Positions 1 to 64,000 of a stretch of DNA of 64,000 nt are shown piece after piece. The stretch lies in NCBI GenBank assembly GCA_951406725.2, contig OX597828.1, positions 75,764,001-75,828,000 on the forward strand, read 5' to 3'. The translations under genes were made by a program, and so were the position numbers. Origin of the DNA: Octopus vulgaris (Eukaryota). The notes under the pieces were generated by a model that was given only the letters and a program-made list of their open reading frames with translations, was not told the origin of the DNA and searched no databases. Position 1 is the first letter of the stretch. Every line of letters starts with the position of its first letter.

Positions 1-1026
1 CTTTTTTCTCCATTCTAAGTTTACCTCTGTCTTTGTCTGTTCGTCCTTTTCTTTGCACGTTCTCTCTTCTTTTTCTTCTGTTATCTTGCTTTTGATTTTT
101 TTCTTTTTTAGAACTTTCGGTGGTGATTCCACCCTTGTTCTCTTCCTATCTTCTGTTCTTTCCTCCTCTGCACTTGCACGTTCTTCTTCCACATCCTCAA
201 TTAGCTGCTCCTCCGTTTGCGCCTCAACTGCTTTCATTTCCTCCTGCATTTCTCCCTCCTCCACACACGTATCTTTCCACTCCTTCGTTACAGCCTCCGG
301 TGCTATCGTTTTCTCCAGCGGGCACACATCCTTCATGTGGCCTCTTAATTTGCAATTATAACAGACTTGGGGTCTTCCCTCTACCACGACTCTAAGCCGT
401 GTCTCATCATGGAAGACCAACTCCTCCGGGATGTTGTATAGGTCTGGCACGGCTATATGTGCCAGAACCTGTACCGCATATCCCCACCACTTAACTTCTG
501 TTGACTTTTCCACCTTCACCGCCTCCACACTTGCCTTGCAGTTGAAAACTACTGCCGCTAATATCCTCTCCATGTTAAGTTCGGGCGAAATCCTAATAAT
601 TCTTATTCTGACTGCCCTCTTTCCGCAGTAACTAGGTAATAAAGTCCAACTTTCCGATTTCAGAATTTTTGTCGCATTCTTTCTTGCTTCATTTTCATTT
701 TTAAAGCGTACCACCACTGTGGCATATTTCCTTCCTCTGTTGAAAAAGGTAGGTTCACCCTCAATTCCTTGCAGACATTTCTCTATTTCTTCCATCTCTG
801 CTACTTCTATTTTTCTTGACGCCACACAACATGTCCTGTATGTTATCATACGTTTCTCCGTGTTGTTTTCTTTTTCGGACGGTGTGACTCTCACGCAGTC
901 ACCCTCCCTCTTCAAACTGTCGAAATATTTTTCTAAAGTCTTCTTCTCGACTACCACTTCTTCCATTTCTAGTCGACTCGCAACCAGGCCTCTGCCTGCT
1001 GCTCTCGCATACGTCTGGTCTTGCAT
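1..1026 (-). CDS. ORF1p/gag-like nucleic-acid-binding protein (RRM-like region + CCHC zinc knuckle), intact, runs off the left window edge
   Basis: Manual translation from ATG at 1026 is stop-free to position 1 (342 codons): MQDQTYARAAGRG...FFNRGRKYATVVVRF...LLPSYCGKRAVRIRI...RLRVVVEGRPQVCYNCKLRGHMKDVCP...RKRTRVESPPK. CX2CX4HX4C knuckle is intact. Probably absent from the ORF track because no stop lies in the window. Collinear with the protein at 36590-37863. Confidence 0.85.
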   Translation of the reverse strand, partial: MQDQTYARAAGRGLVASRLEMEEVVVEKKTLEKYFDSLKREGDCVRVTPSEKENNTEKRMITYRTCCVASRKIEVAEMEEIEKCLQGIEGEPTFFNRGRKYATVVVRFKNENEARKNATKILKSESWTLLPSYCGKRAVRIRIIRISPELNMERILAAVVFNCKASVEAVKVEKSTEVKWWGYAVQVLAHIAVPDLYNIPEELVFHDETRLRVVVEGRPQVCYNCKLRGHMKDVCPLEKTIAPEAVTKEWKDTCVEEGEMQEEMKAVEAQTEEQLIEDVEEERASAEEERTEDRKRTRVESPPKVLKKKKIKSKITEEKEERTCKEKDEQTKTEVNLEWRKK

Positions 1027-1143
1027 TTTCAAAATCTCCAAATAAAATTCACCACGTCCTCCAGCAACGAACTCGAACTCACAACCTCTTCACAATGACG
1101 CACTCAAAACAAACACACGAGAATAACGACTCCAAAAAAAATA
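1..1143 (-). mobile_element. ORF1-encoding non-LTR element, copy 1 (5' part; 3' end outside window)
   Basis: GT-rich 5' leader (1143-1027) and an ORF homologous to copy 2. The 5' junction directly follows CAGCTGACC (1152-1144, minus) of a hammerhead-bearing repeat. Confidence 0.7.
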
Positions 1144-1692
1144 GGTCAGCTGGTGATATTTGTCTCGACTTCGCAATTGTATATATCTATAATTCAGTGA
1201 AGTCTATTCACTGATTATCAAAATAAGAAATACTGAATTTCTAAATCTCTCGTAGATACATGTACGGTGGTGGGGCGATAGAATGGTTGTATACTGTCAA
1301 TCGAACACGAACGTGACAGTAGGGGGGTACACAACCGCTGTATAGTCCTAGGAAGCATCGAACGCCTCCTGATAGCTTTGACACATTTTTCCCTGTGTCC
1401 TTATATACATTTACGAAGGGGAGACAAACACCCCCGGCCGCCGAAGAGTAGCAGACACCGGTCAGCTGACCGGTGTCTGCTACTCTAGGCCGCTGAAGGA
1501 CAATGATCCTGAAAAACGTGTCCCTAGATGCAGCTTCGGCGGCCGGGGGTGTTTGTCTCCCCTTCGTAAATGTATATAAGGACACAAATGTGTCAAAGCC
1601 ATCAGGAGGCGTTCGATGCTTCCTAGGGCTATACAGCGGTGGTGTACCCCCCTACTGTCACGTTCGTGTTAGATTGGCAGTATACAAACATT
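1144..1692. mobile_element. Retrozyme/Penelope pLTR-like repeat with fold-back arrangement
   Basis: Inverted arms 1282-1446 and 1534-1692, perfect 42-bp palindrome 1445-1486, HHR-like motif 1484-1528, ends in a (TA)n tract. Confidence 0.65.
1484..1528 (+). ncRNA. Degenerate type I hammerhead ribozyme
   Basis: TCTAGG-CCGCTGA-AGGA caatga TCCT-GAAA-aacgt-GTC-CCTAGA. Stem I (6 bp) and stem II (4 bp) are intact; the core differs from CUGAUGA at two positions, so this copy is probably inactive. Confidence 0.6.
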
Positions 1693-1746
1693 ATATATAT
1701 ATATATATACACATATATATATATATACATATATATATATACACAC

Positions 1747-1781
<35 letters not shown>

Positions 1782-2495
1782 CATATATATATACACATAT
1801 ATAAATATATATATATGTATATATATACATATATATATAAACATATATATATACATATATATATATATGCATATATATATATATATATATATATACATTA
1901 TTTGAATGGACCATAAACAAAACTTGACTTAAACAGGAGTTAGATAATCCTATTAGGTGGTGCTATTAAGTTAGACATGGCCTGGACCAATCTTTGGTCG
2001 AAACATATCTAAGTTTTATGTAAGTTTTATATATACATATATATATATGTACATATATATACATACATATATATATACATATATATATATATGCATATAT
2101 ATATATATATATATATATACAAAAATATATATATATACATATATATATATATACATATATATATACATATATATATATACATACACATATATATATATAT
2201 ATACATATACAAAATGAGAAAATGGAGAAATATATCTAAATCAATCACCAACCATCAGATAATACCCAATCAATACTTTATTAAACCATTACACAATAGC
2301 AATGATATTATACATTAATATAGTACAAATATAACAAGACATAGAAATAGAAATAGAAATACATTTACATTGAGGGTTGAATTTACAACCCCTATCTCAT
2401 TTTATATATATACATATATATACATATATATATATACATATATATACATATATATACATATATATATATACATATATACATACATATATATATAC

Positions 2496-2530
<35 letters not shown>

Positions 2531-2655
2531 ATATATACATATATATATTGTTATATTTCGGAATGGTCATATTGCCAGTTTAGCCAATAAAATCTTGCAC
2601 AACAAATATTTAAACGTACATATATATACATATATATATATATATTTCATTTTTT

Positions 2656-2694
<39 letters not shown>

Positions 2695-2858
2695 TATACA
2701 TATATATATATACATATATATATATATATGTAGGTCCCGAGTTGAGTCAGGGTTAACCACAGTAAATAAGGTACTCAATACATAGCAGAGTAAATTAATT
2801 TATTTTATAGAAGGAGCTTCTACAGGACTAGAACTGTTTCATTCAAAAGAAATCATCA

Positions 2859-2913
2859 GGAGCTTCCTGATGATTTCTTTTGAATGAAACAGTTCTAGTC
2901 CTGTAGAAGCTCC
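2859..2913 (+). ncRNA. Type I hammerhead ribozyme inside a ~120-bp palindrome (~2803-2922)
   Basis: GGAGCTTC-CTGATGA-tTTC tttt GAAt-GAA-ACAG ttctagtc CTGT-A-GAAGCTCC. 8-bp stem I, intact core, 4-bp stem III, GUA triplet (predicted cut after 2905). Stem II is weak (3 bp plus a U-U mismatch). Confidence 0.8.
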
Positions 2914-2977
2914 TTCTATAAAACATATATATATATATATATATACGCGAGAAATGAAGCAACAAGAATGGATAGGT

Positions 2978-3067
2978 TTTTAGTACAATCGTTTCATACA
3001 AGGACAGGTTTTATTAAAAGTTGCAAAATTACAGCATATAAACGTGTCCCGTACTCATCAGCTAAAA
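2978..3067 (-). ncRNA. Type I hammerhead ribozyme (left-arm copy)
   Basis: Reverse complement of the motif at 3836-3926. Confidence 0.75.
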
Positions 3068-3835
3068 TACATGTGAGTTCTCTAGACATCCTAGTGGTTG
3101 AGGCTATACTCATGAAGTAATGTAGATAATTAAGTAACATAAACAGATTTCAAAAGTTCATTAAAGTTCTTTAAAGATGATGTACAGTCTTATCACAGAA
3201 TTTTTAAAAAGTCTTAATAGCATCACAGAGAAGGTGACCCAATCCATAGTGCACATATGAATTTCCAGAGATATGATGAGGGATTACATACTCACAGAAG
3301 GCAAATTTATCCATTGTTAATTACAACGAGGTGGGTTTCAATTCCTGCTTATTAGCATTACAGAGAGGGTGAATTAATCCTTTGTATAGATGCACAATTT
3401 CCAATGGTGTAGGTGTAAATTTCAAGGAATTTCATATTCACAGGCGATAAATTTATCGCCTGTGAATATGAAATTCCTTGAAATTTACACCTACACCATT
3501 GGAAATTGTGCATCTATACAAAGGATTAATTCACCCTCTCTGTAATGCTAATAAGCAGGAATTGAAACCCACCTCGTTGTAATTAACAATGGATAAATTT
3601 GCCTTCTGTGAGTATGTAATCCCTCATCATATCTCTGGAAATTCATATGTGCACTATGGATTGGGTCACCTTCTCTGTGATGCTATTAAGACTTTTTTAA
3701 AATTCTGTGATAAGACTGTACATCATCTTTAAAGAACTTTAATGAACTTTTGAAATCTGTTTATGTTACTTAATTATCTACATTACTTCATGAGTATAGC
3801 CTCAACCACTAGGATGTCTAGAGAACTCACATGTA

Positions 3836-3926
3836 TTTTAGCTGATGAGTACGGGACACGTTTATATGCTGTAATTTTTGCAACTTTTAATAAAACCTGT
3901 CCTTGTATGAAACGATTGTACTAAAA
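3836..3926 (+). ncRNA. Type I hammerhead ribozyme with extended stem II and minimal stem III
   Basis: TTTTAG-CTGATGA-GTACGGGACA...TGTCCTTGTAT-GAA-AC gatt GT-A-CTAAAA. 6-bp stem I, intact core, GUA triplet (predicted cut after 3920). Confidence 0.8.
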
Positions 3927-4072
3927 CCTATCCATTCTTGTTGCTTCATTCTCGCTTATAATCACCCCACATTACTGTATTGTTAAATCAGTATAGTTTT
4001 TTTTGGTGCATCTAAGTTAGGTACCATATTCAAGTAAATTCATTTAAATTAACTTGAATCTTTATTGCTTTT

Positions 4073-4117
<45 letters not shown>

Positions 4118-4314
4118 GTATATATAAACACACATATACATATATGCACACACATATATATATATATACACATATACATATATGCACACATATATATATA
4201 TATACGTACCCATATAGATACATATATACAAGCATATATACACACATATATACATGCATACACATATATACATGCATACATATCTAGATATACATAGATA
4301 TATACATACATATA

Positions 4315-4377
<63 letters not shown>

Positions 4378-4381
<4 letters not shown>

Positions 4382-4711
4382 GGTAAAGACCCCCTTCGGT
4401 CATGAATGACCATGGGATTGCACCTAGAAAGTTACCCTCCTAGACACAAGTCCGGGCAAGGTTGTTTATGGAAGACCAGCAGTCGCCCATGCATACCAGC
4501 CTCCCCTCTCCACGGCACCAGTGTTATCCAAGGGAAAGACAAAGGTCGATACAGCTTGGCACCAGTGACGTCGCAACTCATTTCTACAGCTGAGTGAACT
4601 GGAGCAACGTGAAATAAAGTGCTTTGCTCAAGAACACAACACGCAGCCCGGTCCGGGATTCGAGCTCACAACCTCACGATCGTAAGCTCGACGCTCTAAC
4701 CACTGAGCCAT

Positions 4712-4715
<4 letters not shown>
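4378..4715 (-). mobile_element. tRNA-derived SINE (family D)
   Basis: Minus strand starts GCGCATGGCTCAGTGGTTAGAGCG...GAGCTCGAATCCCGG (pol III A/B boxes); flanked by (TA)n. Degenerate relatives at ~40440-40600 and ~50275-50430. Confidence 0.8.
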
Positions 4716-4797
<82 letters not shown>

Positions 4798-4850
4798 CAT
4801 GTATACATACATATATACATACATATAACATACATATATACATATATACA

Positions 4851-5298
4851 TCGCGAGTGTTACGCCAGAGGTGAAAATCTGCGAAGTAGAAACATTTCTC
4901 TACTGTATATGTTTTTTAAAGAGGTTTATGATTTGTATATATTTATTTCATTAAAATGCAAAACGACACCCGACACTCACCTCCCATATTTCGTTTACCG
5001 TACAGTATATGCGAATTTTTGCTTACTCATCTACGTATTTTCTTGTAATATATTCTAATTATTGTGTTATACAGTACTGTCCTGTACTATATTATCGTTT
5101 TTTAATTACTTAATCGCGAAAATGCTTATTTTACTACTAAAATAATTAAAATCTAGAAAATTGTAAATACCTATCGGCCGCAGAAACACGTAATATATTG
5201 AGAAGTCCGTGATATAATTTTACATATATTAGCCAGAAAAATCCGCGTTGTACTGCGGGCGCGATAGGCAAGCCGTGATATTGGGAGTGTATGTTGTA
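4851..5298. mobile_element. Decayed Tigger/pogo-like MITE fragment
   Basis: CG-containing subterminal motifs (...CCGCG...GCGATAGG...GTGATAT...TGTA) resembling pogo-type ends; the left terminus is not clear. Confidence 0.35.
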
Positions 5299-5333
5299 CT
5301 CCCTTTGAAAATTCCCGACAATGTAGCTATGTA

Positions 5334-5867
5334 TTGGCTGTCCGGATAGTTAATGCCGATTTATAGTAGCTTGCCTTTAGACTTATTTTAGAACATGGTT
5401 GAGTGCATAAATTAGAATTTGATTATACCCCCAGTTTATGTTTATGTTCCTTATAACCTGTGTTAATTCTGTAACCCTTTAAAATGGAAGATGAAAAAGT
5501 CCATTTTCGGCACTCAATGCTTTGGGAACCAGATAAAAATTGCTGCAGCTCGGCTTGGATGTGTTACCCCACCCTCCATATTCACTAGATATTGCTCCTT
5601 CGGATTTCCACTTATTCAGGTCTCTGCAGAATAGTCTTAATTGTAAAAATGTCAATTTCTTGGATGACGTAAAAAGATACCTTGGTGAATTCTTTGCCTT
5701 GAAACCGCCTCATTTCTGGGAAGAGGGTATTTTCAAGTTAAAAGAAAGATGGATACACATTATGCAACAAAATGGTTCATATTTGGTTGATTAAAAATGT
5801 AATGGCAAGTATTTATTGACTTTTTTCTTTCCTTTAAGAATCGGCACGAACTTTCTGGACAACGCAA
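5334..5867 (+). mobile_element. Internally deleted mariner transposon, copy 1
   Basis: TIRs TTGGCTGTCCGGATAGTT.../...AACTTTCTGGACAACGCAA with TA flanks. Transposase N-terminus (MEDEKVHFRH) fused to the C-terminal motif VLPHPPYSLDIAPSDFHLFRSLQ. Confidence 0.92.
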
Positions 5868-6169
5868 TATTATCGATAAATGAAAATGAATTTCCTCACA
5901 CAGCACCATTTAATATTACGCTATACATTACAACCTCGAAATACTATCATATTTTGTACGCCAAACATCATGCACCACAATTCACTACTATTCGTCATAT
6001 ATCACTATATTCCATCATGAAATACTCCCATACTCCATCATACAATACCGTACATGCTGCACCGTCATGCAACTACATCAGTATACAACACTGTTCGTAC
6101 ATCACCTTACAAAACTATAAACCATAAAAACCATTAAACGCAGAATTATCTTAGTGCATCTGGCCTAAC

Positions 6170-6510
6170 CCACAGCTTCTTGGCTTTCTTTACCTCAGTC
6201 CCACCACTACTGGCCTCGCTTACCATATATTCAACAACACTGGCCAGCGCTTCTCTCCTCTGTTTCCCTTAGTTCCATCAACACCGACCTTACTCACCTT
6301 CTCCGCTATTTTTACCATAGAGCGACCTCAGCATCTCCCCTCTCTTTACCATAGTTGCACAAGTATTGATCATACCCACAACGTCTCCGCTCTCTTTATC
6401 TGTCTCAATACTATTACCCACAGCTTCTTCAATGTCTTTACCTTAGACCCACCGACACTGATCTTACCCACACCTCTCTGTCTTTTACCTTAGACCCACC
6501 GACATTAACT
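6170..6510. repeat. Degenerate minisatellite (~50-60 bp units)
   Basis: Recurring TTTACCTTAGACCCACCGACA-like units. Confidence 0.55.
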
Positions 6511-6798
6511 ATTTTAATGGAAAGATTTTTATTTCTTTTATATATTCTATTAAATTTTATATGATTTTATTTTATGCTGTATTTTATATTTGATAGATGA
6601 GGAAACAAAATATTTTAAGTGCTTTTTATGAATTACAAATTCGGTAGATGTAGTGAAACATTCTAGTAGACATAAGTGGTTGAATAAAAACAAATTATCG
6701 ATGTTTTAATAGATATTGACCAACTATATATGTTTGTATATAAATATAAGTGTTTATTTATCTATCTATCTATCTATCTATATATCTATCTATCCATA

Positions 6799-6875
<77 letters not shown>

Positions 6876-7813
6876 TAAAAACAAATCAAGAGACTAGATA
6901 ACGGAAATAAATGTTAGGACATCAGACAGAGATTGATTGGTGATTGGAAAAAAATCCGAAAACAAATATATTATACAACAATCGATAGAAAAAGTTCGAT
7001 CTATAAATGCACTAAATATTAATTAATCACTAGGCAATATTAATTGAATCTGTCAGCTTCATTAATTTCTAAAGAAAGGTAAATAATATGTTTTGTGTTT
7101 GTGTGTATAAAAGTCACAGTTTGCTGAGTTGTTGTTGTTGTTGTTGTTTCAACCTTAGTCAGCCCTGATGAAATACATTGAAGAAAAAAATCCAGCCGTG
7201 AAAATCTTTTCGTTTCTTCCTTTTCTTTTTACATAAGGAATATATTATTCAATGTGTAATTCTTTTATTCAATATGATAGTATCATCTTCGAGGGTGATT
7301 TGCTATTTCTTGCAGATTTTGTTATTTCCGCCAGAAGTTCTCTAAATGTTTGTTCGAGAGAATCAGTCATAGGTTCGTAAGGCCAGGTTGTAATTCAGGA
7401 CGTAAACTTGTTTAACTATTCTCAAAAGTTAAATTCACAAAATGATACTGGTGAGGTTGAAGGGATTAAATCCGGCATGAAAAAGTAAGACATCGAAAAG
7501 AGAAAAAAAAAAAAAAATCCCAGGAATATGTTTTCGGTACTGTGTTCTGTCAATAGCTCAGTTATTCATTCTTTATTAGATCAGGTCACTTAGCTGTGTG
7601 AACTTACAAGGTCATTATTCTAAGTAAAAGTAGAGATTGAATATTGAGTGGAAAGCGACTTTTATTTTAAAATCAGAGATACGTGGGATCTCAACATTTT
7701 CTTCTCTCCACCCGGTTTTAAAATATGTATTGTAGTATTGTATGTAACAATTTCTCTCTTAGTGTGTGTTTAAGTGTGTGTATATGTGTACTTAATATTC
7801 ATCTAGCTATCTC

Positions 7814-7883
<70 letters not shown>

Positions 7884-8441
7884 TATACGTATGAGAGAGG
7901 AAATACGTGCATATAAAATATACATACAAACACAATGTGCATATATATATATATATCAGTATAGAGAGAGACAGCGAAAATTAATGTTTGAGTATGTGTG
8001 CGTGTGTGTGTGTGCGTAAAATATATGTGTGCAAATATATATATAAATATGTATATTAACACGCTCACATATGAGAGAGAGAGGAAAGGGAATACGTGCG
8101 TATAAAATATACAAAGACACAAATAATGTGCATATATAGTTCATATATGCGTGTATATAGAGACTGAGAAAGTTAATGTTTGAGTTTGTGTGCGTATGTA
8201 TATATATATATATATATATATGATTCTGTGTAGGCATCGCGATACCAATAACAATTTGTTGGAACTCGACATACTTATACTTTATAGAAAACCATCAGAT
8301 CAGTAGAGAGCGTAATATCAATTAATGATTGACGAGAGACAAACACGTCCTTAAGTAATGAAAAGCAATAATTTGAAGAAACGGCAGAAAGGAGATCAAG
8401 GGGAGGAACAAAATCAGCAGCACCAATAATAGTAGTAACAA

Positions 8442-8492
<51 letters not shown>

Positions 8493-8749
8493 CAGCAATA
8501 ACAGCAGTAGCAACTAATTATACTCACTTGAATTATAAATGGTAACTTTAATTCAGCCAGAATGATTCATTGTTTTATAAAGCTGACAGACCTAATGACT
8601 TCACAACAATACATTTTTCTCTCTGCGTATCTTTAGTCTTTTGTAATCTTTGCTCTGGTATTTAGTAATTATGCTTTGCACTTAACATGACAATCCGATA
8701 ACAAGGGTACTGAATATATATTTAATGATATTTATATATATATATATAT

Positions 8750-8920
8750 TTTGGCACAAGACTAACAATTTACAGGGCGGGGAATTCGATTACATCATCT
8801 CCGTTGCTCAACTCGTATTCATTTTATCGAGTCAAAAAAAAATTGGAACCTAAAACGTAAAGACGAAAAAGTGCCGCAAACATTTTGTCCGGCAGGTAAC
8901 GATTCTGTCAGCTCGCAGCC
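8750..8920 (-). mobile_element. SINE family A, degenerate
   Basis: Reverse complement resembles GGCGAGCTGGCAGAATCGTT...; homologous to 27223-27455. Confidence 0.6.
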
Positions 8921-9537
8921 TTACTTATTATAAGGTATTAACATATTTCCACAAGGGATGTCAGTTGAATCAGTCACTTATTTTTGACAGAAGGTCTCGG
9001 CCAAGAGAGGGAGTCGTCAGGTGGTGTCCAATATTCTTAGCGTGTTTCGACTCTAAACCAGAAAAATAGAATGATATTCGGTCGTCCTATAAATAATGCG
9101 GTTTTTATACTTCTTTTATTTTCAAATTTAAGATAAACAAAGTTCTCTTTTACTCTAAAATAAACTCTCCTTCATTTTCTACAATTCTCTTCGATCTATC
9201 TGACTGAGTAGGAAAGCCTTCCAAAATTCTCTTGTTCATGACGAAAAACTAATCTGTATGATACTACACATTTCCCTTCTGTCACGTATGTGGTCATTAT
9301 TAAGTATTGTCGATCAACTTGTGGAAACTAGCAAACCATTTACTGATGATGATTCTCTATACATTAAGTAGGCTAAAATTTTATGATAATCTTGATATGA
9401 ATAGGATTTCAAATATTCTCCTTCAGGGCTTATGCCACAGGGGCTGAATAAACCACCATGTATGCGCTCGTGTATGCATGTATCTTCATATTTATGTGCA
9501 TCTGTGTATATTGAAGCGACATTAATTTTTATACACA

Positions 9538-9587
<50 letters not shown>

Positions 9588-9801
9588 TATATATATATAC
9601 ACAAATGAGTTAGAAGCGGTTCTAATGGTATAAACTTTGTCGATGTCTATGCATGTTGAAACGCTCTAAGACTAATATTTCTTTCGGGAAACGTCACTTT
9701 AATGACGTATGTATATTCTAACACACTACGTCTTCAAGTGACATTCCTTGGAGGAAATGTCACTGCCTAAATGCGTTTAAGCAACACGAATACGTTGAGT
9801 A

Positions 9802-10230
9802 CAGGGCCGGATTTAGACCCATAGGGGCCCTAAGCGGTTAAAAAGTTTTGGTGCTCTCAACTCTATGTAAATGGTTCAAAATGCAACCAATAATAAATCA
9901 TGAAATAATTTTTTACTTTTCAAAAGGCAACAACACTAAGAGTAAGATGCAAAATAATGCTTATTTTTGTATCCTTCCACTTTATTTAGATTTGAGAAGT
10001 TTTCTCCTCTCTTTTTTTTTTAATTGCAAAACCCTCGATGATATTCTTAAAATGAATTTACATAAAACTTCTGGTTCTATACTTAATAAAGATAAGGCAT
10101 TACGAATAATATCTTAGCAAGTTTAAATACATTTCTTTCGTGCCAAAAACCATTTTCATCTCTGTGGTGCTCCCTCCTTCCCTTGATGCCCTTAGCATGT
10201 GTTTATTCCGCTTAATGTTTAATTCAGCGC
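9802..10230. mobile_element. hAT-like MITE
   Basis: Starts CAGGGCCGGATTTAGACC...GGGGCCC and ends with a degenerate inverted terminus ...TTTAATTCAGCGCT. Confidence 0.5.
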
Positions 10231-10249
10231 TAGTTAAGTAACAACATGA

Positions 10250-10302
<53 letters not shown>

Positions 10303-10566
10303 GCATACGCACACATACAAAGCCAAAAAGTAAGAGATAGATACGTTCAATATAGAAGACATGTAGTAATGCTCAAATGATTTGAATATAGACTTCAAAA
10401 ACTTTATCGAGGACAAGCACCACGGGGTAAATAGTGGCTATAAGAGGAATCCAGGTGAGCTGAATTTGGAGATAATGATGCAGGTAAACACAATTAGGCT
10501 ATAAATATACACACATACATACATTCATACACACACACACACTATATATATATATATATGTATATG

Positions 10567-10678
<112 letters not shown>

Positions 10679-11013
10679 GATAGATAGACAGATAGATAGA
10701 CAGGTAGTTAGTTATAACAAAATATGTTTAGAAGCTTGAAAATATATATAGAAGCATATAGACAATTTATATATACACACATAGACAAATGAATTTACAT
10801 AGAGTATAAAAATATGCAAGACTACTGAGGAGAGAATGCTGAGTATTTTTCAACACGACACCTGATTCTGGAAGCTAGGAATTACGTAACACTCGTAATG
10901 TTCATAATTAGCTAATGGGATGTGCAAAAATCATGGATATGCAATCAGTAAATGGCAAAACCACTAAATACAGATATTACCATAAGACCCGCTTCCTTTA
11001 TCAACGCTTACAG

Positions 11014-11119
<106 letters not shown>

Positions 11120-11458
11120 GCGTGGAGTGTGCGCGTTTAACATATATGGGTGAATTTTATGTAGTAAGCAATTATTATCTGATGCAGAAATTTATTCAAA
11201 CTGTCGTGTTGTGCGCCATCTCTGACAATGAGAAAGAGTATTTGGGCCCACGGTGTAACTTACAAAGTATCTCTATTTGCAATATAGAAATACAACCCCG
11301 TATTCCACACCTCGCGAGTGATTATATGATTAAATATTTCGCAGTTATATTACCATACATACATACATACATACATACATTACCATACATACATACATAC
11401 ATACATAAAAATGAAAAGAATCATATTAAGCGCAATTATATTATATATATATATATAT

Positions 11459-11874
11459 AATTTGACTGGAGCCATGCTGGAGTACCGCCTTTAGTCGAAC
11501 AAATCGACCCCAGGACATACTTTGACAGCCTAGTACTTATTCTATCGGTTTCTTTTTGCCGAGCCGCTAGTTACATCGGTTGTCATACATACATACGTAC
11601 GTACGTACGTACGTACGTACATACATACATACATACATACATACATACAGACATACAGACAGACATACAGACAGACATACAGACAGACAGACAGACAGAT
11701 ATGTATGTATGCGACGGGCTTCTTTCAGTTTCCGTCTACCAAGTCCACTCACAAAGCTTTGGTCGGCCCGAGGCTATGGTAGAAGACACTTGCCCAAGGA
11801 GCCACACAGTGGGACTGAACCCGAAACCATGTGGTTGATAAGCAAGCTTCTTACCACACAGCCACTCCTGCGCC
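11459..11874 (-). mobile_element. SINE family B (tRNA head, CORE-like CCTTGGGCAAGTG, internal microsatellite)
   Basis: Homologous to 27647-28025 and 59468-59864. Confidence 0.85.
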
Positions 11875-12277
11875 TATGTACAACCAGCCACAGATGAATA
11901 TATACAGACAGAAAAGGTAATGAGGCTGTATATTTCTGTTTTTCAACTTTATCCCTCTTTCTCTCTCTCTAGTATCTCTTTTCGTGTCCGATTATAAACA
12001 AACATGTTAAATACGCCAATACACACACACACACACACACACACACGTCAATGTTCTCTTACTGGACACGATGTTTGCTGTTTGTGATAACCAGATGTAC
12101 ACAGGAATCTTAAAATGTCTACATCAGAAAAGCCAGGAAGATCGTAAATATGTTTTGCTCTTTATACAGTTTATTTATTTATCAAATATGTGGCAATGTG
12201 CTGTGCTTTTACGTGCATCTGTTTACTTTAAAAACAAATTGTGTCTTCGAGATAAAATATCACGTCTATGTGTGTGT

Positions 12278-12319
<42 letters not shown>

Positions 12320-12499
12320 GCGCACACACACATGCTCTCACAAATATGTATACATATATATTTATATAAAAGGAATCATTTATAATTTGTCCCTGCCAAA
12401 AGCTGTCCTACTTCATTTACTTTAAAAATCTCTGTTAATGGAGATAACAACAACCCGCATGAACACATTAAAACTCTACTCTTTAATAGCAATCTTGTT

Positions 12500-13570
12500 A
12501 TTTCCGTAACAACAGATCGGCTGCAGACGCACTTGTCTATGCTTCCAACCAGTCACCTCCTACTTTATCTTCTCTCTCTCACGCGCTCTCTCTCACTCCT
12601 TTCCGGAATTTGGCGGAAAATGTTTCCTTACACTCAATAGCAACGAGTATCTTTCCCTATACCTCAGGATTTCTTACCGCTGATGTACTCAATCCATTCC
12701 TCGATTCTTCTGTGAGAGGATTCTTGCCATAGTACACTTTCGTGTTTTCTGCTCAAGGAGCTTTCTACGAGTTATACTCTGTACACTGTAGTGTGATGCA
12801 AAGTTGGTCATATACCCCATACCCTTTCTCTTATACATCAACGGCTTCCTTGCTCTTACCAGGAAAGCCCCATTTTACACAGATGATACAAATCTTAATA
12901 CTTCCCTAAACATCCGCTCACAAAGATGTACGTATGTCAAAGACACTATTACCAAATTTCCACCAGCACCATGAAGAGTTGCTCTGAAATGTCCTTCAAT
13001 AGAGTCAAATTAATTTTGCTTCCTTCGCTACTACACAGAAACAATCGTATATTTATAAAATAAACTTTTTTGGCCCTTTACATTCTAAACTTAAACATAA
13101 ACATCACATATTTAAAACACTTGAAGTCACGAAAAATGCTAGAAGCATCATCTCTGAGGACATTCTCTTGAAGAAAATGTATCCTTCATTTGGAGCCAAA
13201 CTTCACTTAAAAAGACTGACCTTCTTCTCTTCATCAGAGCCAAAACTATTTCAGTCCCTTACAACTACTGACCATGCTCACAGTCCAGGTGGGACCCACG
13301 ATAGAGGAATGGAGCCACTTTTGGTTTGAAGAAGCTGCTGCTCATACAACATACATCCGAGAAGACATCCAGAGAAAGACCATTCGAGTGACTTGCGTAA
13401 TGTCAGGGACCAGCACCCTCCAAACTTCGGCCCACAAACGTGCTGCCTTCTACCTTTGTATTTTCCACTGCACCTACTATAGTTACTACTTCTCTGTGTT
13501 GACTGGTATCGTGCCCCCTTTACTACAAATGTATTCATCTCTCCTGTTCTCAACTACATTGTTTTCAACT
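12500..13570 (-). pseudogene. Highly decayed non-LTR retrotransposon-like sequence
   Basis: Purine-rich, coding-like composition on the minus strand with only faint endonuclease-like traces; no clean motif. Confidence 0.25.
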
Positions 13571-14382
13571 CAATTCCAAACCCACTAATTACTCTACTCA
13601 ATCGATTCTCTCCTGAACATTACTGTGCTATGACAAGAATCCGCCCCTAAAAATATCGGGAAACGGATTAATCATCGATGATTAAAGATCCTAAGGTATA
13701 GTGACAGTATATAGCAAACCTTTTCCGCCAACCTCCAAGAGAGAGGGAGAAAGAGAGAGATGATGGAGAAAGAGCTGACATAGATTAGTTCGTTTCCAAC
13801 GCTGTTAACTTGTAAATCTTACAGAAAAATACTGACCACATTCCATTTCAAATTGCAGCAAAAATAAATGCAGAGCACACGAAATTTGAAGATAGCGAAG
13901 GACACTATAGAAACATATAATACACGGGATAGTCATTGATGGGCTGTCTTTGATGTTAGATCTGTTCAATTATGACTGGCCTGGTGGAAAACAACAACAG
14001 TAACAACATCATGACTGGCTCTTCTTTGCCGTCGTTGTTTTACGCGGTCATGTGACCTTGTAAAAGTAGTCGCCATGTTTCCTGAAACCACAGGTACAGA
14101 CTTTAAAAATAAATGAAGGAAAATCTTTGGAAAATGTAATGGTAAATACACTTAAATGTGTGAAGGTCATTGACAGAATGTCTTTCCTTGTAGGTCAGTT
14201 CACTCATGGCTAATCTTGTAGTAAACAACATTACCAAAACCGCCACAAGCGGTACCAGCACTTCTATCGCCACCAACAACTATATTTCTATTAACATGGA
14301 AGTCTAGTTTCATGTTTATCGTTACAGTTACCACAAAGTTCGATCCCAAAGTCTCTTCCTATCCCCATGATCTTTCCCCACC

Positions 14383-14512
<130 letters not shown>

Positions 14513-15171
14513 AAAGAATCTGTTTTGCAAAAGCTGGAAGTTCAGCTAAGATTTCTTGAGGCGTCTACTGTCATGTTGTTGTTGTTGTTGTTGAGAAGCT
14601 GCTTTTAATTTTGTTAAAAATGAAGAGAAAGGCTGTATGCATTCTATCATCCTCCACCAGAAACCATCCCTCCACATTTACTCGCTTTCACCAGTAGCTG
14701 TCACTACTTGTATCTACTGTTGGACAAGAAATGGAATTAGTATGGCTACTAAACGTATACCTTTAGAAGAGATAAAAGACATCGGATATATATATACAAA
14801 CACAAACACACATATACGCATTCGTGTATGTGTGTGTGTTTGCTACTATACCTACGTATACTTAATCTAGCTATCAGAGTTATATGTACTCACACAAACA
14901 ATACAGCCACGCAAAACACCTTAAGCGTTTGTTTGGGACTTCGAAGTTTCAACATAATTTGGCTTTTTTTAGTCTACACTTTGTAACGTAACCTACGATT
15001 TAGTTAATGCTGATGGTATTTAGACAATTATCAGCAAGTAACACACACACAATTTTGTGCATGTAAGGGTGGTGGTCATATATGTGTATATATGTGTGCA
15101 AGTGCATGAGTAGTGACCCGAGGGCGATATCGGTTTGAGAGAGAATCACATAGATATGTGTGCATGCACGT

Positions 15172-15212
<41 letters not shown>

Positions 15213-15436
15213 TATAAAGAGATAGAAAGACTAGCTAGATTAGATAAATAAATAGCTAGATCGGAGGCGGAAGGGCAAATACAAACAAAGAAACAAAGAC
15301 CAGAAGTAAAAGAAAACAAGTTAAAAAATGAATTGACACCGCAGCAAAACACATTATAGATAGACAAGATATATGTACACATGTATGTATATACATATTT
15401 ATAGGTATATATTCACACATATATACACATACACGC

Positions 15437-15479
<43 letters not shown>

Positions 15480-15606
15480 GTATGTACACGTGTATCCTTA
15501 TACGTGTACAAATATGTGTGTATGTGTATACATAGACACATTATCCTGCGAATGTGTAATTATAGGTAAGTAACGTCTATAATACCAAAAGAGAAGAAAA
15601 GGAAGA

Positions 15607-15611
<5 letters not shown>

Positions 15612-15638
<27 letters not shown>

Positions 15639-15639
15639 G

Positions 15640-15731
<92 letters not shown>

Positions 15732-15735
15732 AAGC
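15612..15735. repeat. (TAA)n-(GAA)n microsatellite
   Basis: Seen directly. Confidence 0.95.
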
Positions 15736-16314
15736 AACAACCCTGTTGCATGAAATTGGTCAACTTAGTAAGTTTAGAAATAGCCATCCTCCAGTCCCCA
15801 CATATAGCCTCAACAATGAATAAGCACAAGAACTAATAACAGTAAGAAAAATTCAATACTGAAAAAATAAAGTAGACAATAAAAAAAATGGCGAAGTCAG
15901 CGCGAAAAAAAAAATTGGTGAGACGAGAAATACTGTATATGTGGTTGTCTTTGTGTAACAGTTTATGGGTCCATGTGTGAGTGTTTGTGTAAATGTGTGT
16001 CTATCGCGCCACCTCTCTGTACGTATATATATATATATATACATGTATGTATGTATGTATGTATGTATGTATGTATGTATGTATGTATGTATGTATGTAC
16101 GTATGTATGTATGCATACATACACATGTGCATCAATGATTTTGGCAAGAGAACCTATTTACTTGGAATCTGGATGTTTAACCGAAGACACCAAATCAATA
16201 GAAATGAAGATGAAAATAGAATCGAGTGAATCAGAAATTTTTCACAAACTCTTTACAACTAAATTCTACTATTTACCTTGATTTTCATTTTATGGCCATT
16301 TATTTTTATAGTTC

Positions 16315-16371
<57 letters not shown>

Positions 16372-16785
16372 TGAGTGTGTGAATGAACACCTACACAAGC
16401 GAGAGTATTTTGCAAATTTTTCTTTCGCTGTTGGAATGAATTAACACATTCTCAGTTTTTCAACTTGATAAAATACAAATATCGTCTCTACCCGGGTGCC
16501 ATTTCGAGTAGATGCGTTTTCCTGGCAGTTAGTTGGGTTTATTCTTAAAAAGTGATTACACACACACACACACACACGTAAACCTAATACAGTGTAGAAT
16601 GCACATATTAAGCATTCAAAAACACTTTAAATCTTTACTTCATTTCAACGTTTATTATTCGGGATGAAAATTTTCTTCGCACCAACTGCATCCTAGTTGA
16701 AGACATGAATCCTCTTCAGTTTGTGTTTCTAATTTCAAAACACGGTCTCCGAGCAAATCATTTGCCTCACCAGTACACTTCCGCA

Positions 16786-16817
<32 letters not shown>

Positions 16818-17148
16818 ACACACACACACACACACAGAGTTATATACACCTTCATATATATGCATCCAATATACACAACACGGAGGAACATTCACAACCT
16901 TAGACACAGTTACGATTTTACACTATAGCACGAAGCTTTTTTTTTTCCTTTTTAATTTTCAATCATAGAACCATTTCGTACAACGGTGGAAAACTCGCTT
17001 TTAATATTGATCAACTATGCCACAACTCCTCCTTCCAAAATATTTAAGAATTTCAACAGAAGCATTTCCTCTCTTTCCTAATATATGGTATTATTTCATA
17101 AAGCCTTTCTCTACATCAGTGGAGGAATGGCTTACAATGGAATCGTTA

Positions 17149-17820
17149 TCTATATATATAAAACTAAGAATGTGTGTCTGTCTGTCTGTGTGTTTCCCTA
17201 AAACCTGAGAACTACACAACCAATTTCATTCAAATTTTACACATGCCTTACTTAGGGTCCGGGGAGTGTCATCGGCAAAAACAATTTTTAACTTTTTCCC
17301 TAGGGCGACCCCACAGATATAACATATCTTCTCCACTACAATTCCCTAAAACTTGAAAACTACACAACCAATTTAATTCAAATTTTGCACATGCCTTACT
17401 TAGAGTCCATATAGTTTCATGACCAAAAAAATGTTCAACCTCTTGCCTAGGGCGAGCCCATAGCAATATCCTATCTTCTCCACTATTTCAGTATTACGTG
17501 TTAAAAGTGAAACAAAAACATTTCTCTATTTTATGTCAGATACTTTCACTTTAACAATAAAAATAATAATAACAATTGAATTATATGTAGTAAGTAATAA
17601 TTAAAATCAAACTAAAGTATAATATAATCGTAACATAACAACAGTAAAAAGAGCAATTAGTATAAAATTGCATCAATGACTTGAACTTGAATAAGTGGTT
17701 TCACATGAATGGGAATGAATTAAAATTAAAATTAGCGCGTAGAAATGGAATAGTCCAGATGGAGCTGTACACATACCGTTTACAACGGCTTTTACATTAG
17801 ATTATCTGCTAACTAGCTAG
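17149..17820 (+). mobile_element. Non-autonomous Helitron-like element with internal ~148-bp tandem duplication
   Basis: 5' TCTATATATATAAAA followed by (GTCT)n, 3' end at CTAG; 17195-17340 is repeated at 17343-17485. Confidence 0.6.
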
Positions 17821-18208
17821 CATTAAGTATCTATTTGAAGCTTGGCTGTATGTAATGTCTGTTTTCTTGAACAGCCGCTTCTACTGAGTACTGCTGTTGG
17901 TTTATTTCTTATACATAAAGGACTATAGCTTCAACTGCGTACTGCTTTTTGATTCACCGTAAGGCTTGTTGTTATTATTATTACTGTTTAACTATTGTTA
18001 TCACGTTTGTTGGTTCCTCGTAAGGGAAACGTTGTTGTGTTGCATTTGTTAAATAATTGTAAACTGTAACCCTTCCCCTTTGGGAGAAGGAACTTTGATT
18101 ATTGTTTAAAAATTGAATTGTGTCCCTATTTGGGGAAATTGACAATATTTTCACAGTTTATACGGAAGCATTTTTGTTAGAATGTCTTCGATAGAAGAAA
18201 GTCCAAAA

Positions 18209-18650
18209 ATGAATTTCGCTGTAGCCGTCGGCGGGCACAAACTCATTAAAATTAAAATGGAAGAAATACAAACCTATTTCGGATTGATCACCGACAAAGA
18301 CGGTGAATCTAGGATACAATGTAAAGAGAAAAAAAAAAAGATTTGAACACCTGGAGGAAAGTACCATCGAAAACTGTTTTGGTGCGACTATGAAAGATAT
18401 CTACCCAGAGGCGGTAAATTCGCCACAATAGAAGCAAGGTTCGAGTCAACGGAGCGTGTAAGGGAGTACTCGACTCGTTTCTTGCAAAGTGGAAATATTT
18501 TATTTTTACCTTTATATCTGGGACGTAAGACGTCCCGGATAAAAATTAAAAATGTCCCCCCCAGAAGTAGAGGTAGGCTGGATTATCTATACAGAGGGAG
18601 GACAAGATACAATTGATCGAAATTGCAAGAGACGGGCCTACAATTCCAGT
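18209..18650 (+). pseudogene. Divergent relic of the ORF1p-like family (copy 3)
   Basis: RGGKFATIEARFESTERVREYSTRFLQSGNILFLPLYLGRKTSRIKIKNVPP aligns by eye with RGRKYATVDVRFENEDEAKRNATTVLRSEKWVL.PSYCGRRAVRIRISKIPP. Frameshifted and truncated. Confidence 0.7.
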
Positions 18651-18859
18651 CTGTTATATATTTTGAGCATTGTTATCACTAGCGATATCAAGATATAACT
18701 TTGTATTTTGTATTTTATGTGTAGATGTATATATATAGATGTACATGTAATATGTACACATATATGTACACCTATATACCTGCACAAGCACTATGACCCG
18801 GCAACGACGGGTTATAATGCTAGTTATCCTATATTTTAGTGGGATTATAAAACATGGAA

Positions 18860-19500
18860 TTGTAAGCATTCGTTCTGAATGGCCAACATTTCAGAAATAG
18901 TTTCTTTTCAGTTGATTTTAGGTTGAGACTAGCGTCTCTGCACTTAACCTACTGAAATCACCTTGTGCCATTTCATCTCTAACTGGATAGATGGGCTGAA
19001 CAAACTTCAGTTACAGACACACAGTTACTAATCGGCGTCGTCTTGCTTCTCAGGTACCGAGCTGCAAGACAACCAACCCAACATAGTTCTAAGATGTATT
19101 TGCAATTAAGAACCTCGTATCCTATCAATATGTTGCTGTCAATATGTTGCTAACTTCTTACAATCCTAAAGTATCCGATCGTATCGACAGTCTTTCTGCG
19201 ACTCAGTTCAAGTGGGATGTTCCTTAACCCCTCTGCTTTCCACAACAGTAGCCCAACGATGAAAATGTATAGTAGCAATGAAAGAGAACAAGCTTCGGGG
19301 AGACGCGAATATCTTGATTGAGAAGCTTTCAATAGTTGACCGTTTAATCTGATCAATGTGCAAATTATGTTGCCCATAGCACCGTTTAGGCGGACGCTTC
19401 GTGTGATTAGCGAGCAAATGCTACTGTACATAGAAGCAACGATCCAGCATCTGAGAATGAGATGGAAAGCCGCCACTAATTAATTTGGCTAACTCGACTA
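18860..19500 (-). pseudogene. Decayed L1/Tx1-like reverse transcriptase fragment
   Basis: WIVASMYSSICS...IRLNGQLLKA...EACSLSLLLYIF resembles the RQGCPLSPLLY region of L1-clade RT. Confidence 0.55.
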
Positions 19501-20649
19501 AAATCTTTAAACTGATCTAAATTGATCAGATAGTCACCAAAGACAAATCGATTACTCACGCTCTCTACGTCGTATCACGTGAATTGTTGTTTGTAGTAAA
19601 GAAATCTGTCGGGTATTGTACACGTTATGCGCCCTTGACCACGCTACTGATGACAAACGAAATAGTTTCACAAACAGAAAACCACGTTTTTTTATGAACC
19701 GAAGTGAAAACGAAGGACAGTTTAGATGAAAAAAGAAAATAATGAATAAGACTCGAAACAAAATAATTATATTAAAAACTTTAAAGCCTTTACTCATTCA
19801 TTCTTTTAAATACTCCATTCCTTGTTGTTTGTGGTATTTGTATTGTTGTCATTCTATTCTTTTGTAAATTTGCTATTTCTTTCTCTTTTGAAGCCGCTGA
19901 TAACTGTTAATTATTTGTGTTTGTGGTATTTCTATTTTGTGTGTGCTGATCGTTGTTTTACTGGCTTTGTCATTGTTGTTGTTGTTGTTGTTGTTTTCTT
20001 GATGTTCTTGTTGCTGTTGTTGCCCCGAAATCGCCATTTATTATATATTATTTGTTTCATTTGTGGCCACTAAAATCATCAAACAGGAAGTAAAAAAGAG
20101 TTAATTATTAAGTGCCAGTAACTTCCAACTCGCCAGTTCTTGCTGCGACTTAAAATGGCTAAGCTCCACTGAGCAGATGCCAAAAACATTAAGGTTTGGG
20201 AAGAAATAAAATAATGTAAATATTTGAAAAGAGAAATAACAACATCAAAAGCAGTGAAAGAAGGGAGGGTGGTTGGACGGAACAGAAAGGGTAAAAATTA
20301 TTAAATGAAATATTACATGCAATCTTTGTAAAGAGAGAGTGCAGGCGACATGAAGCATATACATTTCGCATTGCTGTATCTTAAAACTGAATATTCAATG
20401 CTTGCCATCTTTGTTCCCCTGAAGAGAGAGAAAATAGAAAAAAAAATTCACACATATCTATTTAGTCAACAATAGTCTGGCCTGTTATAAAGTAGGCTAT
20501 TCACTAAAGACGTGCAATGTCGCCAATGGGCCTCGGTAGTTTGTAAAAGGTTGATGATCAGCATTTATTCAATGTGTTCTCACATAATTTAGTCCTTAAA
20601 TTTGAGTAGAAGTTCAAATCGGTTAGATGGACTCTCCCTTCAACCATTT

Positions 20650-21780
20650 CGACTTCATCTGCTATGATATCTCTTTTGTCAATGCTCAAACAATAAAAGT
20701 TTTCAATATTGATTGCAAAAGGAGCGCAGCGGAACGATGTTCAGGATGAGTCGGAATCCATCTTGTATACGACAGGAATCGCCTGATATACATTCCAAAG
20801 TTAGCAGTCCACAAATACTGAAAAAAGCCAAATAAAAACGTTTAAGGGAGGGTGTCGTCTTTTTCAATCTTTGATATGAGCACTACCGTGTCTGTGATGC
20901 TTATATTGCAACTAGAATTGCCCTTGTTGACTGGATATTTTAAATAATAACAGAACTGAAAGTCCCCCCGAGAACACCAGATCTATATATGCTATACGCC
21001 ATCCAGAGTACCCTAAACTGTATGTTTGTCCATACCATCCCCCAAACCATATTAAAATTAAAAGATTTGCATCCTGCCCAATGTATTTCCTAAAGAGATG
21101 GAGGAACACATGTGATGGAAGAAGACACGCGAACACAACGCTCCTATAACCGAGCATTCATTTATGGTCAACGATTAAACTATCACTGCAGTCCAGTTGT
21201 TACAGACATGAGATGTCCTGGGACGAGTATTCCACATGCGCCGACCTCTTTCATGGAAGTCCACAGATTTGATGGCTATATGTGTTTGATCGCCAATTGA
21301 CACCTAGAATGGAAAGAGATCTCAGTGCAAGATGCTAATAACAAATGGCCACTCTGACAAAAACCTGTCCCTTCAAGAAATTTTAAAAGAGCAACCTACC
21401 CAGTCTGATCAGACAATCCACTATGTCAAGGCTGCATCGACAGGTAGTTACACACCGCCGAAACACTGCTGTCCTACATTTCCACTATAACATTCTTTTA
21501 GCACATTTCTGAGTCAGAGTCATATTTTCCCCAAAAGTCACCATTAGTCCTTCGTTGCCATCTACATGTAAGTTTTGACTGAAGTAAACTCCGAGTGATT
21601 CAACCTCACCATAAAAAAAATTAAAATACCTTGAGGTGACACCGTTATGTATGAAGACAAACACCACAGAATTGAAATCCAGTTGCAATGGATTCCTCAC
21701 CTCACAGAGATTCTTCACAAACCCACCCCAATACGCGATACGCTCAAGACCCTCTTGTTATGGCTTCTACTAAACATCCT
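20650..21780 (-). pseudogene. Decayed Tx1-like ORF2 C-terminal fragment
   Basis: GEVESLGVYFSQNLHVDGN (cf. V.LLGVWF...NW) and an LLF.F.W-like segment; many stops and frameshifts. Confidence 0.45.
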
Positions 21781-23136
21781 AGACTTCAGTAGACAAGACT
21801 TGTGAGTGAAGTCAGGTTGATGGCAATGTTTATCAATGCTAGAATAAAAGCTCTGTCTGCTCCCAGTGGTATGTCGCACGTGATTTGGAATCCCTCCATA
21901 ATGTCATTTCACTATTATATAATGCAATACAATCATTTACGTTGTTTTCGCTGTTAATTAGATATAATTTTAGCACAAGACTCTTGTGTTCTATGAATGG
22001 AGACGATTCAGTTGTGTTTGGAACAGGATCGTATTTAAGGAATCATAGTGACTTCTTGCCCTCCGTCCTTCCAGTCTAAAAGCGCCTGCAAAATGAGGAC
22101 TTCGGTGGTGCCATTTCTCTTATGATTAATCCACTGAAAAGTAGAGAATGGATTCCTTTCGGAAGTGAAAACAACCCAGTTAAGTTCTCTCACCTGAAAT
22201 GGGTACTATCATGTCTACACTGGATCAGGTGATATATTTTTAAACAGATGAGACTAAAAATATTGCGAAATCCGTGAAGCTTTTCTATGTGGTGGTTAGA
22301 CGTATCAGAAACAACAGCTAAATCTATCTTAAATTACCGTTCTACTGCCTTAAAGGAGGACAATGTGGTCCTAGATACATTATCTGGAAAAGAAACAACA
22401 AAAACGGACCACTTATGATGAGAGTGTTGATCATATCAGAATAGACCAGACGTTACGCAACATAACGACGATGACAGATGATGAAGATTACAACCGTCGT
22501 ATGAATCACCGAAGGAGGAAACTACGTGGTCGGTCGAAAGAGTAGAAATAGTAGCCAAACTTCTTTAATCATACACTACAGTTTTAAGAAAGGAAGTGTA
22601 TATTAGAAAATGTAAACTTAGTTACATAAAAGGAGATGGGACGCTTAGAGCTGGAGCATCTCTGATCAGAGATTTACTGGACAAAAGCTGACCTGGAACT
22701 AAACTAAAAACGAGCAATGGTGTAAATCTCCTTTAAGCCATTTTATTACATGCGAAGATTCCATTGTCAGCGCCTCGGTTTGGTTTTTGTTTCTGTTGTG
22801 TTTTCTTTTTGTTATAAAAGATTCTTTGATCAATTTTATATCATTCAATGATAATGGCGGCCACTTACATTGACTGACATTTTTGACACTTGAAAAGGAT
22901 GATGGAGGTGTTGTTGATGTAATTGTAGCAGCAGCAGTAGTAGTCGATTGGGCTGTTGCTAGTTGTTGTTGTTGTTGTTACTGTGGTGAAGATGGCAATG
23001 GCAATGATATTGGTGGTTATGTTTGATCCTTTAACCTATGTTTCGTGTAGACACGACTTTGGTCTCCTGACATTTTGAACTAAAGATTTGGTGTTGGTGG
23101 GAATGAGTACCATAGTGAGGAGAAGGAATGGTGAAC

Positions 23137-23174
<38 letters not shown>

Positions 23175-23757
23175 GAGAGTAGTAATCGTGATACAATGAA
23201 AGACAGAAGGGAAAAGGAGAGATAATGACAGGTAGTAAGAGGGTTCAGTAGAAATATATATATATATATATATGATTAGATGAGGAAAGAAGAGTAATGT
23301 GTATATATGTGTGTATGTATGTATGCCTGTATGTATGCGTGTGTTTGGATATATTGCAAATACAAAAACGCACAAGCAAAACGTACAAATGCGCGTATGC
23401 ATTGACATTCTGACAGACAGAGATTGAAGAGTTAGACAAATTGGAGGCCCATGCTGAAAAGGGATGCGTGGAAACCCAATGAAGATTTAAAATGATAAAT
23501 TCATGGATTATCCACTAATGTAGGTTTGTGTGTTGACAATCAAGAGGTGAGAAGTTTACCGTGTTAGGGTTCAATTTCTAAGGAATGAAACCCTGTTTTT
23601 GAGAAAATCTATTACGTTTATAATTCTTTGTTTTGGTCTATGCGGATTCTGACAAATGGTAAATATTTTCTTGCTATTCTTAATTTACAGACTAAAACGT
23701 GACGGTATAAATAAAATGGACACTAAAATAAGATCAGTCATTATAGAGACCCAGAAA

Positions 23758-23950
23758 TGCGGCGAGCTGGCAGAATCGTTAGCATGCTGGACGAAATGCT
23801 TAGCGGTATTTCGCCCGTCGCTATGTTCTGAGTTCAAGTCCCACCGAGGTCGACTTTACCTTTAATCCTTTCAGGGTCGATTAATTAAGTACCAGTTGAG
23901 TATCAGTTGAGTACTATCCCCATCCCCCATATTTCAGGCCTTGTGCCTAA
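23758..23950 (+). mobile_element. SINE family A
   Basis: GGCGAGCTGGCAGAATCGTTAGCA...GAGTTCAAGTCC...GTCGACTTTACCTTT. Confidence 0.85.
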
Positions 23951-24211
23951 AATAGAAACGATTGTGTGGTCAAACGTTCACTTCGCAAATATACTGTTTC
24001 TAGCAGCAGCCCGGTTTTGAGTGAAATTTGGTAGATAAAAACCGTCCATGTGAATGCTAATGTTCTTGGTTGGTAGATTTCATTCGTTTCCTGCCTTAAT
24101 TTCTCCGTCGACTCTTGCGAGTAGTTTGAAAATAATTTCATATTCTACTAATACCAACCATATAAACCTTAAAACAATTATGCTCTAGTCAGTCCCCCGC
24201 CTGTCACTCAA

Positions 24212-24266
<55 letters not shown>

Positions 24267-24274
24267 TTTTACTG

Positions 24275-24443
24275 CACGTTTCAGACATTTTACTGCAGAA
24301 ATCGTCCCCAGGACTTTGTAAGCATAGTACTTATTCTCTCGGTCTCTTTTGCCGAAGCACTAAGTTTTGGGGACATAAATACACCAACATCGGTTGTCAA
24401 GCGATGGTGGTTTGGGGGGACAAACACAGACACAAAGACACAC

Positions 24444-24497
<54 letters not shown>

Positions 24498-24658
24498 GAC
24501 GAACTTCTTTCGCTTTCCGTCAACTAAATCCACTCAAGTCTTTCGTCGGCGCAAAGCTATAGTAAAAGACATTTACCCAAGGTGCTACTCTGTGGGACTG
24601 AACCCGCAACAATGTGGGTGAGAATCAAGATTCTTACCACACAGCCACGCCTGTGCCT
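24275..24658 (-). mobile_element. SINE family B
   Basis: Homologous to 59468-59864. Confidence 0.8.
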
Positions 24659-24694
24659 ATATATATAATCTTTCATCTTTCCTTTTCCATTTTC

Positions 24695-25098
24695 TTGCTT
24701 CTCTAATTTGACTGCGGCCATGCTGGGGCACCGCTTTGAAGAATTTTAGCCGAACGAATCGATCCCAGTACTTATTTGTTTTGCAAAGCCTGGTACTTAT
24801 TCTGCCGACCACCTTTGTCGAACCGCTAAGTTACGGATACGTAAACACACAAATACCAGTTGTGGAGCGGTGGCGGGAACAAATACATATACAGACACAC
24901 ACACACATGCGCGCACATACACACACATACATAACTATATACAGCAGGCTTCTTTCAGTTTCCACTTACGAAATCCACTCACAAGGCTTTCGTCAGTGAA
25001 AAGCTATAGTGCAAGACACCTGCCTAAGGTGTCAAGCAGTGGGACCGAACCCGGAATCATGTGGTTGGGAAGCAAGCTTCTTACCGCACATCCACACC
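24695..25098 (-). mobile_element. SINE family B (tandem neighbour)
   Basis: Homologous to 59468-59864. Confidence 0.8.
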
Positions 25099-25959
25099 AG
25101 TGTGTGTGTGTGTGTGTGTGTGTAAGCAATAGATTTTGCGGTTCTTTTGTAGTCAGTTCGCAGCAATTATTTACATGATTACAATTCTCGACGAAAGTTT
25201 CAAATTGAAGCTCCCAGGCTGATCTGCTTCCTAGCTTTTGGTAAATAATAAATGAGAGTTTGATAGGCACTTTCTTAACTGTCGACTGGCCACAGAAATA
25301 ATCTCTTCACGGTCTATCACCCTCTTATTATAATGGCCATTCAAACGTGTATTTACTTGATTTTTTTTCCTCTCCTTTTATTTCTTTTTTATTTGGTTTT
25401 CAAACAGGTTTTCTGTCTCATGAAATCTCGTGTGAAATATTCAGCGCAATTACTGCTGCTACTACTGCTGCTGCCGGTGTCGTTCATGTCGGCTACCAAC
25501 CGATGTCATTGTATCAGACTAGTCTGTTTCGTAATCACATTTCAAAGAACCTCAAGGCATTTTGTCATATCCAGCACAGAAGGTATCCACGTGTCCGTCT
25601 GTCATTTTATCTTTAATATTTGGTTTGTACGCGAAAATCTGTCTGATAAACAAACCTTCCGTGGCATACAGAAGTGGCTTAAATGCCTCTGTAGAATTCC
25701 GTAGTTTCATCGAAAGCCAAAATGGTACATTGAATATTAAAGTCAGCCATACAAAATGAAATGGGATAGTCACGGCTGGGACGCTAGTGGTCATATATCT
25801 TATTAGTGATGGCTTAGTAGTAAACAAGAATGGGAGAAGGAAGAGTAGTGGTGAGAGTAAGGGAGGAAATTATAAAAAAATATTGAGAGATGGAATGAGA
25901 GAGAGAATAATTTATAGAAATTGAGAATTTGAGAAATAAGAGAGAGCAAGAGACGGTGA

Positions 25960-26300
25960 TGGGGCGGGAGAGGCGGAGATGGGGCGGGAGAGGCGGAGAT
26001 GGAGTGAGAGAGAAATGGGGAAGGAGAGAGAAATGGGGAGGGAGAGAGAGATGGGGAGGGAGAGGGAGAGGGAGAGAGAAATTGGGAGGGAGAGAAAGAT
26101 GGGGAGGGGCGAGGGAGGGAGAGAGATAGTGAGTGAGAAATTGCGTGTGTAAGAAACAATTTCAATGTGAAAGAGGGAACTGCATGTGAGTGTATGAGAG
26201 TAGAGAAAGAGAGAGAGAGAGACATTGGAAGAGTGGTGAGAGAGACAGAATGGAAGAGTAATGAGAGAAAGAGAGAGATAAAAAGAAGAGAGAAATCATT
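25960..26300. repeat. GA-rich low-complexity/minisatellite tract
   Basis: GGGGCGGGAGAGGCGGAGAT-type units. Confidence 0.8.
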
Positions 26301-27000
26301 GCGTAAAGAGTTGCTGGTGTAAAGCAAGAGGTGAATGTCTTTAATGGCCAATAATGAAACAACACAAACAAGGCCGCTTGGAAGAGTTGAAAGAGAAAAT
26401 TACGAGTGAAGTTGTTCTATTTATATTTTACGTCTCCAGTTTATCAAACAAACCACATATAAAAACAAAAATAAGCTTTTAATTCGCTTAATTTTCCTAT
26501 CAAACTATAATCATGGTTCCTTCATCTCAGTGAAGTGTTATTTTTTTAGTGGATATTGTAACCTGTTGTTTGGCTTGGTGATACTGGTTGTGCGGCGGAC
26601 AAAATACTTTGCACTATCTGTTCCGTGTTTTTACCTTCTACGTTCAAATCCAGCCGAAGTCAATTTGGTTTTTCATCATTTTGGGGTCGACTAAATAAAG
26701 TACCACTCAAATATTTGAGTCAATGGCATCAATCAACCCGCTCCTATCAAAATCGCTGGCTTTGTGCCGAAATTTGAAGAATTTTTTTTTTCTTTTAGGG
26801 TGGTGGTTTAGTTCGATCGTTTAAGTCTCAGAAGAATGTCTTGCGACGTTTGTTCTGTTTATGGTGTAAAAATAGATGCCAAATCATCCGGAAATGATTT
26901 TTAGCATAAATTTGCGTGTTACACAAACAGAAATTTGTTTCTCGGGGATATTAATCTTTATGTGTAGGCCGTCTATATTTATTTCAGCAATATTCAACTG

Positions 27001-27220
27001 CATATGGCGTAGTGGTTAAGAACGCGGGCTACTAACCCCAAGATTCCGAGTTCGATTCCAGGCAGTGAATAGTACTGCTACTACTACTAATAATAATAAT
27101 GATAATAATAACATCGAAAAATACGTAGGAATGAGAACCCAGATTCGAAATTTACCCAAGACACCTGACGAAGTCTGGAGGGTATATCAGCCGAAACGCT
27201 GTGTTACCAACAAACAAGTC
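27001..27220 (+). mobile_element. tRNA-headed SINE with hammerhead-like 3' module
   Basis: TGGCGTAGTGG (A box)...GAGTTCGATTCC (B box), then a (TAC)/(TAA) spacer, then ACAC-CTGACGA-agtctg..cagcc-GAAAC-GCT-GTGT at 27161-27204. Confidence 0.65.
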
Positions 27221-27222
27221 AA

Positions 27223-27625
27223 GGCGGCGAGCTGGCAGAATCATTAGCACGCTGGACGAAATGTTTAGCGGTATTTCGTCTGCCGTTACGTTCTGAGTTC
27301 AAATTCCGCCGAGGTCGACTTTGCCTTTCATCCTTTCAGGGTCGATTAAATAAGTACCAGTTACGCACTGTGGTCGATATAATCGACTCAATCCGTATGT
27401 CTCTCCTTGTTTGTTCCCTCTGTGTTTAGCCCCTTGTGGGTAGTAAAGAAATAGGTATTTCGTTTGCCGTTACGTTCTGAGTTCAAATTCCGCCGTGGTC
27501 GACTTTCATCCTTTCGGGGTCGATTAAATAAGTACCAGGTATGCACTGAGGTCGATGTAATCGACTTAATCTCTTTGTCTGTCCTTGTTTTCCTCCTCTA
27601 TGTTCAGCTCCCTATGGGCAATAAA
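27223..27625 (+). mobile_element. SINE family A, full copy plus partial tandem copy
   Basis: 27223-27455 full length; the body is repeated from GGTATTTCG at ~27454 to ~27625. Confidence 0.88.
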
Positions 27626-27646
27626 ACAAATATTATTTACATTTGA

Positions 27647-28025
27647 CAGGAGTAGCTGTGTGGTAAGTAGCTTGTTTACCAACCACATGGTTCCAGGTTC
27701 AGTCCCACTGCGTGGCACCTTGGGCAAGTGTCTTCTACTATAGCCTCAGGCCGACCAATGTCTTGTGAGTGGATTTGGTAGACAGAAACTGAAAGAAGCC
27801 CGTCGTATATATGTATATATATGTGTGCGTGTATGTTTGTGTTTGTCCCGCTAGCATTGCTTGACAACCGATGCTGGTGTGTTTATGTCCCCGTCACGTA
27901 GCGGTTCGGCAAAAGAGACCGATAGAATAAGTACTAGGCTTACAAAGAATAAGTCCCAGGGTCGAGTTGCTCGATTAAAGGCGGTGCTCCAGCATGGCCG
28001 CAGTCAAATGACTGAAGCAAGTAAA
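27647..28025 (+). mobile_element. SINE family B
   Basis: GGAGTAGCTGTGTGGTAAG...GGTTCAGTCCC...CCTTGGGCAAGTG...CAGCATGGCCGCAGTC. Confidence 0.9.
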
Positions 28026-29285
28026 AGAGGGTAAAAAGAGATATTTGTCATCTCAAATGCAAATAATATAAATAATGTGAATAATTCTTCATCTCTTTAA
28101 TATAGAACTGAAAAACAAATATTCAATCGCCTCGAATGCCTCAGTAGACATTTAAGTTGTTATCATCGAGGTCAACTTTACCTTTCATCTTTTGGGGGTC
28201 AAGAAAATACCAGCTGAACGCTTGTTTCAATGCAATTGATTTGCACCGCACCGCCCGCTTCCCTAAATTTTCGGGCCTTGTGAGTAGAGTGGAAAAGATT
28301 ATTTCCAGAAATTTCCAATGCTAAAGTAGAATTAAAGAAAATTTATTTGTTTATATATCTTATTCACCAAAATTATTACCAAAATTACCCTTATGAAAAT
28401 TTATTTTCCTCTATCTTCAAATTATGTATTTAGTTCTTTGAATTTTCATTTTATTTCTTAGGATTATATAGCATTAGGGATGTGTTAACTGTTCTGATGT
28501 TCATGATTACTTGAAATATCTAACATATTGCAATTAACACTAATTTGAGACAGCAAATAAACTGGCCTGTCATCATTAGAAGTCCATCGTTTTACTCTTT
28601 CGAATCGGGACCTCTAAAGTCTTATATGACTTTGTAAGTATGTGAGACGTTTCTATTTAATCTACGTAACGATATAATGGTTTATAAACATTGCTCTGCA
28701 CCGACTTAAACCAAACATTTTGTGTCTACGAAAGTTATGTGGTTTTATCAACTCGTAATTCTAAACATCAGCAACATGTTACGTACGAGGAAAGAATGTG
28801 AAATGACAAAAAGCAAAACGGAATTTCTGTTTTACTTCTGTCAAATGTTAAAGAGAAACCCTGGCAACTAAATACTTGAGGCCATTTTGCATCTTTGTTA
28901 ATTATGTGCGAAGGAAAAAGAAAGAAAATATTGTAATACTTTTCTTTTAATATTTCATATCTGTTTTCTCCACTTCTTTTGGCAACAAAACAACTTGTAA
29001 AGCTATTTATTTTAGTCAAAAATATTCCTTCTTAACACTTCTGAACTATTTCCGTTCAGCAAAGATAATACCCAAAGAATTATTGAGAAATTTCCATAAG
29101 AAGAAATAGGAGATATTTTATAGTTAATCCTTTTGTCCTTGCATCTGTGGAAATAAACAACATAACAGACATTCTGCATTACAATTTGTCTTCTTATCGC
29201 AGCAGTTACTAAAATACATGTTTGTTTTATCAGAGGGTTCTTTTCTCTTGCCTTCACTTTTGCTCACATCTTTAATAATCAGGTT

Positions 29286-29347
<62 letters not shown>

Positions 29348-29398
29348 CATACATATATCAATAAATGAACACACATTTCAACACACACGCACACATAC

Positions 29399-29456
<58 letters not shown>

Positions 29457-29984
29457 TGAGAGAGAGACTGTGTAGTTCATAGATAAGCATATGAATGGAT
29501 ACTCCATCATTTTCAACGAATACTATTCCAGTTGTTTGATCGCCTCGACATCCTATTCATCGAAATTATTGTGTAACTTTTAAGTGACTGAGTATTATGC
29601 AACCACGTGTATACTTCATGCAAATCTTGAGCATATTCAGTGTGACAGTGGTTCCTAAGTTATGGGTCAGGACCCCAAACACTGGCATCAAATTTTGGGC
29701 GCCATGATTGACTCCCAATAGCGATATGTGCATTTATACACCTCCCACACACAATCTATTTTTCATGAAATGCGATTATATGTGATTTATATAAGTGTTT
29801 GAGAATTCGGGTGAGAAGAGGTAAAATAAGCAACATAAATCCACCTGATGATGCCTACTACTTGTAGATCAACGCAGGTACAGAGGGGAACTTTCACTAT
29901 TGAAATATCTTTCATGTGAGATTTTATTGATGTGAAAGCTGATGTAAGGTCAAATAACAGTAATAACATCTTTGTACTATAGCC

Positions 29985-30176
29985 ACAGGGTCTGAAATTT
30001 CGAGGGAAAAGGGAAGAAGAGATCGACCCCAGTGCTTGGCTTGAGCTTTATTTTATCAAGATCAATGGATGAAGGCAAAATCGACCTCGGCGGCATTTGA
30101 ACTCAGAACTTAAAGACGGAAGAAATACTGCTAAGCATTTTATCCGGCGCAGTAACAATTCTGCCAGCTCGTCGCT

Positions 30177-30241
<65 letters not shown>

Positions 30242-30810
30242 CTTTTCTACTCTAGGTACAAGGCTCGAAATATTTTGGGAGGAGGTCAGTCGATTAGATA
30301 GACCCCAGTACGCAACTGATACTTAATTTATCGACCCCGAATGATGAAAGGCAAAGTCGATTTCGGCGGCATTTGAACTCAGAACTTAAAGACGGAAGAA
30401 ATGCCGCTAAGCTCTTTGTCCGGCGCGGTAACAATTCTGCCTGCTCGTCGCTTTAATAATAATAATCATAATAGTAATAATAATAACGCTCTTCAAAACT
30501 ATGACTATAAAAATCGTCATGATAGGGTAGAGCAGTATTTACATTGAAAATATGTAAAAACTACAAAATCAGCACGCCTGCTTACTTATTTCTTTATTGC
30601 CCACGAGGAGCTAAACATAGAGGGGACAAACAAGGACAGATAAACGGATTAAGTCGATTACATCGACCCAGTGCGTAGCTGGTTCTTGATTTATCGACCC
30701 CGAAAGGATGAAAGGCAAAGTCGACCTCGGCGGAATTTGAACTCAGAACGTAGCGGCAGACGAAATACCACTAAGCATTTCGCCGGCGTGCTAACGTTTC
30801 TGCCAGCACT
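29985..30810 (-). mobile_element. Three SINE family A copies separated by (TAA)n or unique spacer
   Basis: Copies at ~29985-30175, 30240-30450 and 30590-30810. Confidence 0.85.
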
Positions 30811-30879
30811 CCTGCTTACTGGTATGAACATCATCCCGAGCCAGTCGTTCAAGGTAAAAAGGTCACTATCCTCTGAGAT

Positions 30880-31370
30880 TTTCCTGTCAAAACAGATAGA
30901 ACGATCCAGGCTAATCGACACGAGACAGTTATTAAAATAGGTGTAAGTGTTCCCACTGATAAAAATACATCTGTAAATGAATTTGATAAATAAATGTAAG
31001 GACCTGGAAATTTAAATACAAAACATGTGGCATGTTAAAGCGAGAACTGTTCCTGTTATTTTGGGTGCCCTAGGTATGATAAGAAAGAGATGTCAGAAAC
31101 ATCTAGATAATATCCCAGGAGAACCATGTCTCAGAGAAATCAAAGAAATTGTGCTGACAAATACTACCCACATCCTTAGAAAAACCATATCCATTTAAAT
31201 GTATGTTTTGTATAACATGAAGATATTTCGCTGCTGCCCCTGCCACTTCCCCTCCCCTAGCTCTCAGTCATACTGTAACATTTCTTACCCTTCACTTGCC
31301 CTAGAACGCTGGGTGTATCTCGGCGAGTGATTGTAACAAATATGCAGATTAAAAGTAAATAATAATAATG
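30880..31370 (+). mobile_element. R4/Dong-like non-LTR 3' fragment (RLE domain)
   Basis: TDRTIQANR...VSVPTD...KDLEI...MWHVKARTVPVILGALGMI...HILRKTISI*, followed by a 3' UTR ending in TAA repeats. Confidence 0.8.
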
Positions 31371-31384
31371 ATAACAGTCTCTCC

Positions 31385-31592
31385 TACTATAGGCGCAAGG
31401 CCAGAAATTTTTGTGGGGAAGGAGACTATTCGATTAGATCTACCCCAGTATGCAACTAGTACTGAATTTATCGACCCCGAAAGGATGAAAGGCAGAGTCA
31501 ACCTCGGCGAAATTTGAACTCAGAATGAAAAGACAGACGAATTACCGCTAAGCATCTCGTCCAGCGTGCTAACAATTCTGACAGCTTACCGC
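31385..31592 (-). mobile_element. SINE family A
   Basis: Homologous to 27223-27455. Confidence 0.8.
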
Positions 31593-31593
31593 C

Positions 31594-31630
<37 letters not shown>

Positions 31631-31634
31631 CACC

Positions 31635-31723
<89 letters not shown>

Positions 31724-32001
31724 TTCTTTCTACTGGAAGCACAAGGTCTCAAATTTGGGGGAATATATATATATATATAAACACACGACGTGCTTCTTTC
31801 AGTTTGTCGGCCCGAGGGTACAGTAGAAGACATTTGTCTAAGGTGCAACGCAGTAGGACCCAGAACCATGTGCTTGGTAATCGCGCTACTTAACCAGAGA
31901 GCCACACCTGCGCCTATCTACTTTTCTTTCGATGCATGTATCAGTCTACTGTGAAAATACTGATAATCATTTTCCCTCTCTTCCTTTCAGTCACCACTCA
32001 C

Positions 32002-32041
<40 letters not shown>

Positions 32042-32189
32042 TCTCTTACTCTCTCTCTCTCTCTGTCACTCCTCTCTCTTGCTGACTCTTTGTCTTTTTG
32101 TACCTTTCCCGCCTACATTTTACCTCATCCTTCGAAATAAATGTGACATACACCACAGGTACATAAAAAAAATAACTAAGCGTATTAAT

Positions 32190-32294
32190 ATGATTGATAA
32201 TAATGATAATAATGATGATAATAATGATGATGATGATAAATAATGATGATGATGATGATGATAATAATGATGATGATGATAATAATGATGATGA

Positions 32295-32339
<45 letters not shown>

Positions 32340-32367
32340 TGATGATGATGATGATGATGATGATGAT
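32190..32367. repeat. (GAT)n/(GAC)n microsatellite
   Basis: Seen directly; explains the poly-D/M/S ORFs. Confidence 0.95.
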
Positions 32368-32369
32368 CC

Positions 32370-34072
32370 CCACCCCCAAATCAAAAATCCTAGAGTTAGA
32401 CGTACTGGAAACAAGCGCAGAGAAAATCTAAGCATATGAAAACCCATGCTAAAACTGAGGAGATATTCTTACTGATAAATGGCAAGAAAATGCCCAAAAA
32501 GAGTTAATAATACCGATGTTCACAAAGCCCTTACGAATCAATGGTTAGTGTTTTCTTTCTTAAAATCAGAGGCAGAAGGGTTTACCATAGCAGCCCCAAA
32601 TAAATGCTTACCTCCGAGAAGCTACCATGCCAACATCTTAAAGAACGGCAGTAGCCCAACATATCGTGTATGTAAACAACAAAATGAAACCATTGATCAT
32701 GTCTCCATGTGCAGTCGTTTTGCGTCTACAGAACACTTCAACAGGCATGATGGAGCAGTACAGTATATTCACTGGGTAATTTGCAGAGACTTGAACCTAC
32801 CTCATGGGTAGGGAACACAAACCACCGCCAGTGCTTGAAAATGATCACATCTCACTCATTTGGAACTTCATCTTTCAAACTGACAGAAAGATCGATGCGA
32901 ATAGGCCAGACATTATATTGAAGGACTTCAATAAAAATCATGCCTTCTCATTAATATGACTGTCCCAATCGACATAAATGTATCTGTCAAAACCTACCAA
33001 AAACTGAGCAAGTATAAAGGTCTTGGAATAGAAATTGGCAAAATGTGGAACCTCAAGACTAAAGCAATACCTGTTGTTATAGGTCATAGGTGCCCGAGAA
33101 ATGATAGCAAAAGAGGATGATTGCTACTTAGCTCAGGTATCAAAAAATAGAAGAAACTTTTGAAAATAGTGCTCATAGGAACTGCCCATACCCTTCGTAA
33201 AATGCTGTCTATATAATCGCACAAATATTTTCATCCGTAAAAAGTGTCAAAATACATAGCAAAAGTACATAACAGCAAACACCTTTTACTGTCGTCTTAA
33301 CATCAGACTATCATCTTATAATCAAATTACTTTTAAAACAAATCTCTAATTTACTTATGTTTTGACAGACATTTTCTAGAACAATAATAAAACTAAGTAT
33401 TGGGTTGTCCGGAAAGTTCATGCCTATTTATAGGAGCTTACCTTTCGACTTATTTTAGAACATCGTTGAGTCTATAAGTTAGGATTTGACTACACCTCCA
33501 TTTAGAGCACAGTTTAAGCTATCTGTTCGTGGAAGAAGGTTTATGTTCCTATAACCTGTGTTAATTCTGTAACCCTTTAAATTGGAAGATAAGAAATTTC
33601 ATTTTCGGCATTTGATGCTTTGGGAACCAGACATAAATTGCGGCTCGGCTGGGATGTGTTACCTCACCCTCCATACTCACCAGGTATTGCTCCGTCGGAT
33701 TTACACTTATTCAGGTCTCTGCAGAATAGTCTTAATGGTAAAAATTTCAATTCCTTGGATGACATAAAAAGATACCTTGATGAATTCTTTGCCATGAAAC
33801 CTCCTCAATTGTGGGAAGAGGGTATTTTCAAGTTAAAGGAAAGATGGAGACGCATTGTGCAACAAAATGGTTCATATCTGGTTGATTAAAAATGTAATGG
33901 CAAGTATTTATTGACCTTTTTCTTTCCTTTAAAAATCGGCACGAACTTTCCGGACAACCCAATATATGGCACCCTAGTCATAACACCAACGTGAACTTCT
34001 AACTTGTCTCTTGAAGTCTCTGGGTGAGATTTGGAGTCAACTTGTAAAAAAGCCAACTAAAAGCCAATAATG

Positions 34073-34150
<78 letters not shown>
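32370..34150 (+). mobile_element. R4/Dong-like non-LTR 3' portion (Zn finger + restriction-like endonuclease) with (TAA)n tail, interrupted by mariner
   Basis: WL...LKSEAEGFTIAA...YRVCKQQNETIDHV.MC...NRHD...YIHWVIC; VLENDHISLIWNF..QTDRKIDANRPDIILKD; [25 protein letters not shown]. Contains stops and frameshifts. Confidence 0.88.
33400..33962 (+). mobile_element. Internally deleted mariner transposon, copy 2
   Basis: TIRs TTGGGTTGTCCGGAAAGTTC / GAACTTTCCGGACAACCCAA with TA on both sides. LGWDVLPHPPYSPGIAPSDLHLFRSLQ. Same deletion junction as copy 1. Confidence 0.95.
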
Positions 34151-34152
<2 letters not shown>

Positions 34153-36476
34153 CCTTTCTAATTTAGACACAAGGCTTGAAATTATAGAAGCTTTGCTTGA
34201 CATCGAAAGGACGACAGGCAAAATCGACCTCGGCAGAATTTGAACTCGGAACAGAATGCTTAGTATTTTACCCGACTTACTAACGATTCTACGAGCTCTG
34301 TTGTTTTAATAGTAATAATTTGTGACTTCAGGGTCCTTCCTGCATCTAATCCTCTATAGAGTGTTATATGATTTGTCTATGCAAGATTTTCTCTTTGGCG
34401 ATACTTGTCCAAACAATGGCCAAGGAACGAACCAACACAAGGAATCTTCCTCTACGAGAAATAGCAGCTTAATTCCACGCAAAATTTACAACTTAACTCC
34501 TAAAAAGTGGAATGCAGATTTTATAGCATAGTTCTGGACAGGTATCGTGTTTGAACATTATAAAAGGTCAGTGACTGAGTCCCTTTTCTTTATAGTCGCA
34601 GTCGGGGAGAGAAAACTATGACGAAAATAACAATAATAATGACGAGGACGACTGAGCAATAGAACCGTAACAAAATTTTCAGAGGAAGTATGGTTTCTTG
34701 CTGAGAGTAATTTTCATATTAGAACATCTAAATATGCCAATTAAGTATGTTAGTAATGTATCTCGGCTTTTGACAGAGCCAACAAGGAAGTTATAGTTTC
34801 TGAAGATCGCTTTGGATAGAAACGGCAGAAAGTTTTGTATTAAAGACGTGATCATTATGAACCATCGGCAGCTACATATTAACGATCATCGCAAGCACGC
34901 AATATTTACACACACTCCAAATACGAATGCCGTTTAGCGGATGTGATATTCAGATTACTTTGAAAGACAAACGCATATGTTAGACTATTAATGCTTCGAT
35001 CATATATATGTGCATGGGTCATATAACACACACATTTATATATATATATAACTGTGTGAGTGTGTGTATGGGGTCGCGTGTGTATATATCGTACAGAAAA
35101 TTTCCGAGGGTGCTCTGTGTGTGTGTGTATGTGTTGGTGTGTGTGTTGTAAAGAAACTGTATGTCGTTGGCGGTAAACCATAAAAGTTAGTAACAAGCTT
35201 TTAGTGATTATTCGACGATAATCAGAAGAAACTAATACAGACAAGTATTGAAACATATTCGTTAAAAGAAACGTCATTAATATATGGCCTGCCTTCTGAA
35301 TAGATAACTGTGTGTGTGTGTGTGTGTTTGGGAGAGGAAGATAGAGCGATAGGGAGAGAGATAGGGAGAGAGAGAGGTATTAGCAGCAGTGTCCGTGATT
35401 CAAAAAGCTCTATTTCTCCCTCGGTGTATCAACTTCACACTAAATAATTATAGTGTGGAAATAAGCAGCGGAATGATAGCGATGGATTTAACGAGTTTCT
35501 TTATTGCAAACCACCCGTAATAAGTTGAAAGTATCAAGGACATGATTACGCTCACACGTGCCCACACATGCGCGCGCACGCACACTGACGAGGCTACTCA
35601 AAATTTGAGACCCGCATACACATGCGCACAAACATCTATTTACATTGCATATGCACACACACACAGGCACCAACATATACACATACGGGGCTAACAATTG
35701 TGCTTACATATACACACACAGACCGCAGAGATACGCACATACATATACAAACACACAGATATAGACGTACATATACAGGCAAATAAATGTATTTACATAT
35801 GCACACACGAGCTATATAGTTACACAGGTACATATATACACACATGTACACAGATGCACACAAACATACACACGCCTTAGCACACATATGAACACACACA
35901 CACACAAGAAATATCTTAGATCTGCATTGTCAAACATTTCACGTCTTGATTCATTAACGTTAAGACTTCAGAAAAGTGTTCATCAAACGCCTAAAATACG
36001 GAGCTGTGCCATGTGTCTCAATGTTATGATATGGAACAAAAAAGAAGCATTGATTTTTGCGCTGGTGGAGGCATATTTTGAAGATACGATGTAAATGAAA
36101 TCAAAAACCAAAACACCCCACCAAACCCGGGGGTAGCTGTGTGGTAGGAAGTTTGCTCCCCGAACATGAGGCTTCAGGTTCAGTCCCGTGCTAACGTTTC
36201 TGCCAACTCGCAGCCCTATATATATATATATGGATGTTACTGTAGCTTGTAGCCCCAGGAGAACATCTTCTCCAGCTACAGTAACATCCACTCTTAGTGG
36301 TTAGCCATATTGAGATGGCAAATATACTTCAGATTGTCGTGCAGTTACTGTCCATACCTCGTTCAGAGATTCATTATTGCTTGTATACACTTTTTCAAGA
36401 TCAGTGACGAAAAGTCACTGGTAAAAGGATATAAATATTTGCATTGGGACCCTCCCATCGAAAACCGGTGATTGTC

Positions 36477-38116
36477 ACGCGGACGCGTTTGTGTCGGTTT
36501 TTCGGATTTGCGGTTGTGAGTTGAATTTTGTTGATTATTGTTGTTGAGAACTGTTGCGTCGTGCTGAATTGTTGAATTGTTTGTTGGGTATGCAAGCCCA
36601 AACTTATGCGGGAGCAGCAGGCAAAAGCCTGGCTGCGAACAAATTATTGTTAAAAGAAATAATTATAGAGAAGGAAAATCTGAGGAAATACTACGACAGC
36701 TTCAAGAAGGAAGGAGACTGTCTGAGGGTTACACCACCTGAAGACGAAGTGAAAAAAGCGGAGAAAAAACCCAAAACATACAGAACATGGAATGTGGTCT
36801 CAAAAAGAATAGAAGTAGCAGAAGTGGAAGAGATTGAAAAATGTCTACAAGAAATAAAAGGAAGAACTACCTTCTTCAATAGAGGTAGAAAATACGCTAC
36901 GGTAGACGTTCGCTTCGAAAATGAAGATGAAGCGAAAAGGAACGCAACGACAGTGTTGAGATCGGAAAAATGGGTTTTACTCCTAGTTATTGTGGAAGAA
37001 GAGCGGTGAGGATACGAATAAGCAAAATCCCACCGGAACTTGATACCGAAAGATTAGTAGCTGCAATAATCTACAACTGCAAGGAGAACGTGGACATACT
37101 TAAGGTGGAAAAGTCGAATAAAATAAACTGGTGGGGTTATGCGGTGGAAGCCTTAATCCACATAACCATGCCAGATTTGTATAACATCCCGGAGGAGTTG
37201 GTGTTCCCCGACGAGACACGACTGAGAGTCGTGGTGGAGGGGAGACCTCCAGTGTATTATAAATGTAAGAGAAGAGGGCACATGGAAGATGTGTGTCCTG
37301 AAGGAGAAATACAAGAGAGGAAGATGACACTGGAGGAAGCAATAAGAGCTTTGACAGAGGATTTAGGAGATAATATGGAAAGTGACGACGAGTTAGTGAA
37401 TGAGAAAGAAGAGGAAAGAACAGAAGAAAGAGAGGATAGAAAGCGAACACGGGTGGAATCACCACCCAAAGACCAAAAAAAGAAAAACACTAAAAAGAAG
37501 TATGCTGACGAGACAGAGGATCGAACGCACGAAGGGAGAGATACAGCAACTAAGGTGAGTGAAGGTTCAAGGTGGGAGGAATGGGGAAAATGGTCAGCAA
37601 AAGTGGAAGAATGTCTGAAAACATGCAAGGAAGGAGGAAGAGCCAAAGGAAAGAATCTCAGAGCTGTAATATTGTACACAAAATATAAAGAAATTGAGAA
37701 AAAATTAGCAATAACTAAAAATCTAACGAGAGTGAAATTGAACCCGCGAATATACGATAACCAATTTAAGGCTGCAATAGTGGAAAAAGAGACGGTAAAT
37801 AAATTTAAAAATTTATTTTCAGATACAGCTGTAACCATAGTGCATTACGTTCGATATGTATGACAGTTTGCCCGGAGTTATAGAGCAAGATGAATTACTC
37901 GTTTACATTACGGACGAACACCCCAGATAGTATAACTGTAATATAAATGAAACTGCGAGCTTTGGGAGGCTCGTAAGCCATTTCATTTAATTTATTGTTA
38001 ATAATTCATTTCATTTAATATCATCCTTTTCATTTTTATAATATGTGCCCCATATCCTGTATTGTATTGTTATGTCCCCTCTCCATTCAGGCCATTGTGC
38101 CTATAATAAAGAGAAA
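36477..38116 (+). mobile_element. Complete 1640-bp ORF1-only non-LTR element (copy 2)
   Basis: 10-bp TSD GGTGATTGTC at 36467-36476 and 38117-38126. GT-rich 5' leader, single ORF, ~250-nt 3' UTR ending AATAAAGAGAAA. No room for an RT/EN ORF. Confidence 0.85.
36590..37863 (+). pseudogene. ORF1p/gag-like protein, ~424 aa when one frameshift (~36980) is repaired
   Basis: ORFs 36554-37009 and 36970-37863 join into a protein collinear with copy 1. 1-nt deletion near TTACTCCTAGT; knuckle reads YYKCKRRGHMEDVC (first Cys replaced by Tyr). Confidence 0.85.
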
Positions 38117-38126
38117 GGTGATTGTC

Positions 38127-38169
38127 GTGCGCTGGTGACGGGTCAATACCCAGAAACTGCAGTCCGTGC
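38127..38169 (+). ncRNA. Minimal type I hammerhead ribozyme (one core substitution)
   Basis: GTGCG-CTGGTGA-cGGGT caat ACCCa-GAA-AC TGCA GT-C-CGTGC. Palindromic stem III (ACTGCAGT), GUC triplet; core CUGGUGA instead of CUGAUGA. Confidence 0.72.
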
Positions 38170-39374
38170 GTATCACTTAGGTTGACGAGGGAAGGATGAC
38201 CTCTCTTTGCAAATACCGATATGGCACAGAAAGTGTGTCAATAGCCAGTTGGAGAAGATGTTCTCCCTGAGGCTACAAGCTACAGTAACATTCACCCTTT
38301 GTGGTTAGCCATATTGAGATGGCAAATATACTTCACATTGTCGTGCAGTTACTGTTCAGAGATTCATTATTGTATATATATATATGCGTATGTGTGTGTG
38401 TATATCTTTCTCTCCATTCATCAAGTGACACGCTCTTCATGCATAGAAGACTACACAAATAATTTTGCTCCTTTATCAAAGTTTAATCAGCAATCAGTAT
38501 TATTAACACAGTTTTCAATGCCAATGCCTGGCAGCAATACGCTGTATATTAGATCAATTATTGTTAGTTGGACTCTTTTAGACAGCAATTTGAATTAAAG
38601 TACCTGAAGAGATGCTGTGATGACGCATTCTGTTACAGTCTCTGACACAGCTATGAATGCAAAGTGCGGCACACTGGACCTTCTCAATAGTACGCCAACG
38701 AAAAATTACCGCGAAAAAAATGTTTATTTAGTAGTGCGGCCGTCCGCCTGTTGACGATCCACATCTCAGGCGGTTCGCTTCAGTTAATGAAATGATTGGT
38801 TCTTTATCTCCAGCAAAGGAGTAAGCCAGCGGAATTTGAACGCAGAACGCAAAAAAAAAGTGCTAGAAAGCTATCCGGCGTTCTAACAGTCATGCAACTA
38901 GCATGCTGGCGTGTGTGTGTGAGCCTGCGTGTCTACAAATGAATATGCAGATTTAGTGACTATGGTCAATATATAGCTTTTACTCGAGTAAGCCATTGTT
39001 GAATCATTTTTCTGGATACAGATAAAACTTTATGTATGGGTATAAAGTAATAACGGGAAATTCATTACAAAAAGCACAGCCGAATTTACAAAACGAGTGT
39101 GTGCGATGTAATTGTGTGCGAGTAGATGGAAATATATAGCTAAATATGCATACATATGTATATATACTATATAAAACTATATATACATAGGTGGCTGAGT
39201 GTTGGCATATATGTATGCATGTGTGAGTATGGATACATTCGAGTGTATTGCGAGAGAGATATATAGAGGGAGATGTACGGTAAATAAAGAGACCAACAGA
39301 CTGGTTTACTTTATGTTCTACTTTTCAAAGAGACGTCCAAACACACACATATATGGAAATTTCTATATGGCCAG

Positions 39375-39440
<66 letters not shown>

Positions 39441-39661
39441 CATATACATATATACGCACACACATTTTTATAATCAAGCATATACACTTATTTCTGACTA
39501 CGTTGGATATATATTTTCATGTGTTTGTATATCTTGGTACATTTATGTTTTATGTCTATATGTATATTAGCGAATGTGTGTATATACATGCTTATATATA
39601 TACACGTATGAACACATGTATCTATCTACGTATATGTACACACACACACACACACACATAC

Positions 39662-39703
<42 letters not shown>

Positions 39704-40060
39704 GTTTGTGTGTGAATGTGTACGTGGACCATTGGACGTGGTACGTCATTTAACCCCACCTAATCATTCTCCTTCACCTCCCATAACCCATTTCTATTTC
39801 TTCATCATAAACGTCAGGAGGCTAAATGAACTGTAAATTAGCGCCGCTAAAGACGTCAATATAATTATTACTGTGACAATGATTTAAGATATCTTTTATA
39901 ATTTGGCATCTTCCCCTCTAAAGATCGATCTTGATGCTGTTTGTGTAATGGCTTCGTATTATCATTGCTTAGCACATAGTATTTAACTGATGTACACACA
40001 TCAATAGTTGTACTTATCATATACCCGACGTATCTTATGTATCTTATGTATGCATACACT

Positions 40061-40116
<56 letters not shown>

Positions 40117-40122
40117 TGTGTG

Positions 40123-40343
40123 TACAGATGGCTGCTGAAAAGTTCCTGGCTTTGAGTAAGAGAAACTAGAGAAAGATCAGTTAATTGTGTCTTTATTCAA
40201 TATATTCCCCCGTCAGATTTACACACATATTGCAGCAGTCCTACAGTTTTTTCGAAATCCTGTAAGAGAACTCGGAAGGTTGAGCCTTCAATCAGGCCTT
40301 TAGCGACACCCTTAAAGCCAAGAACTTTTCAGCGCCCCTCGTA
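40123..40343. mobile_element. Mariner-type MITE
   Basis: TIRs ...GCTGAAAAGTTCCTGGCTTT / AAAGCCAAGAACTTTTCAGCG...CGTA. Confidence 0.75.
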
Positions 40344-41104
40344 TGTATTCAGGAGATACAGATGGGGGGATTGTATAATCGTAGATACCAAAGTGCGTCC
40401 TTAATACTTAGGTTTAGAATATCGAATACGCATTTAGTTATTGGTAACGGTGTCCGTACTAGTGGTTAGAGTGCCCGGGCTCAAAAGCAACATGATCAGG
40501 AGTTCAGTTTGTGGACCAGGTAGCATCTTGTGTTTCTGAACAAGGTACGTCTTTTCATTTTGCTTCAGTCTACTCGACTGTATATGAATAGCTATTAGTT
40601 GTTGGTTCATTCCCTTCTCCACTGGTATGATCGTAGATGTGCTACGGGGACACAGATGAGCAGGCAGAGCATGTGCCCTTACCTACTCCCAACTACACAA
40701 CACCCACCTGCAATAACTTGCGAAAATATGCTCCATGCTACCTCTCCATACTAGCTCGATAGTGACGGGTGGTTGCGTTGTATATTTAATTGTTTATAAG
40801 TAACTTTAACTACTACCTTAAATTTTGGGCTTAGTATCTATGTGAGATGATATATCACCATAGTTATCGCTCGATTTTAATGGTTCAGAAACACCCCTGA
40901 ACTTAAAATTCTTCCAAATATAACCATTCGGTCCTGGTGTTCTGTAAACATCAAGACCGATGTTTTCCAGTGTTAAGTTTTTCAACAGATAGTAGATTTG
41001 GAGGATATTTGACTGCTATTTCATCTACTCCGAACTTCCCTGTTGCTTTGTTAGCATGAAAGAAATTTGTGTGCGCGTGTGTTTATTTGTACATACACAC
41101 ACAT

Positions 41105-41410
41105 GGAGCCGACTTGGCTGCATTACAGGACCGTGGGCAAATCAATGAACTGGATCCTATAGTATATATTTACGATATAATTATGTATATATAATTTTAT
41201 AAGTGAAGTGAAAAATGAAGCGAAGAGAAAAAATTATAAATTTAAAGAACTATGAATGATAGAACTTTAGTCAAACATAACTCTAGCGACAAATTACTAG
41301 TATATATTTATTGCCAGGAAGGTACGGCGTACAAAGATCAGAATTGTGCCCCTAGACCCATGTGGCCCCTGGGCAACTACCCAATGTGCACGACATAAAA
41401 TGGCGCTGTG
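41105..41410. mobile_element. hAT-like MITE, degenerate
   Basis: GC-rich subterminal GGGCAA motifs at both ends; internal 41205-41300 recurs at 44303-44401. Confidence 0.4.
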
Positions 41411-41442
41411 GGAGTGCGTGTTTATCTTTATGAATATATGTA

Positions 41443-41584
<142 letters not shown>

Positions 41585-44050
41585 CGCGTGTCAAGCAATC
41601 CTAATTGTATTTATCTGCATATCAGTTTGCTTCGGATTTCTCTTACAGTCATTCTGGAAGTTATGGACCTAGTTCTTGGGGAAGAACCCGGAGTTCAAAT
41701 TTATTTGAGCGCTGCAGCTTGTTTTCTATACTGAGCATATCAATCTCTCACCTATTGTAAGTGTATATATATATATATATTTATCTGTGTGTGTGTGTGT
41801 GTATGTGTGTGTGCGTGTGTGTGTGTATATATATATGTGTATGTATATATGTGTATATATATATGTGTGTGTATATATATAACGGGGATACTATCAGAAT
41901 AATTATAAGCTTATATGTGCGTGGCATAACATGACAGGTTGAGACAAGCAACTGAAATGCCAATAAAAAAATTAAAACCCGTTACTCTTAAAAATTGACA
42001 CCAATTTAGAAAATATTTAGATTCAAAAGAGATAACAACAATACGTTTGTTAATATGGTTGTAAGAGAAATAGGTGTCCACTTCAAAACTACTTTCTTTT
42101 ACTATTCAAATATAATCTATTTCTGCTTCACAAAAATATAGAATTTTGAAGATACGCCAATAGCTTCCAGAAAAATTAAAAGCAAAAATAGAAAATGTGA
42201 AAATCGTAATAAGATATTAGATCAATCAGACTAGATAAAATCTCTTAGACATGAACATACGTACCTTAAATGTTATCTAATTAATGCCGTCTATCTACTA
42301 AAAACATATCACAGACAAATTGGAATATCACGAACAACATGAAACATTCAGAAACCGATGTTCGAGTCGAACCGATTGTAGCAATGAACACTTAGTTCAC
42401 ATTTATAGATCATATGTACAATTTTCTGCATAACCATTTCATTAGATAAATCAATGCTACCAAAACTAACACTAATGCCATAAATAAATATATCTAGATG
42501 AGCTGATACTAGCTAATCTTCAAACACTTAGAGGATATAACCATCACATCTATCATTCTCTAGGGTTCTGAACCTTATTTTGCTTGTGGACCCCTGAGAA
42601 CTATCTTATCATCCGTGGACCCCATATATGCACATGTAAAGTTTTGAAATATAATGTTTGCTTGTAGGTTAGTAAAAACTCACAATGAAACAATTCTGTT
42701 ATATTCATAACATAAATTCCAAATTCAAATCTTGAAAATTTCAATAAATACAGGTACCTCTTCTAGTAAACAAAATTTATATATGACTCCACAAATTACA
42801 ATTTTTTACTCGTGGCTTCCTGCTCTAGATCATCTTCTTTGGACCCCCTGCTCTAGATCATCTTGTCCCTGAACAGTAAAAACTGAAATATACTATAGTT
42901 TGTCGAAGTTCGGGTTCATATTTATGTAAGTAATTCGACAAAGCTGGCGTAGTTGTGATAGGAGACAGCATACAGATAGTCTGTGATCTGCAGCTTGTCA
43001 TGAGATGTGAAAAAGACTTTCCTCAAAGACCGGGTAGACTTCTTTTTACTATCGTCTCTAATATCTATATATGTAGCAGCTGCAGCAGTCACAGAAAAGA
43101 TAAACCCTCAATTTTGTGAGCAGTACTCTGTGTTTTAATTCATATATATATGGTGGAATGGTAAAAGTGTTTAGCTCCAACTTACGTCTGATCGAATAAC
43201 CCTAATATCAAATCTATTTCATTCATAATTATCTGTATTTTTATTGCATCTCGACGGGTTAATTATACAAATAAACCCATGTACCGGCTCCATTTTCCTT
43301 CCTTTTTATCCGTCGGTTGGAGCATTGTCGTTAAAGAGGTAGCAACTTAAGATTTAAAAAAATTGACAAAATGATTGATGGATTAATCCAATGATTAATT
43401 GAACAATCGCTTATTTAATTGATTACATAGTTAACCAATTAACGAATAATAAAATAAAGTGAAATATAATAGGTGTATGTGTGGTATTTATTGGTATAAT
43501 AACCCCTTCCTCGGAATACAACAGAATTTCTTTCAACAGGCGAGTTCACATGAAGCATGTTACAAACCAAACACAAATACGAAATATCCGTATTACTGTT
43601 TTAGATAAAAGGTTTATCACATTAGCAATATCTTCTTCCCTAATTTACGACTGGAATATGTAACTCAACCGATATCATTATTACTGTTTCTAGCAGGTGG
43701 AGCAACCCAAGACAAGTTTCCTAGTTAAACAGTGCTTACTAAATACTAAATACTACATGTATGCCTACTAATAATTGAAGCGTGCTTGAATATCAGAGCA
43801 CTAACGCACATACCCAGAACATTTCAGGCAAAACATTAACGAACCCAATCACAGTAATCTCATCTTGTAAGCATCTAGCTCTGGTTGCATAATTTATCTT
43901 CAGATCAACACTGATCCACTTGATCTACAATCAAAACTATTCAAAGACATGATCATTATTGTATTCTTCCAGTTTGATTCGATGTCAGGTTAGGGTTTTA
44001 GCTGCTATTTCTAGTACAGAATTGTCTACTTCATTGACTCGTTTAAGCAT

Positions 44051-44057
<7 letters not shown>

Positions 44058-44121
<64 letters not shown>

Positions 44122-44141
44122 ACACGCACACACGCGCACAC

Positions 44142-44173
<32 letters not shown>

Positions 44174-44185
44174 CGCACACACACG

Positions 44186-44240
<55 letters not shown>
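44058..44240. repeat. (CA)n microsatellite
   Basis: Seen directly. Confidence 0.95.
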
Positions 44241-44242
<2 letters not shown>

Positions 44243-45629
44243 TTATGTTGTATCCTTAAAGTTGTAAAATTTTTACTGCAGAATCGATAATTTTTACAAG
44301 AGAAGTGAAAAATGAAGCGAAGAGAAAAATATATAAATTTATTTAAAGAACTATAAATGTTAGGACTTTGGTCAAAGATAGTTCTAGCGATAAATTACTA
44401 GATATTTGGAACTGTATAAACATTGGAGCTAAAATAATAGAAAAAGCTTCCATTTTTAATGTTTTATTTCAGTTTTGTAACATTTATATTTTTATTGTCT
44501 TTATCCCATGGTTTTGCTTTTGGTAAATTTTGCTTCTTTTGTTTTTGCTATTGTATGTCTGAAAGAAAATGTGAAGATTCTTCGAGTATTTAGTTCATGG
44601 TTTTAATAGTCACTTTGTTTCTTCTTGTAAAAATTACCGATAGAAATAGATTCACTTCACATATTAAGTATTAGACGTGATCAGTGAACGAGAATTTTTC
44701 TCAGGTCAACACCGAAAACAACCAATCAATCAACTTGCATTTTAGTTTCGTTAGCAAAACACGCGCTTAAATATTGACTTTTCTAACAATTTTATTTACG
44801 TTTTATTTTTCTGATTTTATATTTCCCTCCTTTCTAATCATGACTCTTGGCAACAAACACGACACTGTGCCACAAGAGTCGAGATTCTTGAAATATTGCT
44901 GTATTTTACATTATATATCTATGTGTGTGTGTACGTATATATTCTTAGAACTGTACTATACTCCAAAGCTGTCATTCATAACACTACAAAATACCATCCT
45001 ATTTCACGAACTGAAAGTCGAGTTTTATTGACAGAATCGTTAGAGCATCACACAAAGTGCGTTGTGCTTAGGCTGGTTCTTTACATTCTGAACTCTAATT
45101 GGAGTTAGCTCTGCCTTATGTTCTTCCTTAGTCGATAAAATAAAGTACAATTTCTGTTTTGAGATCAATATATTCGTCTGTACTTCAATTTAAATTTTCT
45201 GACCCTTTATTGCTAATCCATTTTTTAAAAAATGCCTTTGGAGAGCATTTTCATAAAGTAAGAACGTTTCCAAAGATGTATAAAGTACAAATTGGAAAAC
45301 CATGCATAAATAGGTTTAAAATTAATAAGGAACTTCACGTTCAACGGGAAATTTGTTACTGAACACAAAAAGGTAACAGTGAGGTACTTCGATTACTGGT
45401 ATCGATTAACTCCTTCAGAAATAAGAAACCACATTCCTATTACTACTACTTAAACTTGAGAGCTGGAAGAATTGTCAAGTGGCTAGATAAAATACTTAGT
45501 GGCATTTTTTCCGACTTTGTTCTGACGCGACTGAGACAAAGGCGAATGGAAACGATAAGATCGTGCATTGAAATACCCTTATCAGTTGCCTTATAATTCC
45601 GATTCGTTACATATGTTAACGGTAATAAT

Positions 45630-45820
45630 AATGGTTTCAAATTCTGGCACAATGCCAGAGATTTCGGGGACGGCGTAAATCGATTACATTGACTCCAGTA
45701 CTCAACCGGTACTTATTTTATCGATCTCGATAGGATGAATGGAAAGTCGACCTAGGCGGAATTTGAACTCAGAATGTGAAGACAGAAAAAATGCCACTAA
45801 GCATTCTGTCAGCTTGCTGC
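45630..45820 (-). mobile_element. SINE family A
   Basis: Homologous to 27223-27455. Confidence 0.75.
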
Positions 45821-47517
45821 CCTAATCACAATAATAATAATAATATATGCAATACTTTGTTTAATATATATTTTACAACTAAGTATCGCTCCGATTTACA
45901 CATGTATGAATCGAAGGATATATCATTATTGAAATTTATTGTTATTCCATGTCAACCAACTGATGTTCGTTATGATGTCCAAACATTTTCTCCATACTCC
46001 TTTAAATACAATATTGTTCTATTTCATTATCTTCTTAAGATGGGCAACGAGAAACTCAGAGTAATGGTTTAACACGTTTCAGCTTCAGTTATTCCATCCA
46101 GCATTCACTGTTGAGTGTTCTTTCTCTTTTTCCCTATTACTCTCTTCCATACCTCCCTCACTTTATCTCTTTTTCTCCATACATAGACACATGCATACAG
46201 GCGCCTACGCAGATATGCACATTATGCAATGCAACTGCTCTAAAGTGACGTCATGTTTTTTTTAGCATGTTCTGGGAATAGAGCTGTTCATTAAGAGTAA
46301 ATACTTAATAAAGGCACATTTTTAACACGTTTGTAAAAAAAAAATTAGCCAATTGATCCATTGTTTTAATTACGGAAATAGTTAATTATTTATTGATTTC
46401 TGTCTGTTTTTGTCGTTCATCTTGACAAACGTTTAACTAATGCATTCCGGTCTTTTGTTTGGTTTGGTTTTTTTCATAGAAACAAAATTTTCTTTAAATG
46501 GAAACTGATTTTTTTAGATAGTATTTGTTTCAGCGAAAAACTAAATTTTACATTGATTGTATTAGTTGCATGAAAAACACAAAACAAAAGGAGAACGAAC
46601 GAAAGAAAGAAATCAACCGCTGTTTCTCCTGAATATTGATCTGTTGTTTAGTTTAGAATATCTTCTTCACCACGGGTTTTAATAAACATTTAGAAAGATT
46701 CCATAGATATTCTGTTATAGAATTATAGTTTTCAAAAACATGATAATTATTGTTCCAAACAGAAAGCATAAAAATAGTGAATAGAACTTATACTCTTGAT
46801 TATATTAACGAATGGATATAGGAAAACAACAAAACACAGAACATGAGAATATTGATAGCCCAAAAATCTCTTTCAGAAATTATGTAGGGGACTGAATAGC
46901 TTTGTTATAGTTCATCCTTTGTTTGATTTTTGTAAATATTAATTTCAAAATAAAAAAAAAAACACTTTATTCGTTGTTTCTCTGCTTTAAATTGCAACGT
47001 AGTCCATGTACCCTAAGCTAGGTGTTCAGAATGAAACCAATATTAAAAGGCAATTACTATAGAACATGCTACTTGCAATAAATATACGACAGAAGATACA
47101 AAATCATCAAGTGATGGTACTCAGTGTAACAGTGTAACAGTGTAACACGCCTTAAAGCCTTCATCCACTACAGACTAGCAAAAGGTTCGGTAAAATAAGG
47201 CTGACCTTCTTAGATGACCAACCTTCGCACAATGAGAGAAAAATAAGCAACACGCCAAGGATTACGTAATATACTCTGTCGAAAGGACTCTCACTAATCA
47301 TCTGATCGATTAATCAAACCATTGGTCGTGCAATTGATTAATTAATTAGTTAATTGATAACAATAAAACGTGAAATAAAAATCTTCAATGAGTTTTCATT
47401 GGCAAAATTTCCTCTCGAACTTAAAATAATGTAACAGCAAAGAATTTTAAAATCATGTTGAGAAAACAGAGAAAAGGAAATTATTCAATGAATAATTTTG
47501 TTTATTTAAAAAATTGT

Positions 47518-47858
47518 GGACGCGCAATAGCCCAGTGGTTAGGGCAGCGGACTCGCGGTCGTAGGATCGCGGTTTCGATTCTCAGACCGGTCGTTGTGAG
47601 TGTTTATTGAGCGAAAACACCTAAAGCTCCACGAAACTCTGACAGGGGGTGGTAGCGAACCCTGCTGTACTCTTCTCTCACTCTTTCTGTTTCTGTTGTA
47701 CCTATATTTCAAAGAGCCTTGTCACACTCCACGAGAACTAATGTTAAGTGTATAGTGTCTGTGGAGTGCTCAGCCACTTGCATGTTAATTTCACGAGCAG
47801 GCTGTTCCGTTGATCAGATCAACTAGATCCCTCGTCGTCGTTACCGACGGAGTGTCAC
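47518..47858 (+). mobile_element. tRNA-derived SINE family C
   Basis: GCGCAATAGCCCAGTGGTTAGGGCAGCGGACTCGCG...GGTTTCGATTC; second copy at 56487-56856. Confidence 0.85.
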
Positions 47859-49145
47859 GAAGTTAAAAATAACAATGTCGTCCTGAATAAACGACTAAAT
47901 ACTTTCAGTAGAATGAATTGTTTATTTATTTAAAGGTAAATTGACAAAGGCTTGCGAAGAAAATTGATCGTTGATTTGTGTGTGTGTGTGTGTATCAGAC
48001 AGACTTGAAGCTGACCTGTAATAGAGGGCCATGTCATTGATACAGTTGCAAATGGACATTGTAAACCTAGCTGGCTGATTGATAGGATGATTAATTGAAC
48101 AATCGATTAGCTAATTGGTTAACTAATTAGCAAATATATATAAATGAAACATAGTCAGTACGCGTGCTTATTATTGACACAATGACCCTCTCGATATACA
48201 ACAAAATACGTTTCTAACAGTGGACGTAAACAATCTTGCAAACCAAAGTAAAATTTGTTTCTTTGTACGTTGACCGCTGAAAACTCTAAATAAAATTGAT
48301 AATATTTCAGGTTTTTCCTGTCATATAAATTAATTTGGCCATTCTGCAGATCACAGTGCACTTATTTTCCGAAAATGGATTGGGTGGCTGGGGCGACTTG
48401 GTGGTGTATTGCCTCCTGTTTCTAGTAGTCCACCTACTGTCTATTTCACTGTAATGCTGTTTACAGACGGAGAGAAAATTACTCCACCTGTCACTCAATC
48501 TACCTTCTGCTTCCTTTGGAGTCACCACCGAAACTCTTCTTTCTCTCTGTCTATATGTCCCTTTCTATGTTTATCTCTCTCACTATCTCTACCCTCTCTC
48601 TCTCTCTAGTTGTATATGTGTCTCTCTTTTCGTCTCTAGAGAAAAACACATGAGAGACAGATAGAGAAATGGGATAAGGGAGACGCTGTATTTGTACCTA
48701 GAATACCACTAATACCAACAGATGTCGCTTTTCGTTTCAAACGATTGCAATTCCCAGTGAGAGTCATGTCCGCATTGATCATTAAGAAGGCAGGTTGTCG
48801 GTTTCAATCTAGAAGAGGGCTGTTTCTCACAGGGTCAATTGTACGTAGGTTGTTCCAGAGTAGGAAGCTCACAGAAAGTCTTCATATATGCTCCAAATTA
48901 AAAAACCTAAAAACATTGTATATACTGAAGTTCGGTAAATGTTTTATAATTTTCGTACAGTACGTCTCTGTTATTATCTAAATTACTTTCTGCATTTAGA
49001 TATTCTAAATAAACTTGTAAAAGTATGTTATCCAATATTTAAATACTTTTTAACATCTTTTATTGTAAGGAAAATGGACATTACGATAGACGTCAATATG
49101 TGCCTTATGAATACATTCCAACACTGTACCGGCTTGGAGGCCCGC

Positions 49146-49215
<70 letters not shown>

Positions 49216-51299
49216 ATATATATACTTAATCATATCGAAGGGAAATGGAAATTAATAGAAATTTTCACTTCCAGTGGCCTAGCGTGTAAAAATTTAGTCC
49301 AAAGACTATGTATTACTTATAAAATACAGTGTACATTTAAACACATAAGGAATCCACTCGTGGGATTCAACACTCTAGAAAGAACCTAGCTATCCTTTCT
49401 AGCGTGTTGTAAAAGTAAAAAGGAATGACGTAAAACCAACATATGTAGAGAAAGAAAATATTATTATTATATATTTATTATATTCTATATTCGACAGTGA
49501 ATATATCAAGAAGAGAGTGGTGGTTTATTGAAGCACTGATAATCGTGTTAGGTGGTATGGATGAGAAGAGCATTTTAAATATATACAGATGGATTCGTCT
49601 TAATTGATTATATTTAGATATTTAGATATTTATGTTTGATGAGTATTAATTAAGTATTGAACAGTAATGATAAATTTCATATAGCTGAGCTAATCAATGT
49701 TGCTACAATAATCGCTTATATTCTGGCTGTTTTTACAGTCTATAATTTTATATTTTAATTAAATATTGAAGCAATTATACATGATAGTAATTTCATGTTG
49801 TCACACTAAAATTTTATTATCTCTATTTCGTGGGACAAACAAGTATTAATGTGTCAATGAAATGTATCGTATTTTTCCAATAAATTATTTATAAAAGACA
49901 ATAACTTTATGGTTTGATTAAAATACCACAATATTTTTTAAATACAAAACATTTCATGTATAATTTCAGTATAAATAAAATATATTTAAAATACATTAAT
50001 TGCTAAAATTTTGCATCGGTTGTCTTACGAAATTATGCAATAATACGAAGAACTGCTATCTGGATGTAGAATTTTAAACAAATACGATAATAACAATATT
50101 CCACGAAAATAAAATATTTTCTGCTAAAGAAGAAAAGGGAAAATGAGAACAAAGCCTAAGCACCAAGAAGGTGTATCGATAATATTCCACGTTTCTAGAT
50201 GAGGGGGAGGTCAAAATTATCAGGAAATCTTGACTTTCGTAAAAATCAAAAAGAGATTAGAAATATTAAGAGTAAAGACACGTAGCTTAGTGTTTAGGTG
50301 TGGCACTCATGATGGTAAGCAAGTCGTTTCGATTCTTGGACCGAGCGACGCGTTGTGCTCTGTTGCAAAACATTTCATTTCACGTTACTCCAGTCCAGTC
50401 AGTTGGCAAAAACGAGTAATCTGGTGAGAGTATTCCTGGCCCCTTGTCCAGGTGGAGGGGGATATACACCCAACAGAAACCAGGAAGGTAGGTGCCTAAC
50501 GAAGAAGATTAAGGCTTTAATATAAAAGCGATTTGGCTTAATCAATGATATATAAACTGTTTTATGTCAAAAGACATTTGTTTTGTAGCTAGTAGGTCAT
50601 ATTCAATGTAATTCATTCAGTGGTGAGGGTGTGTATTGTTTTAGCAATCGCTGCTGCGTGAGGCCATTGGATATTGCTGACATTAACATAAAACTGCTCT
50701 TCACACACATCATGTATTCACAAAGAGGGTTCATGCTGGTTTAAAACCCAAGATCTTAAAGCAGATATTCTACAATACGTATAACCAGATTCCATAGCAG
50801 TTGTACCTAAGAATAAAGATCGATCGCCATCAGTGAAACAGAAAAACTTCAATCGCATGGACAACAATATGGATTAGCTATACATCTTAAATATGAAGCT
50901 ACCTTTTGTAGTTCAAGAGAGCATTGTACACTGGGTTGATATAAATGTAAGGCTGAGATATTTGCGTGTCGCTATCGTTCGGACGAGGTTTCCGGTTTAA
51001 CGATAATTTCTTACTTGTGTCTCGTTTGTCTCGGAGGCGCTGTAATTGGTTACGAGCACAGCACTTCGCTAATGACTAAGCAGCATATGTGTATGTATAT
51101 ATAAATATATATGCTCATAAATATGGACGGACATAGGCATGCATGTATGTAGGTGTATAGAGAGACAAGTTTATAAATGCACATATAGATTTACTCACAT
51201 TCACGCACATATGTTTACATACATATGCATACACATACATATGTTACAAATGCATGTATAGATACGACCAGAACCACGCTAATAGATTACGAATGAAAT

Positions 51300-52110
51300 T
51301 TAAGATTTCTCGGTTTACTGCGAATAGATTTTGATAAGTTTCCCCCCAGCTGATTTGCACACTATGGCAGCACCATTGTTATGTTTTTTATTATTGTGTA
51401 TAACGTCCTTTCTTTTTTTTATTTCAGATTCTTCAAATTTTGGGGCGATCCACGCTAATAGCGTCTCTCCCTTCAAAGGACAATGTGACGTGGGAAAGGC
51501 CTTAACCAAAGGCTCCTCTCTTCATGTCATTGCAGAGAAATTAGGTTATCATATGGACACAGTTGGACGTTTCCTTCGCCAAGGAAGAATCGATCCGACT
51601 GTGACAGTTAGAGATTTAAGGAATTTTGGTTGCAAGTGACGTAGGATACCTGGACAAACAAGCAAAGCCATTTTGACCGCCTCCGGACTTCCTCACGTAC
51701 CGAAAACCACATGAAAATGCATCCTCGGGACTATGACATCCGTCTGAGAATCCCTGAAACTACCTCCTTAATGCCCCGTCACAGGGGCATGAGTTGTTCT
51801 GTTCACTTTCGAAACGAGGGTGACCTTTGACGGACCTAACGGTTGGGCAAATGGTTGGGTCTATTTTGGAGATGAGCGTCACCAACGTCTACGACCTCAA
51901 GAACGGGTTGGAGGAGTCATGTTGTGGGCTAGTACCATTGGGACTTGTTGGTCCAGTCAGGGTGCCTTAATGGGTTAAAGTGACCGCAACCGCCTACAGT
52001 AATCTCCTGAAAGAGGTCTTGCATCCCTGATTAGATGACATACCACTGTCACTTCTAAGGAATCTCACATTCATGCATGACAACGCTCCCTCCAGCTCTT
52101 CTAGGACCAT
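51300..52110 (+). pseudogene. Decayed Tc1-like DDE transposase
   Basis: IAEKLGYHMDTVGRFL (HTH), VLFTFETRVTFDGPNGW, GGVMLWA, LTFMHDNAPS; multiple stops. Confidence 0.85.
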
Positions 52111-52709
52111 ACAAATATTACAGCATACAAAAACCAAGTGTATTCTGAAAGGGATGTGGTACAGCATTTACTCTTGAAACAGAACACGTGGTTCTGCTGA
52201 GTGTTTGTTATAAGCGTTTGCTGTCTAATGGTTATGAAAGCCCTTTTCACTCTTTCTTTAGGCAACCTTTAACTATCTACAAGGTTGTTTTGAGTTTTTT
52301 CAGGGTTTAGTATTGTGCATAAAAGCTAAGTAATTTTATATTTCGCATAGCGCTGCAGCTACAAAAAGGTATTATTTAATTATATTAGCTGACCCCGTGC
52401 TGTCAAAGATGACGGTTAATTGTAGTATTTTATATATACATAAAGTACATAATAATCACAGATACAGACATTCGCATACTTCCCTTGCACGAGTACACAC
52501 ATATATATATACTCACACACAACTGAAGCGGTGTTTGGTTTTTCTTTTCAGCGTTGAATGTTCACCATCCCAATTCCAATTTAACATCACCCTTTCCTTT
52601 CTCATTGGTATGTTGTGGCGGAGAAAAACACAAAAATATTATTATAGTAGATTCTGGTAGTGTAGTTTAAAATAGTTAATGAGCAATACAAGTTTTATGT
52701 GTCTTCTGC

Positions 52710-52785
52710 AGCCCTGGATCAAGCAAAGCCTTCTGAGTGGATTTGGTAGACGGAAACTGAAAGAAGTCTGTTGCAATGTGTGCGC

Positions 52786-52823
<38 letters not shown>

Positions 52824-53180
52824 GAAATTTATAGAAGAGCAAAAGACGAAGACAGGTGTATGAACAAGAAGCAAATATATTAATTTGCGCTCGGGAAAAA
52901 GGAAAAAAGTATTTTACGTTTCGAGCCTACGCTCTTCAAATAAACAGAATGAAAAGTACTTTTAGATTTCAGCGGTCCAGCATGACGATTATGTGTGTAT
53001 GTCTTTGAGTCTGTCCCATCCACCGCTTGGCAACCGATGCTTTGTTTGCATCACCCGCAGCTTATCAGCTCGGTCAAAGACGCCAATAAACTTTTAAAAA
53101 TAAGCATTGCGCTCAATATATTTGAATTAACCCTTCCGGGTGGCATGCAAGCTTGGCCGTGCTTCTATGAATGATTTAAG
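52710..53180 (+). mobile_element. SINE family B, 5'-truncated, with an insertion in its internal (TA)n
   Basis: GAGTGGATTTGGTAGACGGAAACTGAAAGAAG...(TA)n, insert, then CGCTTGGCAACCGATGC... Confidence 0.6.
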
Positions 53181-55204
53181 TAAAAGATAAGATTTTGCAA
53201 AATATTAAAACTTTAACTGGACTCGAAATTTCCTTTAACGAGCGAATGAAATTCTTTTTGAAGAAATATCATCTTATTAAATATCTCGTTTGTTCTCATA
53301 TCTATTTATACATGTAACCTATGAACATAGACATACGGAACAATGAATGACCGGGAGAGAAATGGAAATAATATTTTATATAACGGTAGAGAGAGAGAGG
53401 GGGAGGGATGGGGAGGACACTATAATTGGTGGCCTAAAAAGCTCTATCATTGCGTTTCGTTTCAGCAAATTTATATTCCAGCAGAAAAATAAGAGAATGG
53501 AAATTTTCTTGGAGATAACAAATCGTTTAAAACATTTGTGGTAGACAAATATTATTGCATTGACATCACCGATTATCATCTTCAGGTATCAAATCCTCGT
53601 TTCATAACGAATTATGGTGTTTAGATTTTGAATGTGCATGTGTGTGTATGTATACATGCACATATTTGTGCATGTTTATACACTGTGATTTATTTTTTTA
53701 TTGATTCTCAAGTCATTTTACTCTTACAAACAGCTAAACAAGAGAAAATAGTCCTCGTGAAATACATAAAATAGCCGTCCAAGCCAACGCAGACACAAAC
53801 ATGTTTTCATGAAATACTTTTGGTTGACATTGAAACATGTATATAACATCTGTCGTTTATATTGACTACAATTTATACATGGAAACAAACACATGTAATG
53901 TGTGTTTGAATTCATACAACACAAGCCACTGATGATGTCAACAAGAGAAGCCTTTCACAAAAACATCACTTTATTAAAATCAAATTTCCATTCCTCAATA
54001 AAAGTTACGCATACGCTTGTTTAAAACTTAAATTCTATGCCTAATATATTCTTGTTGTGTATTCATTTAGGGTCGCTTTTTCTTCCTCCAATCCCAGAGG
54101 GGACGGTATTCCACTCCCCCCTGTTCTAATCATAATTGTGCCAGATATAGATTTGCTCCTCTCGTAGCTACTTGGTAACAATATCTCTTCCTTTCAGGCT
54201 TCCGCGGTTTCCTGTTCCTTTCACGTTTCATTGTCACCAACGTTGAAGACTATAACGCTTCATATTGTGTTAAGAGGCTTTCTACTGGTCTTTGTATATC
54301 TAAGAGCTTCGACATTTCGTCTATCCATATTGGATATTTTCATTGTTTTTTCAAAAACAACCCCGCCTCTTTATAGCATTGATAATCTTTTCGTACTTGT
54401 TTGCTGATGCTCCATGTCACACTGCATCACGTAAAGAAGGATTATTTCTTTATCCCTATGACTCTTTCCCCTCACCCTAATTAATAGATGTTCATTTGAC
54501 AGTATGTATTTGGTCTGAACAAAAACAGTCTTGGTTTATTCAATCCACTACGAAATTTCTTTGATGAACTTTTCCCAATCTCATGTAATGATGGACCCGA
54601 AATAGTTAAAACTATCGGCTCGTTTGAAGTTGTTCCATTAATTATTTTACTTCAAATTGTTGTTACTTTCTTAGTGATTGTCATCGTATCTATCTTTTTC
54701 ATTTTATTATTATTATTTGCAGCTAAAATCTAGACAGCATTTTACTCCCATCGTTAATAGAACTAAATACTGCGTAGATCTTTCTCTGTTGTTGCTATGG
54801 GGACTGTGTCATTATCATAACAGATATTGTTTTGTCCTATCTCTATACCTGGTTGATATTCGATAGATCAATAATTAGTTCACAGTATAATGAAAACAAG
54901 TCTGATGATAACACACCAGATGCTTCTCTTGATCTCCCTCATCCCAACCTATTCAATTTCCAATTCTGATTGCTACCGTTTGATGCCAATATTTCTGGTG
55001 ATTCCCGAGTCCTGTCTATATGAATTTATATTTTCTAACATTCAAATGATTTCTTCTTACTATATCAAGTTTTGCGTAATCGGTGAAACACATGTAGATG
55101 CATGGACGTTTGTGTGTGTAATTTATATGCACACACCTATATAAGGACGACATATGTACACCACGCTGAAATATAGTGGCTACACGCCCACATTCTGTAT
55201 ATAT

Positions 55205-55252
<48 letters not shown>

Positions 55253-55379
55253 CACCAATTAACACACATGCGGGGTAGATTCAAATTCATACACAATAAC
55301 ATAAAGAATTCACTACACACAACTACTGGTTCCAATATTCAGTGGATGTCTTTTTTCATTTTTTTATACTTAGGAGAAA

Positions 55380-56200
55380 AGAAGGAACTGTGATGAGTTA
55401 ACGGGCCGGGTGAGGACAGCCAATCTCATTCAGTTGTGGGCATAGGGAAAGCTATCCTTGGAAGGCCAGGCAGAGGTAGCGAACGTATTTATCGCTGTCG
55501 TCCTGATAGTTGTACCCTGCGCCACATCGAACTGGTGCGCCTGGTCTTCGCTTACTTGTTGCCAACTTCCACTGAGTGGAGGGATGGATATGCGTTAAGC
55601 GGGTGTGGTCACCATTTTTCAAGCTCGTTTCTCTACAGCTCGTCTGATGGAGGGCGATTGTATCAAAGATTGGTGTCAGTGGCTCAGAGCTATCTGCTAG
55701 TCTGGCAATGTGGTCGGTATATGTTCCACTTTGGGTATCTGTATAAGATTAGTGACGGCGTCTTGAGGGAGACTGTGAATCAACGAGAATCAACTGGATG
55801 GTGTGTTGCTGATGACGTTCAGGCCGGGACCAAAGGATAATTTCCAGAAATCTCTGGCCTGGCAGTACTACAGGAAGATATTGCTAATACGGGGTAAATT
55901 TTACAGGAATGGAAGATAACTTAACCACGTTAGCCCAAGATGCTCGCAAAAGCAACGAAACTATTCTGAAAGCTCTCATCTTGTACCTGAGCAGTCGAAC
56001 ACCTGCTGCTACATATGGGGCGGATCCATTTATCAGCTGGGTCCACAGCGAAGATACTCCTACCACAGTCTTTGGCCGGAAAGGACAAACTGATTCTATC
56101 TCTACAGTAGCCTTAGCGAAAGAGGGTGTGTGGGGGGATCTGACTAATAGAGTTTCAGGCACACAGCTTCCTCTTTCACGAAGTTCTCATCAACGTTTAT
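55380..56200 (-). pseudogene. Probable decayed LINE ORF2 fragment
   Basis: Higher-GC coding-like block; only a weak PKWNIY post-endonuclease-like trace. Confidence 0.25.
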
Positions 56201-56486
56201 AAATTTCAAATGAAATGGGAAGTGAAGATGAAGAAATAAGTGTTACGTTCTAATAAATTTCCTGAGGAGTGGACGGCGGTACCAAGAATGCCCCAAAGGA
56301 ACGGGTGCACTCTGAGCATGCGCATGCAAATTAAGTGAGGAGTGGGGTGAAGGCATTTCTAATGGTCAATGTGACTAGTTTTGTTGGGTTTCCAAGAACT
56401 TCTGTAGGAAGAATCCCTTTTTAGAGGTATTAAGTTTGCATAGATTTTCGTCTCATGTTATTTTTTCTGTTTACACACGTCCCCGT

Positions 56487-56856
56487 GGAGGCGCAATGGC
56501 CCAGTGGTTAGGGCAGCGGACTCGCGGTCGTAGGATGGCGGTTTCGGTTTCCAGATCGGGCGTTGTGAGTGTTTATAGAGCGAAAACACCTAAAGCTCCA
56601 CGAAGTACCGGCAGTGAGCGGTGACGAACCCTGCTGTACTCTTTCACCACAACTTTCTCTCACTCTTTCTTCCCGTTTCTGTTATACGTATTTTTCGAAG
56701 GGCCAGCCTTGTCACACCCTGTGTCACGCTGAATCTTCCCGAGAACTACGCTGAGGGTACGTGTCTGTGGAGTGCTCAGCCACATGAACGTTAATTTCAT
56801 GAGCAGGCTGTTCCGTTACTTGGAAACCTCGTCGTCGCAACCGACGGAGTGCCACG
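56487..56856 (+). mobile_element. tRNA-derived SINE family C
   Basis: Homologous to 47518-47858. Confidence 0.85.
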
Positions 56857-58830
56857 ATAACCCTCCCCACACATTATATTTCATTGTTCTGTGCTGTCCT
56901 CGATATATTTTTTGTAAACCCTTAGTGATTAATTTATCATTATTACTGAGTCGGCGAGTTTGCTCATCGAATAGTTTGCTCATCGAACAAAATGCTTAGC
57001 AGCGTTTTTTCCGGTTTAATGTTCTGAGTTCGGCAAGGTCGAATTTGCCTTTCATTCTCGCTTTTCTCAGCAATAGGACTTGCGTCTATTTCACCAGTAT
57101 CCTTTCTCAGGCTGGTTTAATATATCATAATAGTGCAAACCCTCAAAGCATAAGAGAAATGTGCTTGACATATGTGGGCCCAACCACATGCAGTAGTGCA
57201 ATGACACGATTTTCTGGCGTCTTACTTGCGAACGAGAGCAGAGTGAAATTAGGAGACACTTAGGGAACATATCCCCTTTTGAATATAGTCACTTAAACCA
57301 TACGTTGCAGCCCTAAAATATGAGAATCTCCTTCTATGATGTTGCGCCTGAAAAATTCCAGCAGAAACAATACTGTGGAAAGAAGCCCTTCTGAAAGAGC
57401 TGAACAGTAGGTCTTCAGAGAAGAAATTTCCCACAAGCAATTGTTTCAGAACCTTAACTCATAAAGCACTGGGATTTGCACTCACATAGCATGGACTGCT
57501 GAGCACATTTTTATGAAAATGAGACTACCAGGCACACATAAAAAGAAACAAAAACAAAATACTTAAAATATCTTCTTAGTATATAAGGGTGGCAAGTTTT
57601 ACATCTGAAAAGTCATTAGTTGAACTATTAGTCCTTTTGCATTCTTGAGGGTATCGGAGTGTTTGAGCGACATTAGACCCCAACAGATTAAATGCATCTA
57701 TCTAAGCCACGATCGTGGCCTGTCGACCTGTGCCTGGCGGCTGGATTTTGTCCCGTCGCGCTTTATGTTTCAATTTCTTACATTATAAAGAGGCCAGGTT
57801 GCATCCAAGTCATGACTCTTGCGTGCCCATTTGATGACATTTTTAGCCACTTGGACATCGGAGACATGCACATCTAAACCACTTGGAAATTTCATCTAGT
57901 AATTCCTTTCTGTTGACTCAGCTTTCAAACTTATACTTAATGAAATTTCTCTCAGGTCTGGTTGATCATGCCTCATGTGGGGTTCTATCAACAACGTTCA
58001 AATATGAAATTCCATATTTAGATATTTGAGAACGGTTTAAAGAAACAAATTTTAAGTTTAGTAATTCGTGAACACAAAGACCAACGCCTCGAATCATAAG
58101 AGCCAGTCACCTTCAAATCACAGACAGCTTTCTGAAACAAAGAAAATGCTTGTAAACGAAGATTATTCGACGTTTTGCTAAATCAAAATGGGACTGGTGG
58201 CTAAACTGCAGCCAATTACCTATGTGTCTTAAGGATGGCGGGCTGACGGTTGACCTGACAATACAGAAAAAACAACTTAAACTGCAGTCTGAGATAACGA
58301 CGGGGTGTCGGGATACGGTGATATCAGTGCAAGCATCAACATTAATACCGGACTACCAAAAGATTAATCCATAGCTTATCGATTCATTCATCCGTAATCA
58401 CTAATAGAACAAACAGCCAGTCATTATTTCTTTTCATATACGTTTGAAGTGATTGATTATGAAGAGGAAAGAAAGAAGACAAAACGGGTGTATGTGATAA
58501 TATTTGTGGAATTTTACGAAGAACATTGCTGATAAAGCAATAAACATTAAGTGCACAAATAGTCCTTTGTCTTAGAGAAACTAATTAACGTTTATGTTAA
58601 CTAGTCACTAATCATTACTGGTTGAATATATATTTTATATTGAAAAACTTGACAGAAATCATACAATTTATCACTTGATATCCTTTGTTTCATTGACAGC
58701 ATCATATATCGGTACGTGTGTAATACATACACAAATATATGCACACACATATTGTATACACGTGTGTATATATTTATAAAATATTTACATATGTTTGTGT
58801 ACATATATATTTTACTTATATATATATTAT

Positions 58831-59454
58831 ATTAAATTAGAGATAAAACCACTATTAGGCAAATCAAATAGTGAAATACATAAACCAAAACATAAAAATA
58901 AATATAATTAATATAATATACAAAATATATAAAGTACAAAATTTAAAATTAAATTATTTATATTTCCTTAATACTATTAATAAGATTTAAAAAATATTCT
59001 TTCCTAGAGGGTATTGGAATATCCTTCAAAGATGAATTCCAAAATAGCGGTTCTATCTTACCTGTAAATTCCATAACTTACGAAATTGTAATATTACATT
59101 CAATAAATATAAGTTATCAATATATTAATAATAATAATAATAATAACAATCACATTAGGGAGTAAATCCAAACTTACAGGGAAAAATTAGATTTAGGATT
59201 AAATCCAATTTTATAGTATAAATATAAATTAAATTAGAGATAAAACCACTATTAGGCAAATCAAACAGTGAAAAACATAGACTAAAACATAAAAATAAAT
59301 ATAATTAATATAATATACAAAAGATATAAAGTACAAAATTTAAAATTAAATTATTTATATTTCCTTAATACTATTAATAAGTTTCAAAATATATTATTTC
59401 CTAGAGGATATTGGAATATCCTTCAAAGATGGATTCCAAAATAGCGGTTCTATC
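58831..59454. repeat. Partial tandem repeat, 397-bp period (~1.6 units)
   Basis: 58831-59057 is repeated at 59228-59454; very AT-rich; TA-rich flanks. Confidence 0.9.
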
Positions 59455-59467
59455 AAATATATATATA

Positions 59468-59864
59468 GGCGTAGGAGTGGCTGTGTGGTAAGTAGCTTGC
59501 TTACGGACCACATGATTTCGGGTTCAGTCCCACTGCGTGGCACCTTGGGCAGGTGTCTTCTGCTATAGCCTTGGGCCGACCAAAGCCTCGTGAGTGGATT
59601 TGGTAGACAGAAACTGAAAGAAGCCCGTCGTATATATGTGTACATATATGTGTATGTTTGTGTGTTGTGTTTGCCCCCTCCCCATCCCCCAACATCGCTT
59701 GACAGCCGATGCTGGTGTGTTTACATCCCCGTAACATAGCGGTTTCGACAAAAGAGACTGATAGAATAAGTACTAGGCTTACAAAGAATAAGTCCTGGGG
59801 TCGATTTCCTCGACTAAAGGCGGTGCTCCAGCACGGCCGCAGTCAAATGACTGAAACAAGTAAA
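59468..59864 (+). mobile_element. SINE family B
   Basis: Full-length copy GGCGTAGGAGTGGCTGTGTGG...GAAACAAGTAAA. Confidence 0.9.
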
Positions 59865-60059
59865 TGAAAAAAATGAATGAATGAATATATATATATATAT
59901 GCATGTATGTATATATGTGGTTCATCTTTTGTTAAAGACTATGGCTTATAAAGTCTAACCGAGTCTGAAATCTGCTGCTATGTACAGCGAAGTCACGTGA
60001 AATGCAGTACATGTCTAACTGATACAGCTATCTCTAAGTAATATATATACATTCTTTAA

Positions 60060-60397
60060 CTAGTTTCAGTCATTTCATTGTGGTCATGCTGGAGTACCGA
60101 CTTTTAGTAGAAGAAATCGATCCCCTGGACTTATTCGTTGTAAGCCTGGAGCTTATTCTATCGGTGTCTTCAGCGTTACGGGTATGTAAACACACCAACA
60201 TCGGTTGCCAAGCGATGGTGGCGGGGACAAAGAGACACATAAATACATACATTATATCTACCAGATCCACTCACAAGTCTCTGGTCGGTTCGGTGTTATA
60301 GTGGGAGACACTTGCCCAACGTGCCACGCAGCGGAACTTAACCTGGAATCATGTGGTTGAGAAAAAAGTTTCATACCACACAACCATGCTTACGCCT
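60060..60397 (-). mobile_element. SINE family B, inverted relative to its neighbour
   Basis: Reverse-complement homology to 59468-59864. Confidence 0.75.
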
Positions 60398-60398
60398 A

Positions 60399-60473
<75 letters not shown>

Positions 60474-60479
60474 ACACAC

Positions 60480-60519
<40 letters not shown>

Positions 60520-60765
60520 CGTGTGTGTGGTGCGTGCACAGACAACAAACAAGTATATACTAGCATATACATATATACATATTCAAATATATGTAAGTAC
60601 AAACATTCATATCCACACATACGCAGATAGCCACGTAAACACACGCATTACCTAGAAAGTGTTTACTGCTTAAATAAGATTCCTAACAGATACCAGACTT
60701 GGAATAGAGCGAAGAAGAGCAACATCGGACGATTTATCCCACTCTCTTGGCCGATCTGTATCTTG

Positions 60766-60816
<51 letters not shown>

Positions 60817-63179
60817 TCTCTCGGACATAACTTGATGGATCTAGGAAACGAGGACCGAAAGAATTGAGGAGCTACTAGGCTTCCAGTATCTATCACCTGG
60901 GCCATTATCTTAACTTCCAGTATCCTACACTACGCGCCCCCACAGTATTTTGCCTAAACATCAGCTAATAGTTTAAGACTTGTCGGCTATCATCCTAGTT
61001 TACCTAATGTGCCAACGGTTGCTCAGGTGTAGCATTGTCACATGTCAAATGCACATAATGCAAGCTTTAAATGAGACCCGAATGCTTGGTGGTAACTAGT
61101 GGCAGAATTGGGAACACCCAAGGAAAATTACTGCCACGCATTGACGCAACTTTTACAGTCGATATAATTATTGACAGAGTCCATAGAAGGTGGTGCTCAG
61201 CTTCACTGAAGTTTACTCAGACGAGAAAGAAAATAAACGATTAAATAAATACGTGTATGCGTATATTAAAGGTAGATTTGACTGTGTTAGTGGTGTGTAT
61301 GAATGTAGTAATGGTATATGTATATGTAAGTATTAATAGTGTGTATGTGTAAAGGTGGTTATGTGTGTGTGTGTGTGTGTGTAACAGTTGATGCTTGTTG
61401 ATGTCCTTTCGCTCTCACGACATTTCCATCACAGCTGACGCGAAACAAATTTTATGCCGGGAGTCGATTGGAAGACTGGCTACGATCCGTTGGACGTCAG
61501 CGCATGAAGCAAAAAAAGAAGAACAGATCGGATTTGGATGCTGTTTGGCTTAGAGTTGTGCTAAGCCAGAGCTTTGGATCAGATAATATATTGCCACATT
61601 CTTTCGATTTCCGGATATTTCAATTTCACATCTTATACGGCTAAGGAGAAATGCATAAACATTATATAATCTCGCCCGTTACTTCCGCTACAATATCGTT
61701 GCTTGGTGACTACATACAACACAAACAAAATACAAAAAAATAATAAATATATAACTAAATCAATACTGCCTTTGAATTGTGTGAACCATTGTCTTTCCTT
61801 TACAAATACAATTTTCCATTATGCTTCGTTTACAAAAGCCAGGGATCATGGTATCAGTTTTACAGTTGAGTGGAAGACTGATAAATGAAAGTTTCGTAAC
61901 CTAAATCAATATCCACTTATTGATTTCAGGAAGTCATCGTTTGTAATCCTTCAGAGAACTCGTAATACCTTGATAGGAAGTTTCTATTATACCTTGTCAC
62001 ATCTACGGTTTCGATCTAAACGACATCAAAACGGAACAGAAGCATTAATTGAGTTTAATGAAGGTGCAGATTAAAGCAGCTTTTGAATCTTGCTGGCAGA
62101 TTAACTTTTAATTTCCTCATGATAAAACGATGTTAAATGTAACAGTGGGATCAGTTCCGCTAACGAGTCTCTCTATAAATACTGACATTTTAACATATGT
62201 TCATCAATTTTGTTATCCCCATTTAACCGTAGAAGCTATCAAAGTAGAATGCCTCGAAGAACATTGAACGAATACGAAATTATAATAATAGTTTATTACT
62301 TTAGTTGAAAAATCCCCAAATATTGCGCAGAAAACGTCAAAAATTCGTATCTCTCTTCGCTCTCTTTTTTTCTGTCGCCAAAGAATTATAATCGTGAGTG
62401 AACTGAATTGGTTTGAGGCATGAATCACAGTAAGTTACAAGGATAATTTAGATGAGATATTACGAAATAGGTAAAAAGATTATTATAATAGTGAAGTAAT
62501 ACATTGATATGAGATTAACAATACGTTGTGAAAAGGAATTGTGTTTGTGTAGAGTTCTTATCTTTGCCAAAGAATAAAACTAATTTACAAAGTTGAAGTA
62601 AATATGTTTCAAACAGAAATAGAAACGGTGTAATACAATGAAACTATAAAGTTATCGTTATTGCTGTTTAATATCCTGCATGCTGAATAGGTCCAGACAT
62701 TATTTTCTGATATTATCTCCAAACTAGCCATTCTTTTTCTTTAAATAGGCTTTGAAGGAGATGTTGCTGCTATTTCTGGTTGCTGCTGCATATTGAACGA
62801 GTTAAAAGCTTCTTAACTATATTCCTTTAAACGCAAATGGTATCAACAAATTAGTAGAAAATAAGCCTTCAATCTGTTTAGCACTATTTAACAGCAGCTA
62901 CTAATAAACAGGTACTAATAAGCTTCTCATAGATACCAGAAAGTGAAGAATATTTTAGAGACAAGCTGCTCTAAACGTGGGAAGAGCGGTCCTTGAGCGG
63001 CAGAAACTGTGTAAAATGCATTGTTATATAGTTGCACGTAATGTTAATAAATACAGCGGGTAGTGAAAGATTTCGAACAGCGATTGAGGAGTGAGTTATA
63101 TCCATCGTGACCGAAGAAATTAATATCCAGTGTTATTCTGAGGAATATAGTCGGTTCAGACGAAGGTTTGAATGCGGCT

Positions 63180-64000
63180 GAGGGATTGAAACGAAAAATA
63201 AAACATTTATTCCCAGATGTTTCCTCGGATGAACAGAGCTGCTGCACGAAAACAAAGACATAAATTGTAGTAAAACAAAGTGCAACACTTTTATTGAAGC
63301 CAAAACGTAATGTACTGTTCGCATCGATAGAACAGGTAAAGAAGGAACTTGAAAGACTTGAAAGCCTAGGAATAATCGAGAAGACGGACCACTCAGATTG
63401 GGCAGCACTTAAGTAAAAGAGAAAAATAAGATACGAGTTTGTGGAGATTTTTTTCAACCGGTTTAAACGATTGTTTAGTCCCACATAACTATCCATTGCC
63501 GAATGCTCACACTTATTAGCTGTTGATACACAATGTAGCTTATTTACATTTAAGTGGTGTCCCTTCGGGGTAAAGATGGCTCCTTCCATATTTCAAGAAG
63601 TAGTGACTGCAATGCTGTCGGATTGTACTTTAGACGATGTCCTAATAAAAAAGCGAATCACACAAACATATAGAACACGTAGAAAGGATATTCGAAAAGA
63701 TCAGCGAATATGATTTTAAGCTATGTGAAAAAAATATGCGAGTTCCTTTTGAAAAAAATTAAATACTTGGGCCAGATAATAAATAAAATCGGACGGAAAC
63801 CGGATCCATCCAGGGCAACTGTGATAAAAACAATATGTTATTATGCTATGAGCATTCTTGGGGTTAGTAAATTACTACCAAATTCATATTCCCAATATAC
63901 ACAATGTAAAGGGCCCTGCTGAATGATTCGTTAAGGAAAAATACAAAATGGTACTAGACTGATAAATGCCAGGAGGCGTTTGACGAATTAAAAACAAACG
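63180..64000 (+). pseudogene. Decayed Ty3/gypsy pol (reverse transcriptase)
   Basis: KPKRNVLFASIEQVKKELERLESLGIIEKTDHSDWAA; PFGVKMAPSIFQEVV; LDDVLI; CEFLLKKIKYLGQII; FLGLVNYY; KCQEAFDELK. Deletions and stops present; runs off the window. Confidence 0.92.

Follow-up and report, generated by a model that had tools for sequence, protein, structure and literature searches.

The window analysed here is a stretch of 64,000 nt of Octopus vulgaris DNA (OX597828.1, 75,764,001 to 75,828,000 of the forward strand), in which a short retroelement lies inside a repeat with a hammerhead-like core. The features of this locus, referred to below as locus 2, are as follows.

36231 to 36277, minus strand: inverted 5' portion of host repeat 2 (blastn, 91.7% to 38247-38294 in reverse)
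36274 to 36466, plus strand: upstream host-2 unit, promoter-bearing end and first 10 nt of the transcript (84% to 38278-38380; matches empty hosts)
36400 to 36405, plus strand: hexamer common to U1 and U2 upstream regions, found de novo and called PSE-like from its position
36430 to 36435, plus strand: TATA-like box, by sequence, 27 nt before the putative start
36457, plus strand: putative host transcription start (+1), 57 nt past the hexamer
36467 to 36476, plus strand: left target-site duplication, +11 to +20 of the host transcript
36477 to 38116, plus strand: ORF1-only non-LTR retroelement, 1,640 nt
36590 to 37863, plus strand: ORF1, with an RNA-binding-type N half, CCHC knuckle, acidic linker and C-terminal domain of ~105 aa
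38070 to 38116, plus strand: 3' tail with AATAAA and without poly(A), resembling the tail of autonomous elements
38117 to 38126, plus strand: right target-site duplication
38127 to 38372, plus strand: remainder of the host-2 unit
38132 to 38164, plus strand: hammerhead-like core of type I, with a core variant at 38135 and cleavage predicted to follow 38164

The first-pass annotation had read 36477-38116 as an ORF1-only retroelement within a hammerhead repeat, and this is borne out by the flanking 10-nt duplications, which are identical at 36467-36476 and 38117-38126. Between them there is ORF1 alone, with neither reverse transcriptase nor endonuclease; the frame is interrupted by two frameshifts (near 36980 and 37855), and the element ends six nucleotides after AATAAA. 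The annotation had further held that excision of the element together with one copy of the duplication restores an empty host, and such empty hosts are indeed abundant: 21 of the 30 best host-2 matches consist of promoter, single 10-mer and hammerhead. The members of one tandem pair are 355 nt apart.

The host units are non-coding and tandem, with spacings of 355 and ~365 nt. The presence of a type I hammerhead core with its stems follows from a test of core motif and stem pairing with a random rate of 0.0008, and both of the hammerheads cited in the window deviate in the core from their families (at 38135 and in the region of 1493). Rfam gave no hammerhead among the matches listed (150 of 169), which were otherwise microsatellite noise, nor did any reach the gathering score when two host loci were scanned, and the fold z-scores, at -0.17 to -0.37, are uninformative. 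Identification of the ribozyme therefore depends on the motif of the core and the pairing of the stems. A search for a Penelope parent of hosts 1-4 gave no match other than microsatellites across 60 Penelope-ORF loci. Contigs assembled from four presumed RNA runs (not raw reads) cover both host and ORF and show no transcript starts or ends, nor any cap or ribozyme cut; three further runs added only empty-site joints, which are not locus-specific.

A second copy of the element, copy 1, lies at the left edge of the window (locus 1), with the following features.

1 to 1143, minus strand: copy 1, 5' part, with the ORF start at 1026
1144 to 1160, minus strand: 5'-side copy of the 17-nt duplication of copy 1, ending at ACC
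1180 to 1215, minus strand: host-1 promoter, with hexamer from 1215, TATA-like box at 1185-1180 and putative +1 at 1157 (by sequence and hexamer spacing)
1466 to 1690, plus strand: upstream host-1 unit, inverted arm, with a hammerhead-like core at 1493-1522

The 3' end of copy 1 is found ~540 nt left of the window, and next to it comes host repeat 1, hammerhead included. The expectation of a hammerhead host in this flank was thus correct, while the junction predicted there was not, the flank carrying instead the 17-nt duplication that ends at ACC. Moreover, the stretch 1463-1496, which had been taken as the downstream host junction of locus 1, is part of the upstream host and lies in its inverted arm. 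The idea that both loci have an ACC^GGTG junction in common fails in the same way: it is the 5' junction of the element at locus 1, where the duplication ends at ACC, and the 3' junction at locus 2, where the 10-nt duplication starts at GGTG. Genome-wide, ACCGGT occurs at only 15 of the 64 curated sites (a set that omits seven dropped rows, locus 2 among them), and the duplication ends in ACC at 11 and starts with GGTG at none. Since the side of the junction also differs between the loci, ACC^GGTG was rejected as a recognition site.

ORF1 is under purifying selection, with dN/dS values of 0.12 in the N half and 0.26 in the C domain. Aligned over 305 aa, it and the sampled autonomous ORF1 are 27% identical (E 1e-35); the ORF1-only element has the conserved C-terminal domain as an extra, and in a tree in which that one autonomous sequence represents the autonomous families the two are joined by a long branch. 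No longer ORF1 homologue was found at E<=0.001 among 916 candidates, which is weak evidence, and comparison with solved structures gave zinc-knuckle matches only, also weak. Some copies have differences biased towards A>G (169/233 and 159/193), a bias that points to an RNA intermediate.

Autonomous elements occupy the same sites. One of them (L122) contains the Pfam domains Exo_endo_phos (PF03372), RVT_1 (PF00078) and zf-RVT (PF13966), and a homologue search with the partner reverse transcriptase returned almost only unnamed proteins. By domains and target specificity, rather than by a tree of named references, the partner appears to be of Tx1/L1 type. Thirty autonomous 3' flanks, classified by eye, comprise 19 hammerhead hosts, four host leaders followed by another element, five U2 genes at +1 (confirmed as U2 by Rfam) and two others, such that 28 of the 30 are multicopy targets; the duplications are mostly of 14-20 nt. 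Three of the U2-inserted copies bear, past their duplication, a captured hammerhead-host leader that starts at the host +1. From the likeness of the 3' tails, judged by eye, and from the common sites only, we infer that the trans partner of the ORF1-only element would be an autonomous endonuclease-reverse transcriptase LINE.

What is conserved among the target sites is position relative to the transcription start, not sequence. The captured leaders start at the base matching 36457, and four of six promoter-less host-2 copies begin at the equivalent of 36457-36458. The hexamer is found at -56 to -59 in 24 of 27 U1 and at -59 in seven of eight U2 upstream regions, and at U1/U2-like spacing in 37 of the 62 targets, where chance would give 1.1%. 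Of 45 measured sites, 36 have the start of the duplication within -3 to +3 of hexamer+58, and a further six, all with the locus-2 type of tail, have it at +6 to +10. A TATA-like box lies at -38 to -22 in 55 of 64 curated sites and nine of 13 clusters (10-15% at random, 5-14% in shifted flanks), with the proviso that pattern and window were chosen post hoc after an earlier look at the sites, and that most sites fall in three host clusters and are not independent. One subfamily has ribozyme-less, TATA-only targets (L018, L143, L150 and L127/L168), while L149, L183, L045, L054, L056 and L215 match no promoter rule; a pol-like ORF follows one of the TATA-only hosts. Elements more than 90% alike occupy hosts that cannot be aligned, with different duplications. 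An snRNA-type promoter is a feature of newt satellite 2. A donor copy in a U1 gene was considered and rejected, since the pattern of the leader occurs only once and none of 30 intact U1 genes has the 5' end of an element beside it; the lack of insertions next to these U1 genes also counts against the positional reading.

The targets, therefore, differ in sequence and include the U2 snRNA +1 and ribozyme-less TATA promoters, from which it follows that ACC^GGTG and the ribozyme are not the determinant, and are probably not what the element aims at. The earlier suggestion of a non-autonomous element that targets retrozymes stands in so far as the element lands repeatedly, genome-wide and in sense upstream of the hammerhead, and falls as regards those two determinants. 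In our view the locus is best explained, with good though not complete confidence, as a non-autonomous ORF1-only LINE of the Tx1/L1 type at +11 of a hammerhead-repeat transcription unit, whose family and autonomous partners probably integrate at RNA polymerase II starts through target-primed reverse transcription, likely using the upstream promoter. The host promoter would transcribe the element, leader included, ORF1p would package its own RNA, and ORF2p would be borrowed via the common 3' tail. A first nick would fall at about -3 to +3 in most subfamilies and at +6 to +10 in that of locus 2, with a second nick 10-19 nt beyond it, such that the start site would be rebuilt and later copies could stack upon earlier ones. 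HeT-A forms head-to-tail stacks, and the octopus element is similar in this. The ruler would most likely be a putative contact between a protein and the initiation complex once assembled, with help from read-through RNA that would pair with the nicked target. The main sink would be the hammerhead repeats, by virtue of their supply of thousands of snRNA-type promoters, the ribozyme being a bystander or, at most, a trimmer of read-through RNA ~50-70 nt past the tail.

The position could instead be set by sequence or RNA pairing alone, the endonuclease or the read-through RNA reading a short sequence that lies at starts, with no transcription-factor contact. Sequence preference could account for insertion in U2, given that U2 +1 is similar to the start of host 2 and that an off-target site (L220/L247) has the same few letters; in addition, element ends merge into the target sequence, and Tx1 target choice is described as set mainly by the endonuclease (Kojima 2015, PMC4494074). 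We regard this as unlikely, since one subfamily, more than 90% alike, sits at a single offset in unalignable hosts, another sits in unrelated TATA promoters, and a preference of 3-7 nt is too short for such precision in 2.8 Gb.

It is considerably less probable that the element aims at the ribozyme or cannot do without it, the cut being needed to form the 3' end of the element RNA. A hammerhead-like core does come directly after 22 of 30 locus-2-type and 19 of 30 autonomous tails (11/24 and 15/30 by a strict test), and most subfamilies lack poly(A), but the distance from tail to core is inconstant (20-37 nt), U2 and TATA-only sites have no ribozyme, the elements have their own AATAAA, and no copy at an unrelated place was seen to have taken along host sequence as far as the cut site; moreover, the query of one search included host sequence, which favoured its top eight matches. 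Least probable of all is the composite of the first-pass annotation, an ORF within a self-cleaving unit, in the form of a protein-coding retrozyme copied whole by Penelope-type machinery. Several host-2 insertions have one 3' junction in common, and there may have been secondary copying of some composites. Against this, empty hosts predominate (21/30 and 25/30), elements switch hosts, the duplications vary among copies and follow the local host, and autonomous LINEs and stacked arrays occur at the same site. An ORF that is a fixed part of a ribozyme-bounded unit was accordingly rejected.

Within the reading of promoter-positioned insertion, a more speculative proposal concerns ORF1p, which might be the targeting module, docking at snRNA-type and TATA promoters on the initiation complex of polymerase II and setting the register of the nick. 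ORF1-only elements would then keep the gene in order to direct the ORF2p that they borrow to the offset and class of promoter proper to them, with the downstream hammerhead replacing a poly(A) end. We put this forward tentatively, as a possibility that we doubt somewhat more than we believe.

Among known systems, target-specific LINEs of the Tx1 clade include Tx1L (into Tx1D), Keno (U2) and Tx1-Mar, and transcription from flanking sequence has been suggested for SINEU (PMC4494074). The octopus elements are like the Tx1-clade LINEs described there in having ORF1 and APE-RT, in their duplications and in inserting into other repeats and U2 genes, and unlike them in that their targets are unrelated in sequence and alike only in +1 position, U2 is hit at its start, and there are ORF1-only passengers with an offset of their own (PMC4494074). 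HAL1, HeT-A and Ag-Sponge, as described, likewise have a single ORF1-type protein and no reverse transcriptase (PMC5786205, PMC5753468), but differ from the octopus element, which targets start sites, has an ORF1 only 27% identical to that of the sampled autonomous element, and carries an additional conserved domain at the C terminus. As to position, ORF1 of Dictyostelium TRE5-A is reported to bind TFIIIB subunits in vitro and yeast Ty3 inserts 1-4 bp from the start (PMC5006619), and the proposal that the promoter complex sets position is similar here. These two land upstream, however, at polymerase III tRNA genes (PMC5006619), whereas the octopus elements insert at snRNA-type or TATA promoters, in sense and at or just inside +1, such that the promoter would be captured. 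The octopus hosts are like non-LTR retrozymes in their tandem units of ~355-367 nt and type I hammerhead core, and differ in the LINEs that nest at their start, of which no report was found for retrozymes in the sources consulted (PMC7229834; bioRxiv 10.64898/2026.07.22.740005). A literature search found no description of start-site-targeting LINEs with ORF1-only passengers of this sort.

As a by-product, the insertions show where animal retrozyme-like repeats have their promoter and start site, and sense insertion at a start site is of interest with a view to gene delivery. If the proposal is true, the strategy known from tRNA genes would be extended to polymerase II starts by a LINE that senses the position of a promoter, accurate to a few bases, and not a DNA sequence. 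In this regard, the sister subfamilies, which differ in offset and promoter class, form a natural series on the part of ORF1p in target choice, which bears also on why ORF1-only elements keep their gene.

Insertion of the ORF1-only elements appears to be fixed by the start site of the host promoter. From 151 elements, 110 with a 3' end, 88 with a called duplication and 71 with an outer flank were retained, from which removal of four inner array members and three mis-calls (the window element at 36477-38116 among these) left 64 curated sites. At 55 of these (9 of 13 clusters) there is a TATA-like motif between 22 and 38 nt upstream; random expectation is 10-15%, and shifted flanks give 5-14%. 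Both the motif and its distance range were chosen post hoc, after data inspection. Hexamers were enumerated blind; one PSE-like hexamer occurs at -56 to -59 in 24/27 U1 and at -59 in 7/8 U2 upstream regions, and also in 37/62 target flanks (1.1% random). Measured from this hexamer, the duplication (n = 45) starts at -3 to +3 in 36 cases, at +6 to +10 in six, all with the tail type of the 36477-38116 element, and elsewhere in three. The host start itself would fall at the hexamer-predicted base, since four of six promoter-less copies of host 2, the hammerhead repeat around this element, begin at the equivalent of 36457-36458, and three U2-inserted copies bear a host leader beginning at the 36457-equivalent base.

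TATA promoters that lack both the hexamer and a ribozyme are the targets of a subfamily ~80% similar to copy 1, the other ORF1-only copy of the window (1-1143, minus strand), at loci L018, L143 and L127/L168; L150 sits at such a promoter too. Misfits are L149, L183, L045, L054, L056, L215 and L220; the L054 (L231) copy lies at a microsatellite and starts, at its 5' junction, with ~22 nt from the very beginning of U1 snRNA, which were either captured as a leader or joined by template switching. At L017, left out of the counts because its duplication was mis-called, the insertion lies ~29 nt past the TATA box of a repeat whose sequence presumably resembles a Helitron-type end.

The element at 36477-38116 has an identical 10-nt duplication on both sides and an ORF in two pieces (36590-37009 and 36970-37863), with breaks near 36980 and 37855 by comparison with public contigs. 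Copy 1, of 72% DNA likeness, has its 3' end ~540 nt beyond the left edge of the window; next to that end come a 17-nt duplication and then the hammerhead repeat host 1. The first-pass annotation was right about a hammerhead host at this flank and wrong about an ACC^GGTG junction there, since the duplication ends in ACC. Nor are both copies joined at one such junction: the 36477-38116 duplication starts with GGTG, and in autonomous elements of host 2 the duplication, 17 nt long, ends just after GGTG. In other words, there are three different cuts around the same letters; ACCGGT is present at 15/64 curated sites, and the match is, on these sequences, a coincidence of two hosts. Both window hammerhead cores cited earlier are variant copies. 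Elsewhere, 3025-3878 is a perfect 427-nt inverted repeat with zero spacer, possibly an assembly artefact or a foldback insertion.

Intact ORF1-only copies encode 430-463 aa, with a weak CCHC knuckle as sole Pfam match; Atlas clusters (CCHC and ZCCHC3-like RNA-binding, 0.90-0.93) are a lead only. Median dN/dS, computed for those pairs of the 14 representatives that gave a usable dS, is 0.12 in residues 1-240, 0.39 in the linker and 0.26 in the C domain.

A genome search with ORF1 gave 12,524 candidates, of which 150 were scored, and flanks were taken for the 30 best matches, 60 further single loci and 40 larger stretches. Among the 30 best matches to the 36477-38116 tail, judged by eye, a hammerhead-like core follows directly in 22, host leader and another element in four, leader only in one and other DNA in three. 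Host sequence in the query gave the top eight an advantage, and three of the rows belong to a single cluster. A strict stem test is passed by 11/24 parsed rows (random rate 0.0008). The proposed genome-wide hammerhead association stands for most of these tails; it fails for the subfamily at TATA promoters, whose targets lack a ribozyme. Empty host copies, which the annotation had suggested seeking, are common: 21 of the 30 best matches for host 2 and 25 of 30 for host 1 have no insert and an intact promoter. Units are 355 nt and about 365 nt, and they frequently bear inversions on the 5' side and terminal TA repeats. By blastn, host 2 matches none of hosts 1, 3, 4 and 5, although host-2 and host-4 elements have tails of ~95% similarity. 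Host units at L086 and L094 each have a single run of at least four T, 8 nt ahead of the next promoter hexamer; with that placement, polymerase III may transcribe the empty host. A T run just inside the 5' end of 55/61 elements argues against polymerase III transcription of the element.

Head-to-tail stacks of several ORF1-only subfamilies occur (L127-L131, L133, L138-L140, L250), some beside autonomous elements, and several stacked elements begin ~30 nt past a TATA-like stretch resembling part of another ORF1. Against L143, sense-strand A>G accounts for 169/233 differences in the ORF1-only copy L168:1340-2701 and 159/193 in L138:8376-9725, with no bias in control pairs, as expected if hyper-edited RNA had been copied back to DNA.

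Autonomous elements with ORF1, endonuclease, RT and zinc domain occupy the same site. Among named proteins, the best hit to the RT is from an argonaut. Their tails (n = 30) are followed by a hammerhead host in 19, host leader and another element in four, U2 snRNA +1 (identified by Rfam) in five and other DNA in two, and their final ~50 nt resemble ORF1-only tails. Their ORF1, without the C-terminal domain, is 27% identical to the ORF1-only protein over 305 aa. In U2 gene clusters on two contigs (L232-L236) the autonomous LINE sits at +1, single or tandem. Another, at L126, is interrupted by a Penelope-type RT fragment (L126:3187-4360), and long open frames of this family are numerous across the genome.

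Excerpts of published work describe Tx1 elements aiming at other repeats and U2 (PMC4494074), ORF1-only LINEs (PMC5753468, PMC5786205) and retrozymes (PMC7229834; bioRxiv 2026.07.22.740005); in the available text of a repeat annotation for octopus, L1-Tx1 families are counted and the words 'target' and 'ribozyme' are absent (PMC13282606). In the literature outside Repbase reports and subscription journals, we found no report of LINEs aimed at the start sites of polymerase II or of retrozymes. The insertion system is real, its anatomy, spacing, shared sites, leaders and selection being direct observations. By analogy with TRE5-A and Ty3, as excerpted from PMC5006619, the initiation complex most likely acts as the positional ruler, and a short sequence preference probably contributes to site choice, because a few letters are common to U2 +1, host 2 and one stray site. 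A ribozyme role is possible, not needed. The element would be transcribed from the host promoter, its RNA packaged by its own ORF1p and inserted at the start site by target priming with ORF2p used in trans; insertion would regenerate the target site, such that copies stack.

Follow-up and report, generated by a model that had tools for sequence, protein, structure and literature searches.

Non-autonomous LINEs that encode an ORF1 protein are known in mammals, flies and mosquitoes, and the available sections of the literature name HeT-A (Jockey), HAL1 (L1) and Ag-Sponge (CR1) as examples (PMC5786205). HAL1 is a derivative of L1 with ORF1 only, as described in the accessible parts of PMC5753468 and PMC13756887. 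ORF1 proteins of type I have been linked to Tx1-type elements in non-mammalian animals, albeit not exclusively (PMC5203782, sections at hand), and Tx1 elements are described as target-specific in the consulted portion of PMC3747384. In Octopus vulgaris, the segment 36477-38116 of the 64-kb stretch analysed here (the window; all coordinates are counted from its first letter) is probably a dead full-length copy of a non-autonomous non-LTR retrotransposon, from a family in octopods that encodes ORF1 only. The original prediction had called it HAL1-like, which holds for its layout: like HAL1, the element consists of a leader, ORF1 only, a 3' UTR and an A-rich end, and it is flanked by a target-site duplication. 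The likeness does not extend to the protein, which is modelled as a type I ORF1p with two RRMs and a CCHC knuckle, unlike the type II protein of HAL1 (coiled coil-RRM-CTD, Transposase_22); moreover, the octopus element has no poly(A) tail and is of separate origin. The element is a functional analogue of HAL1 rather than a HAL1 proper. With the ORF1-encoding non-autonomous LINEs in general it shares a single ORF1-type protein, the lack of RT, LINE-like ends and a multi-copy state, and it differs from HeT-A, HAL1 and Ag-Sponge in its mollusc host and in its parent clade, which is probably Tx1/L1. In common with the Tx1-group LINEs, as far as covered in the excerpts of PMC5203782 and PMC3747384, it has a type I ORF1 and a possible target preference, in contrast to them it lacks ORF2 and hence the clade-defining RT.

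The proposal that this is an independent invertebrate equivalent of HAL1, presented as a novelty, was too strong, as HeT-A and Ag-Sponge had already been published (PMC5786205, available sections). A cephalopod ORF1-only element was not found in our search of the literature, nor by term searches of two octopus papers, but the family may be deposited in Repbase, in Dfam or in the repeat library of O. vulgaris. Elements of this type are a test of the cis action of ORF1p and of RT sharing in trans. With a type I ORF1p in a mollusc, the present family represents a separate origin, which probably lies in a LINE group so far missing from the published list.

Evidence on the family comes from the window itself and from contigs of four public sequencing runs (X1, X2, X6 and X13; four of at least 24 listed), which were aligned to positions 36000-38600 at 80% likeness; X1, X2 and X6 are DNA-type or unlabelled runs, and X13 is taken as RNA by guess only. 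The element is 1640 nt long and carries on both sides an exact 10/10 duplication, GGTGATTGTC (left copy 36467-36476, right copy 38117-38126, both on the forward strand), with no further occurrence on either strand of the 64-kb window beyond these two. In contigs of X1, X2 and X6 the two flanks are joined with one copy of GGTGATTGTC between them; the joins lead from 36450-36452 to 38117 and, in one X2 contig, from 36476 to 38150, and the intervening letters are host-like. These contigs are paralogous empty copies of the repeat into which the element has inserted, rather than an orthologous empty allele. Because the empty host copies carry the 10 bp only once, the target-site duplication is genuine, as had been proposed. 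The predicted 5' leader was also found, as a G/T-rich segment (87/113) of 113 nt at 36477-36589, upstream of the ATG at 36590, and the alignment of one X1 contig begins at 36478, preceded by 69 unlike letters. A second copy in the window has a leader of 117 nt, which aligns with the 113-nt leader no better than shuffled sequences do. At the other end, AATAAA (38105-38110) and a 12-nt A-rich stretch were correctly recognized at the outset, whereas the 3' UTR spans approximately 186 nt (37931-38116) instead of the 253 nt proposed. A true poly(A) tail is absent, and the element ends 6 nt past AATAAA. One contig of X13 aligned over 37938-38116 continues for another 35 letters without alignment. 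In agreement with the initial reading, no RT is encoded in the 1640 nt, and no endonuclease either.

The ORF1-type gene (36590-37930, forward strand), which comprises about 445 codons in its family version, is broken in this copy. ORF finding returned two frames that overlap, one of 139 aa (36590-37009) and one of 297 aa (36970-37863); the single ORF of about 424 aa described originally results only when a -1 shift near 36980 is ignored and thus does not exist as such. This frameshift (36980-36981) is private to the copy, as seen from the frame overlap and from contigs of other copies, which have one extra base at 36980/36981 in all four runs; the second window copy is likewise open across the site. 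Four nucleotides at 37855 are absent from most of the contig depth (301 of 453 in X1, 1351 of 1623 in X2), and because this 4-nt duplication is missing from most copies, the ORF of the family ends at about 37930 and is followed by a UTR of about 186 nt. The frame after the duplication, whose stop codon is at 37928-37930, scores 38 and 36 against the C-terminal ends of the homologues P0053 and P0057 compared with 9-22 for the other frames, while the C-terminal end of a third homologue was uninformative on the frame (18 versus 14 and 9). The duplication interrupts a C-terminal domain of about 95 aa (37636-37930) that is conserved in close homologues, matches no Pfam family and shows weak similarity to distant subgroups (hhalign probability 0.1-12%). 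Alignment located the CCHC zinc knuckle at 37255-37296, where the first Cys is changed to Tyr at 37256, a position at which nearly all contig depth differs from this copy. The copy at 36477-38116 is full length, but the frameshift, the duplicated 4 nt and the missing knuckle Cys mark it as dead.

For the fold of the protein we relied on the second window copy, for which AlphaFold2 with a 54-row alignment gave a model with a pLDDT of 90.0 and a pTM of 0.74 (a model from the single sequence, with a pLDDT of 38.9, was set aside). The best Foldseek matches were tandem-RRM proteins (E 2e-4, TM ~0.3). In VIA-align, residues 48-136 matched the La RRM (Z 8.8, rmsd 2.6, 82 aligned residues) and residues 133-219 the RNA-binding domain of TAP (Z 7.0, rmsd 3.3, 79 aligned); residues 133-220 matched ferredoxin-like folds at Z 7-8, values that are middling for VIA-align. 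No LINE ORF1 structure was among the Foldseek or VIA-align matches, which excludes nothing. The check for RRM and knuckle domains suggested at the start thus points to two RRM folds, with approximate limits of 36730-37250 when mapped from the second copy's model, and to a CCHC knuckle by alignment; on this model the protein is a type I ORF1p. By language-model features, its look-alikes in the Atlas included arthropod CCHC clusters (0.93) and a cluster with the ZCCHC3 RBD1/RBD2/CCHC domains (0.91). By these features the protein has the domain order of ZCCHC3-type proteins (RBD1-RBD2-CCHC; PF23057, PF23058) at no direct Pfam match to these two families; unlike ZCCHC3, which is a single host gene, the element is multi-copy and mobile.

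A search with the first 240 residues of the second copy found 325 homologous clusters at E<=1e-3. Twenty homologues were looked up, and all 14 that could be named are octopod (Octopus bimaculoides, O. vulgaris, O. sinensis and Argonauta). Among the best 150 homologues, 13 contain zf-CCHC at E<=1e-3 (Pfam), and the families listed include no RT or endonuclease for any of the 150; Transposase_22 was matched in neither 54 nor 150 relatives, word-index protein searches returned no match, and the 54-row alignment gave no usable pattern. In a 30-row tree the two window copies are sisters (support 100/98) and stand beside P0001 and P0004 of O. bimaculoides. Between them, dN/dS is about 0.11 over 234 codons, with a bootstrap upper limit of 0.19; pN is 0.18 and pS is 0.69, so that synonymous sites are near saturation, and the differences fall on the three codon positions as 49/42/109. 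By this measure, ORF1 evolved under purifying selection, which may predate the loss of ORF2: because the 3' end of the second copy lies beyond the window, the signal could stem from ORF2-bearing ancestors. Four of the homologues (P0016, P0075, P0100 and P0102) are long gene models in which ORF1 pieces are fused to unrelated sequence (in three models, WD40, LDL-receptor and astacin domains); they are probably annotation chimeras, with exonisation as the alternative. Many octopus gene models annotated as 'uncharacterized CCHC protein' would be explained as transposon products. Another related cluster includes four Logan contigs (P0055, P0167-P0169), all 1849-1930 nt long, which hints weakly at a further ORF1-only family of unit length.

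The second copy (1-1143, reverse strand) is 72% identical to the first over 721 nt, and its ORF is open for 342 codons up to the edge of the window. A third, more distant relative of ORF1 is represented by a fragment at 18395-18565 on the forward strand (profile match, iE 2e-18; 44% over 57 aa to P0005). The decayed remains of this relative extend over 18160-18620 (+) with P0005 and P0015 as nearest homologues, and the hairpin motif described below is absent upstream. In the three DNA-type runs the median depth over 18 element bins is 60x, 69x and 47x that of the deepest bin in the unique flanks, and even the lowest element bin reaches 24x, 36x and 16x. Contig depth is a rough guide and gives no copy number, and it suggests tens of copies, perhaps more. 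The depth of the two UTR bins compares with the ORF median as 2057 and 1375 versus 1044 in X1, 5904 and 3084 versus 3352 in X2, and 773 and 236 versus 351 in X6. At single positions in X1 there is no drop past the stop codon (453 at 37855, 1088 at 37943, 1153 at 37993). Per-place depth dips at 38015-38025, to 99-226 in X1, 427-481 in X2 and 23 in X6, or about 3-12 flank equivalents; this stretch is AT-rich, and copies with ORF2 could branch off there. Two X13 contigs that differ from the window cover the region after the ORF: record 15 crosses the stop region (37778-37942), and record 16 spans the UTR from 37938 to its exact end at 38116. A deletion variant present in X1 and X2 joins 38027 to 38062. 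Of the 24 loose contig ends listed, out of 1355, four lie inside the element and none in the UTR. Depth and bridging contigs together indicate that the layout from ORF1 to the tail is multi-copy, and the second window copy supports the existence of a family.

The autonomous partner was originally sought in decayed ORF2 fragments at 18.9-21.8 kb of the window. This segment (18900-21800, reverse strand) is strongly decayed, and what we take to be Tx1-like LINE RT motifs can be made out by eye. Nevertheless, neither 45 stop-free pieces nor three read-through frames of it matched an RT or endonuclease family in Pfam, and its best piece gave no RT or endonuclease in searches against PDB, plasmid and Atlas collections, so that these searches did not confirm the proposed ORF2 fragments. 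Nor does the segment fare better as the partner itself: the UTR aligns with it at a score of 31, which is reached by 305 of 1000 shuffles, and no Pfam match was obtained. The third ORF1 fragment, at 18.4-18.6 kb, lies on the opposite strand to this remnant. A higher UTR score of 67 near 11.4 kb (maximum of 40 shuffles, 62) was traced to the low complexity of a microsatellite tail and discarded. Comparison of the 5' and 3' parts of the element with the window revealed no match to an autonomous LINE, related loci were found in neither metagenome contigs nor viral contigs, and a weak alignment-based search, which covered proteins of 1508-4305 aa, did not detect the partner. A partner from the Tx1/L1 group is plausible because L1-Tx1 families are plentiful in O. 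vulgaris, with 13 recently active families and 80 in all according to the available part of PMC13282606.

The element is inserted in a repeat with a very high copy number, whose left part (36231-36476) contains an inverted arm, a partial unit, a hairpin (36402-36420) and a TATA-like box (36430-36437), and whose right part (38117-38380) contains a hammerhead-like motif (core 38132-38164) and a second partial unit, all on the forward strand. The unit is arranged in partial tandem with a period of 354 nt. In X1, the summed contig depth of this repeat is 4.8e4-4.1e5 (4.8e4-2.2e5 in the bins of its left part, 36174-36434) compared with 16-18 in the unique flanks. The hammerhead pattern occurs once in the window (0.01 per shuffle), and its stems fold as expected; a search of Rfam returned nothing at the gathering score and five chance-level matches (E 3-9). 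A tandem unit, an inverted arm and a hammerhead are the marks of Penelope pLTRs and retrozymes in the available sections of PMC8557442, PMC7229834 and bioRxiv 10.64898/2026.07.22.740005. As judged by pattern and predicted fold, the host repeat is of the Penelope pLTR or non-LTR retrozyme type. It resembles both in its partial tandem unit with a length within 150-450 bp, its inverted 5'-side arm, its hammerhead-like core of type I, in which stem III has 2 bp, and its very high depth; in contrast to both it has no Rfam match and no adjacent PLE ORF, and its ribozyme is putative.

The second copy borders on a different repeat (1144-1696), which has inverted arms that are 82% alike around a centre at about 1465, a hairpin at 1195-1213 and, in one arm only, a degenerate hammerhead-like motif (about 1486-1526) that was missed by the hammerhead scan as it departs from the consensus. 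A T run at 1134-1143, at the putative 5' end of this copy, might represent leader sequence, non-templated additions or a tail in inverted orientation. The two hosts share the hairpin motif CAGTGA-N7-TCACTG, which occurs twice in the window and once in 100 shuffles in total, and which lies 56 and 51 nt upstream of the 5' junctions of the two copies. The hairpins are part of a 51-nt gapless match whose score is attained by 2 of 2000 shuffles and by 6 of 2541 window tiles, one of which is the second copy's own flank. The junction reads ACC^GGTG at both copies, that of the second being inferred from the other arm. Both close copies (2/2) are thus located behind the same hairpin, a pattern noticed after the fact and with n=2; the motif is absent from the distant third fragment, and in two contigs the flanks are unlike the first host. 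The first insertion is much younger than either ORF, so that the positions of the two copies look like independent insertions at equivalent places. We consider it doubtful, though worth stating, that these loci belong to an old octopod radiation of ORF1-only elements derived from Tx1-type LINEs, which would prefer ACC^GGTG sites in Penelope-type repeats, located just 5' of the hammerhead and 35-45 nt downstream of a TATA-like box, and would take RT from one element and a promoter and a safe landing site from another. If this were true, the host ribozyme would be able to cut read-through RNA 48 nt beyond the element end, and if the target preference holds, a non-autonomous element would be homing on the ribozyme-bearing repeats of another transposon class.

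Taken together, the target-site duplication and the absence of RT make mobilization in trans by the ORF2p of a partner the mechanism that we infer for the family. A master copy would be transcribed by Pol II, and ORF1p would coat its own RNA, which might explain why the ORF stays under selection. The RNP would then borrow the endonuclease and RT of an autonomous LINE, for which the L1/Tx1 group is the most likely source, and the borrowed ORF2p would nick the target and start reverse transcription from the A-rich 3' end, giving rise to the 10-bp duplication. The copy studied here would have inserted immediately 5' of the hammerhead motif in a Penelope-type repeat of high copy number and decayed afterwards.

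In a different reading, the copies described above represent a minor and short-lived subfamily that arose by internal deletion from an ordinary autonomous Tx1-type LINE; the majority of copies would then carry ORF2 in the interval from about 38010 to 38040, and the parent would have spread the few deleted ones. The dip at 38015-38025 is in line with this, both element ends would still be deep under such a model, and deletion is known to give bipartite products (PMC5786205, available sections). However, the dip lies in a low-complexity stretch, in which a bridging contig needed 9 gaps, and none of the X6 loose ends listed (each of 1-2 contigs) falls at 37900-38100. The absence of RT and endonuclease from the best 150 homologous gene models and, as a weak hint, the uniform length of the four Logan contigs of a related cluster (1.85-1.93 kb) also speak against it, and we regard such a subfamily as unlikely. 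A unique internal deletion, confined to one LINE copy, which the original prediction had named as its refutation, would fit a dead copy with private lesions, yet it deserves hardly any credence because contigs of other copies, whose sequences deviate from that of the window, extend across the end of the ORF and the entire UTR including its weakest point, and because all 18 element bins have at least 16x the flank depth in three runs.

Two further readings were considered. If the copies were processed pseudogenes, produced by retrocopying of a ZCCHC3-type gene domesticated in the octopod host, the Atlas cluster with ZCCHC3 RNA-binding domains (0.91), the purifying selection and the AATAAA close to the end would be expected. 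Three diverged copies within one 64-kb window, by contrast, would not, nor would 325 clusters at 50% identity, many of them truncated or fused to unrelated host domains. mRNA is normally cleaved 10-30 nt downstream of AATAAA, whereas this element ends after 6 nt and without poly(A), and we consider a host-gene origin quite improbable. It is more improbable still that the surrounding Penelope-type repeat carries the ORF as cargo, which would move with it by the Penelope machinery, despite the pLTR-like direct repeats that flank the ORF, the location of both window copies in such repeats and the ability of PLEs to move host genes in trans (PMC8557442, available sections). The clean 10-bp duplication and the empty host copies argue against cargo, the hosts of the two copies differ in sequence, an X1 contig has the same 5' end next to an unrelated flank, and no other contig backs the host-element junction at 36484-36486. 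Insertion of an ORF1-only retrotransposon into a pre-existing repeat remains the preferred reading.

Several other features of the window were recorded. A further palindromic repeat, in which both strands carry CTGATGA...GAAA motifs, is located at 2810-2925. At 32479-32811 (+) there is an ORF of 110 aa without a Pfam match, which by eye we take to resemble the C-terminal part of a Dong/R4-type LINE protein, and the decayed frames at 62500-64000 (+) resemble, again by eye, a gypsy-type pol. A SINE-like repeat family is present at 36130-36187 and at 11.6-11.9, 24.3-25.1, 27.6-28.0 and 59.5-60.4 kb, and one SINE-like fragment abuts the first host repeat.
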